Below, piece after piece: positions 1 through 64,000 of a stretch of DNA of 64,000 nt (position 1 is the first letter of the stretch; each line of letters opens with the position of its first letter). Under the pieces are notes generated by a model, which was given only the letters and a program-made list of their open reading frames with translations, had not been told where the DNA came from and made no database searches. This stretch comes from Octopus vulgaris (lineage: Eukaryota), in the NCBI GenBank assembly GCA_951406725.2, contig OX597819.1, positions 100,006,001 to 100,070,000 on the forward strand. Direction: 5' to 3'. Position numbers and translations under genes: made by a program.

Positions 1-730
1 GATAACACAAAACCAGGAAAAGATGCAAATGGACTGAAGAAAACTATATGTAGTCGAATGCTAACAAGTTTTAGGCACTCCGGCGTACAAGCAAATTTCA
101 TTCAGAATACATAAGATGAGAGGGTATTGCAATCTCAAAATCGGTATCGGTGTGTGATTTGGGTATCCACATGAGCTGTGAGGCATCTTTCCGTGTGCAT
201 ATTTCCAATGGTAACAATGTGCAGGCGAGTGTCTGGTTGGATTCTGAGATCATTCAGAACCCGGAAAAAGGAAATAATCTTCATATGGAGAACATTCATA
301 CTCAGTCACCCATTTTACTATTCCCAATTATGGTAATCAAAAAGCACGTTATTAACAGAAGAACTTGAGGAAATTCAGCGCCACTAGGGCAAGAACAAAA
401 CCGCTGTGCAACATATGGACTACTGGGAGAGACTACAAGAGCTAATGCTCTATTCCCTGAAGAGAAGACGCAAGAGATATGCAGTGATGCATATATATGG
501 AATATCTTGGCAGGTCCAGCATTCAAGTTTGGGATTGAAATCTGTACGAATCACCAAAGTGAACGCCATTGCATTGTACAAAAGATCCAATCCTCTTCCA
601 GAATGAGAAACCGCATCTGTAGCAGCAACATTTTAATACCTTACGAAAAGGCTTCAGGGATCTACGAGTTGTAACTGTGGATGCGTTCAAAGAACAATGA
701 GTCAAATTTTTATCTCATATACCATGTGAA
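1..730 (+). mobile_element. Decayed CR1/L2-group LINE, ORF2 C-terminal (post-RT) fragment
   Basis: Frameshifted translation gives DLGIHMS..F..HI, SGWILRSFRTRKKE, EEIQR, YWERLQELMLYSLKRRRKRY and VDAFKEQ*VKFLSHIP, the typical CR1/L2-group ORF2 thumb and C-terminal pattern. Many stops. Confidence 0.8.
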
Positions 731-944
731 CACGCATGTTTCATTCGGCCCTGTGCAGTTTACAGTTTCATAGGTTTCTTACAGAAACTTTTAAGTTGCA
801 CGAGATCGTATCACATTGTTTCAAATAATATATGTAAAACTAACTAAATGTGTCGAGTGCCTCTTTCTTTCGATTTTCCACTCACTCGTACACACACACA
901 CACACACACAGACGCACACACACACATATATATATACATATATA

Positions 945-1431
945 GGCGCAGGAGAGGCTGTATGGTAAGTAGCGTGGCACCGTAGGAAAGTGGCTTCTAC
1001 TATAACCTCGGCCCCACCCAGAACAAAGCCTTGTGAATGGATTCGGTAGACGGAAACTAAAAGAAGCCCATCGTATATATCTCTCTCTTACTCTCTTACT
1101 TGTTTCAGTCATTTGACTGCGGCCATGCTGGAGCACCGCCTTTAATCGAGCAACTCGACCCCGGGATTTATTCTTTGTAAGCCCAGTACTTATTTTATCG
1201 GTCTCTTTTGTTGTGCGTCAGTATTTGTCCTCCCACCCACCAACGCTTGACAACCAATGTTGGAGTGTTTACTTCCCGGTAACATAGTGGTTCGGCAAAA
1301 AGACACCGATAGAATAAGTACTAGGCTTACAAAGAGTAAGTACTGGGGTTGATTTGTTCGACTAAAGGCAGTGCTCCAGCATGTCCGCAGTCAAATGACT
1401 GGAACAAATAAAAGAATAAAAGGATAAAAGA
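945..1431 (+). mobile_element. tRNA-derived SINE family A, interrupted by an antisense family-A fragment
   Basis: Head GGCGCAGGAGAGGCTGTATGGTAAG...GACGGAAACTAAAAGAAGCCCATCG at 945-1075 and 3' half at ~1222-1431 ending ...CAGTCAAATGACTGGAACAAATAAAAGAATAAAAGG. Matches copies at 16426, 24845, 48018 and 58444. Confidence 0.85.
1081..1210 (-). mobile_element. SINE family A 3' fragment nested in antisense
   Basis: TTACTTGTTTCAGTCATTTGACTGCGGCCATGCTGGAGCACCGCC...TATCGGTCTCTTTTG is the reverse complement of the family A 3' part. Confidence 0.9.
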
Positions 1432-1984
1432 ATATATGTATATGATGGATGCACGCACATATAAGCTTGTTGAATTGTATAAGTGTACGTTAATGTTACA
1501 ACACACAAGGCCACACATCAAGATAAAAAGACATTTATTTCACTGCTTCTCACATAACTCCATACACGCATAACCTACATAGTTACCTATGTTTTGCTTT
1601 GTCTTGAACACACAGCGGTGGTTTGTGTGTAAGTGTTTCAGTGTGTTGTCCTGTTTTATGAATATTTAATAGTCATTATTGCAGCCATACAGTCATGCAA
1701 TATATAAACAGATAAGGCAAGGATCGTGACACATGCGCACACATACGTATATGCGTATGTGCGTCTGTGTCTTTATGTCTCGTATATGGGTACGCATCCA
1801 TAGATATTATTGCCTAGCTAGTTGTGTCTTTGTTTTCATGTTCTAGATGGTGTACTGTTGTATTTCTGTACTTTAATACCAAAGTTCAATCTGGCTGTAT
1901 GGCCATAAATAAAAAGGTTGGTGAGAATAATCACAACGTTTACACCAAACGAATAACAATCCACTACTATTTTTCTCTCTGTGG

Positions 1985-2507
<523 letters not shown>

Positions 2508-3004
2508 GGTAGTATTATTCATAGGTACCGCATGCTAGGAGGGACTCAAAACTACTAAAATAAACAAATTGTACCGAATGCAAAACTTCAAAGCAAGTCA
2601 TTTAAAAACAGAATTTAGTTATATATCACCTGTGATTTCGCAATCAATGCAGAATATGCATTCTATGCTCTTCAGTGTAACGAACTCAAGACATGTAAGG
2701 AAAAAACACAATATAGCATACTCAACAGCCAACCGTAGAATTCGCCGCAGCATGTACGAATGTTTATCTTTACATATCTATGAAAATGCGGGCTTTTCAC
2801 GCTAACTACTGATAATTTCTTATAAAGATTTTATCCTTAATTTTAAATATATATATATATATATATATAGTCTTCTTTCGAGAAGAATGTGTTTCTGTAT
2901 AAATGTGACCGTTTAAATTATGGTAATTTTCATTATAACGATATGGATGGATACATGCATACATATACCCACACATGTATATATGTGTATGTGTATATGA
3001 ATGT

Positions 3005-3712
3005 ATGTGTTATCTTAATAATTCTGATGCGAATTCTACTATCTTCTTACGCTATCTTTTTACTTTTCGTTTTTCTCTCTTTCTTTCTCTTATTCTTTTA
3101 CCTCATCTTTTCCCATTATTCTATCCTATTAGTCTTTCGTTTTTCTCTCTTTCTTCTGTTATCCTTCCACCTCCCCTTCTCCACCTACTGATTTTTTCCT
3201 CTCCCCTTTACAGTTCTCTGTCTCTCATTCTCTCTATATCACTCTTCCTCTCTTGCTCACGTGGCTCCCACGTGACCATCGGCCATCTTTCTTCTCCTAA
3301 CTTGTGATTTTTTCTTTGTCTCCATTGTAGCTGGATCAAGGAAAACGTGTTCTTTTCCGTCTCCTGTCCAAGCTAGATTTACGCGTTCACAACCACAACC
3401 TCATTTAGGCTTAGCAGCTCTTCCTGTTTGTTTTCACCGTCCTGTTTGTGTTACCAATTTTGACCCTCTGCAAAATTTCATATTTCACTTAATTTTCATT
3501 GTGGGGGCAACTGTTTTATCGAAAGCGTATTTTATTGTTAAATGTTCGATATACGAGAGTAGATAAACAGCCAGCAACTGATGAAGGGTCGATCTTTGTG
3601 TTATTTGTTTTGTTTTCCATTTGTGTCTTTCGTTGCTCGAAAAAGTAGTTCATATTCCATGTACACACACTTTATATTTTCTGTTGTAGACGTTTCGTGA
3701 CGTCCTGTGCCC
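3005..3712 (+). mobile_element. Penelope-like element 3' region (terminus type P2)
   Basis: Pyrimidine-rich tract, then GAGTAGAT...ACTGATGAAGGG and terminal GTGACGTCCTGTGCCCATATATG followed by (TA)n. The same terminus lies at ~39978 (attached to Penelope-like coding sequence) and ~59430. Confidence 0.6.
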
Positions 3713-3721
3713 ATATATGCA

Positions 3722-3777
<56 letters not shown>

Positions 3778-4029
3778 CAATGCATACATATGCATGTGTT
3801 TGTACATACATTTATACATATGCGTGTGTATGTATTATATATATATATATAATACATACATATGCATGTGTGTGTACATACATTTATGCGTATGCGTATG
3901 TATATTTTATGCATGCAGGTATGCATCTATGTGTGTGTGTGTGTGTGTGTGTTTATTTGTGTGCGTTTTTGTGTTTATTTGTATACGAGCATGTACTTGG
4001 ATATATATGTGTGGGTTTGTGTGTGTAGA

Positions 4030-4075
<46 letters not shown>

Positions 4076-4389
4076 TGCGTGTGCATGTATATAATATATA
4101 TGTGTGTATGAACATGTGTAAGTATATATGCATGCTTGTTTGTATGTATGTACATATATGCATGTCTGTGTGGATGTACAAGTATACCTATCCGATCGTG
4201 TGGGTTTTTCTCTCTGTGTTTGGGCGTACGGATTCCTTTATGTGTGTGTGTGTGAATGCGTCTGTTTGTGTGTACACGAGTGTTAATGTGTGTGTGTGTA
4301 TGTGTGTGTGTGTGCGCAAGTCCTCCTGAGTATATATTCATATAAGTGTATCTATGTCTACATTTCTGTATGTACGTTTGTCTCTTACA

Positions 4390-6940
4390 ATTCCTACTTG
4401 TATGTCTCTCCCAGTACCAAAGCTCACTAAGGTTATAAATTTGAGTCCCCCACCACAACAATAATCTTTGAACTGTGTGTTCAAATTGGGGAAACTCGCA
4501 CCAATAGTTCCTGTATATTAGCACACCAAATTGTCAACGGGTAAACTAATCTTCCCATCCTACTCAACAATTACAGCACCGTTTCCAATACCCATTAATT
4601 GCCTGCAGAAGTTCTCCATGTGCGCCTCACCACCTCACTGCACTCTCATGATTGTTGTGAGTTTCAACTTTCTAACCTTGCTCCAGACCTATGAAGATTT
4701 GATGCTCGCATTTACCTCATTTGCTCTTGTTCCCTTTGGAATGATTGGGAATGTTTGTCGAAAGTCTCCTGCAAGGAATACTGTTAGGCCGCCCATTAGC
4801 CTTGAGTTGTGCCTCAGATCATGAAGTAATCTGTCAAGAGCCTCAAAAGCCCCCTTATAACTCATCGTCACTTCATCCCAAATGATCAATTTGCACACGG
4901 TGAGAGTTTTTGCTTTTGTATTGCCACGACTGATATTACAGGTTGCTATGTCATTTTTTCCAAGGTCCAGAGGCAATTTGAAGCACGAATAAGCTGTGCG
5001 TCCGCCGCCTAACAGAGTTGTAGCTATTCCACTTGAAGCCACGGCAAATGCTTTCTGTTTATTTTGTTGCAGCTTCGCCAAAATAAGATTGATAATGAAT
5101 GTTTTGCCAGTTCCACTTGGAGAATCGAGAAAGAAGAGACTACCAGTCTCGATATGAGTGGATGAAACAGTGGATTCGAAGGCAGTTTTTTTTTATCTTC
5201 GTTCAATTTATGCTCATTATCAGCCACAAACTCTGTCATTTCTTCGACGTCATAATTGATCTGCCGTACATATTCGATGTCAAGGGTTTCAGGTGACACA
5301 GCTGATTGAGGTAGACCAAAAGCAGCAACTCCACAGCCACCCATGGATTTCACTCGGTTGTCTAGATCATTGAATACCTCGATGAAAATAGCCTCGTTGT
5401 ATTCGACCATTTCCGATGGGTTCTGATTTTGAATTCTGCGTAGTATATCCTGAATAGACGTTCATTAAAATGTTGTATGAACTGTAAATAAGCAATAAAT
5501 ATGATTTGCAAAATAAGTTTAACTGATACAGGGTGTCGCAAGGCAATGCGGTGTGGAAGTTTGGTTTCGTTTTTTAAAGATTTTAAGCATTCAAAGTATG
5601 AGTTCATTGTACTGGGACAAACATGAAATACGTTGTGGAATGAAAAATGTGTGTACTATCATCGTAAAATTTGAACTTGAAAAATGCAGAATTGTCGGAG
5701 TTATGGGCATTGATAATGTAATGAAATTTAATTGAAAACTCTGCATGCATTGGCAGAATTTAGTTATTTGGAGATGTTGAAAAAATGTCTATTAATGCAA
5801 TGTGTAAATTAATTACAGCAATATGTATATAACTGTTTAGATAATGAATTAGAATAGACGAAGAATAATTGATTTATTTTGTAAATATGAAACATAATGA
5901 ATCAGAGATTATTTGAGATGGCCATTGTCGTATAAGAGTAGCTTGTGAAGTAGAAGCACCCAGTCGTACTCTGACTCGTAGTGGCGTTTTAAAGGTGAAC
6001 TTCATGAAGGCTAGTTTATTAAAGGTAATATATGAATGTAGTATATATGTATAAAAATATATGGATTAAGTGTTAGAATAAAGTGCAATAATAACGCTCA
6101 CACTGACTGGTGGTCGCTGTCAGAAACTGCGTTTAACGGAGTTCTTGTTTTTATAACTATGGAAAAGCAGCCAGAAGGATAGACATATTGTTGAGAACAA
6201 ATGATTTCGTTGGAGGTCTGTTATCTCCATTCCAGGCTCTAGTGGCCTAGAAGAGGTTTGAAAGGTCAAGTGGCAAAGAAATTCTGCTTAGCGGAGGCAT
6301 CTGGGAAATGTACAAATGCTGTCATTCATAGAAAAACTATTGTTGTACCGTGAGAAAAGCGCTGTTGAATTGTTAAGGGAAATTTGGCAATCGAAGATCG
6401 AATCGACGCTATGGCTGCATGAAGCCACTACAAATACGTTGTAGAAAAAAATCTACTGTCATGGAGAAAGTGTAACTGTAAATATGCAGAATTATCGGAG
6501 TAATGGGCATTCAAAAGGGTATGTATGTATAAAGATGTATAAATGAAGAGATTCAAATTAAGGAAGCGCAATAATAATGTTTAGCAGTTCTAAACTGTGA
6601 GTAGTAAAATGCAGAATTAGGTTGGCTGATCACTGGTTCAAAGTAATCAAACATAAACAATGAAGTGGGTTATTTCCCTTGAGTGTTTAAAAAAAATATT
6701 GTGTTTGTGGTAGAGTTATTTCCCTTGGGTGTTTTAAAAAAAGTTATACAAGGTAGATATAAAGGTCCCTTCCACGGGCCGTATTATCGATTTTTTCAAC
6801 AATTTAAGTATGTCACGAGGTATCCAGACACGAGTTCTCTTCATGTGTCAAGTCTCATCAAAATCAATAAAACGATGTAGTAGGAGTTAGCTAACAACGC
6901 CACAGACAAACACACACCGAATTTCCACATATGTAGTATA
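4390..6940 (-). mobile_element. Internally deleted, decayed Helitron
   Basis: Helicase relic at ~4480-5410. On the minus strand, ~6940 reads like a Helitron 5' end (TATACTAC...GTGTGTTTGTCTGT...TAACTCCTAC...GATTTTGATGAGACTTG), resembling the start of the 61407 element. Continuity of the middle part is inferred. Confidence 0.55.
4480..5410 (-). pseudogene. Helitron RepHel PIF1-like (SF1B) helicase fragment
   Basis: Walker A-like DSPSGTGKTF, AVASSGIATTLLGGGRTAYSCFKLPL, LIIWDEVTM, MGGLTVFLAGDFRQTFPII and LTTIMRV motifs, with frameshift and stops. Confidence 0.9.
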
Positions 6941-7032
6941 TATATATATATATATACATACATAGCTTTCCGAAGTTATCATGTTTAACTTGATCTGTAA
7001 ATTACTGCATCGTGTAAATTGTCAAAGTATCA

Positions 7033-7134
<102 letters not shown>

Positions 7135-8149
7135 ATGTATAGCTTACCGAAATTATCAGGTTTTACTTGATTTGTATCTTTCGCCGTATTTCATTGCTAC
7201 TGCTTCATGTAAATTGTAATACATGATAGTTCAGTTTCAAATAGTTATATGTAAATATTTCGGTATCGTAACGTAAGATTTTTATGGTCGCCATTTTGAT
7301 TTTCTTTTCGGTTGCTGTAACACACTTGTTGTATTTAGTTCTCACCACTGAATAACATCCTGTCACGAATTATATATGATTTGTAGAGACGTTTTTAACT
7401 TGAGTAGATTTCAGTAAGCATCTTGAACCTATAGGAGAGAAGAAATCTACATCTTTATTTTTGCAAACCTTTATCTGGAGTTTAGTTTTTCATTTAATAA
7501 TAAATGCAAGGTTCGCAGTAATTTATGGTCTTCAGAGACTAAACAAATAATGTTAGTGTTTGTAAACTTCAATAAATCTTGCTAGCTGAAAAAAATTATA
7601 CTCCACAAAAAATGATGTTATTTCATGCACTTAAATATAATGCATCAGGGAGGTGTTACAAAAACTCCACCAGATACTTGAAGAAGCATAAGGAACAATA
7701 AAAAAAAAAATTTTCTGCTTCTTCTTAATTCTTTCTACCTATATGGAAAAGGACATTTCTTTTAAAGATGTATTACATAAGCCACTAATTCGTCGTTTCA
7801 CACCTTTTGTTAATTTTATTCTCATAGCTTTCTATGAGTATTTAGTACTATGTGTGGAATAAAAAAAGATATTGACGGATAGTCTAATAACTCCACCTCT
7901 TTTAACCTGCGAGGTACCTTTGGTTATTTGATCATGATATGCTTCTTTACAGACAGTAAAGCATAGCGCAGGCATCTTACAATTTCTAGAATAACCACAC
8001 ACACACACACACACAGAATTCACTCATGTTATGTTTAGTTTAATAGTATCACTATTTTAAGTTATCTTTGGGACAACAAATTTCGCTCAGGCGGGAAGCT
8101 GTTGTTAACCAAAATATATCCGTGTCAAAGAAACTGGTCCAAGAACTCT

Positions 8150-8301
8150 TCTGTGGTAAAAATTAGCTTACCAATCACATGGCTCCGGATCAGTTCCACT
8201 TAGTGGCACTATGGGCAGGTGTGTTCTCCTATAGCCTCCGGTCTACCAAGCATTTGATACTCCAACATGGCAGCAATTTAATGACCGAAATAGATAACAG
8301 A

Positions 8302-8305
<4 letters not shown>
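8150..8305 (+). mobile_element. Degenerate, internally deleted SINE family A
   Basis: Head-like TGTGGTAAAAATTAGCTTACCAATCACATGGCTCCGG...CTATAGCCTC joined to tail-like CTCCAACATGGC...AATGACCGAAA. Confidence 0.6.
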
Positions 8306-8362
<57 letters not shown>

Positions 8363-8365
<3 letters not shown>

Positions 8366-8477
8366 TTCCTGAGCGCCATACTAATACAATTGTTTGTTTG
8401 TATTCCACCTGCCTTCGTCTTTTGTTTATTTCCGTAAACCTGCCTTCGTCTTTTGTCTATTTTCATAAAGCTTCCCG

Positions 8478-8478
<1 letters not shown>
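8363..8478 (+). mobile_element. Short (TA)n-embedded terminus (type P1), probably Penelope-like
   Basis: TTCCTGAGCG..ATACTAATACA...CCACCTG.CTTCGTCTTTTGTTT is shared with 35361-35445. Contains an internal tandem duplication of ACCTGCCTTCGTCTTTTG and has TA runs on both sides. Confidence 0.6.
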
Positions 8479-8529
<51 letters not shown>

Positions 8530-8916
8530 CATAAAAAATGACAACAAAAGAATGAGAGCTCGATATTACGTAAAGAGAGGATTTTTTATATTTATAGTTT
8601 AGGACAATCAGTAATTTGCCATAGTACGCAGAATTTCAAATGCCGGAGCAAAGAGCTACGATGCATTTACGTCGGCTATTAATGGTAACAGACGCTATGA
8701 AAAACCGTTGAATAAAAGGGACGTTACTCTATCAAGTAGAAAAAATATAGAAGATAAAAGATACACGCAACCATATTCTCACAATGCATACGCATAAAAC
8801 CTCCTGCGTTCATAATGTCTACATACGTATGCACTAGCACATACACACACAACCATATATGTGCATGCATGTACTCATTTATATAAATGTAACCACACAC
8901 ACACACGCACCCATGT

Positions 8917-8959
<43 letters not shown>

Positions 8960-9074
8960 TGTGCACGCAAATTCATCCTCATATACACAAAGGTGTCATA
9001 TTGCATATTTGCATACATACATACATACATACATACATACATACATACACACACACATACATACACACACACAT

Positions 9075-9138
<64 letters not shown>

Positions 9139-9139
9139 G

Positions 9140-10552
9140 AGTGAATTCGTATTTCTCTCCAAGTTTACTATATTAAAGGTCACTTCGGATGAGTAAGGGG
9201 GCGTGAACCAGATAATTTTCCTGTCTATGTTTTCTTTTCTTTATTTCTGGCCTAATAGCAGGTGTGTAAGCTATTTCCTCTTTAAATCTACTAGCTTTAA
9301 GGGTTTTCTTATATAGTGGGGAAGTATTATTAAATATGTTTATATTGGAGGAGAGGCTAAAAATTCTCCTACTAATATTCTTAAACATTACGAGGTGCGT
9401 GGAAGTCTATCGTTGGGCTTTCTATAGGGGTTGTAAATATACTTTTGCAAATCCAGAGATACGTCAAGAAATTAACAACCGTCAAGCTGGTATCTATTGT
9501 TATGCTATTGTGTTTTCATAAGGTGAATAATATCCTTTCTTAATTGATTTTGCGCTGCTCCACTGGTATTCTTAACTAAAGCTAGAGTATCATCTCTATA
9601 AATAGCGAAATATAGACCAGGAAAAGCTTTTCCTTACGTGTCAAGCAAGAATAGCCCAATGAGATTGCATATGCCCGCTCCATCATAGGACCCGATGCTC
9701 ACATCGAAAGCACCCTCCGTGTCAGCCGTCTTAGCCCACTCAGTGTTCTTGCTGAAGAGTAAGGTCTTTCTAACGTGGAGGATTATATACTTATCTTGTT
9801 CACTAATCTCTGTAAAATCGCTTGGGAGTTTTCTAGAAATAGATGCGTAGAAATCTACAATATCAAATTGTGTAAATCTTGCTTTATTCTTATTTCTAAT
9901 TGCTTTAAACCAGCTATCAACTTCTATTGTACTAAATTAGTTTGCCCCTCTAACTTTAGCATCGATTTTTCTTAAAATTTCCTTACTAATTATACAAATT
10001 CCTGATTTTGCGGGGTTAATTAGTTTGCACTTAGGATCAGATAGGAAGTTCTTTTTATGGTCCTTAATAGTTATAAGGGCTTCTTCTTTTGGAAGGATCT
10101 CTATTTTTTTTTTTATCTAGCTGAAACCTAGCGTTATAAACATGTGGTCTGGCTTTAGTGTAATTACTAATAACATTGTTATGTAGGAGTTGCGAGTATG
10201 TGCTGTTGTCAACAAGGTATAAGTTCTCGGTTTTATCAGAAAAAAGTGGCGTTTTTTGGCACTTTTTGTGTTTTTGTCTTTTTTCTGTTTCTGTTGAAAG
10301 GTTTTAAAGGACTTACCAAAATTGATTTTGTTTATAGGCTTCAGTAGATCTGTTTTGAAGTCGTTTAAGTCTGTTATTTTGGGAGAGAATTTCTTAGATT
10401 TAATTTCATGGTATATGTTCTCTGTGATAAACTTTTCATTGTTGTACTTGAAGGGCTTCTATCTCATACGTTTAATAAGATCCGTAATTTTCTCCAGTAG
10501 TTTCTTAGAGTATAGTTCCCTGGATGATATAGGTATGATTTTCATTGAATAA
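9140..10552 (-). mobile_element. Penelope-like element, decayed N-terminus plus RT ORF (3' truncated before GIY-YIG)
   Basis: Minus-strand motifs YSMKIIP...LIKRMR*K, KDHKKNFLSDPKCKLINPAKS, FDIVDFYASIS, FDVSIGSYDGAGIC, NISRRIFSLSSNINIF and RKIIWFTPPYS are characteristic of Penelope/Poseidon-type RTs. Confidence 0.9.
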
Positions 10553-11460
10553 TCGAAGAGTCCTATCACATTCCATTTTGCTTTCATTTGTTGTCGGAAT
10601 CCCCTTCTGTTGGCTTCACTCATGAGCCAGCATTCCATTACTGTTCGGTTTGCCTCCCTATCCCACTTTCTTCCCAGCCTCTAGCTTTGTGCACAAGCAG
10701 TCTCTGGATGACGATTGGGCCTTCGCTGCTCAACCACAGGGCACCTGCCGGGCAAAAGTCTTTCATCTTTGTTTCCAGCCTCATCAATACTGTTACTTGA
10801 TACATTAGTATTATACATTTTCACTCAACACTGAGGTTTGTGTTTTAAGGTTAGCCACGGACCGGTATTTTATCGAGACACACCATCTCTAGTAAGATTG
10901 TCAACCAAGACTTCAGACCCCTTACTTCCCTTTGCATTTCTGTGTGTTATGGACCATGGGCATGATTTTCTCTAGAAGACAGATGAACATCAGTTATTCC
11001 TGTAACTTCATCCAAATATTGCTCCGGAGTTAAGACCCGATTCATGGTTCATTCGCCTTCAACACTGACAGGCTGTCGCCCCTATGACTAAGAAGTCCTA
11101 TTTACTCCAGTTTTTAAATCAGAGTGTCCCTTCTAGACAGACTCCCAACCAAGTCTCATGGGTTCTCTCTATCCGTTTTCAGAATGGTCATTCACTCTTC
11201 TGAGTTCCTCAGCCCTTTGCTGGGCTTTGCTTTTAATTCCTCAGAGTGTCGATAATCCACCCTCCTCACCAAGCAAGCTTACTGAGGTTGACAGTTTAGT
11301 CGTAGAGGACTTGACGATTTCACAACGCCTCTTGTTAATCATTCTGGATTATTATTTACTTATTCACTATTGTAATTCTACTGTTATTACAATAATCCTT
11401 ACCTAATTATTTACTTGTTTTACTATTATAGTTTCACTATTATTACTATAATTATATTAT
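10553..11460 (-). mobile_element. R4/Dong-clade LINE 5' UTR plus N-terminal coding fragment
   Basis: Aligns by eye with 44870-45487. ATG at 10818 gives ...RKWDREANRTVMECWLMSEANRRGFRQQMKAKWNVIGLF, the R4/Dong N-terminal motif. Confidence 0.85.
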
Positions 11461-11697
11461 TACTCTAAGACCTAGAGGTCCTAACATTGTGTCCCTTGAT
11501 TTCTTTAGACAACAAATGATGGCAGATTTACGGCTATTGATTTAGCTACTAATGTTGCTGCGGCGTTAAATGGGAGGGCGGGCATGTTGTGTCTATTAAT
11601 ACAGGCTGTTTGACTGGACTGGAAGTTGACAGGTCTGGCAGTGGATTGGGGGTAACTGGGTGGCGGCTTTTGAGAGGAGCGACGATAAGGTGGACAT

Positions 11698-12022
11698 TAA
11701 AGACTCCGCCGGTTACGACGACGAGGGTCCCAGCTGATACGATCAACGGAACAGCTTGCTCGTGAAATTAACGTGCAAATGGCTGAGCATTCCACAGACA
11801 CGTGTACCCTTAACGTAGTTCTCGGGGATAATCAGCGTGACACAGAGAGTGACAAGGCTGACCCTTTGAAATACAAGTACAACTCATTTTTGCCAGCTGA
11901 GTGGACTGGAGCAACGTGAAATAAAGTGTCTTGCTCAAGGACACAACGCGTCGCCGGGAATCGAACTCACAACCTTACGATCATGAGCCGAATGCCCTAA
12001 CCACTAAGCCACGCGCCCTCAC
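11698..12022 (-). mobile_element. Full-length tRNA-derived SINE family C with 12-bp TSD
   Basis: Minus strand has A box TGGCTTAGTGG, B box GAGTTCGATTCCC and TGTGTCCTTGAGCAAGACACTT. Flanked by direct repeat TAAGGTGGACAT at 11686-11697 and 12023-12034. Confidence 0.93.
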
Positions 12023-12319
12023 TAAGGTGGACATAGCATTGCAAAGATACAGAAATCTATTTACGACAAAGGAATCTATCTATGGAACATCACGTCGTAG
12101 TTAAGATATAAGAATCTATAAATGTTTCAAAGTTTTAGCAAACATATAGGCAATTCTCTAGAAAATATCTCAAATCTTTGAATCACTCACAATAATATTT
12201 CATAGTTTGAAGTAAGAGAAAAAATGGCTTACACATATTTGAGGAGCCGTTAAATAGCCATCCTATCATCGTGGCTGCTTACAGCAGTACTGAAGACCGA
12301 GTTGTCGTCGTCGTCGTCG

Positions 12320-12356
<37 letters not shown>

Positions 12357-12685
12357 ATACATACATACACTGGAATCACCTATAACGCCAGTGGCACAAC
12401 AGAGGCTGAGACGTTCAGAAACCAACAGCACTTGAGGTTTTCCATATATATTAACCTTCTGCTAAAAGCAAGTTCTAAGGAGAATTAGGGTGTCCTTCCT
12501 TTCCAGTGGCTCCCATGCTGTTAACCTATGGCTGGGATTCTAACAGATGCTACTTCTCCGGGTCAGAGTAAACTGAAAACAATTGTGTCTTACAGGCGGT
12601 TCGTCAACCCTCAAAAGCCTGGACCTTCCGAACGAAGTTCCCATTCTCGGATGCAGTTTAAAAATCATACCCACAACATATACAC

Positions 12686-12726
<41 letters not shown>

Positions 12727-12744
12727 CACTTACCTACACATGTA

Positions 12745-12811
<67 letters not shown>

Positions 12812-13217
12812 ATATATATATATATAATGAGTGAGGGAATTCCTGAGGTAGAACCAGTGACCACTATATCGTAAATATGGATGACATTAGGTAGCCTAAA
12901 TGGTGAAAGTGCACTAAATCGGCATACTAATAGACATATATACAAAGCATATATATAATTACTCACACACACACACACATTCATATATATGCATTCATAT
13001 ATACACATACACGCACGTAGAGGCAGAAAGAGGGATAGACAGACAGAGAGACTGACAGACAGAGAGGGTAGTAGTGCAGTTCCACGCTACATATACTTTA
13101 CATATGCTTTCTGTGTCTACAGATGGGTATTAAAGTGGTAATCTGTTTTAGAGATAGGTCTTTTAAGACTTAAGTTATTTCCCTAATGTATATTTTGACA
13201 TACACAAGCACTCATAT

Positions 13218-13254
<37 letters not shown>

Positions 13255-13394
13255 TATACACACATTCGCCTATATAGACAGTAACATACACACATGAACA
13301 TAAACGGGCATGCATGTGAGTATATAAAATTTATGTAATATACGCTTGTATGCGTATATCTACGTATACATATGTATGTATATTTATGTACCTG

Positions 13395-13425
<31 letters not shown>

Positions 13426-13631
13426 ATATGTGTTTGCATACACACACATAAGCATATACGTATGTACATATACATACACACACATACATATATGTATATA
13501 TGTATATATGTGTGTATATATACATGCATATATATTTACATACACACATATATATGCAAGCACACATACACACATACATATACCCATACATACATATATA
13601 TATATACATACACACACGCATACACACACAT

Positions 13632-13698
<67 letters not shown>

Positions 13699-14557
13699 CA
13701 TACGTATATAAATCTATACGCATGCTCATTATATGTATATGTATGTATGTATATATGTTGTACTCAAGGTAGAATATTTCATGGTACAACAGACGTCCTG
13801 TTTCTGGATCCTTCTGTTGATAATTGCCTGCCACATATTGTCATTCACTTATTTATATACTCAAATATCACTTGCTCTTTCTAACCAGATTTCTTTGTGC
13901 AATTCTCTTGAACACTTTAATGATTTTTTTTACGTATGTTTATCATCGGTTTTTCTCTTCTCATCACATTATTTTGTTGTTTTATATTATTCTTTTGTCA
14001 TTTTTTTTTGTTTTTGTTTTTGTAGTCTTTCATAGTATTTCTTTCTTTCGTTCATTTATTATTTATGTTTATCCTATCTCTATATTCTTCAGAATCCCTT
14101 TCTGCTTTTGCTTACCCTCTATCCTTCTGTAGTGTAGAAATCTACTTACCCTATTTATTCATCTCTATATAAACAGTCGCTCACATGCATACGAATCTAT
14201 ATGCCCAATATATACGCGCATATACATCTGTGCCTCCAATACTCACTTAAGGACGCATATAAACGGAGAAAAAGAGAGGAAATGTGAGAGAGGTCGTGAA
14301 GATACAGGAACACTTATGTACATGTGTTTGGGCTGTATATCTATGTATGTATGTATGTATGTATGCATACCTACACACACACACACACACACACAGATAT
14401 ATATATATATATGCACATAGTCAACAGTCCCTGCAGCGGTGTGTTAAATGCTTGATGGTATGTCGTTTACCATATGTCTTTGTAACTTGTATTCATGCAC
14501 ATAGATATACACATACACACGCACATATAACGCACATGCAACCTAATACATACACAA

Positions 14558-14620
<63 letters not shown>

Positions 14621-15595
14621 TATGTATACGTACGCATATACATACGCCTATATATACATACATACATACATACATACATACATACATACACACATACATA
14701 CATACATACATACATACATGCATGCATGCATACATACATACATACATACATACATACATACATACATACATACATACATACATGCATCTATAATGCACAG
14801 ACACATATTCAATACATACTCATTATACGGGAAATACGAATGTAAACACTTTCCTTGATGTGCGGGTAAAGAGTGAAGAGTTATCTATTGGACCGTTTCA
14901 TGGTTTGTTAACTACTCTTCAGAGAAACCTATCTGTGGTTTCTAATGCTTGTCTATCACTCTAGCTTTGCCAAAAGTTTAACTTACAGGAACATAAACTT
15001 TACACAGGCTTGGTGTAACAGCGAAACACAACTCGAGAACGGACACACACCTACACATATAAGTGCATATTAGCGAGTTAGTGATGGCCGGTTACGGGTA
15101 TGTTTCGCTGGCCATTAGATATTCCAGGTGTAACTTAGAAATCTCCAACACAAAAGAACTGCGCGCTAAGACAGGAGACGAAACTTTGTTTCTGGAAATA
15201 TAACTCAGTAATTACCCTTCCATTCGTGTGCGCGCGTATTGTGTGTGTGTGGTGTAAGTAATCGCGTATGAGTATGGACTTGTGTATGTGTATATTCGTA
15301 TATACTACACTCCTATTGTTTTCATGCTTCCTACTATATCTCCGGTATTCATGAACAGTTCATATTTCTCTTTACTTTCAAATACTAAAATCGGTTGAAA
15401 CATATTTAACCATTTTCGAATGTCTTGGAAAATATTTATACTTATCTAGAATTTGATGGTCTAATAGAATTAATTCCATTGTCTCCTATAGAATAACCAT
15501 AGCTTTGTGAGTGTGAGAGTATTTTTTATTGTGCAGAATATATATATACATTTATATATATACATACATATATATATATATGTATATGTAAATAT

Positions 15596-15677
<82 letters not shown>

Positions 15678-16425
15678 TATATATATATCTGTTATTACCT
15701 AACTGAGAGGCTTTAAAACATAGTTATCAGTTTCTCCAATTAGAATTGAGATTTTTAGCTGTCGATGTTTACATTCTCTATGCCATTGAATTATAGTTAA
15801 TCTTTAGATAAACTGACAAAAGATTTTTGTCCATTTGCTATTCATAACACATTCTTCACATTAATGTCTTTAATTCTTATTAATATCTTAATTCTTCTTC
15901 GTTAAACTCTTAATTCTTACGTTTTTTTTTTTTTTTATTATTTTTCTCCTTAATCGACCGGTTAGCATCCTCGTTTAAAACTTATCATTGTCAATGTTGT
16001 TTCATAATCCAGCAGAACAAAAATATATGTTTACCTGCCGATATCTGCGTGTAGTTACAGGAAAACTTACATGTCACAAGCGAATCCTACAGCAGAATCA
16101 CTGACGATTTCAGCAAGGGAGGAGCAAAATTGTTCAAATTGCTAGAAATACTAGCCAAACCTACTTGGGAAAGACAACCACAAACGACAATGATGCAGTC
16201 CTACAATATTATAACAATGATAGTAGGAATATTCTTATAGAAGATAACGATGACGACAATGAGAGCTATGATGGCGACGGCGACGATCGCGAAAACAACA
16301 ATGACAATCACGCTGAGGGTGGCGATAATTATGATGGTTATGATGATGAGTATAAAAAGGAGAGTGTAGAGGAGGAGGATGAGAATGATGATGATAATGA
16401 CAATTTTTTTTAAATATTTAAAAAA

Positions 16426-16585
16426 AGGAGTGGCTGTGTTGTAAGTAGCTTGCTTACGAACTACTTGGTTCCGGGTTCAGTCCCACTGCGTGGCACCCTG
16501 ATCAAGTGTCTTCTACTATAGCCTCGGGTCGACCAAAACCTTGTGAGTGGATTTGGTAGATGGAAACTGAAAGAAGCCTGTCGTA

Positions 16586-16648
<63 letters not shown>

Positions 16649-16872
16649 GTGAGTATATGTTTGGTGTGTCTGTGTTTGTCCCCCCAACATCGCTTGACAA
16701 CCGATGCTGGTGTGTTTACGTCCCCGTAACTTAGCAGTTCGGCAAAAGAGACCGATAGAATAAGTACTAAACTTACAAAAAATAAGTCCTGGGGTCGATT
16801 TGCTCGACTAAAGGCGATACTCCAGTATGGCCACAGTCAAATGACTGAAACAGGTAAAAGAGTAAAGAGTTA
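16426..16872 (+). mobile_element. SINE family A, near full length
   Basis: A box TGGCTGTGTTG, B box GGTTCAGTCCC, internal (TA)n, and tail ...CAGTCAAATGACTGAAACAGGTAAAAGAGTAAAGAG. Confidence 0.92.
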
Positions 16873-16892
16873 CATATATAAGGGTGAAGTAA

Positions 16893-16972
16893 TCCTCCTC
16901 CTCCTCCTCCTACTACTACTACTGCTACAACTACTACTACGACTACTACTACAACTACTACTGCTGCTGCTG

Positions 16973-17025
<53 letters not shown>
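16893..17025. repeat. (CCT)n/(ACT)n/(GCT)n trinucleotide microsatellite
   Basis: Directly visible. Confidence 0.95.
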
Positions 17026-17026
<1 letters not shown>

Positions 17027-17200
17027 GGCCTTGAAATTTTGGGGAGGAAGATGACAGATTACAATGACATCAGCGTTCAACTGGTGTGTATTTCATCGAT
17101 ATCGACAAAAAGGATAAAAGGTGAAGTCGACTTCAGCAGAATTTGAACTCAGAAATGCTGCTAAGCCTGGCGTGGTGAAAATTCTGCTAGCCCTCCGACT
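17026..17200 (-). mobile_element. Degenerate SINE family B (B2-type tail)
   Basis: AAAGGTGAAGTCGACTTCAGCAGAATTTGAACTCAGAA matches the reverse complement of the family B B-box region. Confidence 0.7.
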
Positions 17201-17213
17201 TCTGATAATAATA

Positions 17214-17460
17214 ATTCAGAGAAATACATAAGAAAATTACCATGACTTACAAGTATATATAACACAGAAAATAGCACTACTTGGCACCGCACACAACCTG
17301 CGTAAAACACTTTCAATACAGTGGAAATTAGAGCACCACAACAGACCACAGCACATACCAAAAGCACACAGAGCTGCGCTTGGCAGTGCAGTGAAACACG
17401 TGGTAAATATAAGACTAGTGAATAATAACAACAACAACAACAACAACAACAACAATAATT
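17214..17460 (+). mobile_element. R4/Dong-clade LINE 3' end
   Basis: QKIALLGTAHNLRKTLS (R4/Dong C-terminal QK.ALLGTA.ILR..L), a short 3' UTR and an (AAT/AAC)n tail. Confidence 0.8.
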
Positions 17461-17490
17461 ATTATTATTGTTGTTGCTGTTGTTGTTGTT

Positions 17491-19001
17491 GCATTTGCTG
17501 TGAAACACATCGGACGCGTTTTCGAACGCTCCACGTAAGTTCGTTTTGAAAATATTTATTTACACTAAGTTTGGGGTCTTTTTGCAATAATTATTTTATT
17601 CCAGGTTGTAAATAGAAGCATCAAGAACCTATACTGATTTTTTTATGGTTGCACAGCCCCCCAGAGGGGCGATTTTCGGCCATCAAATAAATTCGGTGGA
17701 CGTCAAAATTTAATGAAGTCAATACAACTGAACAAGATGGCGGAACGCGTCTTGAAAAATTTGAGGAAAGACAAAACAAACCCTCGTTCTAATATAGTAA
17801 TGGATGAAGCCTTCCCTCCCCTTCGCTCTGTTACGGGCAACAATACGGAGGAAGGGGAGGAGGAGATGAACAAGACTGACATGGTACAAAGTACAACGAA
17901 AAGTAACAATAGTAGCAGAAACACTAACAGAGGTAGAAATGACTACAGCAACAGCCGCAGCACTAGTATTAGTGAGAGCAGCAACAATCACGAAAAAGAA
18001 AGCAATAGCAGCGGCAGTAGCAATAGCAACAACAATAACAACAAGAGCAAAAGTGACAACAGCAACAACAACAAAACCAATACCAGCAACATCGATAAGG
18101 ACAACAACAACGACAGCAGCAGCAGCAGCAGCAGCGCCATCAGTGATAACAACAAAAACAACAACGAAAACAATGCAAATAAAAATATCAAAATTAGTTT
18201 TGTAACGGCAGCAGCCAAGACCAAGCACCTATATACCGTAGACCTCACAAATAGGGAGCAGATGCACCCAGCAGCATGGAAGCTAATTAAACAAGAGAAC
18301 AATTGGGCAACTCTCATGAATCCATCAGAGGCAATTGAAGCAATGGAGAGCGGCTTTGATAGTCCAAGGAGATATTGAGACGGTACTGAGGTGCATAACA
18401 AATGACATCGAATTCATGACGAGGGGCAAGCAGTACGGCGCCATTTAGGAGCTGTTTAAATCAGAATCCCTGCTGTGAAACATTCAAGGGCCCCCTGCAA
18501 AATCAGCAAAGTCATCTTGTACCCCTCCCACACGGGGAAACGTACAGCCCGGTCTCGCATTCTTAAAATCCCCCCACGACTAGATATTTGGTGGCTTCTG
18601 AGATACGTAATTGTGGAGGGACGGATACTATCCCTATAGAGGCGACAAGAACTACCAAGGAGGAATGGTCAGAGGTTAACCTGGAGATACTTCTCCAGAT
18701 CAGACCCGAAAACATAAAAATATCCCAGACTACATCCGTTTCCAGAACGGAACGGTGATACATATCATGACTGTGGACAAAAGGCCTCATTGTTTCAGGT
18801 GTGGAGAAACGACTCATTTGACTGCTCGCTGCCGCCTACGACCTCCACGGCTGCCTACGCCGGGACGAGAACCACAAACACCACCAGCACCGGCAAAACC
18901 ACCAGCAACAACACCAAAGACATTAATCACCCCAGAGGGAAACAAGTAAAGCCCTCCCACCCACTCACACCAAACAAAAATACACACATAAACAAGATTA
19001 T

Positions 19002-19044
<43 letters not shown>

Positions 19045-20980
19045 TACAGCATCAGACTCTTCATCTTCCAGTAGTGAAGATGAAGGAAAATCGAAAGGGT
19101 CACAAACAAAAAAGAAAAACTTCACAAAACCTAACAGCACCCACAATAAAAAATACAAACACCACCCACGCAAACATCTCCCACAAAACACCAACACAGA
19201 CACAACCTACACAATGTCTATCACCAGTATCCCCCAAATGCAAACAAACCTAAACAGGAACAGACACTTACACAAACATATAAAACTGCAGACACCGATC
19301 TTCCGATCGGTGCGTCGAGGGTGCCCTCTGTCCTCCCTTCTGTACATATTGACTCTTGAGCCTTTACTGCGGAAACTGGAGCTGCTGTAGGGCATTCTGT
19401 TCGAACTGGAACGCAGGTGAGCTGTGTTGGCGTATGTGGACATCACCGAAATGGTGTCGGACACCTCAGAAATCGAGGTGGTCGGCACATCATTGGAGGA
19501 ATATGAAAACTTGACGGGAGCAAAACCTAACCTGGAAAAGGCTGTGGGCTTGCAACTCGGCACCTGGAGAGGCAACTCCATGCCGTCCAACTGCGTCGTT
19601 GGACGGACGGACCCGTAAAGTTGCTGGGATTTGGTTCGGACCAGACCTCCAGGTGGATAAGAACTGGGACGAGGTGACAAGCAGGGTAACCAGTCTCACC
19701 TAGAAATGGGCTAGGAGGAAGCTATCACTGAAAGGTCGAGCGGAGGTGGTGAATGTGTGCATCGTGTCCGTCATCTACTACCGCTTGACCGTCGTGCCTT
19801 GTCCCCGATCGTACCTCGCCAATTTAAAACGCCACCTCTTCAAATTCCTGTGGAGGGGACAGGTTCCATTCGTGAGGTGATCAATCTGTTGGCATTATCC
19901 TCTACACGGAGGGCTGGGTATGCCATGGCTGATGATCCGCAGACATGCACTGAGGCTGCGGTATCTTCAGATATTCTGCCTAAACGGTCAACAGGTGTAT
20001 TTGTCAAACAGGCTTTTCCACAGCTCGTTTTCTTGACTAAGCTGCAGTCCTTGATCAAGAAGAGACTGAGGAAGGGTGACTGGCATCTGGAATGTTGCCA
20101 GGCACTCACTGTCCTCTACCAGGCAGGCAATGCGATCAGTGGAACATCCATTCTTGAGTTCTATAGAGTGTTAGTGGAACGATGACGCACTTGGAGAGAC
20201 GCTAGGGGTTGAGGAAATCGAACTAACCAGTCTGTTCAGGACGACTTTCGAGTCGGGGACGATGGACAACTTCCAGAAATCTCTTGCTTGTCAGTGCTGC
20301 TGGTTGGGCACTGCCGGTTCGCGATAAACTCTACAGGCACGGAAGAGCTGCCAGAGATGCGCAGAGCGACGAAACCGTTCCGCACGCACTCGTCCAGTTT
20401 CCTTGCGTTGCTGACCTGTGGAGTTATGTTGAACAGCTGTTATCACGTGTAGGACAGATCTAGCTATCAGCCGAGTCCATCGTGAAGATCGACTCGCCGC
20501 TTTCCATCGGTCCGGAAGGACAGGCAATTTTCTTCTGTTTGATAGCAGTAGCATAAGAGGTTGTTTGGTGGGCCAGGTTGAAAGGACTGAAGACGGACCC
20601 TTTTCTCTTCGGCCAATCACTCGTCAACTTTTTCAGATCCGATTTGGAAAGGAAGATGAGGGTGGAGAGAGAAGTGCTGCCTCCCAGTACATTTGTTAAA
20701 AAGTGGGTGAATGTAGCGAAAATGGCACGTGTGAGTGGACCTACTCTAATAATGCGCCTGTAGGCTAGATATACCCTCAAAGCGTCGAGTAGTTCAGGAT
20801 TGGTGGGGTACATGAGCCAACTCAGGGGAATTTCCATTGTTATAATCATTGTTATAATTTTGTTGGATATCATTGTTATTCTTTTGTGTACTCATTGTTT
20901 CTGTGTAAAATCCTCATAGTCCATGTCTATTGTATCATCCCTTATATGTCGGCCCTAGTGGCTAATAAAGGAAATAATAA
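17491..20980 (+). mobile_element. L1/Tx1-clade LINE with both ends and a large internal deletion (endonuclease and most of RT missing)
   Basis: ORF1 relic with a CCHC knuckle. ORF2 relic from ~19290 has SVRRGCPLSSLLYILTLEPLLRKL, YENLTGAKPNLEK, VKLLGIWFG, WARRKLSLKGRAEVVN, FKFLWRG and GGLGMP. The 3' end is GGCCCTAGTGGCTAATAAAGGAAA. Confidence 0.88.
17737..18949 (+). pseudogene. Tx1-like ORF1 (gag-like, zinc knuckle), disrupted
   Basis: ORF 17713-18378 has an N/S-rich low-complexity stretch and SFVTAAA. A downstream frame has HCFRCGETTHLTARC (C-X2-C-X4-H-X4-C). Confidence 0.75.
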
Positions 20981-21639
20981 TTAGTATTATTGTTGTTGTT
21001 GTTATTATTATTATTATCACGATTTCTTATTTCGGCACAAAGCCAACAACTTTGAGCAAGTGTGTTAGTCGGCTCTCGACACCTGAATATTGAAATGCAA
21101 AATTGATTTCAGCTCAGAATGTGAAGTTCTGTAAAAAAGAAATGCCCTCGGTTTTACAAGCGGAAGTTTCAACCAATGGATAATGCAAGTGTTTTATTTA
21201 AGGAGTTTTCAGGTTTATTCGTGATCCATCCCTGCCTCATTCATTACTGTTGTAAAAGGATTCCGACTACCCCAGTATAATTAAAAGTGGACTGTCATAT
21301 TTGTTATGAATAAAGAATTGCCGAGTTATCAAGAGTTGGTTGGTGAGCATTACAGTTCACTGTCGTAAGCATCACAGTTCACTCTTGAGCCGTGTAACCT
21401 CGTTTAACAAGCCTCATGCATTCGTGTAAATACTTCGTTAAATTATTTATCTACCTTACAAGGATATAAAAGTTACTTAAAAAGGAACTATACATACACC
21501 ATGCTTCACGTATTTAACAGAAGGAAGAAACTTGGGAATGATATGAATTTCATATCTGAAGCAAGGAAACAAAATGCCGATTGATCTAAGAATTACTGGA
21601 AATGCGAAAATCAATTCCGTAAAGCTGGAGTCCACACCA

Positions 21640-22060
21640 TTACACACAATGAAGATTATACCATAATTAAGCACATTCGTGTACTTCGAAACCCAAAGTT
21701 AGCAACACTTTAACGAACCTAAAAGCACAAGCAGCTGCTTCCCAGGAATTTTTCTTTCATTAATTGTGACTGCTTTTGAAAAGTTTAATGAATATGAAAT
21801 GGCTCACATGACTTCCTTTTCGCGTGTATGTTGCAATATAAAGAACTGGTGTCAAGTAAAAGTAAGTGCCCCTCTATTCCCTCAGAGGCAATTTTGTTGT
21901 AAGATACCAGATGAATGCAAGTTCTTTGAAAGTGGCGAACTTTTCTTGCAGTTTGATAGTGGTGAAACTGATGTAGACAGATCACTTGTGTTTGCAAATG
22001 ATAAAGGGCTTCAGGACTTAGTGAATGTAAAACACTGGGCAGATGATAGAACTTTAAAGG
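21640..22060 (+). mobile_element. Mutator-like (MULE) transposase fragment
   Basis: IPDECKFFESGELFLQFDSGETDVDRSLVFANDKGLQDLVNVKHWADDRTLK fits the animal MULE pattern GE.FL.YDSG..D..RILIF.T...L..L.....W..DGTFK. Confidence 0.78.
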
Positions 22061-22484
22061 GTGTAAGTTATAGATAATAGGGGCGGCTTGTGTAAATTAT
22101 AGATAAAAAGGGTGGCTTTTTAGCAACTTTTCCAACCAAAAGGCAAAAATAAATACGTCACTAAAGCGACTCAGGGCGCTATTCAGAACCAGTATTGCTA
22201 GAAACAAGAGTCAAAACACTTTTCCCGTTTATGAAATCAGCGTATGATTTTTACGGTGATCTTATAAGCTGACAAGGCGAGTTGAGTTTAACCCAAGGAT
22301 CCGGTGAGAGCCACTAACGACGTTAATGTAAACGCGAAATCACTGGTAATCTGGATACGCCAGGTGCTTAGGGAGCTTACGTCTCTTGTCAGTAAATAAG
22401 ACGGTGCGTTATGATAGGTATGAGTTGTTCTGACTCTTATTTCTAGCCATACAGGTGCTGAGTTGCGCACTCAGCCGCTTTAGT

Positions 22485-22518
<34 letters not shown>

Positions 22519-24844
22519 GTGTGTGTGTGTGTGCGTGTGTGTATATATATATATATATAATTAGTGTGGGAATATGTATGTATATGTGTGTGTGTATGTA
22601 CGTGCGTGTTTTTGTATGTGTGTATGTATGTATACGTGTGTGTTTGTTAACAACATTTACTTGGATATACATATATATGTGTGCCCACAGATCTACGCGA
22701 ATAAATTTGATTGTATGACTATATATATGCGTGGGGGTGTACATGTGTGTTTGAGTGTATTTGTGTGCATATATTCACTACACACAAACACACACACACG
22801 TATTTATGTATACACACATGCAGATACGTAAAACTCATATACAATATTTCGTATAAAACTTTACAGGCGGTACTGAAGTATATTTAATCAGTGATATATT
22901 CGTGTTCCTCCTGCAGTTCGCTACCAGATGTCACTGGAAACAGAATGATGAAAGAAGATAAAGTAAATTTTCGTAACATACGTAGCTACGTATATAATTG
23001 AAATAATGTTTAGAGCGTAAGGATTGTTCCAGGTGTGCATGTATTGGAGCTGCTTTGTGTAACTTCTACGTCTGTAGTCAAAACTACCACACATCTCAGA
23101 ATTCATGCCAAGCAATCATACGTTAATGTACTACATAACATCAAATTTGGTTGCACTTTATTCTGCAACACCATATAGGCAAACTCTTTATGTCTCTACC
23201 TCTAAAACAGCATACTAAGTAAACATACTAACTCATTATGTAATCTACCACAATTTACTAGCTAATGCTATACAATATTATAGTTCAGGGTTCGACGCTA
23301 TGTTCTGGTGATGGTATTCGAACCAAGGTTACTGCAGCCATTAGTTTTTCAAATTGTTGATATTACCTGCCGGTTGCAACTCTTGACAGATCTGTTACTT
23401 TTTTTCATCAACTGGGTAGAATTTGAACCCTGAGTGCACATAATAAGAATATATAGTGGATTTATGTAGTCCAATATTTTAACAATTTTGTCATCCTACC
23501 GACTTGGGCAGCTCCACATTTTATCTCAACCTGAAGCTATGAAAAACGTAAATTCACCGGTTGAATTGAACTCAGAGTTAAAAACAGTCTTCACAAATAC
23601 TTTTCTTTATTTTCATTTATTTGTTTCGGTCATTTGACTGCGGCCATGCCGGAGCAAGTGAAGTATTCTATCCAATCCACATATGTAATGACTTTGTTAA
23701 TTCGCTGCATACTTCACCGTACAACAATCTCTGTCTAATGCCGTACTGCATCATACATATAACGCTATGCTGTACTCTCGCAAATATTAATATAATAATA
23801 ATGCCACATCATACCGCCTGATGCCCACTGAAGACAATTCAGAATATAGCATTGTGCAAAAACTATTAAAAGAACACACGTTTTGATATCATGCTTCAAT
23901 CACGTCCCGCTCGAAACCAAGCAATATCGCCCGATATCACAAAGCTTTCCACTGATTTCCAGACCAGATCATACTGCATTCAGAGTCTGAAATAACTCCA
24001 CACTACTGCATACTCACAGTGAGATAATTTTGACGAAGTTTTAAATGATAAAGCACGGACGATTTGAAATATTTGCAGATGTACTGTAGTGACCCGTTAA
24101 GTCTACAACAAGGCTAGTACGAACTATTTGGAAAGGTCTATGATAGGGTATAGCTGGTTAGTATGAGTTAGATTGGATGAGATTATAGTTTTAAGTCCCA
24201 TGTTTAAAAAAGAAGACAGTGGGCATTATATAATCTACGTCAAATCATACAATCATAAACCCAGATGTAATTATTATACACATAGACAAAGGCCAATAAA
24301 ATAGTTCACACACACGATCACAAAAATGCATGGCGCACACACTCCAAATTATCTACATACATACATACATACTTATATACATAGATACATACACACATAC
24401 ATACATACACACAGACATACATACATACATACATACATACATACATACATACATACATACATACATACATACATACATGCATGCATACATACATACATAC
24501 ATACATACATACATACATACATACATGCAACATACATACGTACATACATTATATATAGTTTACGGTTCTGTTATAAGAGGGAATACCAAAAATGTACTGA
24601 ATCAGTACACATGTTTAGTTCCATTTGAAAACCAATATGCTGGACTATGAGAAAACACAAGGAAAATTAAACAAGAATGTTGAGGGAAAAAGTGGAAGCA
24701 GAAGACGAAGAATGAATGAAAATGGAAAAAAGAAGGAAAAGAAAAGAAAGACATAATGAAGTTATGTCCTTGTTTGTAGGAAATATAATTTTTTAATGCC
24801 CCGTTGTCTCACACTTACGTTTTTTGCATCAAAACTCTTCCCGT

Positions 24845-25216
24845 TTTACCTTTACTCTTTTACTTGTTTCAGTCATTTGACTGCAGCCATGCTGGAGCAC
24901 CACCTTTAGTCGAGCAAATCGACCCCGGGACTTATTCTTTGTAAGCCCAGTACTTATTCTATCGGTCTCTTTTGCCGAACCGCTAAGTGACGGGGACGTA
25001 AACACACCAGACACACAAGCATACACACACACATATATATATATACATATATATGACGGCCTTCTTTCAGTTTCCGTCTACCAAATCCACTCACAAGGCA
25101 TTGGTCGGTCCGGGGCTATAGCAGAAGACACTTGCCCAAGATGCCACGCAGTGGGACTGAACCCGGAACCATGTGGCTGGTTAGTAAGCTACTTACCACA
25201 CAACCACTCCTTTGCC
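24845..25216 (-). mobile_element. SINE family A
   Basis: Reverse complement of the family A head and tail, with a short internal CA/TA tract and a small internal deletion. Confidence 0.92.
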
Positions 25217-25419
25217 ATGTTTTCTTATATAGCATCGCCCTAGTTTTTAGATAGGACTATCCATAAGTAGTGATACTGAACGATTGCATGGAGACACAAG
25301 GAAAATCATGTAAATCTACCGAGCTACCAAGTTTCCACGACATGAAAGTTTTAGGGCCTCTTATATAAATACTGTGCGTATTAGATGTTATATACATATA
25401 CTCTCATTAATCTATTACA

Positions 25420-25812
25420 CCTTTCAGTCATTTGACTGTGGCCATGCTGGAGTACCGCCTTTAAATCGACCCCTTATTATTTGTAAGCATAATACTTATA
25501 CTATCGGTCTCTTTTGCCGAACCGCTAATATTCGGAAAAATACAAAACATCGGTGGTCAAGCGATGGTGTGTGTGTGTGTGGGGGGGGGGCAAACACAGA
25601 CACAAAGACACACAAACATAATTATATATACATATACATATACTCACATGATGGGTTTCTTCCAGTTTCCGTCTACGAAATCCACTCACAAGGCTTTGGT
25701 CGCCCAGAGGCTACAGTAGATGACACTTCCCCAAGGTACCAAGTAGTGAGACTGAACCCGGAAACATGTTATTGGGAAGCAAGCTTCTTACCTCACAGTC
25801 ACACCTGTGCCT
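25420..25812 (-). mobile_element. SINE family A, diverged
   Basis: TTTCAGTCATTTGACTGTGGCCATGCTGGAG ... AATCCACTCACAAGGCTTTGGTCG ... GAACCCGGAAACATG. Confidence 0.85.
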
Positions 25813-25993
25813 ATACATATACATACATAAAAACTCAGACATACACACACATAATTTTATATAAGCAGAGAAATAGAAAGAGCAAGCGCGATGAGTATGT
25901 TCGTGCACAAACGTGCATGTGTGTGAGTTGGGACACGAGTGAATGCATATTTAAAGTAACAACCTTAAGTTTGCGGTTTGAACGGTATGGTGC

Positions 25994-26073
<80 letters not shown>

Positions 26074-26184
26074 GTCCTTCTGTCTGTCTGAATATGTGTG
26101 CATAATTTCTATGTATATATGCAAGCACATACGCATACATTATGCATACACACACACATATATACATATTTTAATTTCTCTCCC

Positions 26185-26216
<32 letters not shown>

Positions 26217-26256
26217 CACATACACACAAGCATACATGCATACTTGAAGAATATAC

Positions 26257-26295
<39 letters not shown>

Positions 26296-26318
26296 CATAC
26301 ATGCATACTATGTATATA

Positions 26319-26376
<58 letters not shown>

Positions 26377-26739
26377 ATATATATATATGTATGTACTTTC
26401 CAAAAGCTTTAAGAATTTCATACAAGAAGATTTGCATAATGGCTCTGAAGCATTGACCCTCAAAACACATGCCTCAAATTATTCTCTACTTACAAGATAA
26501 AAACTACGTTATCCAGAAACTTCTGTCAAGTTTATTCGTCCCTTTGCCCTCATTATGCTAGAATATGTAACATTTTCCAACGATTCAATATAGATACAGC
26601 TAATAAACTAAGAATAACTCGCTTTCTGTCGCCTGTGTTTTTGCGTCTTTGTGATAAGATATATTATACGATATACGACTTACTTCTCTACGCATGCTCA
26701 CACATACATACACACACACACACACTGTAGGTGTGTATA

Positions 26740-26772
<33 letters not shown>

Positions 26773-26805
26773 GGGTATATATATATATATGTATATATAT
26801 ATATG

Positions 26806-26886
<81 letters not shown>

Positions 26887-26911
26887 GTATATATATATAT
26901 ATACATATGAA

Positions 26912-27139
26912 GGCGTGCTGGCAGAATCGTTAGCACGCCGAGCGAAATGATTAGTGGTATTTCGTCTGCCACTATGTTCTGAGTTCAAATTCCGCCGAGG
27001 TCGACTTTGCCTTTCATCCTTTCGGGGTCGATTAAATAAGTACCAGTTACGCACTGGGGTCGATATAATCGACTTAATCCCTTTGTCTGTCCTTGTTTAT
27101 CCCCTCTATGTTTAACCCCTTGTGGGCAATAAAGAAATA
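26912..27139 (+). mobile_element. tRNA-derived SINE family B (B1 tail)
   Basis: GCTGGCAGAATCGTTAGCACGCC, B box GAGTTCAAATTCC, core GACTTTGCCTTTCATCCTTTCGGGGTCGATTAAATAAGTACCAG, and tail ...CCCCTTGTGGGCAATAAAGAAA. Confidence 0.92.
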
Positions 27140-27181
27140 TATAAATATAGAGAGAGAGATGCATATATATATATATATATA

Positions 27182-27745
27182 CACTACCTTCAGAAATTAA
27201 TTAGCACCCTTGATTTGCTCACCATGAAGCATGGTGGGGGTGGTCTGATGGTGTGAGGGGCGTTCAGCTACAGTGGTGTTGGGCGGCTCTATGCCGTCGA
27301 AGGCAACATCAACGCAGCAAAGTTCGTTGAGATAGTACGGGATACCTCTTTGGTGGCGAGGAGTACGTGCTGGCCAGTCACCTGACCTGAACCCTATTGA
27401 GAACCTCTGGAGTCGATTGGGTAGGGATTTGAATGTGCAGCAATACAGGAATCGACACGAGCTGTTTGGGGCACTTCTTGCTGCATGAGGGGCCATCCCT
27501 GCACAGTACCTGCAGGCACTCATAGACAGCATGCCGACCCGCGTAGCAGCTGTCATTGCTGCCAAAGGAGGAGCAACAAGATATTGACTAAATTTCACGA
27601 TTAATAACAATTATGTGGTGTGCTGGGATATGTTTTCATAAATTTTTGATTAAAAACGAGTTCGGTTCTGATAATAAGTTAATTAAATTAAGAAAATGTA
27701 AGAAAATGTAGAAATTTGAGAAGTGCTAATTAATTTCCGTCGCAA

Positions 27746-27748
<3 letters not shown>
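27182..27748 (+). mobile_element. Tc1-family DNA transposon, internal-deletion derivative with both TIRs
   Basis: Imperfect TIRs CACTACCTTCAGAAATTAATTAGCAC / GTGCTAATTAATTTCCGTCGCAAGTG, flanked by TA. Internal KHGGGGLMV*GAFSYSG, QSPDLNPIENLW and LIDSMPTRVAAVIAAKGGATRY*. Confidence 0.93.
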
Positions 27749-27791
<43 letters not shown>

Positions 27792-29814
27792 GTATGTGTA
27801 TGTATGCATGTGTGTGTATATCTGCCTATCTATTTCTCTCTCACTCTCCCTCTCTCCTTGCTTTCATGTGTGTATGTATGTATAACTCCTAGCCGTTGGT
27901 GTGGCGAATTTTCGTGACTCTCTGATATCACAGGTCCTCCATCAGAAATTTGTTTCGCATTTATTGAGTGAAATTGAACAATCTTAAACTGCTGATTTCA
28001 AAAATTAGAAAGAAATAATCTTATCACGTCCAATTTCTTCTCAAAAACGAGCATTGCATTTTACCATTATGACCGAATTTCAGTTTGTCTTTTATTATTA
28101 CTATTAATTTCCATATTCAAATTGAATATAACAGGCGTGAGAAATTCAAAATATTCAAAATATTGCTCTTTTCAAAACAAAAGACGAAAATTCTAAATCC
28201 GAAACTACACCGGAAATAGTCGACACTATTACCAAAAACTTCTTTCATACGGATTTACCCAGAAAACTTGAATAACGAAAGCGTTCGTACATATGATACC
28301 CACAACTTGAAACTTTTTTCCTAAAATCTTTCGTGAGAATGTTTTTGAAATAAATACTGAATAAATAGCTAATTAAATAGTGGATATCGTTTTAAAAATC
28401 TTTCATAATATACTTAACCCGAATATGCGCTATCAACACTGTCGGGATCCAAACCGAAGCCGGAATAGTTCTGGTGTAAAAAATCCAAGTTTCACAGTCA
28501 TATGGTTTGGCAAAGAGTAAATAATCTAATGAAAAGAAGAAGCAGACAAAGAAAATTCTTTAACACATCGTTAATTATAAGTTACAAATATTTCCGTATT
28601 ATCTCCATTTGCATTGCCGGTTTATGCGAAAATCTTAAAAGTAAGATTACGTAATATTTGCGATTTTAGACATTGGAGAGGCACTTCTTCAGAGTTGCTT
28701 CAAAGATGTGCTTTTACATAGTGCATCCTTGAGACCTTGTTGTACACACACACACACGAACACATGCACACACGCGCGCGCACACACACACGCATATATC
28801 TGAGTTCAAATTATTAATCTAGCAGATGACCATTATTCAAGGTGGGACCAGTAAAAATATAGTTTAATTGCATAAATCCGGTTTTATATATTTTATATAT
28901 TTATATATATTTAATGAATTATATATTTTATTAAGAAAGGAAAATTAGATGGTAATGCCTAAAATTTTCCATCGGTTATTGCTGGCTTACGTGTAATTTT
29001 GTGATATTCAGGTCCGATAATTTATCACATAATAGAGAGCATACGAAAATTTAATGCTATCCTGCGAAATATTTTAGCTTGACACAATGTAACATAGTTC
29101 GAGAATTGTGTTTATCTTCAGCTATTTTGGTTTGGACAAACAGCAATAGTGTCAGAATCACATCCATTTCATTGATATAATTTCTTTGTTTATTTATCTA
29201 TTAATTTATGTATTTGTTCCTTCATGTATTTATTTATATATTTGTTTATTAATGTTAGACTGTCTTGGCTACTAATGATGACGTGCATCTCAAAAATATT
29301 AAATTACTTTTTCGGAATACAAAGGACATTCTTCAGATAGTATAATTAAAATTTCTTCTGTAATTCTACTATTTGCATATGTGAGTATGTATCGGTGTGT
29401 GGGTCCGCCTGAGTATGCGTTTGTGTGCGCTATATCCATACATAAATGCATACATACATGCATATATATGTGTGTAGGGTGTCGGTGGTGTATGTATATT
29501 ACAAGTATACACACATAGATGTACATATGTGTTTCTATACATACAGAAACACAGACACCCCACCGAAACCGACATACACAAGCATATATATAAGTGTGAA
29601 TGTATGCATTATAGATTACGCATGTAAGTTGGGTGCATGGCGTATAAGCATTTGTGATAAACGTGTATGTATATGTGAGTGTCTTTGTTTTTATGTATGC
29701 ATGTATGTATGTATGTATGTATGTATGTATGTATGTATGTATGTATGTATGTATGAATGTATGTATGTATGTATGATGGTATCTTTATATATATATATAT
29801 ATATGCATATATGC

Positions 29815-29845
<31 letters not shown>

Positions 29846-30314
29846 CGCTGTCGCTTCTAGTGTGCTATACATGTATATATGTAAACACACATATATATTG
29901 ACAATCATAATACACATCCTCTTGATACACATACGCATATTTCTATGTAGATATGCCTCTACGTAAGCTCAGCCTTTGTCTCTGTGTGCGTGCATGCACG
30001 CACAAATTCATAGATTTTCCTCTGCTCATTCTTTCAAATATATTACAGAAGAGCGCCTCTTAATTGTCTGGCAGCTAAAATTAGGTTAACTACTGGCATG
30101 TCAAGAAAAGACATATATTTAAATAACACAGGACAAGAAACAATAAAAAAAATTAAAATACCAATATAAAAGAATTAAAAAAAAGGTATGAAGTTGCAAA
30201 GAAAAATATATTTAAAAATATCAAACAACAGACAAATAGAGCCAAACAATGATGTCAATATCAGAGTTGGTGTTGTTAATATATGTTAACTTGTGAGAGA
30301 AGACATGACGTGGA

Positions 30315-30590
<276 letters not shown>

Positions 30591-30664
30591 TTCGTATATC
30601 TGGTTAAATATATTTATAAATGTGTGTGTATATATACATAGGATGTATAGTTTATTCGCTTATA

Positions 30665-30730
<66 letters not shown>

Positions 30731-31143
30731 TATATGTACATAAATATATATATATGAATGCATGTATGAGAGAGAGACAAAGAAAGAGAGAGGCGAGAAA
30801 GAAAGAGAGAGGAAAATAGATAGGGGGGAAGATTGTGTGAAGGGAGGTGGATAGCGAGGAATAGAGAAGGATAGAGAGTGAGATACATTGGAAACGGTGG
30901 GAAGGGTGGTTCATATAGTCCGACTTGAGGACTGCGGGACATTCGGGGTGCTGAAGGAGAGAGGGTGTATGTTAGGTAAATAAATACATGAATAAATTCT
31001 TCAAGTAGCTCAGAGGTAAAGTCAGTTCTTGTCATGCTGTCAATTCCAATTATATTCCAGGGAAGGTTTAGCGTGATTTTCGGCTTTTGAAAATATTTAC
31101 AACCATCCTGTATGTTGCATTGCCGAGGTGACATGTTTGACAA

Positions 31144-31245
<102 letters not shown>

Positions 31246-31989
31246 ATATATATATATGTATATGTGTGTATGTGTATATATATATATTTATATATATATA
31301 TGTATGTATGTATGTATATATATATACATGTTATTATATATACGTATTTATATATATATATGTGTGTGTGTGTGTATGTGTGTGTGTATGTGTGTGTTTG
31401 TATACATATATGTATATGTCATTGTATATCTATACATAAGCATAATTATATATGAATGTCTATACACGCGTATGAAAGTGTATATTACATACATAATATA
31501 TATATATACATACATACATACATACATATTTATATATATATATACGTTTTTTATGTATATCCATATAAACGAATACGCATATAAACAGATGCGCTATAAA
31601 AATGCACGCAAACCTACATATCTATACAAATAAATATACATTTATAGATTCGTATATATATTTCTATACACATTATTTACATATTAAAATGTACTTGACA
31701 TCAATCGTGTAATATCTATCTATCTATTTATATATCTATCTTGAAAGATAGATAGATAGACATAGATACACATACATACACATAGATACACATATCCATT
31801 TATATATTATGTATGTATACTTAAGAACATACAGACATCTTCTAATTATAAGTTTTAGTATTTGTACTGCAAAATGCATTTATCGCATTCTTTATCAGTC
31901 TAAACTTATAAGTAGCTTGCTCTGTGCGTCTCTTTGAATAATAAATTATTTATTATTTTTTTTCTGTGGATTTCTTCCTTTATGTGGAA

Positions 31990-32480
31990 AAAATTATAAA
32001 TGCTCACTTTAGTAATGATTTTGCCACTTATAACTTATGGTAAAATGAGCATCGTCTATCAATGTAGGATATACTTTTGTTTCATTTTCTTGTGTGTACT
32101 TGCGTAACGTATCTCTTGTTTTTAAACTAAATGCTTGTGTCTAGACACAGAATCATTTTTATATTGTTTGGGATGATGAATTTCAGCGGTGACTTGTTCT
32201 CGAGTTCCAATTTCATTTCTCAACGTCTTTTGATGTGTCCATTATAACTAGTATATCGTCTACATATCTACGGCATACAATATTTGAGTTTAGGTGCTAT
32301 TTTGTTTTCAGTGGCAACTAATTAAAATTTGGCTAACGTGGGTGCCAGATCGGGATCCATAGCTGTTCCGTTTTATTATTTCTATAGCTTTCATCTTGAA
32401 TAATTGGTTAGTTATGGGTTTTAATGTTTTTACTACTAGTGTCATGAAAGGATTTCTAATTTTTTTCATCTAACAAAATC
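31990..32480 (-). mobile_element. Penelope-like RT core fragment
   Basis: Minus-strand NGTAMDPDLAPTLAKF (G.AMGS.LAP.LAN) and CRRYVDDILVI. Confidence 0.8.
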
Positions 32481-32744
32481 TCGGTTGTTTCTACAACTGA
32501 AACGTTAGCCTAAAACCATTCTTCTAGGGCAGAATTGGTACCTGCTGGTTTCTTCTAAAATTATTAGAAATTTATGCTCCGTTGGCGATTTTATGTGAGA
32601 AAGTAATAAACTGTAATTTTAGAGGTCGTAAGTAATTGTTTTATTTGGGTATTTGTCCTATGCCATAATATATGCCGGGATAAATCTCCTACGTTATGTG
32701 GAAAGAAAGCGTATCCTATATGTGTGTTTATCATTGTACTATTT

Positions 32745-33075
32745 TATCTGAGTGTTTAGAGTGTCGGAATCACAATCATGAGGTAGTTAGTTCGATTCCC
32801 GGACCGGGCTATGTGTTGTGTTCTTCAGCAAGACACTTTATTTCACGTTACTCCAATTCACTCAGCTGTAAAAAATGAAATGTGACGTCACTGGTGCCAA
32901 GCTGTATCAGCCTTGGCCTTTCCCTTGAGTAACATCAGTGGCGTGTGGAGAGGAGGCTGGTATGCATGGTCGACTTTTGTCTTTCATAAATAACCTTGCC
33001 AGACTTGTGCCTCGGAGGGAAACTTTCCAGGAACAATCTATGATCATTCATGGCCGAAAGGGGACTTTTTTTTAC
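32745..33075 (+). mobile_element. tRNA-derived SINE with family C head and a different 3' half
   Basis: AGTTCGATTCCCGG...TGTGTTCTTCAGCAAGACACTTTATTTCACGTTACTCCAATTCACTCAGCTG is shared with the 11698 element. Sequence after ~32880 is unrelated to that copy. Confidence 0.8.
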
Positions 33076-33479
33076 CCTTCATTACTTTTTATTTACCCTT
33101 TTTCTACCCTTTATTTTAATATCCAATATAGGTATCCGATGGCGACGATCTTTAACAATCAGATGGATAAATTGTGGGTTTAAAGAATGCTTAAACAAAT
33201 CCACTCTGTATGAAAAGAAGACTCCAATACTCAATATTTTGATTATAAAGGTTGAGATGAAGGCATCCATAAAAGCAAAGTTGGGAAGTGAAACTTGAAT
33301 TTTTCCAACAAACTGTATAAGGCTGATCCGCATATACGAAAATCACTAATAACCCTAAATTTAGTAATTAAAAGAGAAACGTATTTTAATACATCTCACG
33401 GATACACACACACACACACAGAGTCACACACATACATGAACATAAACACACATATATATATGTATATAGATATAAATTA

Positions 33480-34070
33480 TCCTTTATTATATTGCCTACT
33501 ATTCTAAATTTTTAACATCTATTCATAAATCCAACAGCATTGACTCTCCTTCAAATACTACCCACAACCACTATTATTTATTTCCCAGTTCTTTACTTCT
33601 ACTACTAATACTAATACTTTCAGTACCTTGTTCACTCATCCTTCCATTTTCTTGAAATGACTCTGTGGTCTCTTCTCCCTTCCCCTGCTCTACCACTCCA
33701 TATACTCCCATCCAGTCACCTACTTCCTCCTGCCTCTATCACGTCTTTGCCTCGTACTATACTTATTGTATCTTTAAATCTCCCTGCATTATGATTTTAT
33801 ACGTTAGAATCTGCTTTATCCACCCCGATGAAGGAGGGCCTGGATTTTACTAATGTTTATACACTTCCGTTACTGGCTGCAAATTTTTGATGAACTATAT
33901 CTACCAACATTATGAAGTAAGTCCGAAACCTCAGAAACAGCTGTCGGATTTGTAATGCCTTCTCTCCTGTAATTCTTTCAGTCTATGCTATTTGAGTAAA
34001 TTTGCTCTATTAAAAAATACATATATATTTTCAAACGTCATCTGAACATTTGAAGTCTGGCTCTCTTTTA
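33480..34070 (+). mobile_element. Penelope-like 3' region with hammerhead-like fold (33818-33949)
   Basis: Pyrimidine-rich tract, then ATCC..CCGATGAAGGAGG...CCTCAGAAACAGCTGTCGGAT, ending at (TA)n. A second copy lies at 54735-54925. Confidence 0.6.
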
Positions 34071-34371
34071 AATATATATATATATATATGTATATACATA
34101 TTGTATATTAAAACCGAACGTTTTATCTGTTTATTTGAATCATCATCTCCATATCTACACGTTTGGATTCCCCTTATAGCCACTCTTTACCCTTCTGACT
34201 TGGTCCTCGGTAAAGTTATCAGAGTGGAAATTTAAAACGCTTCTAAGTGTTTTTTATATCGAGATTTTCTCGAATTCATGTTGAATCTAAATATAGTGTG
34301 TGTTTTATATATACATATATATGCATACATATATGTATATATTATTTAAAAGCAGCAGCAGAAATATAACA

Positions 34372-34418
34372 AAAACTGCTACTCAGAGTTTTCACGTTCC
34401 CGTTCGTCGGACAGTTTT
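34372..34418 (-). ncRNA. Putative minimal hammerhead ribozyme, antisense copy
   Basis: Minus strand AAAACTGT-CCGACGA-ACGGGAACGT-GAAAA-CTCTGAG-TA^GCAGTTTT, with an 8-bp stem I (one G-U) and one extra A in GAAA. Confidence 0.6.
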
Positions 34419-34424
34419 GTCAAC

Positions 34425-34470
34425 AAAACTCTCCGACGAACGGGAACGTGAAACTCTGAGTAACAGCTTT
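34425..34470 (+). ncRNA. Putative minimal type I hammerhead ribozyme (U4C core variant)
   Basis: AAAACTCT-CCGACGA-ACG GGAA CGT-GAAA-CTC T GAG-TA^ACAGCTTT. Stem II is ACG/CGT and stem III is near-palindromic, with predicted GUA cleavage after 34462. Stem I has mismatches in this copy. Confidence 0.65.
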
Positions 34471-34567
34471 TGTTATATTTCTGCTGCTTTTAAATAAAGC
34501 ATATTACTCTACCTCTTGTATTTGAGTACCCTTTTTTCCACCTTGTTTCATATTTATGTGCTTATCC

Positions 34568-34621
<54 letters not shown>

Positions 34622-34718
34622 CATATATATATATAAATATATATATATACATATATATATCTATATATACACATATATACATGCATACATATATGCATAC
34701 ATACATACATACATACAT

Positions 34719-34752
<34 letters not shown>

Positions 34753-35215
34753 CATTATGCGCTAATTAATGCGTATATGTATGTGTGCATATAAACTAAA
34801 GATTAATATAGCAAGCTATTCCGCATGCGCAGTTCATTATGGATGGGGGCCAGATGCTTAGGAAATCTTGTCTCAATTGAATGGACACCGACTTTAAGAA
34901 ACAAAAGGTAAATTTAAGAAAATAAAGAAAATAACTAACATAGCTCTTGGCTCTGTTCCTGTCAGAATTTTTAAAAGCTTCAATAATGCACAACCCAACT
35001 CCCTTTTTTTGCACGTGAATTACATTGTCTGTCACCGTAATTGCCCGCAGAGACACCTGTTTGGACAGGTCGATCAGGTCACGTAAACATTAATGGGGCA
35101 TTCATAATTTACTGGTATATATATATATAGGTGTGTGTGTGTGTGTGTGTGTATGTGTGTGTGTGTGTGAGTGTGTGTGAGTGTGTGTGTGTGTGTGTGG
35201 TGCGCACACACACAC

Positions 35216-35267
<52 letters not shown>

Positions 35268-35271
<4 letters not shown>

Positions 35272-35441
35272 AGCCACTACACACATTTTTCTCTCCTTGT
35301 TTCTTTCTGTGTTCTTTTCTGTGGAAGAGCGTAGGCTCAAAACGTAAAAGACTATTTCTATTCCTGAGCGTTATACTAATACATCTGTTTGCTTTCTACA
35401 CCACCTGTCTTCGTCTTTTGTTTGTTTTTTTCGTAAATTCT

Positions 35442-35445
<4 letters not shown>
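35268..35445 (+). mobile_element. (TA)n-embedded P1 terminus with degenerate hammerhead-like motif
   Basis: TCTTTT-CTGTGGAA-GAGC GTAG GCTC-AAAA-CG-TA-AAAGA at 35313-35351. The 3' part is shared with 8363-8478. Confidence 0.55.
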
Positions 35446-35504
<59 letters not shown>

Positions 35505-35624
35505 CATATATGCATGCATGCTTGTGCAAATGTGCTTATCTACGTCGAGACAAGTACGCAAGTATTGCAAAAACGTTGCAGTTACTTTAGGTTTCTGGGT
35601 GAGATTTTGTACATCCTTTAAAAA

Positions 35625-36283
35625 TTATTGGCTAGAAGTGAGATATAGTACTCCATTCCACTTCATTTGATTTTGCTTGGACTTATCGTGTGCAGTTTGA
35701 AAGTAGATCAAAACAGAAAAATACGCCATTCAGGCAAACAGCCTGAGGAAAATCAACAGTGTTAAACTTATCGCTATAAGGGTTGGAGCCAGAGGATTTA
35801 GGGAGAAATCTGTTCCTTATTATCTAATGAAACAACTCTCAGTTTCTGGGAAGGACAGGACGAAAGCCCTAAAGACAATATCAAAGAGAGCGGGGTGGTG
35901 TTACCGCTGGTTCTGGTCGAGGAGGAACAAAAAGTTGGAACAACAGAGAAGAGTCAACGGAGAGGAGTCACAAGATGAAATCTTCAAGAGGTTAAAATGC
36001 ACGAGTCTCCAATATCCAAGTTCCTAAACAGTATCAGCAGAAGGGCGCCTAGAAGTTATGAACTGGATGCAGCCTGGCCTCATTAGAGTGTAAGAAGCTA
36101 ATAGTCGAAATACTTGCCTAAGGGGTGCGGTTTCTCTCTGAAGAACTGCTGCTGTTCAGCTCTCTTGAGAGTTTCTTACTAGCTTTGCTAATCATAAATA
36201 ACACGCTTAGTGAAAACATTCAACTTGCTGTTACTTCATATCTCTGGGTGAGAATTAAAACAGCTGGTATAAAACAGTAAGTA

Positions 36284-36320
<37 letters not shown>
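35625..36320 (+). mobile_element. HERO/NeSL-like (R2 group) non-LTR element 3' end with restriction-like endonuclease relic
   Basis: DIVLHSTS, then KTEKY, then IRVGARGFREKSV..LMKQLSVSG...KRAGWCYRWFWSRR (cf. EVG.RGF...S...L..LG..G...S.WLW.KR). Followed by a 3' UTR and (AAT)n. Confidence 0.7.
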
Positions 36321-36321
<1 letters not shown>

Positions 36322-36322
<1 letters not shown>

Positions 36323-37250
36323 TCTTTCTTTATTGTCCACCAGGGCCGAGCACAAAACATGGAGGACGATACACAGACGAGGGGCAGTGAGGTTAAACGT
36401 GTAAACAGCCAACAAACAACGATTAACAAAGAGAGTAAATCAGCAATGTTTTTCCAATAGGGGGAGTTCCACCGTAAGGTGACCAAAGAGACCTTACTCA
36501 TTTTGGGCCCCTTAACACCAACGGCTCCTCAGTAAGGCATCCTCCATACTCTCTTCCATCCGGCCTAGAGGCGCTCACTTAGAGCAGGCCCTTTCACGCG
36601 GGCCGTTCTTGCCACATTCACCCACATTTCAACGAACCTACTATGTGACAATACCCCGCATTCCTTTTCAGATGGAACCTGAAAAAGTCAATGAAGGCTT
36701 TCAATCGTGTCCACCATATATCCTCTTTTGCCATAGCCACCAGACAAAGAAAAATTGCCCTCCCTTCTCGGCCAATGGAAGGAGGCAGGGCGATCTTCAC
36801 AATGGACTCAGACGATAGCCGGATCCGTCCTACACGTAAAAATAACTGTTCGACAAAGTTCCACAAATCAACAATGCGCGGACACTGTACGAGAACACGC
36901 AGAACGGTTTCATCGCTCACCATACATTTCGGACAAGCCCGACTGACGTCACACTCGCGCCTTAGAGCTTATCTCGAATCGGCAGCTTCCTCCGGTAACA
37001 CTGCCAGGTTAAGGCTTTCTAGAAGTTATCCATAGTTCCCGACCCGAAAGTGCCCCGGAAAATACCAGCCAGTTGATACATCTCAGCATCCTCAACACAT
37101 GTCTGTACATCATCACGCAACAGGAAGTGACAGCAAATGGACAGTCTGACAAGCGGTACCACAGCAAGCGGAAAGGCAAACGCATCAGCCTGTCCAGCCA
37201 CCGTATGTAGGTAGCCAAAGTATGATAAAAAAGGGATGTCAGAAACAACT
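36322..37250 (-). mobile_element. L1/Tx1-clade LINE 3' fragment
   Basis: Homologous to 20200-20980 (ETVLRVLVQCP, VEQLFLRVGRIRLSSESIVKI, VAMAKEDIWWTRLK). The 3' end is GGCCCTGGTGGACAATAAAGAAAG. Confidence 0.85.
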
Positions 37251-37724
37251 ACATCACATCCCAGGAGAACCATGACTCAGAGAAATTTTTAAAAATTGTG
37301 CTGGCAAGTAGTACCCACATCCTTAGAAAAGGCCTATCAATTTAAATGTTTGTGTTGTATTACGTGAAGATATTTCGCTACTGCCCCTGGCACTTCTCCA
37401 ACCCAAGCTTTCAGTCAAACTGTAACATCTCTTATCCTACACTCACCCTAGGTCACTGGGTGTGTCTCGGCAAGTGATTGTAACAAAGTTGCAGATTAAA
37501 AATAAATAAAATAATAATAATAATAACAATAGTAGTAAAAATAATAATGATAACAACAATAATAATACCAAGAACTGCAACAATGTATAGAGATGTTTCA
37601 GGCTTTTACAATTTGTTTCAAATTGTAGACTCTGGCGGTAATGTTATTTTTTGCTTTTTTCTTTTTTTCTCAAACTATTTCATCGATTCTGGAGGAATGG
37701 CAACCATTAAATCGGAGGATCATC

Positions 37725-37744
37725 ATCACTATCATCACCACCAT

Positions 37745-37794
<50 letters not shown>

Positions 37795-37883
37795 ATACTG
37801 CTGCTGCTGCTACTGCTGCTGCTACTGCTGCTGCTGCTGCTGCTACTGCTGCTACTGCTGCTGCTACAACAACAACAACAACA

Positions 37884-37945
<62 letters not shown>

Positions 37946-37950
37946 AGTTG
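37725..37950. repeat. Compound trinucleotide microsatellite (CAT/CAC)(TAC)n(TGC)n(AAC)n(TAC)n
   Basis: Directly visible. Confidence 0.95.
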
Positions 37951-38271
37951 CTGTTGCAGTTGTTAGATTAGCCATGAGCTATTCCAGCTTATGATGTCGA
38001 AGACGCTGAGGAGGAGACGGAGCAAGATGACGGCGTCAACAATGGTGGAGACGGTGCTGGTGGCGATGGCGGTGGCGGCGGTAGTGATGATAACGATATT
38101 GACGATAAGAATGAAGATGTGGAAGAAAAAGAAGAATACGTAGCCAGACCAACAGTTGAAAGGATATTTGAGGAATATATCTGAGAGATGACGAAACGGA
38201 GCACGTGATTTCCTGATAACCACGTAGGCGTAAGGATCGATTTAGATTTACGTTAGACGATTCATTCACAG

Positions 38272-38329
<58 letters not shown>

Positions 38330-38706
38330 CATTATTATTATTGTTATTATTACTATTATTATTATTATTTCTTCCCATCAGCCTTCTATTCCCACTACCA
38401 GCATAGATTTCCTGCTTGACAAGAAATAGATCTTTAAGCTTTGCGTCGGTGCATGACAGACTCACAAGATCTGCACGTGAGGCCAATAAAAAAAAATTCC
38501 TATCATTGATAGACTTATTTCACAAACGGAAATAGTCTTTCCTCTCTCTCTCTCTCCTTTTCTCTCTCTCACTCTCTCTTTCTCTAAGTCTCCATTCCTC
38601 TTTTTCCTTGTATGTATTGTACACACTCACACACGCAGCTACACACGCACACACGCATATGTATATATGAATGTATATATGTATGTATACATGTGTGTGA
38701 GAGTGG

Positions 38707-38750
<44 letters not shown>

Positions 38751-38820
38751 GCATATATATGCTTATAAATCTAAACCTTTATGCATATGCCTATTTACAT
38801 GTATCCGTAGGTACTCGTAT

Positions 38821-38888
<68 letters not shown>

Positions 38889-39418
38889 GCATAAATACGT
38901 ATAGTATGTATATGTATATATTTATATATGTATATTTATATGCATGAGTATGTAGGATATGAATTCGATTATTCTATCACTCTGCAAAGAAGAAAAATAG
39001 TGAGAAATGGGTAACAGATAGAGAAGATAAATGAAGGAGAGATGATGGAAAACACTTCTCAGTCATTTTTCTCCAATCTATTTTCTTCTAATCGCTTGTC
39101 CCGTGATGCTCTGGTCAAAGAGCGTTGCTTTATATCTCTGCCCACTTCATGGCTTCATTTTCCTAACGTTCAGCTATTAAAAAATGTCCGTGTTCTCATT
39201 CTTCTGATTTTCAGAAATAATTCTAGCTTCTCATTTCTTTAGATCGAATTTTTACCTATTTTCCCTCTTTTGTTTACGTGATTGTTTTACTTGTTATATT
39301 TTTCGTATACGGTGTTGTCCAAGTTTTTGCTATTGTTGTTATGAAGAAATGCTTTTGGTATACGAGCAACTCATCATCATCATCGTCATCGTCATAGTTA
39401 TTATTATTATTGTTGTTG

Positions 39419-39497
<79 letters not shown>

Positions 39498-39746
39498 AAT
39501 TATTTATCAGTAAATGCTTCAGGAAAAGTATGATTGATCTTTCAGATGCAGGCTTTGAAATGTCATATTTGCTGTGGAGCGAATAGGTACGAGTGCAGAT
39601 GTCATAAGTGATATATAATTCTATTTACATAAGTGGAATTTGGACTAACGTCGAAAGCAGGTAGCACGGCAATGATTTGTAGTTTTAGTGAAAGTAAACA
39701 AAGCTGTTCCCAAACCGTATTCGAGTTCTGCTTCCTGATATTTTCT

Positions 39747-39825
<79 letters not shown>

Positions 39826-39901
39826 TATATATATGTATATATACATATATATATATGTATGTATATATATATGTATATATATATATATGTATCTATGTAT
39901 G

Positions 39902-39977
<76 letters not shown>

Positions 39978-39980
<3 letters not shown>

Positions 39981-40828
39981 ATATAAGGGTACAGGGCGTC
40001 ACCAACTGTGTAAATAGCATGAAATACGTAGACAAATGTGTGAAATATGTAAACAACGAGACAGAAAATAGAAAACAGGAAAATTAAACACACTAGTGTT
40101 TACTGTGCATTTATACACCATATTTCTTGTCATGCATTGATTTCCAAGGGACATTTGGATAATAGGTTGTTTTTTTTGTTTGTGAGCAACGAGCACTAGA
40201 TGAACTGGTTCCATTTAATATATCCATGATCATGGTTATCTATTATTTTTTCCATTTCTGGGTGTGCTAGTGTTATTGTTTCAATTGCTGTCGGTGTGAT
40301 GCATTGGTTGGTCATTGTAGATATTGCAGTTGTTTTTTGTCTGTTGGTTGGTATTAAAGTTTGAGTCATTATTACATTGATGCATTAACTGGTTGATACT
40401 TGCATTGACTCTAGGTTGGTTATATGAATTACGGTAAATTTTTGAGGGCTTACTTTGAGTGCAGTCTGTTCACTGTCTTAGTTTACGATTATTAATCATA
40501 CGAGTGTGGTATTCTATATTTGATGAAATAGCATAGGACAGTTTTATAGTGTGACGGTTGAATATTTTGCTGTACGCTTTTTAGGGAAGCAACGATCGAG
40601 TGAAGAATTGTTTTGCGATCTTGGATGAGATGTTCGAGCCCCAGATTGCGTTATACCAGAAGACATCATGGTTTTTGCATGCATTTTCTATTAGGTTAGT
40701 TGTTTGTTCGCATATTTGAAATGGTAGTGAGATTTTGTGGTGTTGAGTATTTAATGTGTTGTTTGTCGCTGGTTTTCTCCTATAGTTAGTTCTTGTGCAT
40801 CTAGGTAAAGATTGTGCCAAGTATTGTT
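39978..40828 (-). mobile_element. Penelope-like element fragment: linker, start of GIY-YIG region and P2 terminus
   Basis: Minus-strand VFWYNAIWGSNISSKIAKQF, KIFNRHTIKLSY and LGNQCMTRNMVYKCTV, joined via a deletion to terminal GTGACGCCCTGTACCCTTATATGG and (TA)n. Confidence 0.78.
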
Positions 40829-41043
40829 GGGTCTTTGGGAACAGAATCAGAAGTAAACTGGAATAGAGTGCCCAGTAGAACTGTTACGAAAGGTTTGCCT
40901 TCTTGGCACGGCCAGAATAATCATGATAAAATTAGATAGCTGAAAGGAACAAATAGCATGGTACAGTAGGCTGCAGGTAGTAAGGTCGCGACGCATGCAA
41001 GACTCCAGGAGCTTCAACAGAACCAGTGATAGATAAAGAGAAA

Positions 41044-41080
<37 letters not shown>
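40829..41080 (+). mobile_element. R4/Dong LINE 3' end
   Basis: VELLRKVCLLGTARII, a 3' UTR matching 47680-47780 (GCTGCAGG.AGTAAG...CAAGACTCCAGG), and an (AAT)n tail. Confidence 0.85.
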
Positions 41081-41136
<56 letters not shown>

Positions 41137-41373
41137 GTTTATCTTCCTCCTCCTCATCATCATCCTCATCGTCGCCGTCGTCGTCGTCATCAGCATCATC
41201 ATCATTAGTAGAAGGAGTACAAAAAGAGGGACAAGAAATAAAAACATTCCAAAAGCAAGAAACAAATTACGGCAATTGTTAAACAACAGAAAAATGTCAA
41301 GTGTTTTGTTTGTTTGGGATTTCCATTAACAATATGCATGAATAACTGATTTAAACTGTAAAATTAGAGAAAG

Positions 41374-41428
<55 letters not shown>

Positions 41429-41779
41429 ATGCAAGGTAGATAATTAAAGAAAAACGAATTAAAATGCAGATGATGAAAACCGTTTTTGCAAACACATAAA
41501 CGTGCACACACGCACACATACAGACATACACACAAAAACCCACACAAGCAAACACATACACGTACTCACAAAAACACACACAAGTAAACAAATACACACA
41601 AGCAAACGTATATACACAGTATAGTATTATAAAATGTATATATAAAATTATTACTAAAATACGAACCCATGACAGAACTGAGAAAAGTTTATGCTGGATA
41701 TCGAATTGACAATCATCATGTACGCATATAATTGTGTATACATGAATGTGGGTAGAATACCTGTTTATATATACATATG

Positions 41780-42690
41780 TATACGGGTGTCGGGTGAAAA
41801 ATCAATGATACAATCATGGAATGCGAGTACTTTTAAACATACCCACCTCCTTGCGGTCCACACACTTCTTCCATTGGTGTTGCAGTGCTTGAATACTGTT
41901 GATAAAGAAGCCTTCATCTTGTTAATCAAAAAAGTGATCAAAAGCAGGTTTGAAGACATCACTGCAATACTGGTTCCCAGCCAAGTCAGTTTTCATGTAG
42001 GGGTACACATGAGAGTCAGATGGGGCGAAGTCAGAAGGATAGGAAGAATGATCAACCAGTTCAAAGCCATAGTCTCGCACAGCAGACATTGAAACCAAAG
42101 ACCTATACTGGAACATTGTTCTCATGCAACAAACTTCTCTTTCGCCAGTTTTCCCGGGTGTTTGGTCATGATAACCTATCGTGACTGTCTCAGCAAGTTG
42201 GCACAGCACTCTCCATTTACGGCTTGACCTTTTTGAAGAGAATCAATAAACGCAATGCCTTTTCATCCCAAATGAGGCCATCGACTTTGCAGTTGAAATG
42301 AGCTTGACGTTCTTTGGAGCAGGCGAGGAAGAGAGTTTCCACCGCATGGATTATCTCTTAGTTTCTGACTCACAGTGATGATGCCAAAGTGATGAAGCCA
42401 AAACCTGGGTTGGGAAACGTTGAAGGAAACCGGCTGGACATGCCTGAAACAATATCAGATTTTCTGGTGATGTGGTCAGTTTGGTGCTCTTTTTATCAGG
42501 TGTCAGATTACGTGACATTCACCGAGTAGAGACTATCATAATGCCAAGTCCAGTGCGCAGAATATTCTCAACTCTCTTTCGGGATATGCTAATATCATTG
42601 GCCATTTGATTTATATTCAATCGCCTGTCATCCATCACTATGAGGCGAACACGATCAACTGCCATCACCGAGGAAAACATTGATTACAAA
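41780..42690 (-). mobile_element. mariner-family transposase relic
   Basis: Minus-strand DRVRLIVMDDRRLNINQMANDISIS, GFELVDHSSYPSDFAPSDSH (HPPYSPDLAPSD) and IQALQHQWKKCVD. Confidence 0.88.
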
Positions 42691-43489
42691 CACACACGCA
42701 AGCACTTTGAAAAATATAATTTCATTGAATGTGTGAAGTCTTCTTTCATATGCAGTTTATTTACTCTCTGCTTTTTATTGAATTTTTATTTTAAACCTCA
42801 GCTTTCTTGGATGAAATCGGTGAACCGCATATGATGTATGATATCACACACACACATACACACACACACACGCACGCACACACACATACACACATACAAA
42901 CACATACACACACACATACACGCACACACGCGCACACACGCATGCACGCATACGCACACACACATAATACACATACTCACAGATAAACACATGGACACAC
43001 GCACCCCCCCCCCCCACAAATATATAATTTCACATACACCTTTGGGTTGAAATCTTTTTCCATATTTTTCTACACAGTCCGCTCTTTCTAAATGGGAGAC
43101 TTCCCTACTGAACATATTACTCCCTTCTTTCGTTTCTAAACCAATTATTTGTACGGTATATGTCCATAAACATTTCGCGGCTTTTCAAATGCCCTGGGAA
43201 CATTTCTCTGATTCAGATCCTGGCTGTAATTTCTTTGCTGTCAATAAAATACTTCCTGCAGCTCACTGTATTTTAAATATTTTTGTCTTAATCTTGATTT
43301 TAAGTTTTGGCTCAAGTTCGGGAAAGATTTGGTTTTGAAAACCTAAAGTGGACAGAACTTGAAGACGGACGAAATATAGTTAAGCATTTCAACCGGCGTG
43401 CTAACGATTCTTCCATCTCGCCCCTTAAAAAGAAAAAAATATATATGTATTTCGGTATTAGACTATGTTTTGAGCACGCGTACAGACTT

Positions 43490-44095
43490 AAATTATCAAG
43501 TACTCTACCAAGCCAATATTGTGAAAAATGGAGTAGATCCAAAGTGCCGATTCTGAAATGATGAGATTGAAACAGTGGACCACCTAATCTCTGGATGTTA
43601 AGTTATAGCACCAGTGGAGTATAAATCAAGACATGACAGAGTTGAACAGTATCTACACTGATAAATATGTCGGCAATGTAAAACTAAATTTGTTGCCAAG
43701 TAGTACAAACATCACCCTGAGGCTGTAACTCGGGGAGAAATATAATGATTCTTTGGAACTTTCCAGTACATGGAAACAGAACGATCAAAGCTAGAAAATC
43801 GGATATCTTTGTGAAAGACCAAAACAGTAAAGTCTTTTTGTTGATAGACAAAAGTATTCTTCGTGATCCTATTATCTCGAGAAAGAATTTGGCAAGCTCA
43901 GAAAATATAGAGATTTGTGATCGAAATCGAAAAACTTGTGGCTTCTCAAGGCGGTTGTAATATCAGTGATTGTGAGACCTCTTGGAATGATCGGAAAGGG
44001 AACCGGAAATTATTTGAGAATGATCCCTGGCTTACCATCCATGCAAGAAGCGCAAAAGAATGTTTCGACGTTACGAGGACGATTACAACTCATGT
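43490..44095 (+). mobile_element. R4/Dong-type CCHC plus restriction-like endonuclease fragment
   Basis: DPKCRF*NDEIETVDHLISGC...YKSRHDRV, ILWNFPVHGNRTIKARKSDIFVKD and KLRKYRDL. Confidence 0.85.
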
Positions 44096-44249
44096 AAATT
44101 TCTACGTTTTGTTTTCTTTATTTTTTACGTTCACATAACTTGACTTTGTAAATGAACAATTCCTTTGCACTATCTGTCGAGAAGGCTTTCGGCAAGAAAT
44201 GGAAACAAATTTTAAAAACAGTCTCATAATAGTAATAATAATAATGGTC

Positions 44250-44430
44250 TCAAATTTTGGTACAAGGCCAGCAATTCCGGGTAAGTTGGGTAAGCCGATC
44301 CCAGTACAAAACTGATACTTGTTTATCGATCCCGAAAGGATGAAAGGCATTTGAACTGGGAACGTCAAGACAGACGAATTACCGCTAAGCACTCTCCCGA
44401 CTGTTACCGATTCTCTGCTCTCGCTGCCTT
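44250..44430 (-). mobile_element. Degenerate SINE family B (B2 tail)
   Basis: CCCGAAAGGATGAAAGGCA...ACAGACGAATTACCGCTAAGCA...CTCGCTGCC. Confidence 0.75.
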
Positions 44431-44524
44431 ATAATAATTATAATAATAATAATATCAACAACAACGACGGCGAGGACGACGACGACAACAACAACAATAA
44501 TAATAATTTACAATAATTTCAAGT

Positions 44525-44725
44525 TTTTGCCACAAGGGTAGCTTGGGGAACGGGATTAAGTCGATTACATCGACCCCAGTGCGTAACTGGTACTTATTTA
44601 ATCGACCCCGAAAGGGTGAAAGGCAAAGTCGTTCTCACCGGAATGTGAACTCAGAACGTAGCGGCGGACGAAATACCGCTACGCAATTCGCCTTGCGTGC
44701 TAACAATTCTGTCAATTCACCGCCT
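44525..44725 (-). mobile_element. SINE family B
   Basis: AAGTCGATTACATCGACCCCAGTGCGTAACTGGTACTT...GAACTCAGAACG...GCGTGCTAAC. Confidence 0.88.
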
Positions 44726-44779
44726 CAAAGGTCTTATAGTAATAGTATAAGTATTGTTATAATTGTGAAACTATAGTAG

Positions 44780-47954
<3,175 letters not shown>

Positions 47955-48017
47955 ATATCTATTTATTCATTTATTTATTTTGCCAGAAAAGCAAATAAAT
48001 AATATGAGAATAAGTAT

Positions 48018-48300
48018 ACTCTCTTTTCTTGCTTCAGCCATCTGACTGCGGCCATGCCGGAGCATCGCCTTTAGTCGGGCAAATCGACCCCAGGACTTTT
48101 TCTTTGTAAGCCTAGTACTTATTCTATCGGTAACTTTTGCCGAACCGCAAAGTTACGGGGATATAAACACACCACAATCGGTTGCCAAGCGATGTTGGGG
48201 GGACAAACTAAGATACACACAAACATATACACATACATACATACATACATACATACATACATACATACATACATACATACATACATACATACATACAAAC

Positions 48301-48335
<35 letters not shown>

Positions 48336-48470
48336 CGACGTGTTTCTTTGGGTTTCCCTCTACCAAGTCTAGTCCACTCACAAGGCTTTGGTCGGCCTGA
48401 GGCTATAGTAGAAGACACTTGTCCAAGGTGCCACACAGTGAGACTGAACCGGAGCCATGTGGCTGGTAAA
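48018..48470 (-). mobile_element. SINE family A with internal (TACA)n/(TA)n
   Basis: Reverse complement of the family A tail and head. Confidence 0.9.
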
Positions 48471-48476
48471 CAAACT

Positions 48477-48663
48477 CAAGGCCCGAAATTTTGGGGGAGC
48501 GGGCCATTCGATTAGATTATGCAACTGGTACTTGATTTATTGACCTCGAAATGAGGAAAGCAAAGTCAACCTCGGCAGAATTTGAACTCAGAACGTAAAG
48601 ACAGAGGAAATACCGCTAAGCATTTCGCCCGGCGTGCTAACGTTTCTGCCAGCTTGCCGCCTT
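48477..48663 (-). mobile_element. SINE family B (B2 tail)
   Basis: AGGCCCGAAATTTTGGGG...GAATTTGAACTCAGAACG...CGGCGTGCTAACGTTTCTGCCAGCTTGCCGCC. Confidence 0.88.
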
Positions 48664-48818
48664 ATATGTATATCAATAATGACAAAATTATATTTGAGGT
48701 TGCTGTGTAGGTTTCGTCATATACCTCTGGAGACATGAAACATTCCATGCAGACCATAGAATTTCAAATTGCATTAACATTACCACCTACAACAATAACT
48801 AGAACAACAACAGTAGTA

Positions 48819-48849
<31 letters not shown>

Positions 48850-49260
48850 CAACGACAACAACAACAACAACAACAACTACAACAACAAAACTAGCATTAA
48901 CCAGTAAAACAATAACACAAAAAGTCATCTCTTTCGATGGAATTGTTACTAAGGAGGTTTAAACTACAAAATTAAGCAAATGTGCAACAAAACGAACATT
49001 ATCAGCAACAACAACTAACTCAACAACAATTACAATTTTAAAAGCATAAGAATAGAGTAAAACATAAAAATTTCGAAGCAAAACAATAGCAATAAGAACC
49101 AGAGAAAATATCCAAGAATAAAAGAATATCAAGAATAAAAGAATATGGTCGTCACTTTGGAAACAAGACACTTCTGAGATAATATAGTTAGCAGCTCAGT
49201 GTAAATGTGAACAGATCACAGATGTCTTCTTGACATACAACAGATGGTTACATGGAATTG

Positions 49261-49295
49261 TGGGAATTGTGGTTAACAAAAATGCCACCTAGCGG
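49261..49295. promoter_or_regulatory. Candidate CTCF site adjacent to a ZNF143/THAP11-like motif
   Basis: TGCCACCTAGCGG at 49283-49295 (rc CCGCTAGGTGGCA) and TGGGAATTGTGGT at 49261-49273 (rc ACCACAATTCCCA, versus ACTACAATTCCCA). Motif match only. Confidence 0.35.
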
Positions 49296-50234
49296 AAATT
49301 GGTCGGCAATAAATTCTTTAGATATTTTTCTTTTGTATATCATAATGTTTATGATAAGCTTTTAAGAAAATGCCTTTAGAGAAATATTCAAAATACTTCT
49401 CGCCTCAAACGTTTGCTTACAAATGCTTAACCTTGTCTGATACGCAACACGCATGCGTACATACACACAGATGTATTTATGTGAACACAAGTTTAAATAA
49501 CTGTATAGTTCATGAAAGTCTGTGCATAAAATCGAGAATTCTGCGGGACAATCCCATTACCAGCTGCTAAATATTACAGTATTTTAGATTCTCTCTCAGT
49601 AGCACATCCTCAATTTGTAGCTTGAAAAACTACGCAACATATTGCCTCTGTCTCTGCTACTCTAAGCAAGTTGTTTCTACATATCCAAAATTCTCTTTAC
49701 ACTGGATATCATTGGATCAAATGAAAACATCATATCCAGAAGTATTATACTGAATAATTTTGTTATATACTCCAAGTCTCAACATGTTTTAAATTCACTA
49801 AAGGTCAATATATTTTAATCTTACAGAGCTTTCAATTGTTATTTATTTCTAAATTGCTTACAATAAATTATTCAGGTATGATTGTTCGCAACGCATTCGT
49901 AGATGAACTTATAACGAAGACCGAAAAGTGTTGAATGGATATGTATGATTTTATACCCAAAAACATCAGTGAGATACATTTTGCTCTCACATATATCTCA
50001 CTGATGAGAACAACAGCCTCAATATATCTTATTTTCTAAATACCAAACACAAATATACCATTGTACTTATGGCAAAACTTCAGTTTTGACTTGGACTACT
50101 GACTGCTTCCAGAAAAAGATTGTAATAAACGAATCAACGTTTTCCACATACTTGCATGTGTTGTCTGTTTTTAATATTTTAAGCATTACCCAAGTTTCAA
50201 TTTTGTGAGATATATGCATTTGTTAAAAAATATA

Positions 50235-50618
50235 CGTTTGGTTGTGCAAAGAGTATTTCAGCTGTTTTGGGGACAAGACGATTTGGCATCCATCAGACGT
50301 CTAGACGCCAGTCCCATGGGCTTTGCTATCTGGTTCATCTTAGAGAGTTATGTGTCTGCTCTCTCCTATTCAAATGTGTAAGATCTTCTGTCTTCATGGG
50401 TCAAGATGGATGAAGAGTTGATACGGCGCACATGCAGCTCAGTGACAATTTGTTTGGAGGCTATTATCAAGACGAAAGGTAATCATTTTAGAATGTAATT
50501 AGTGCGATGGATTGACAATTTATATTTGAACGTGTGTCCAAATTTCATTATCCTCACTTAATTTCATTCTGAACAATTAAGAAATATGAATGGGTAAATC
50601 TTTTGGGGACACCTTGTA
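50235..50618 (+). mobile_element. Tc1/mariner superfamily (maT/DD37D-like) 3' fragment
   Basis: CKEYFSCFGDKTIW, DASPMGFAIWFILE and SWVKMDEELIRRTC...LEAIIKTKGNHF. Ends with TIR-like TTTTTGGGGACACCTTG+TA. Confidence 0.75.
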
Positions 50619-51978
50619 TTCATTTTACTTTCTTGGAAGTTTTATGTGGTTACTGATATTGTTTATATTATAGTGAGCATGCTTGTTTGTTTTTTGTAAT
50701 AATGTTTATCTAGACTGTGACTATTTTGCGGGATAGTTTTGCAGTTGCTTCCGCGAAGTGTTTTAATTATATCTGGGAATTTAGGAACGCTTTATATATA
50801 TAGACAAACTCACACAGATTGTTGACGTGGAATTTCGGTGCACTAGCACTTTAAATAGTTTTGCTTTCTCGAATATGTAGCCTGTGAGTTGCATTGTTTT
50901 GTTATTAGTTCTGGCTCGTGGTAGACACAATAAGATCTCGAGTAATATTAATATATGTCTTGAACATGTGTAATGTTTGTAGAAATATGTTGTGTCACAG
51001 GTCAAATGGAGTTCTTCCACATACTCTAAATATCTAGCATATTTGGTTTCTTTCCTTTCTGCCTTTAATATGCAATCTTCGTCTGCTGAGAATGTTGTTG
51101 AGATATTGTATGTAATTCTATCTATGACTTTCATAATCGCTCGTCTTATTAGAGTTAGCAATCAAATCCCCCTTCAAGCAAACCATTTCATCTTAAAATA
51201 AGTTGTAGATAGATTATGCCGGCAAATAGACGGAATAGGCACGCTTGAAGTGATAGTAGGATGTGGCTGGTGATGGTTTAATGCTTATTGGTTAGATAAT
51301 GTTGGGATGATATTAGTTTCATACTAATAACACCACTGATACTAAGATCAATTCTGTAAAAGTATAATTCAGGCACCCAAGAATAACAAGAAGGATCTCT
51401 TGCATATAAAAAGTTAGAAATTTGGGGAAAGACGATAGTGAATTATATCTTTGCCTGCACTTGAATCGTACTTTATTTTAATTAACCCACTACAAAGAAA
51501 GGCAAAAACTGACTTCTATGAAACTTTAACTCAGAACATAAGGAGCAGAATTTAAGATAGAATATTGTTCATCTTCAATTACGTGATCAATCAAGACAAG
51601 ACATACAAAAATAAGTAAGCAATAATGTACACACAAAAAATGAGCTAGGTAACGTCCGTTATAAAATGTGTTGTGCAAAATGCACCTATATATGTTAGCG
51701 TTTTGCAATGTTAAATAGATAACGAGTTTAGATAATACTCATGTTAAAGGAATTTATTATGCTGAGATAAACGTGTGCAAGAGATCTATGAACATGAGAA
51801 AAGATAGAAATTAGATGAAGTACATAAATTTAAACTGGTATAAATTAAATCTATGGCGACAATACCAAAGCTAACGTAAAGAAGCTTACTATGGTAGCCG
51901 ATAATCGCAGATAGATGGAAGTATGCAGCGGTTTTTCTGTATAAATAATCAAACGGTAGAATAGAGGCTATAATTTTG

Positions 51979-52063
51979 TGATTGGCTATACTATTTGATT
52001 GGCTATAGTTTTCGATTGTTTGAACTATCTGGTTGGTTAAATTTCTTGATTGGCTAAAATAAG
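51979..52063. repeat. Five 17-bp units each starting with an inverted CCAAT-like box
   Basis: TGATTGGCTATACTATT / TGATTGGCTATAGTTTT / CGATTGTTTGAACTATC / TGGTTGGTTAAATTTCT / TGATTGGCTAAAATAAG. Confidence 0.75.
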
Positions 52064-52869
52064 CACACATGGCTTTTGAGGCTTCTGTGATCCTGTTAAT
52101 TTTATATTAATAGTGTATAATTTAACGTCGCTTTAATGATTACTCAATTAAATTTCATTACATCTGCTTTGAAGATTCACCATTTGTAAACATTTATCTT
52201 TGATTAGAAATTTTGCATTTGGAAATAGTTTACCAACGGTTATTCATAATCGTCTTTTATGAACTCGCTCTAATTTTCTCTTTCTGTTGCTTGCAATGGA
52301 GCATGCTCCGCTAAACAACCTCCTTGGTTTAAGTGGTGGTATTGTTAAAATGTGGAACGCTCAGGCTTGACATGCAGTTTGTATGCTATAGAGTATTATA
52401 AAACATAACTATAACTTTGTGAACCAACAGTTTGTTACGATCAAAGTAAAACAATGTGTACATGTGTGTAGACATAAAAAGTGAGGACGACAGCAGATAC
52501 GATTCCAATCTTTTTGGAATATTTGCCAGTAGCTGTGTACTACTTGTAACTGTCTAGAAACATACAATTTAAAAACCAAATAATATTAAAGATTAAAATA
52601 AGTTATATAGACAATTTTTCTACTTAACACATTCATGGTAGCTAGATTGCACATTAAATTTCTGGCGTGTGAAGATTATCTCGTTTCTTTGCTACGCTGC
52701 ATACATTGTTGGCTAAAAGGCCTACAAATATGTTATGTAGTACATCATAACAACGTAACTAAACTTGTCAATATGCCGGTTATTTAATAACCAATTAATA
52801 TCAACCATCCACTGCAAGCAAACTTAGAGAGTCACGACAGATAAACTTCTGGATAGTTAGCAATCGAAC

Positions 52870-53050
52870 ATGTGAACATAAGCCTCATGACTTTTCACCT
52901 AGCTCTGTTCACCTTGTTAGCTTCATGCAACCCATTCTTCTGTGCTCACTGTTCCCTAGACTTTCTTCAAGTATCCGACGAAGGAACATGTCCGAAACAT
53001 TTAATATCCTCTACCATTTTCCAGTTTGAGAGCTTTAAACTGCATTCATA
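52870..53050 (+). mobile_element. Probable Penelope-like terminus with degenerate minimal hammerhead motif
   Basis: GTAT-CCGACGA-A-GGA ACATG TCC-GAAA-CATT-TA-ATAT at 52971-53006, preceded by a pyrimidine-rich tract and followed by a TA-rich microsatellite. Confidence 0.45.
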
Positions 53051-53118
53051 TATACACACATATATATATATATGTATGTGTATATGTATAAACATATTTA
53101 TATACATGCATACATACA

Positions 53119-53172
<54 letters not shown>

Positions 53173-53229
53173 CATGTATATAAATGTACCTGTATATGAG
53201 TGTGTAAACATACACATACATACATACGC

Positions 53230-53274
<45 letters not shown>

Positions 53275-53774
53275 GTTTTTCATGCATGAGTGTGTATGTG
53301 TGTGTTTGTGTGTGTGTTTCTAATGCAGTTTGTTATTAACTTGATTCAAAGTTTAAAAAAAAAAGGAACTAGTAATTCAATCTTTGCTTTATCAGAATGT
53401 TTGCAACACGACCAAAAAATATTTTAATTCCTTCTACAGCTTATCTCTATGAAATTGTATTTATTTATTCCTCTCCATTATTTATTCTTACTTCTAACTT
53501 TGGAGTTCACCAATTTATATTAGTGTTATGAACACTGATCTGGGATCCTCTCCAGCTGCTCCTATATTATATATGATACCCCAATGTGTTTGAGTTTTTT
53601 CTTTTGTTAATACGCATCGTTTCTTACGTATGTATGTATGTATGTATGTATGTATGTATGTATGTATGTATGTATGTATGTATGTATGTATGTATGTATG
53701 TATGTATGTATGTTTGTATGTATGTATGTATGTACGAAAGTATGTATGTATGTGCGTATGCATGTAAGGATGTC

Positions 53775-53777
<3 letters not shown>

Positions 53778-53814
<37 letters not shown>

Positions 53815-53929
53815 GAGAGAGGATATATATATATATATATAAATGTATTTATGTATATATATATATATATCTGTTTGTGTTGGAGGCTACTCTGTATGTT
53901 TTTGTATATACATATATGTAAGCATGTTT

Positions 53930-53967
<38 letters not shown>

Positions 53968-54000
53968 GAGATAGAGAGAGAGAGGATATATTAATGTATT

Positions 54001-54062
<62 letters not shown>

Positions 54063-54104
54063 TGTGTTGGAGGCTACTCTGTATGTTTTTTGTATATACA
54101 TATA
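53778..54104. repeat. Two-copy tandem duplication (~160 bp unit) containing microsatellites
   Basis: CAGAGAG..GAGGATATA..AATGTATTTATGTATA..TGTTTGTGTTGGAGGCTACTCTGTATGTTTTT(T)GTATATACATATAT occurs twice. Confidence 0.9.
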
Positions 54105-54587
54105 TCTTCCACGTATTTATATAAAGACAAGAGATAAGAGCAGTACAAATATATCAGCTGCAACAGCAGCAACAACAACACTGACAAAGATAAATTTAAC
54201 AATAATCAGAAGGCAGACAATAACAACAAAACTATGATTGTTCTATATTATTTATTTCAACCATTCCTATAACTTAATTTTGTTTATGAATGAGACAACG
54301 GATAAGGAACATTCTCACGCTGCTCTCTGTTCAGAGCTTGCGTATATTGGCAGACTAAACATACACACAGTATAATAGGGTGAAACTCCCGCTACTCTAG
54401 GATATATAAGGGGTATCATTATGCTGTACATATCTTTGGTTAATTCACTGTGATATGAAATATTTCATATGTTATATATATGTGTGCATGCATATATATA
54501 TAAAGAGAAAGAATTATGATGATGAGCAAATTAAATATATCAGCTTGGGTTACATATGCTAATGTGTGAGTGTGTGTGTTTGTATGT

Positions 54588-54646
<59 letters not shown>

Positions 54647-54734
54647 CGTGTGTGTGTATGTGTGTGTACGTGTAAACAGAAAGAAAGCAAAGAATGAAGA
54701 CATTCAGGCGATGAGTATTTAGGCATAAATATAT

Positions 54735-54925
54735 AGATATTTATATATTAATATATCAAACTTACATAGAGTACAAACGATAGAGAAAATTAACAGAGAA
54801 GGTGTTACAAGTCCGACAACTTCTTCTGGAGGCACGCAGAACTATAGCAATGTTGGTAGATGTAGTTCACCAAAATATGCAGCCAGTAATGGAAGCAAAT
54901 AAACATTGGATACATCGAGTCACCG
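54735..54925 (-). mobile_element. Second copy of the 33850-34020 terminus family
   Basis: rc CTTCCATTACTGGCTGCATATTTTGGTGAACTACATCTACCAACATT versus CTTCCGTTACTGGCTGCAAATTTTTGATGAACTATATCTACCAACATT at ~33865. Confidence 0.8.
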
Positions 54926-54984
54926 TTTTCAGTTTAGGAAATATGAATATGTGCATATTCATATATATGTGCATATTCATATAT

Positions 54985-55341
54985 AACCCCCCCCCCCCCG
55001 TCCGATGGACAATGCCGAGTTGTCAAACATTAAGCCAAATTTTCTCAAAACAACTTGTCCGACCGTCCCACAGGCCTCCCCTTTGAGAAACCCTGATTTA
55101 ACCTAAATATGAGACACCAGCAGAAGAAGAAATAAAGATAGCCTTTTTTTCTATTCCAAAGAAAAACTATTTTATTCACTTTATCGATCGCATTCTCACC
55201 TGGAATCGATTTTTGTAATTTTCTCAAGACGCCCTGATACCGTCGGTATCTACATATCAAATTTGAGTGCAATCGGATGGAGGATGCCCGAGATCCTAGA
55301 AGACACACAGACAGACAGACAGAACAGATTTTATATAATAG
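54985..55341 (-). mobile_element. Helitron-like non-autonomous 5' fragment
   Basis: rc CTATTATATAAAATCTGTTCTGTCTGTCTGTCTGTGTG...CATCCGATTGCACTCAAATTTG, the typical Helitron 5' layout with (TCTG)n. Confidence 0.55.
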
Positions 55342-55355
55342 CTATTTATATTAAA

Positions 55356-55591
55356 GGCGGCGAGCTGGCAGAAACGTTAGCACGCTGGGCGAAATACTTA
55401 GTGGTATTTCGTCTGCGTTTACGTTCTGAGTTCAAATTCCACCGAGGTCGACTTTGCCTTTCATCCTCTCGGAGTCGATAAATTAAGTACCAGTTACGCA
55501 CTGGGGTCGATATAATCGACTTAATCCATTTGTCTGTCCTTGTTTGTCCTCTCATTATTTAGCCCCTTGCGGGTAGTAAAGAAATTGATAG
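55356..55591 (+). mobile_element. Full-length SINE family B (B1 tail) with 10-bp TSD
   Basis: Starts GGCGGCGAGCTGGCAGAAACG and ends AGCCCCTTGCGGGTAGTAAAGAAA. TTATATTAAA occurs at 55346-55355 and 55592-55601. Confidence 0.93.
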
Positions 55592-55734
55592 TTATATTAA
55601 AATGAGACCTGCATGCAACACTTACATTCAGAACTTTGAGTTTCCGGATAGTTATTTATTCGATAATCGTTACAGCCGGCGAATAATATTAGCTGCTGAA
55701 TAAATTGCTGCCAAAAAATTTAGAGTTCTAACTG

Positions 55735-56040
55735 TTGGTGGATGGAATGAAAAGTTCATAGGCTAATTATGAAGAAGTGAAGCTAGAGCTGTGAAATCTT
55801 GCATGAAATAATTTCGACTCCTCTTATTAATAACTGTGTTGTTTCTTTGCATATAAACTGATATCTAACATTCGAAAGACGACTTCAAAAATTTCTCGCA
55901 GCGATTTCTCTTGACAATGAACAAAATTTGACAACATATTGTCGTCAAGTAATTGTAGTAAAAGGGTTTCGCCACCAAGGACATTCATGCTGACATCGTT
56001 GCTCCATTAGGGGATGTCTCTCTAACTTTATCAACAGCGC
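55735..56040 (+). mobile_element. mariner 5' end and transposase N-terminus relic
   Basis: MNKI*QHIVVK*L**KGFATKDIHADIVAPLGDVSLTLST resembles the mariner HTH start. Confidence 0.7.
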
Positions 56041-57380
56041 TTACACACGCATACACACGCTCACACACATACGTATGTATGTATATACATGTATGTGTGT
56101 GTGAATACATATTCTCTAATCTCACTAATCAATTGGATATTTTGTCTTTCTTAAACATATGGTGATGAAGGCATTTTTGCATGTATGTATCACGTGATCT
56201 ATACTTCACAATAAAACAGATGAATATGTGATGCCTTTCTAATGCTTTTTCGGCGACCAACCAAATCTCAATAACTAAATTATATTTCAACGTCTTTACA
56301 AATATCTTTCTTTATATATTGTCGCGCTACTTTCCTACTTCCATCGTTCCAATTGGTGGTAACGTGGAGCTCAAAGCTGATTTTAGCACATTCAAGTTGT
56401 GATAAAATGCATATAATTTACTTTTAAGTATTTAGTACTTTTCCTCGTTTGTAAACGAAACGTTTAACAGTCCGTACACACATAGTTACATACACATTTA
56501 CAGACACATGCACACACACATAGACACATTCTGTGATACACATGTACGATTGTTTATGTATACAGATATACAATTAAACCATATTCGTTATCTTAGAGAC
56601 TTAAACCCTTTAAATTTGTATAAATTTCATGAAACATTTAAACTGACACAGATGGAAAGTGTGAAGTAGAGGAACAAAGATAAAAAGGGGAGCGAGCGAC
56701 ATATAGAGAAAATGCAAATAAAAGAGAAACTATGATAGTATAAATAAGAGAATGGGAGGAAGAGAACATTTTTAATGTTAGAAAATAAAAAAGAAGAAAA
56801 ACGATGACGCGAAACTTTACACTTTTCCTTGAACAGTTTCCACCCACGTTCTCTAAACAATTTTTTATCAAAGATCTATCCCTATATTATCTGAAGTTTA
56901 TGTTTCACCTTTCACCTTGTTTCGTTCGGTTTGTAAGTTTGGTGCTTTGGTCATATTACTTTTATTGAAATATTATAATCTTCCTTTCAAGCAGGCACAA
57001 AGCTTTCCATTTTATTTATTCTCGTAAAGAAGGAAGTTATTATGGATGTTTGACACATCGCCAGTTTATCGTTGCCATTTTGTTTTTTTGTTTTTGGAGG
57101 AAGTGGAAATAGTTAAAAACTAGTCATCGGTATTTCAACGAGGAAACACGAGGCAATGCATGATATAATTGAACATATTTGAAAAACGACTTTAAAATGA
57201 GAATAATTTATGTTTTACCATTACTAAGAGCGTAAGTGTTGCAACGGCATTAAAAAACATGCTTGAAGCATTTAGTTACATCACTTAACATTCTGAGTTC
57301 AATCCGAATGATATTAACATTGACGACGAAAAAAAGATAACTTTTCCGCTTAGTCTTAATATAAGGCTATTATTACTTGC

Positions 57381-57642
57381 GGCAGGGGGTGGTGGTGAAC
57401 CCTGCTGAACTCTTTCACCATAACTTTCTCTCGCTCTTTCTTCCTGTTTCTCTTGTACCTACATTTCAAAGAGCCAGCCTTGTCACATTCTGTGTGTCAC
57501 GCTGAATCTCTTCGAGAACTACGTTAAGGGTACACGTGTCTGTGGAGTGCTCAGCCACTTGCACGTTAATATCACGAGCAAGCTGTTCCGTTGATCGTAT
57601 CAGCTGGGACCCTCATCGTCGCAACCGACGGAGTGCCCCTAT
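57381..57642 (+). mobile_element. TSD-flanked retroposed fragment sharing the family C 3' half but lacking the tRNA head
   Basis: CTATTATTACTTGC occurs at 57367-57380 and 57643-57656. Positions ~57453-57635 match the reverse complement of ~11703-11882. Confidence 0.88.
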
Positions 57643-57913
57643 CTATTATTACTTGCCTTTATGATTTCAAAAGCAATCGGTGTCGAGTGCTGTGTAAGTG
57701 GAAATAATATTCAAAAAATGTTCTCGGTTCACTGAAATTATCTAAATACTCGCCTGTAAAACGTGTAACTTTTTTTTTTTACCAAAGATAGAAAGCTTTT
57801 TTGCAATTATCTACAGAGTAAGAAGCGAGTTAAAATGCACTGCAACGTTTATGTATGCCCCGTTTTGTATAGGAACTCCTCTACCTTCTTGATTCAATTA
57901 AAATAGCACGCAC

Positions 57914-57946
<33 letters not shown>

Positions 57947-57947
57947 A

Positions 57948-57989
57948 ATAATACGGGAGGCTAATTCGCAATTTTACAACCTACAGGCG

Positions 57990-58023
<34 letters not shown>

Positions 58024-58350
58024 CGTCACTGAAGTGACAAAGGGCACTAATCAGCACAAGTACTGCTAGAAATAAGAATCAAAACAACTCAATGGCGACA
58101 GAAGCATTAGCTTAACGACTGACAAGGGAGGCAGGTTGTTTTGGTACATATTTCTAGCAATGCTGGTGCTCATTAGCGCCCTTTGTCACTCTAGTGACGT
58201 ATATATTTCTTCTTTTAGGTTGTAAAATTGCGAATTATCCACCCACATTATCTATAATTTTCCCTTTTACCGTTTATGAAATCTGCGTTTGATTTCAACA
58301 GAAATCTTATAAGGGAACAAGGCGAGCTGAGTTTAAGCTTAGGCCTGGTA
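57948..58350. mobile_element. Microsatellite-flanked element with long inverted arms (57948-58088 / 58135-58250)
   Basis: TAATTCGCAATTTTACAACCTA / TAGGTTGTAAAATTGCGAATTA and TACGTCACT..AGTGACAAAGGGC / GCCCTTTGTCACT..AGTGACGTA, with an unpaired tail to ~58350. Confidence 0.65.
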
Positions 58351-58356
58351 TGTATG

Positions 58357-58407
<51 letters not shown>

Positions 58408-58443
58408 ACGTGTATGTGTGTACAGATATATATATATATATAT

Positions 58444-58862
58444 TTACTCTTTTACTCTTTTACTGTTTTACTCTTTTACTTGTTTCAGTCATTTGACTGC
58501 GGCCATGCTGGAGCACTGCCTTTAGTCGAGCAACTCGACCCCGGGACTTATTCTTTTTGTAAGCCTTAAGTACTTATTCTATCTGTCTCTTTTTGCCGAA
58601 CCGCTAAGTGACGGGGACGTAAACACACCAGCATCGGTTGTCAAGCAATGCTAGGGGAACAAACCCAGACGCACAAACACACACACATACATATATATAC
58701 ATATATACGACAGGCTTCTTTCAGTTTCCGTCTACCAAATCCACTCACAAGGCATTGGTCGGCCCGGGGTTATAACAGAAGACACTTGCCCAAGATGCCA
58801 CGCAGTGGGACCGAACCCGGAACCATGTGGGTGGTTAGCAAGCTACTTACCACACAGCCACT
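58444..58862 (-). mobile_element. SINE family A, near full length
   Basis: (TTTTACTC)n tail repeat, tail, internal CA/TA tract and head ending CCACACAGCCAC. Confidence 0.93.
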
Positions 58863-58944
58863 ATATATATATTTATATATATATGTATACACATGTATGT
58901 ATAAATGTATTTTATGTGTACTTGTTTAATATATATATATTATT

Positions 58945-59305
58945 TTATTATTTTAGTTGTATCACTCATTTAACTATAGCCTTGCTGGAGCACCGCCTCT
59001 GGTCAAACAAATTGACCTCAGGGTGTATTTTTTGTAAGCTTAGTACTTATTCTGTCGGTGTCTTTTGCCGAACCTCTAGGTTACGGGGACGTAAACACCA
59101 ACATCGGTTGTCAAGTGTTGTGCGGATGGTGGGAGAAAAAGCAGACACACGAATATATACATACATACGAAGGGCTTCTTTCAGTTTCCTTCTACCAAAT
59201 CCACTCACAAGTTTTGGTTGGCCCGAGGCTGTAGTAGAAAATATTTGCCCAAGGTGACACTCAGTGGTTGGAAAGTAGGTTTCTTTCCACACAGCCACTC
59301 CTGCG

Positions 59306-59308
<3 letters not shown>
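58945..59308 (-). mobile_element. SINE family A, diverged
   Basis: GCTGGAGCACCGCC ... GGGGACGTAAACACCAACATCGGTTGTCAAG ... CCACACAGCCACTCCTGCGCC. Confidence 0.88.
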
Positions 59309-59371
<63 letters not shown>

Positions 59372-59429
59372 ACATATGCATATATACATACATATATGTA
59401 CGTACCTACCTCTACATGTATGTATATAT

Positions 59430-59603
59430 GCATATATGGGTACAGGACACCAAAAAAACGTCGAACACAATGAGAAACGAAAGCATAAACACAAAACCGA
59501 GGAAATGGACATTTTTTTAAACAACAAAAAAATAGAGTACAGGACATACAAACAAGAAAAATTCCCCTTCTTCAGTCGCCTTAATTTCATCTACTCCACG
59601 TTT
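59430..59603 (-). mobile_element. Penelope-like terminus type P2
   Basis: rc GGAGTAGATG...GCGACTGAAGAAGGGG...GGTGTCCTGTACCCATATATGC, as at 3555-3720. Confidence 0.65.
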
Positions 59604-60459
59604 TGCTTATATGTGTGCGTGTGTGCGCGCGCCCACGCACGTTTGCTTGCGTGTGTGCTTTCGAGTGTGCATGTTTTTGTGCGAGTGTATGTATGTGCTT
59701 TTGTGTGTGTTTGTAAGTGTGTTGCAGGGTAACTATCTGGAAAAGTAAATATCACAATCGTAGAATCGTAATTTTCATGCTTTTACAATCAGTTCTTCTG
59801 ACAAAGCAGACCGGTATCGTCCAAGTTTTTTTGAGAATGCCACAGCACAATATGGAAACTCCAGAGTAACAAATCATCCGTAATGATGGTCGTAGTGGAT
59901 TTAGCGGTTTTGCTGTTGGCTGTGATGTTGGTGATAATTATGACGATGCTGTGTTATGACTGCTTCTTTGTTTGATAGTAACTGCAATTTAGCATATTTG
60001 TATGTTATACATATGCATGTAACATGCGACGACATTCAACTTCAGTCACACGAACACACACATATGTCTGTAAGTATACATTTAAGTGAGTTGGATGTAC
60101 GTGTATGGTGATGCATTTCCTGTATAAACAACTGATATTATCTAGGTTTCCTCAGTGTATTTATGCATATGTCTGTATATATCATATTAATGCAAGCAAG
60201 AATGCATGTGTGTATATGTCCTGTTAATATGTATGGACGAGTGTGCGTATACGTCATGTTTGTGTCTGTTTACATGGCGTGTTCTGTTGTATGTCTGTAT
60301 ATGATTTCCGTGAATAGCTGTGATAATATCTTCAGGGTTCATATGTGTGTACCTTTGTGGAAAAATTAGTCGTGTGTATGTATATATGAAAATGAGAGCC
60401 GATGTACGCGTTTCTGAGTGAGTGAGTGTGTGTGTGCGTGTGTGTGTGTGTGTGTTTGT

Positions 60460-60544
<85 letters not shown>

Positions 60545-60700
60545 TGTTCGTTCGCACACGGGATGTATTGATGTGTGTCGATATGTCTAGTAGCGTATTC
60601 ATCTCTGATTAAGATTTTGCACGCGTACTGTATGTAAGCGTGTTCATTAACAATACATTGTCAATCACATTACCATAATCATACGCGTCATCATACGCGC

Positions 60701-60750
<50 letters not shown>

Positions 60751-61017
60751 GGAGCAAGAGCAGCCGCAGCACTAGGGCGGTAGCGGCGGCAGCAGAGTCA
60801 TATGCGTATGTACACATTAATTGCAATATTGTTCTCCGGAAATAATCTCACATCTCCATATCTCTAATATGATTTGTGGCTTTAAACATATAGCCAATAC
60901 TTTTGTAGCTTGATTACAGATGTCCCACCATCTCAATCTCTTCTATTGAAACTCTCGTTGTACTGCTAATTGTGAAACACTTAGCCATACACTCACCCTT
61001 ATTATTTCTCTGTTTTT

Positions 61018-61084
<67 letters not shown>

Positions 61085-61122
61085 ATTATAATGGAATAAT
61101 TACTATGAAGCATTGTGTAGAA

Positions 61123-61390
61123 TATATTGTATAAAAGATCGTGGGGAAGGGCAAAAATGCGAAGTAAATACATGGTAAATCACAAGAAAACAAATATGTG
61201 AATTAATGTAGACTTGTATTCAATATTTTGGGGTTTGGCAACATTTGTCAATTTCTTGAAAATGGGGTCATAAGCACGAAATATTGAATACAAGGTAAGT
61301 CGCATTAATTCACATCTTTGTTTTCTTGTGATTTACCTTGCATTCCCGTCGCATTGTTTTGGCCTTACCCACGATCTTTTATACAATATA
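61123..61390. mobile_element. TA-flanked palindromic element (~105-bp diverged inverted arms)
   Basis: ATTGTATAAAAGATCGTGGG / CCCACGATCTTTTATACAAT; GGTAAATCACAAGAAAACAAA / TTTGTTTTCTTGTGATTTACC; CTTGTATTCAATATTT / AAATATTGAATACAAG. Confidence 0.7.
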
Positions 61391-61406
61391 TATATATATA
61401 TATATA

Positions 61407-61912
61407 TCTATATATATAAAACTCTAGTTGTGTGAGTGTCTGTCCCCTTCGATTTAGATTCCTAACTCCTCCCACATTTTGCGGTGCAGTTTAACCAAAT
61501 TCGGGTATCTTATAGTCGTGATTCATATCGAGCCCGTCTGACTATTAGCGCGCTTCAACGATGAGTCTACGATTTTAAAAATAATTTAACATCATTTTTT
61601 ATTCCATTTTAATGCATAAAATGCATCGTATGTCGATGGCGGCAGAGTTGGCGTCCACGCTCACATCTGCACCTGTTTGCTTCTCCCCCTTCCCTCCCTC
61701 GTGAAGCTGTGGGGAAGGGAGTGTAAAGAAATCAACGTCGTAATGCGTTGTGAAGGAAACCAGCGTTCTTTTAGAACAACGACTTCATGGCTTGAAGACA
61801 CCAAAACAAAAATGGCTAAGAAAGCCCGAATTTATAAGGGAAGTAACTCTCTAAAAATGCTTATATAGTTATTTCCCTTACAAACCCGAGCAACGCCGGG
61901 CGATACTGCTAG
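61407..61912 (+). mobile_element. Complete non-autonomous Helitron (506 bp)
   Basis: Begins TC after A. Ends with hairpin CCCGAGCAACGCCGGG, 8 nt, then CTAG followed by T. No TSD; inserted in (TA)n. Confidence 0.9.
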
Positions 61913-61989
61913 TATATATATATATATTAGCGCCAGCTAAATTCAGCAGTATCAGTGGTAATTGGCGCGAAGCAGCTATGATATTTTGC

Positions 61990-62338
61990 CAGTCCATTAA
62001 TTCGACGACAGTACGCAACTGGTACTTAATTTATCGACCCCGAAAGGATGAAAGGCAAAGTCGACATCGGTCGAATTTGAACTCAGAACGTAAAGACAGA
62101 CGAAATACCTATTTCTTTACTACCCACAAGGGTTTAAACACAGAAGGGACAAACAAGGACAGACAAACGGATTAAGTCGATTATATCGACCCCAGTGCGT
62201 AACTGGTACTTATTTAATCGAACCCGAAAGGATGAAAGGCAAAGTCGACCTCGGCGGAATTTGAACTCAGAACGTAGTGACAGACGAAATACTGCTGGGC
62301 ATTTCGCCCGGCGTGCTAACGTTTTTGCCAGCTCGCTG
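61990..62338 (-). mobile_element. Head-to-tail dimer of SINE family B
   Basis: A full B1 unit (62338-62110) is directly followed by a 5'-truncated unit starting GGTATTTCGTCTG. Confidence 0.85.
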
Positions 62339-63284
62339 CAAAATATTGCCGACAGATTCTCTCTTCTCTCTTCAAATGATTGGCCAATGAAAAATGAATT
62401 TGCATTGAAGTAAGTAAATAAAGAATAAACATAGCCGAACTAAGAAACGTTGTTGCAATTCAATGTTTCTAATTTCTGCATAACAATGATCGTGAACGAA
62501 AGAAATCTGTCGGGGACTCTACTAATGTTTCTGTAACGTTCACAATTGTTAAATTACAGAGACAGTTATGAATGTTACAGAAGCCTTAGAAGAATGCCAA
62601 CATGTACAAGTGGGTGAGATTAATATATTCTCAAAATTCCAAGTCTTCTATATGATTACTACGAGGGTCTGTCTTTGAACTGGACAACTTGGTAGAGACT
62701 ATTTATTTAAAGGTTAAATTTGTACCATTTAGCAGTGCGGCAATATATTCTACTTACTCCATATTGCAATACATCTTGATACTTCGAATATGTACCAGAA
62801 ATTCTAACAAAACAACATCATTCTAATATGGTAAAATGGTAAGTAGCCTTATGATCCCGTTAGGGTATATTATAAGGCATTGAATTTTACTGGTGCTTTA
62901 TTCAACGGCACACATTTTTAAGAAGGTAATATAAGTGTAGATATACATAGCAGATGGATTGTCGTGGTGTTAATGATATATGTGTACATGAAATGATATA
63001 GACCGTCATGAAAACAAGATGGGATATACTAGATAATGCATCCTACCCTGTTTTTCTTACAAAAAGAATGGGCATGCGTAGATCTATTTTTATCACTCGT
63101 TAAGTGTAGGGTAACAGAAACAGTTGTTTTTAAAATTAGTATAAAACAAATTTCGAAGCAAAAACATAAGTCGTACTTCAATTTATTAAAGAATAGATCG
63201 CAGAGAGTAAGAAGCAATGTCGCACTACACTCAAGCCGAAATTCAAGAGATTCCGGTAATCTACACCATAAATAATTGCTTCAA

Positions 63285-63882
63285 CAAAGGCTAAATGCCT
63301 GGTAACTCGTGGGAAGTCGACTAAATCGACCCCTTTGCTTAACTGGTACTTTATTTTATCGACTATCTCCTAAATTGGATTCATTCTCTCATCGTCGTCG
63401 TGTGGCTACCTTGCCTCTTTTCCATAAGTATTTTCATGGACATTGTTCAGTTGAGCTCTCTTCTATGAATCCTCCTTTAAGAACTTATCAGTGATCAACT
63501 AGACTTGCAACCAGTTCTCATTAGTATACTGTGCAACTTCCTTAGTGTCGTAAAGCACTTTACAGTACCAGTTTCTTCCCTCGCACCTGTGAAGTTTGGA
63601 ATTCCTTCTAAGGGCTTGTTTTGTTCTTCAATATAACCTCCAGTCTTTTAAGTCTAATGTACATCGTTACGTATTGACTTCTGTCTAACGTCTATTTCAT
63701 TCTAGTAGCTATTACGTTTTCAGTGCTCTAAGGACCCTGTAACGAGCGAATGCTTTAAAAATATGAAAAAAAAAAAAATGGAGAGGATGAAACGCAAAGA
63801 CGATCTCGGCAGAATTTGAACCCTGAACAAAAAGATCTTCAAGAAAAGCTACAAGTATTTTATTTTGCCAGTTGGCTGCCTT
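63285..63882 (-). mobile_element. Degenerate SINE family B split by a LINE insertion
   Basis: AAGTCGACTAAATCGACCCC...CTGGTACTTTATTTTATCGAC (to ~63363) resumes at ~63780 with GAGGATGAAACGCAAAG...GAATTTGAACCC. Confidence 0.7.
63365..63778 (+). mobile_element. CR1/Jockey-group LINE 3' end with A-rich tail
   Basis: LDSFSHRRRVATLPLFHKYFHGHCSVELS, SFFPRTCEVWNS and YNLQSFKSNVHR, then a short UTR and a poly(A) run. Confidence 0.82.
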
Positions 63883-64000
63883 AATAATAATCCTTTCTGC
63901 TTATAGGAAAAAGGCTTCAAAATTTTTAAAGGAGAAGCCAAGTCGATTGCATCGAAATGATTCTAAGCATTTTACTCGACATGTTAACGATTCTGCTAGC

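What the first reader, a model, noticed from the sequence alone, without database searches (positions are those of the whole stretch)
9140..11460. In-frame chimera: R4/Dong LINE 5' end fused to the start of a Penelope-like RT ORF
Seen in sequence: on the minus strand, a Dong-type 5' UTR and ATG (10818) run into Penelope-like sequence without a frameshift: ...RRGFRQQMKAKWNVIGLF|DYSMKIIPISSRELYSKKLLEKITDLIKRMR*K. The sister Dong copy at ~45480 reads GGACTCTTCGA-AACAAGT, while this locus reads GGACTCTTCGA-TTATTCAATG, placing the switch at 10552/10553. Established: YS.K.IP...LIKRMRWK is the N-terminal motif of this Penelope group, and Penelope-like elements normally rely on an upstream pseudo-LTR for their 5' end. 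Inference: either a one-off microhomology deletion or template switch, or a hybrid family in which a Penelope RT borrowed a LINE 5' UTR and N-terminal domain. This copy is dead (stops on both sides of the junction), and being in frame has a 1-in-3 chance probability.
Basis: partly seen in the sequence, partly recalled or inferred. Interest (0 to 1): 0.75.

Follow-up and report, generated by a model that had tools for sequence, protein, structure and literature searches.

The report
One-off LINE–Penelope junction, not hybrid family
Two dead jumping genes of different kinds are joined at one spot in this genome, most likely by a chance DNA deletion at four shared letters; no second copy was found, so it is ordinary genome debris rather than a new hybrid element.

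Summary
The junction is real but single. On the minus strand the 5' end of an old R4/Dong-type LINE (12300-10553, longer than stated) meets a Hydra-clade Penelope-like element (10556-8528) at a shared TCGA (4 nt, not TTCGA), in frame. Contigs of two samples from two studies bridge it, so it is not a misassembly. Five genome-wide searches found it only here, while parent patterns hit 71 and 20 places; 0 of 99 other LINE copies run into the Penelope element, and 0 of 35 Penelope starts have LINE sequence upstream. The Penelope family has its own ATG six codons upstream (29 of 35), so it needs no borrowed 5' end. The join cuts the LINE's predicted three-helix domain before helix 3; the Penelope part has stops, frameshifts and no endonuclease. 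Six other LINE copies break within 25 nt of the same site; 2 of 6 coding joins there are in frame, as chance predicts. Likely a microhomology deletion between neighbouring insertions; a microhomology Penelope/LINE 5' junction is already described in a rotifer. The scan's earlier notes held no look-alike. Low interest.

The parts
12301..12356 (.). (ACA)n(ACG)n microsatellite, 5' flank of the LINE
   Evidence: sequence; two other 5'-truncated copies start after (AAT)n-type arrays (L084, L094)
12023..12300 (-). LINE 5' UTR, first part (a truncated unit of the family's 5' monomer repeat)
   Evidence: matches lie 5' of the same UTR in 13 or more of 24 other loci; monomers of about 390-435 bp in 5 of 6 loci tested
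11698..12022 (-). SINE-like repeat inserted later into the LINE UTR, 12-bp duplication at 12034-12023 and 11697-11686
   Evidence: ARAGORN finds no tRNA gene; the label SINE is my inference
10819..11697 (-). LINE 5' UTR, second part
   Evidence: 73-78% to L016, L026, L027 over 1.1-1.2 kb
10553..10818 (-). First 88 codons of the R4/Dong-type ORF from its own ATG; premature TAG at 10683; holds helices 1-2 of a predicted three-helix (Myb/SANT-like) domain, helix 3 lost
   Evidence: 57 of 120 protein relatives match this N-terminus; 238/266 nt equal to sister majority; model and fold search
10553..10556 (-). TCGA microhomology, the junction
   Evidence: bridged by contigs of runs X1 and X4
9164..10556 (-). 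Hydra-clade Penelope-like ORF remnant from codon 6/7 to about residue 503 of 708 (RT and thumb); stops, frameshifts, five deletions of 12-30 nt
   Evidence: DKT at 10237, RWK broken by TAG at 10461
9138..9163 (-). 26-nt filler at a second break that removed about 950 nt (linker, GIY-YIG endonuclease, start of 3' UTR)
   Evidence: source of filler not found
8528..9137 (-). Penelope 3' UTR / pseudo-LTR segment, microsatellite-rich, with a decayed hammerhead-like core at about 8676-8630
   Evidence: same segment lies about 100-140 nt upstream of the ORF start in several tandem sisters and 950 nt after the break in L034
8480..8527 (.). (TA)n 3' flank, the Hydra target type
   Evidence: PMC8557442 section 11
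44729..47700 (+). Sister R4/Dong-type LINE copy used as comparison (not part of the junction locus)

Best explanation
This is a single dead locus where the 5' end of an R4/Dong-type LINE is joined to a Hydra-type Penelope-like element at a shared TCGA, most likely by a genomic deletion between two neighbouring, separately inserted copies. Shown: both parents, the 4-nt overlap, the uniqueness, the reality in independent samples, the absence of the LINE's 3' part nearby, and each outer end sitting in a microsatellite (trinucleotide at the LINE end, (TA)n at the Penelope end). Inferred: the LINE inserted in the trinucleotide array and the Penelope element downstream in (TA)n; a break was then repaired by end joining at TCGA, removing about 3 kb or less of remaining LINE, any spacer, and the Penelope leader and first five codons. 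The frame was kept by chance (TTC GAA and ATC GAT carry TCGA in the same codon phase). Both parts then decayed neutrally to about 9-10% from their families. It does nothing now (inferred).
For: Unique: 1 place for a 23-nt junction pattern with up to 2 mismatches and a 28-nt one with up to 3, against 71 and 20 places for parent patterns; 1 of 40 scored places spans a 200-nt probe, 1 of 40 a 1,011-nt probe; junction peptide scores 154.5 bits here, 68.5 next, among 150 scored, and five long low-score rows proved to be pure parents. 0 of 99 other listed LINE copies continue into the Penelope element; 0 of 35 Penelope starts have LINE upstream, 29 of 35 have their own ATG. No LINE remainder in the window's 8.5 kb downstream or 50 kb beyond. 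Deletions are the norm: this copy has five of 12-30 nt plus loss of the endonuclease; 1 of 10 LINE copies with enough sequence reaches its C-terminus without a large jump. Six other LINE copies break 0-25 nt after the same site, 1 of 5 coding joins in frame. Microhomology deletions disabling Penelope copies are described (PMC3846280, passages).
Against: The unrearranged state was not seen: no listed contig from organisms B, C or D shows the ancestral arrangement. The two parts are about equally diverged (89.5% and 91.4% to majority), so their order is not resolved. The 5' flank is (ACA)n rather than the (TAA)n reported for Dong, preceded by a short (GTAT)n. The clustering of LINE breaks at this site (6 of 99 against roughly 1.3-2 expected, P 0.002-0.017, rough background) hints at a reverse-transcription effect, which would favour the template-switch rival. 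DNA and protein searches score only the best 40 or 150 candidates.
Confidence: 0.65

Rival explanations
1. Insertion-time join: the Penelope element primed at (TA)n, was copied almost to its 5' end, and its cDNA end annealed by TCGA to the upstream LINE DNA, deleting the target DNA in between. Same product, one step earlier; still a one-off.
For: Precedent: Pen2_Av inserted into a non-LTR element without target duplication and with a microhomology 5' junction (PMC3846280, passage). Several sisters are 5'-truncated within 15-130 nt of the ATG and join (TA)n, inverted pieces or foreign DNA (L034, L037, L038, L042, L054). The Penelope 3' end is intact at (TA)n.
Against: Needs loss of the whole LINE remainder at insertion (none within 58 kb); cannot be told from a later deletion with one locus.
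Confidence: 0.18
2. RNA template switch: a reverse transcriptase copied the Hydra RNA from its 3' end to codon 6, jumped to a Dong RNA at TCGA and finished at the LINE 5' UTR, so the chimera entered the genome in one event and never spread.
For: Polarity fits (Penelope 3' end, LINE 5' end); 4-nt overlap; five other copies join the same LINE zone to the LINE's own 3' part, as template jumps would.
Against: One insertion should leave one target type on both sides; the flanks differ, (ACA)n and (TA)n. Needs two unrelated RNAs at one priming site. Genomic deletions are abundant here.
Confidence: 0.12
3. Low-copy hybrid family: a Hydra RT/endonuclease expressed from a Dong 5' UTR and ATG that once moved as a unit.
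For: In-frame join from the LINE's own ATG; both flanking stops are CAG or TGG in most sisters (13 of 15; 8 of 10), so the frame was probably open when joined.
Against: No second copy. A 28-nt pattern would find a copy 10% diverged with probability 0.76 and 15% diverged with 0.47. 0 of 29 public protein hits of the junction peptide carry the Hydra motifs. The LINE domain is cut before helix 3. Hydra elements carry their own start.
Confidence: 0.02
4. Assembly artefact joining two repeats.
For: Repeat-rich region; no long reads were available to me.
Against: Contigs of X1 (10461-10598) and X4 (10417-10598), different samples and studies, cross the junction with 1 difference each and 42 nt or more on both sides; at most one can be the assembly's source.
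Confidence: 0.01

Closest known systems
Pen2_Av insertion into a non-LTR retrotransposon in Adineta vaga, and microhomology-mediated deletions in Penelope copies (PMC3846280; passages read)
   Same: Penelope-like element joined at its 5' side to a non-LTR element through microhomology, no target duplication, single locus
   Different: There a partial tandem with an intact ORF sits inside the LINE; here the LINE 3' part, the Penelope leader and the endonuclease are gone, and the join happens to be in frame
Hydra clade of Penelope-like elements, including Hydra-1_Obim (PMC8557442; section 11, passages, supplement rows and protein seen)
   Same: Under 3 kb, single ORF, RWK, DKT, CxCX5C linker, C-terminal GIY-YIG, (TA)n target; Hydra-1_Obim begins with Met at the same distance before the YS.K.IP motif as the sisters here (by eye)
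   Different: This is a different, decayed family copy; no tree was built; this copy lacks codons 1-5 and residues 504-708
R4/Dong clade LINEs (PMC7998251; passages read)
   Same: Single ORF with RT and C-terminal CCHC plus REL endonuclease, diverged N-terminal Myb/SANT-like domain, microsatellite target
   Different: Only the 5' UTR and 88 codons are present here; the family's 5' UTR has tandem monomers, which I did not look up in print

Membership tests
Hydra-clade PLE (3' part) | RWK motif near N-terminus | tested here: met
   TGG in 8 of 10 sisters; this copy has TAG
Hydra-clade PLE (3' part) | DKG modified to DKT | tested here: met
   GAT AAA ACC at 10237 and in sisters
Hydra-clade PLE (3' part) | CxCX5C linker; CxxC and CxH beside conserved E and N | tested here: met
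   in sisters L042 and L106/L110/L111; deleted in this copy
Hydra-clade PLE (3' part) | C-terminal GIY-YIG endonuclease | tested here: inconclusive
   Pfam GIY-YIG at residues 594-623 of the intact relative L110, E 0.013, below cut-off; absent from this copy
Hydra-clade PLE (3' part) | Under 3 kb, single ORF | tested here: met
   related family (about 69% DNA identity) has 2,585 and 2,579-bp units with a 708-aa ORF
Hydra-clade PLE (3' part) | Insertion into (TA)n | tested here: met
   3' flank here; 5' flanks of L034, L038, L042
Hydra-clade PLE (3' part) | Canonical hammerhead ribozyme in the pseudo-LTR | tested here: inconclusive
   core motif with stem II in L019, L039, L056, L105, L117, L118; decayed here; none among the 150 Rfam rows shown of 270; cleavage not testable
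Hydra-clade PLE (3' part) | Placement in the Hydra clade on an RT tree | not tested
   only by-eye comparison with the published Hydra-1_Obim protein
R4/Dong LINE (5' part) | Non-LTR RT in a single long ORF | tested here: met
   RVT_1 E 3.5e-18 in sister L069; relatives of 1,100-1,200 aa
R4/Dong LINE (5' part) | C-terminal CCHC and REL (PD..D) endonuclease | tested here: met
   56 of 56 and 50 of 56 full-length relatives; C-terminal piece in L077
R4/Dong LINE (5' part) | N-terminal diverged Myb/SANT-like domain without zinc fingers | tested here: inconclusive
   confident helices 2-15, 22-33, 40-53; many Myb/SANT/trihelix rows at Z 4.5-5.7, all under 8; Foldseek none
R4/Dong LINE (5' part) | (TAA)n microsatellite target | tested here: inconclusive
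   sister ends in (AAT)n near 47750, L084 and L094 start after such arrays; this copy starts after (ACA)n
R4/Dong LINE (5' part) | Placement with named Dong/R4 elements on an RT tree | not tested
   no named reference sequence came from a tool
Hybrid LINE-PLE family | Same junction at two or more loci with different flanks | tested here: not met
Hybrid LINE-PLE family | Open fusion ORF with whole domains | tested here: not met
   stops, frameshifts, lost endonuclease, cut helix bundle

The most novel reading that the evidence does not exclude
The chimera was made in one reverse-transcription event: the enzyme jumped from a Hydra Penelope RNA to a Dong LINE RNA at a recurrent landing zone just after the GLF codons, the same 25-nt zone where six other LINE copies break. 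It would be a fossil of template switching between two orders of retroelement, and would mark a jump hot spot in the Dong RNA.
Probability: 0.12. Interest if true: 0.5.

Novelty: new member of a known kind. Interest (0 to 1): 0.14.

Why it matters
As read here it matters little: it is one more broken join among decayed retroelements. It would matter if it had spread, because a Penelope RT driven by a LINE 5' end would be a route for domain and promoter exchange between retroelement orders; the evidence is against that. The residual point of use is the apparent clustering of breaks at one site of the Dong family, which could be a handle on how R4/Dong reverse transcription makes internally deleted copies.

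Tried and rejected
Nested insertion of the Penelope element into the LINE: no LINE remainder downstream within 58 kb. TTCGA microhomology: only TCGA is shared. Rfam scan for the hammerhead: swamped by microsatellite hits; one of three folds used wrong coordinates (L118) and is ignored. Word-indexed protein searches with the LINE N-terminus and the junction peptide found nothing (weak). Foldseek gave no match. No RNA holder listed, no evidence either way. No bridging contig among listed pieces for organisms B, C, D (lists are cut and depth is low). The empirical power figure 397 of 399 is inflated because those sisters were picked by likeness, so I quote the binomial figures. Literature: five full-text searches listed no LINE-Penelope hybrid family; the octopus repeat paper PMC13282606 has 0 hits for 'chimer', 'Hydra', 'nested' (passages only). 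Earlier scan notes: none by words, sequence or nearby place; 8 of 198 shown genome-wide, none on this junction.

Full report
Observation. The minus-strand frame from ATG 10818 runs from LINE-like into Penelope-like sequence without a shift. The window's other LINE copy (44729-47700, +) matches up to 10553 and no further. A 200-nt probe centred on the join, searched in the 2.8-Gb own genome, gave 40 scored places of 394 candidates: the locus itself over the full length, 20 places matching only the LINE half (ending at probe base 98-100) and 19 matching only the Penelope half (starting at base 97-101). Lined up, 17 LINE sisters read ...GGACTCTTCGA|AACAAG or close variants and 12 Penelope sisters read ...ATCGA|TTA(T/C)TC. 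The overlap is therefore TCGA, 10556-10553. An overlap of 4 nt or more is expected in 2.3% of random joins at this base composition.

Is it real? Contigs of run X1 (10461-10598) and run X4 (10417-10598), two samples from two studies of organism A, cross the join with one difference each. One may be the assembly's source, the other is independent. These are short-read contigs, not long reads. Runs of organisms B, C and D showed only parent-type pieces ending at 10553 or 10556 among the listed records; the lists are cut, so this is no proof of absence.

The two parents. 5' part: the LINE homology runs from 12300, not 11460; a SINE-like repeat with a 12-bp duplication interrupts it at 12022-11698. 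Sisters hold an RT (Pfam RVT_1, E 3.5e-18). Their protein relatives are single ORFs of about 1,130-1,160 aa; 56 of 56 full-length ones have a C-terminal CCHC, 50 of 56 a PD..D motif, and 57 of 120 match the window's 88 residues, several from their own first Met. This fits R4/Dong as described in PMC7998251 (passages), which also reports a diverged Myb/SANT-like N-terminal domain. A model of a sister's domain has helices 2-15, 22-33, 40-53 and 58-73 at pLDDT above 90, with weak Myb/SANT/trihelix matches (Z 4.5-5.7; inconclusive alone). The join falls after residue 36, before helix 3, so no whole domain was borrowed (helix 3 as recognition helix is recalled knowledge). 3' part: sisters and an intact related family show RWK, DKT, CxCX5C, CxxC/CxH, a weak C-terminal GIY-YIG hit, 2.58-kb units and (TA)n flanks, the features of the Hydra clade (PMC8557442 section 11). 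Its supplement lists a Hydra family from an octopus whose protein starts with Met at the same place (by eye). The window's copy covers residues 7-503 of 708, has five deletions of 12-30 nt and small indels, lost about 950 nt with the endonuclease at 9164, resumes in the 3' UTR and ends at 8528 in (TA)n. No trees were built.

Family or one-off? A 23-nt junction pattern (up to 2 mismatches) and a 28-nt one (up to 3) each hit only this locus; parent patterns hit 71 and 20 places. The 28-nt search would find a given copy 10% diverged with probability 0.76 and miss five such copies with probability 0.0007; at 15% the figures are 0.47 and 0.04. A 1,011-nt probe (40 of 735 scored) and the 73-residue junction peptide (150 of 1,148 scored; 154.5 bits here, 68.5 next) again span only here; five rows with long weak coverage were fetched and are pure parents. 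A census from the LINE side found 113 places, 100 listed: the window, 56 that continue as LINE, 7 seen in earlier loci and 36 newly fetched; none of the 99 continues into the Penelope element; 13 were not listed and some copies are segmental duplicates. From the other side, none of 35 distinct Penelope starts has LINE sequence in up to 1,200 nt upstream and 29 have an ATG 16 nt before the TCGA position. In 1.84 billion public protein representatives the junction peptide found 29 proteins, all through the LINE half; none has the Hydra motifs.

The frame. Both stops beside the join are sense codons in most sisters (CAG in 13 of 15; TGG in 8 of 10), so the fusion was probably open when made; that is the one point for the hybrid idea. 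But six other LINE copies break 0-25 nt after the same site (L030, L109, L134, L141, L147, L155). Five join the LINE's own 3' part: one in frame, four not. With the window that is 2 of 6, as one in three predicts. L109 was picked partly for its odd alignment, and the background of about 1.3-2 breaks per 100 copies per 30 nt is rough, so the clustering (P 0.002-0.017) is a hint only.

Mechanism. No LINE remainder follows the Penelope element within 8.5 kb of window and 50 kb beyond, so it is not a simple nested insertion. The outer ends lie in different microsatellites, (ACA)n at the LINE end and (TA)n at the Penelope end, which favours two insertions and a later end-joining deletion (0.65). 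Joining at the time of Penelope insertion gives the same product and has a precedent in a rotifer (PMC3846280, passages) (0.18). An RNA template switch fits the polarity and the break cluster but not the flanks (0.12). The parts are equally old (89.5% and 91.4% to sister majority), which does not order the events. Splicing was rejected on sequence. Hybrid family 0.02, artefact 0.01.

Papers seen: PMC8557442 (passages, section 11, supplement rows and alignment text); PMC7998251, PMC3774820, PMC3846280, PMC13282606 (passages); others only as search listings, none of which showed a LINE-Penelope hybrid family. That the genome is cephalopod-like is my inference from size and repeat content.

Verdict. 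Observation confirmed; hybrid reading not supported; an ordinary one-off junction between two dead retroelements. Interest 0.14.

Noticed in passing
L030, L109, L134, L141, L147, L155 and window 10553: Seven of 100 listed copies of this Dong-type family break within 25 nt after the GLF codons; five join the element's own 3' part. A public protein (P0121) is a tandem of the same N-terminal 83 residues, cut at about the same place. Possible hot spot, unexplained.
   Followed up: partly
L081, L091, L101, L102, L103; window 12300-12023: The LINE's 5' UTR begins with tandem monomers of about 390-435 bp (up to 97.7% alike in L102), reminiscent of rodent L1 promoters (recalled).
   Followed up: partly
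L110 (G000:C1:57.21 Mb), L106, L111: A young, intact Hydra-type family: 708-aa ORF, 2.58-kb units in head-to-tail tandem, many open 717-codon frames on C1; its hammerhead-like core reads CCGAAGAG rather than CTGA.
   Followed up: partly
window 9163-9138: 26-nt filler at the endonuclease deletion; no source found among fetched loci.
   Followed up: partly
window 12022-11698: SINE-like insertion with a 12-bp target duplication inside the LINE 5' UTR; related copies at about 57453-57634 and 32775-32878.
   Followed up: partly
L070, L072, L073 (G000:C1:206.08 and 215.9-216.6 Mb): Near-identical LINE fragments lie beside open frames of up to 550 aa that end in a macro-domain-like motif (label recalled); looks like a duplicated gene cluster.
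   Followed up: no
window 43500-44100: 3' piece (CCHC and REL region) of another R4-like LINE just upstream of the sister copy.
   Followed up: no
P0122: A 728-aa public protein with four copies of the Dong-type three-helix domain and no RT motif seen; possibly a domesticated or repeated fragment.
   Followed up: no
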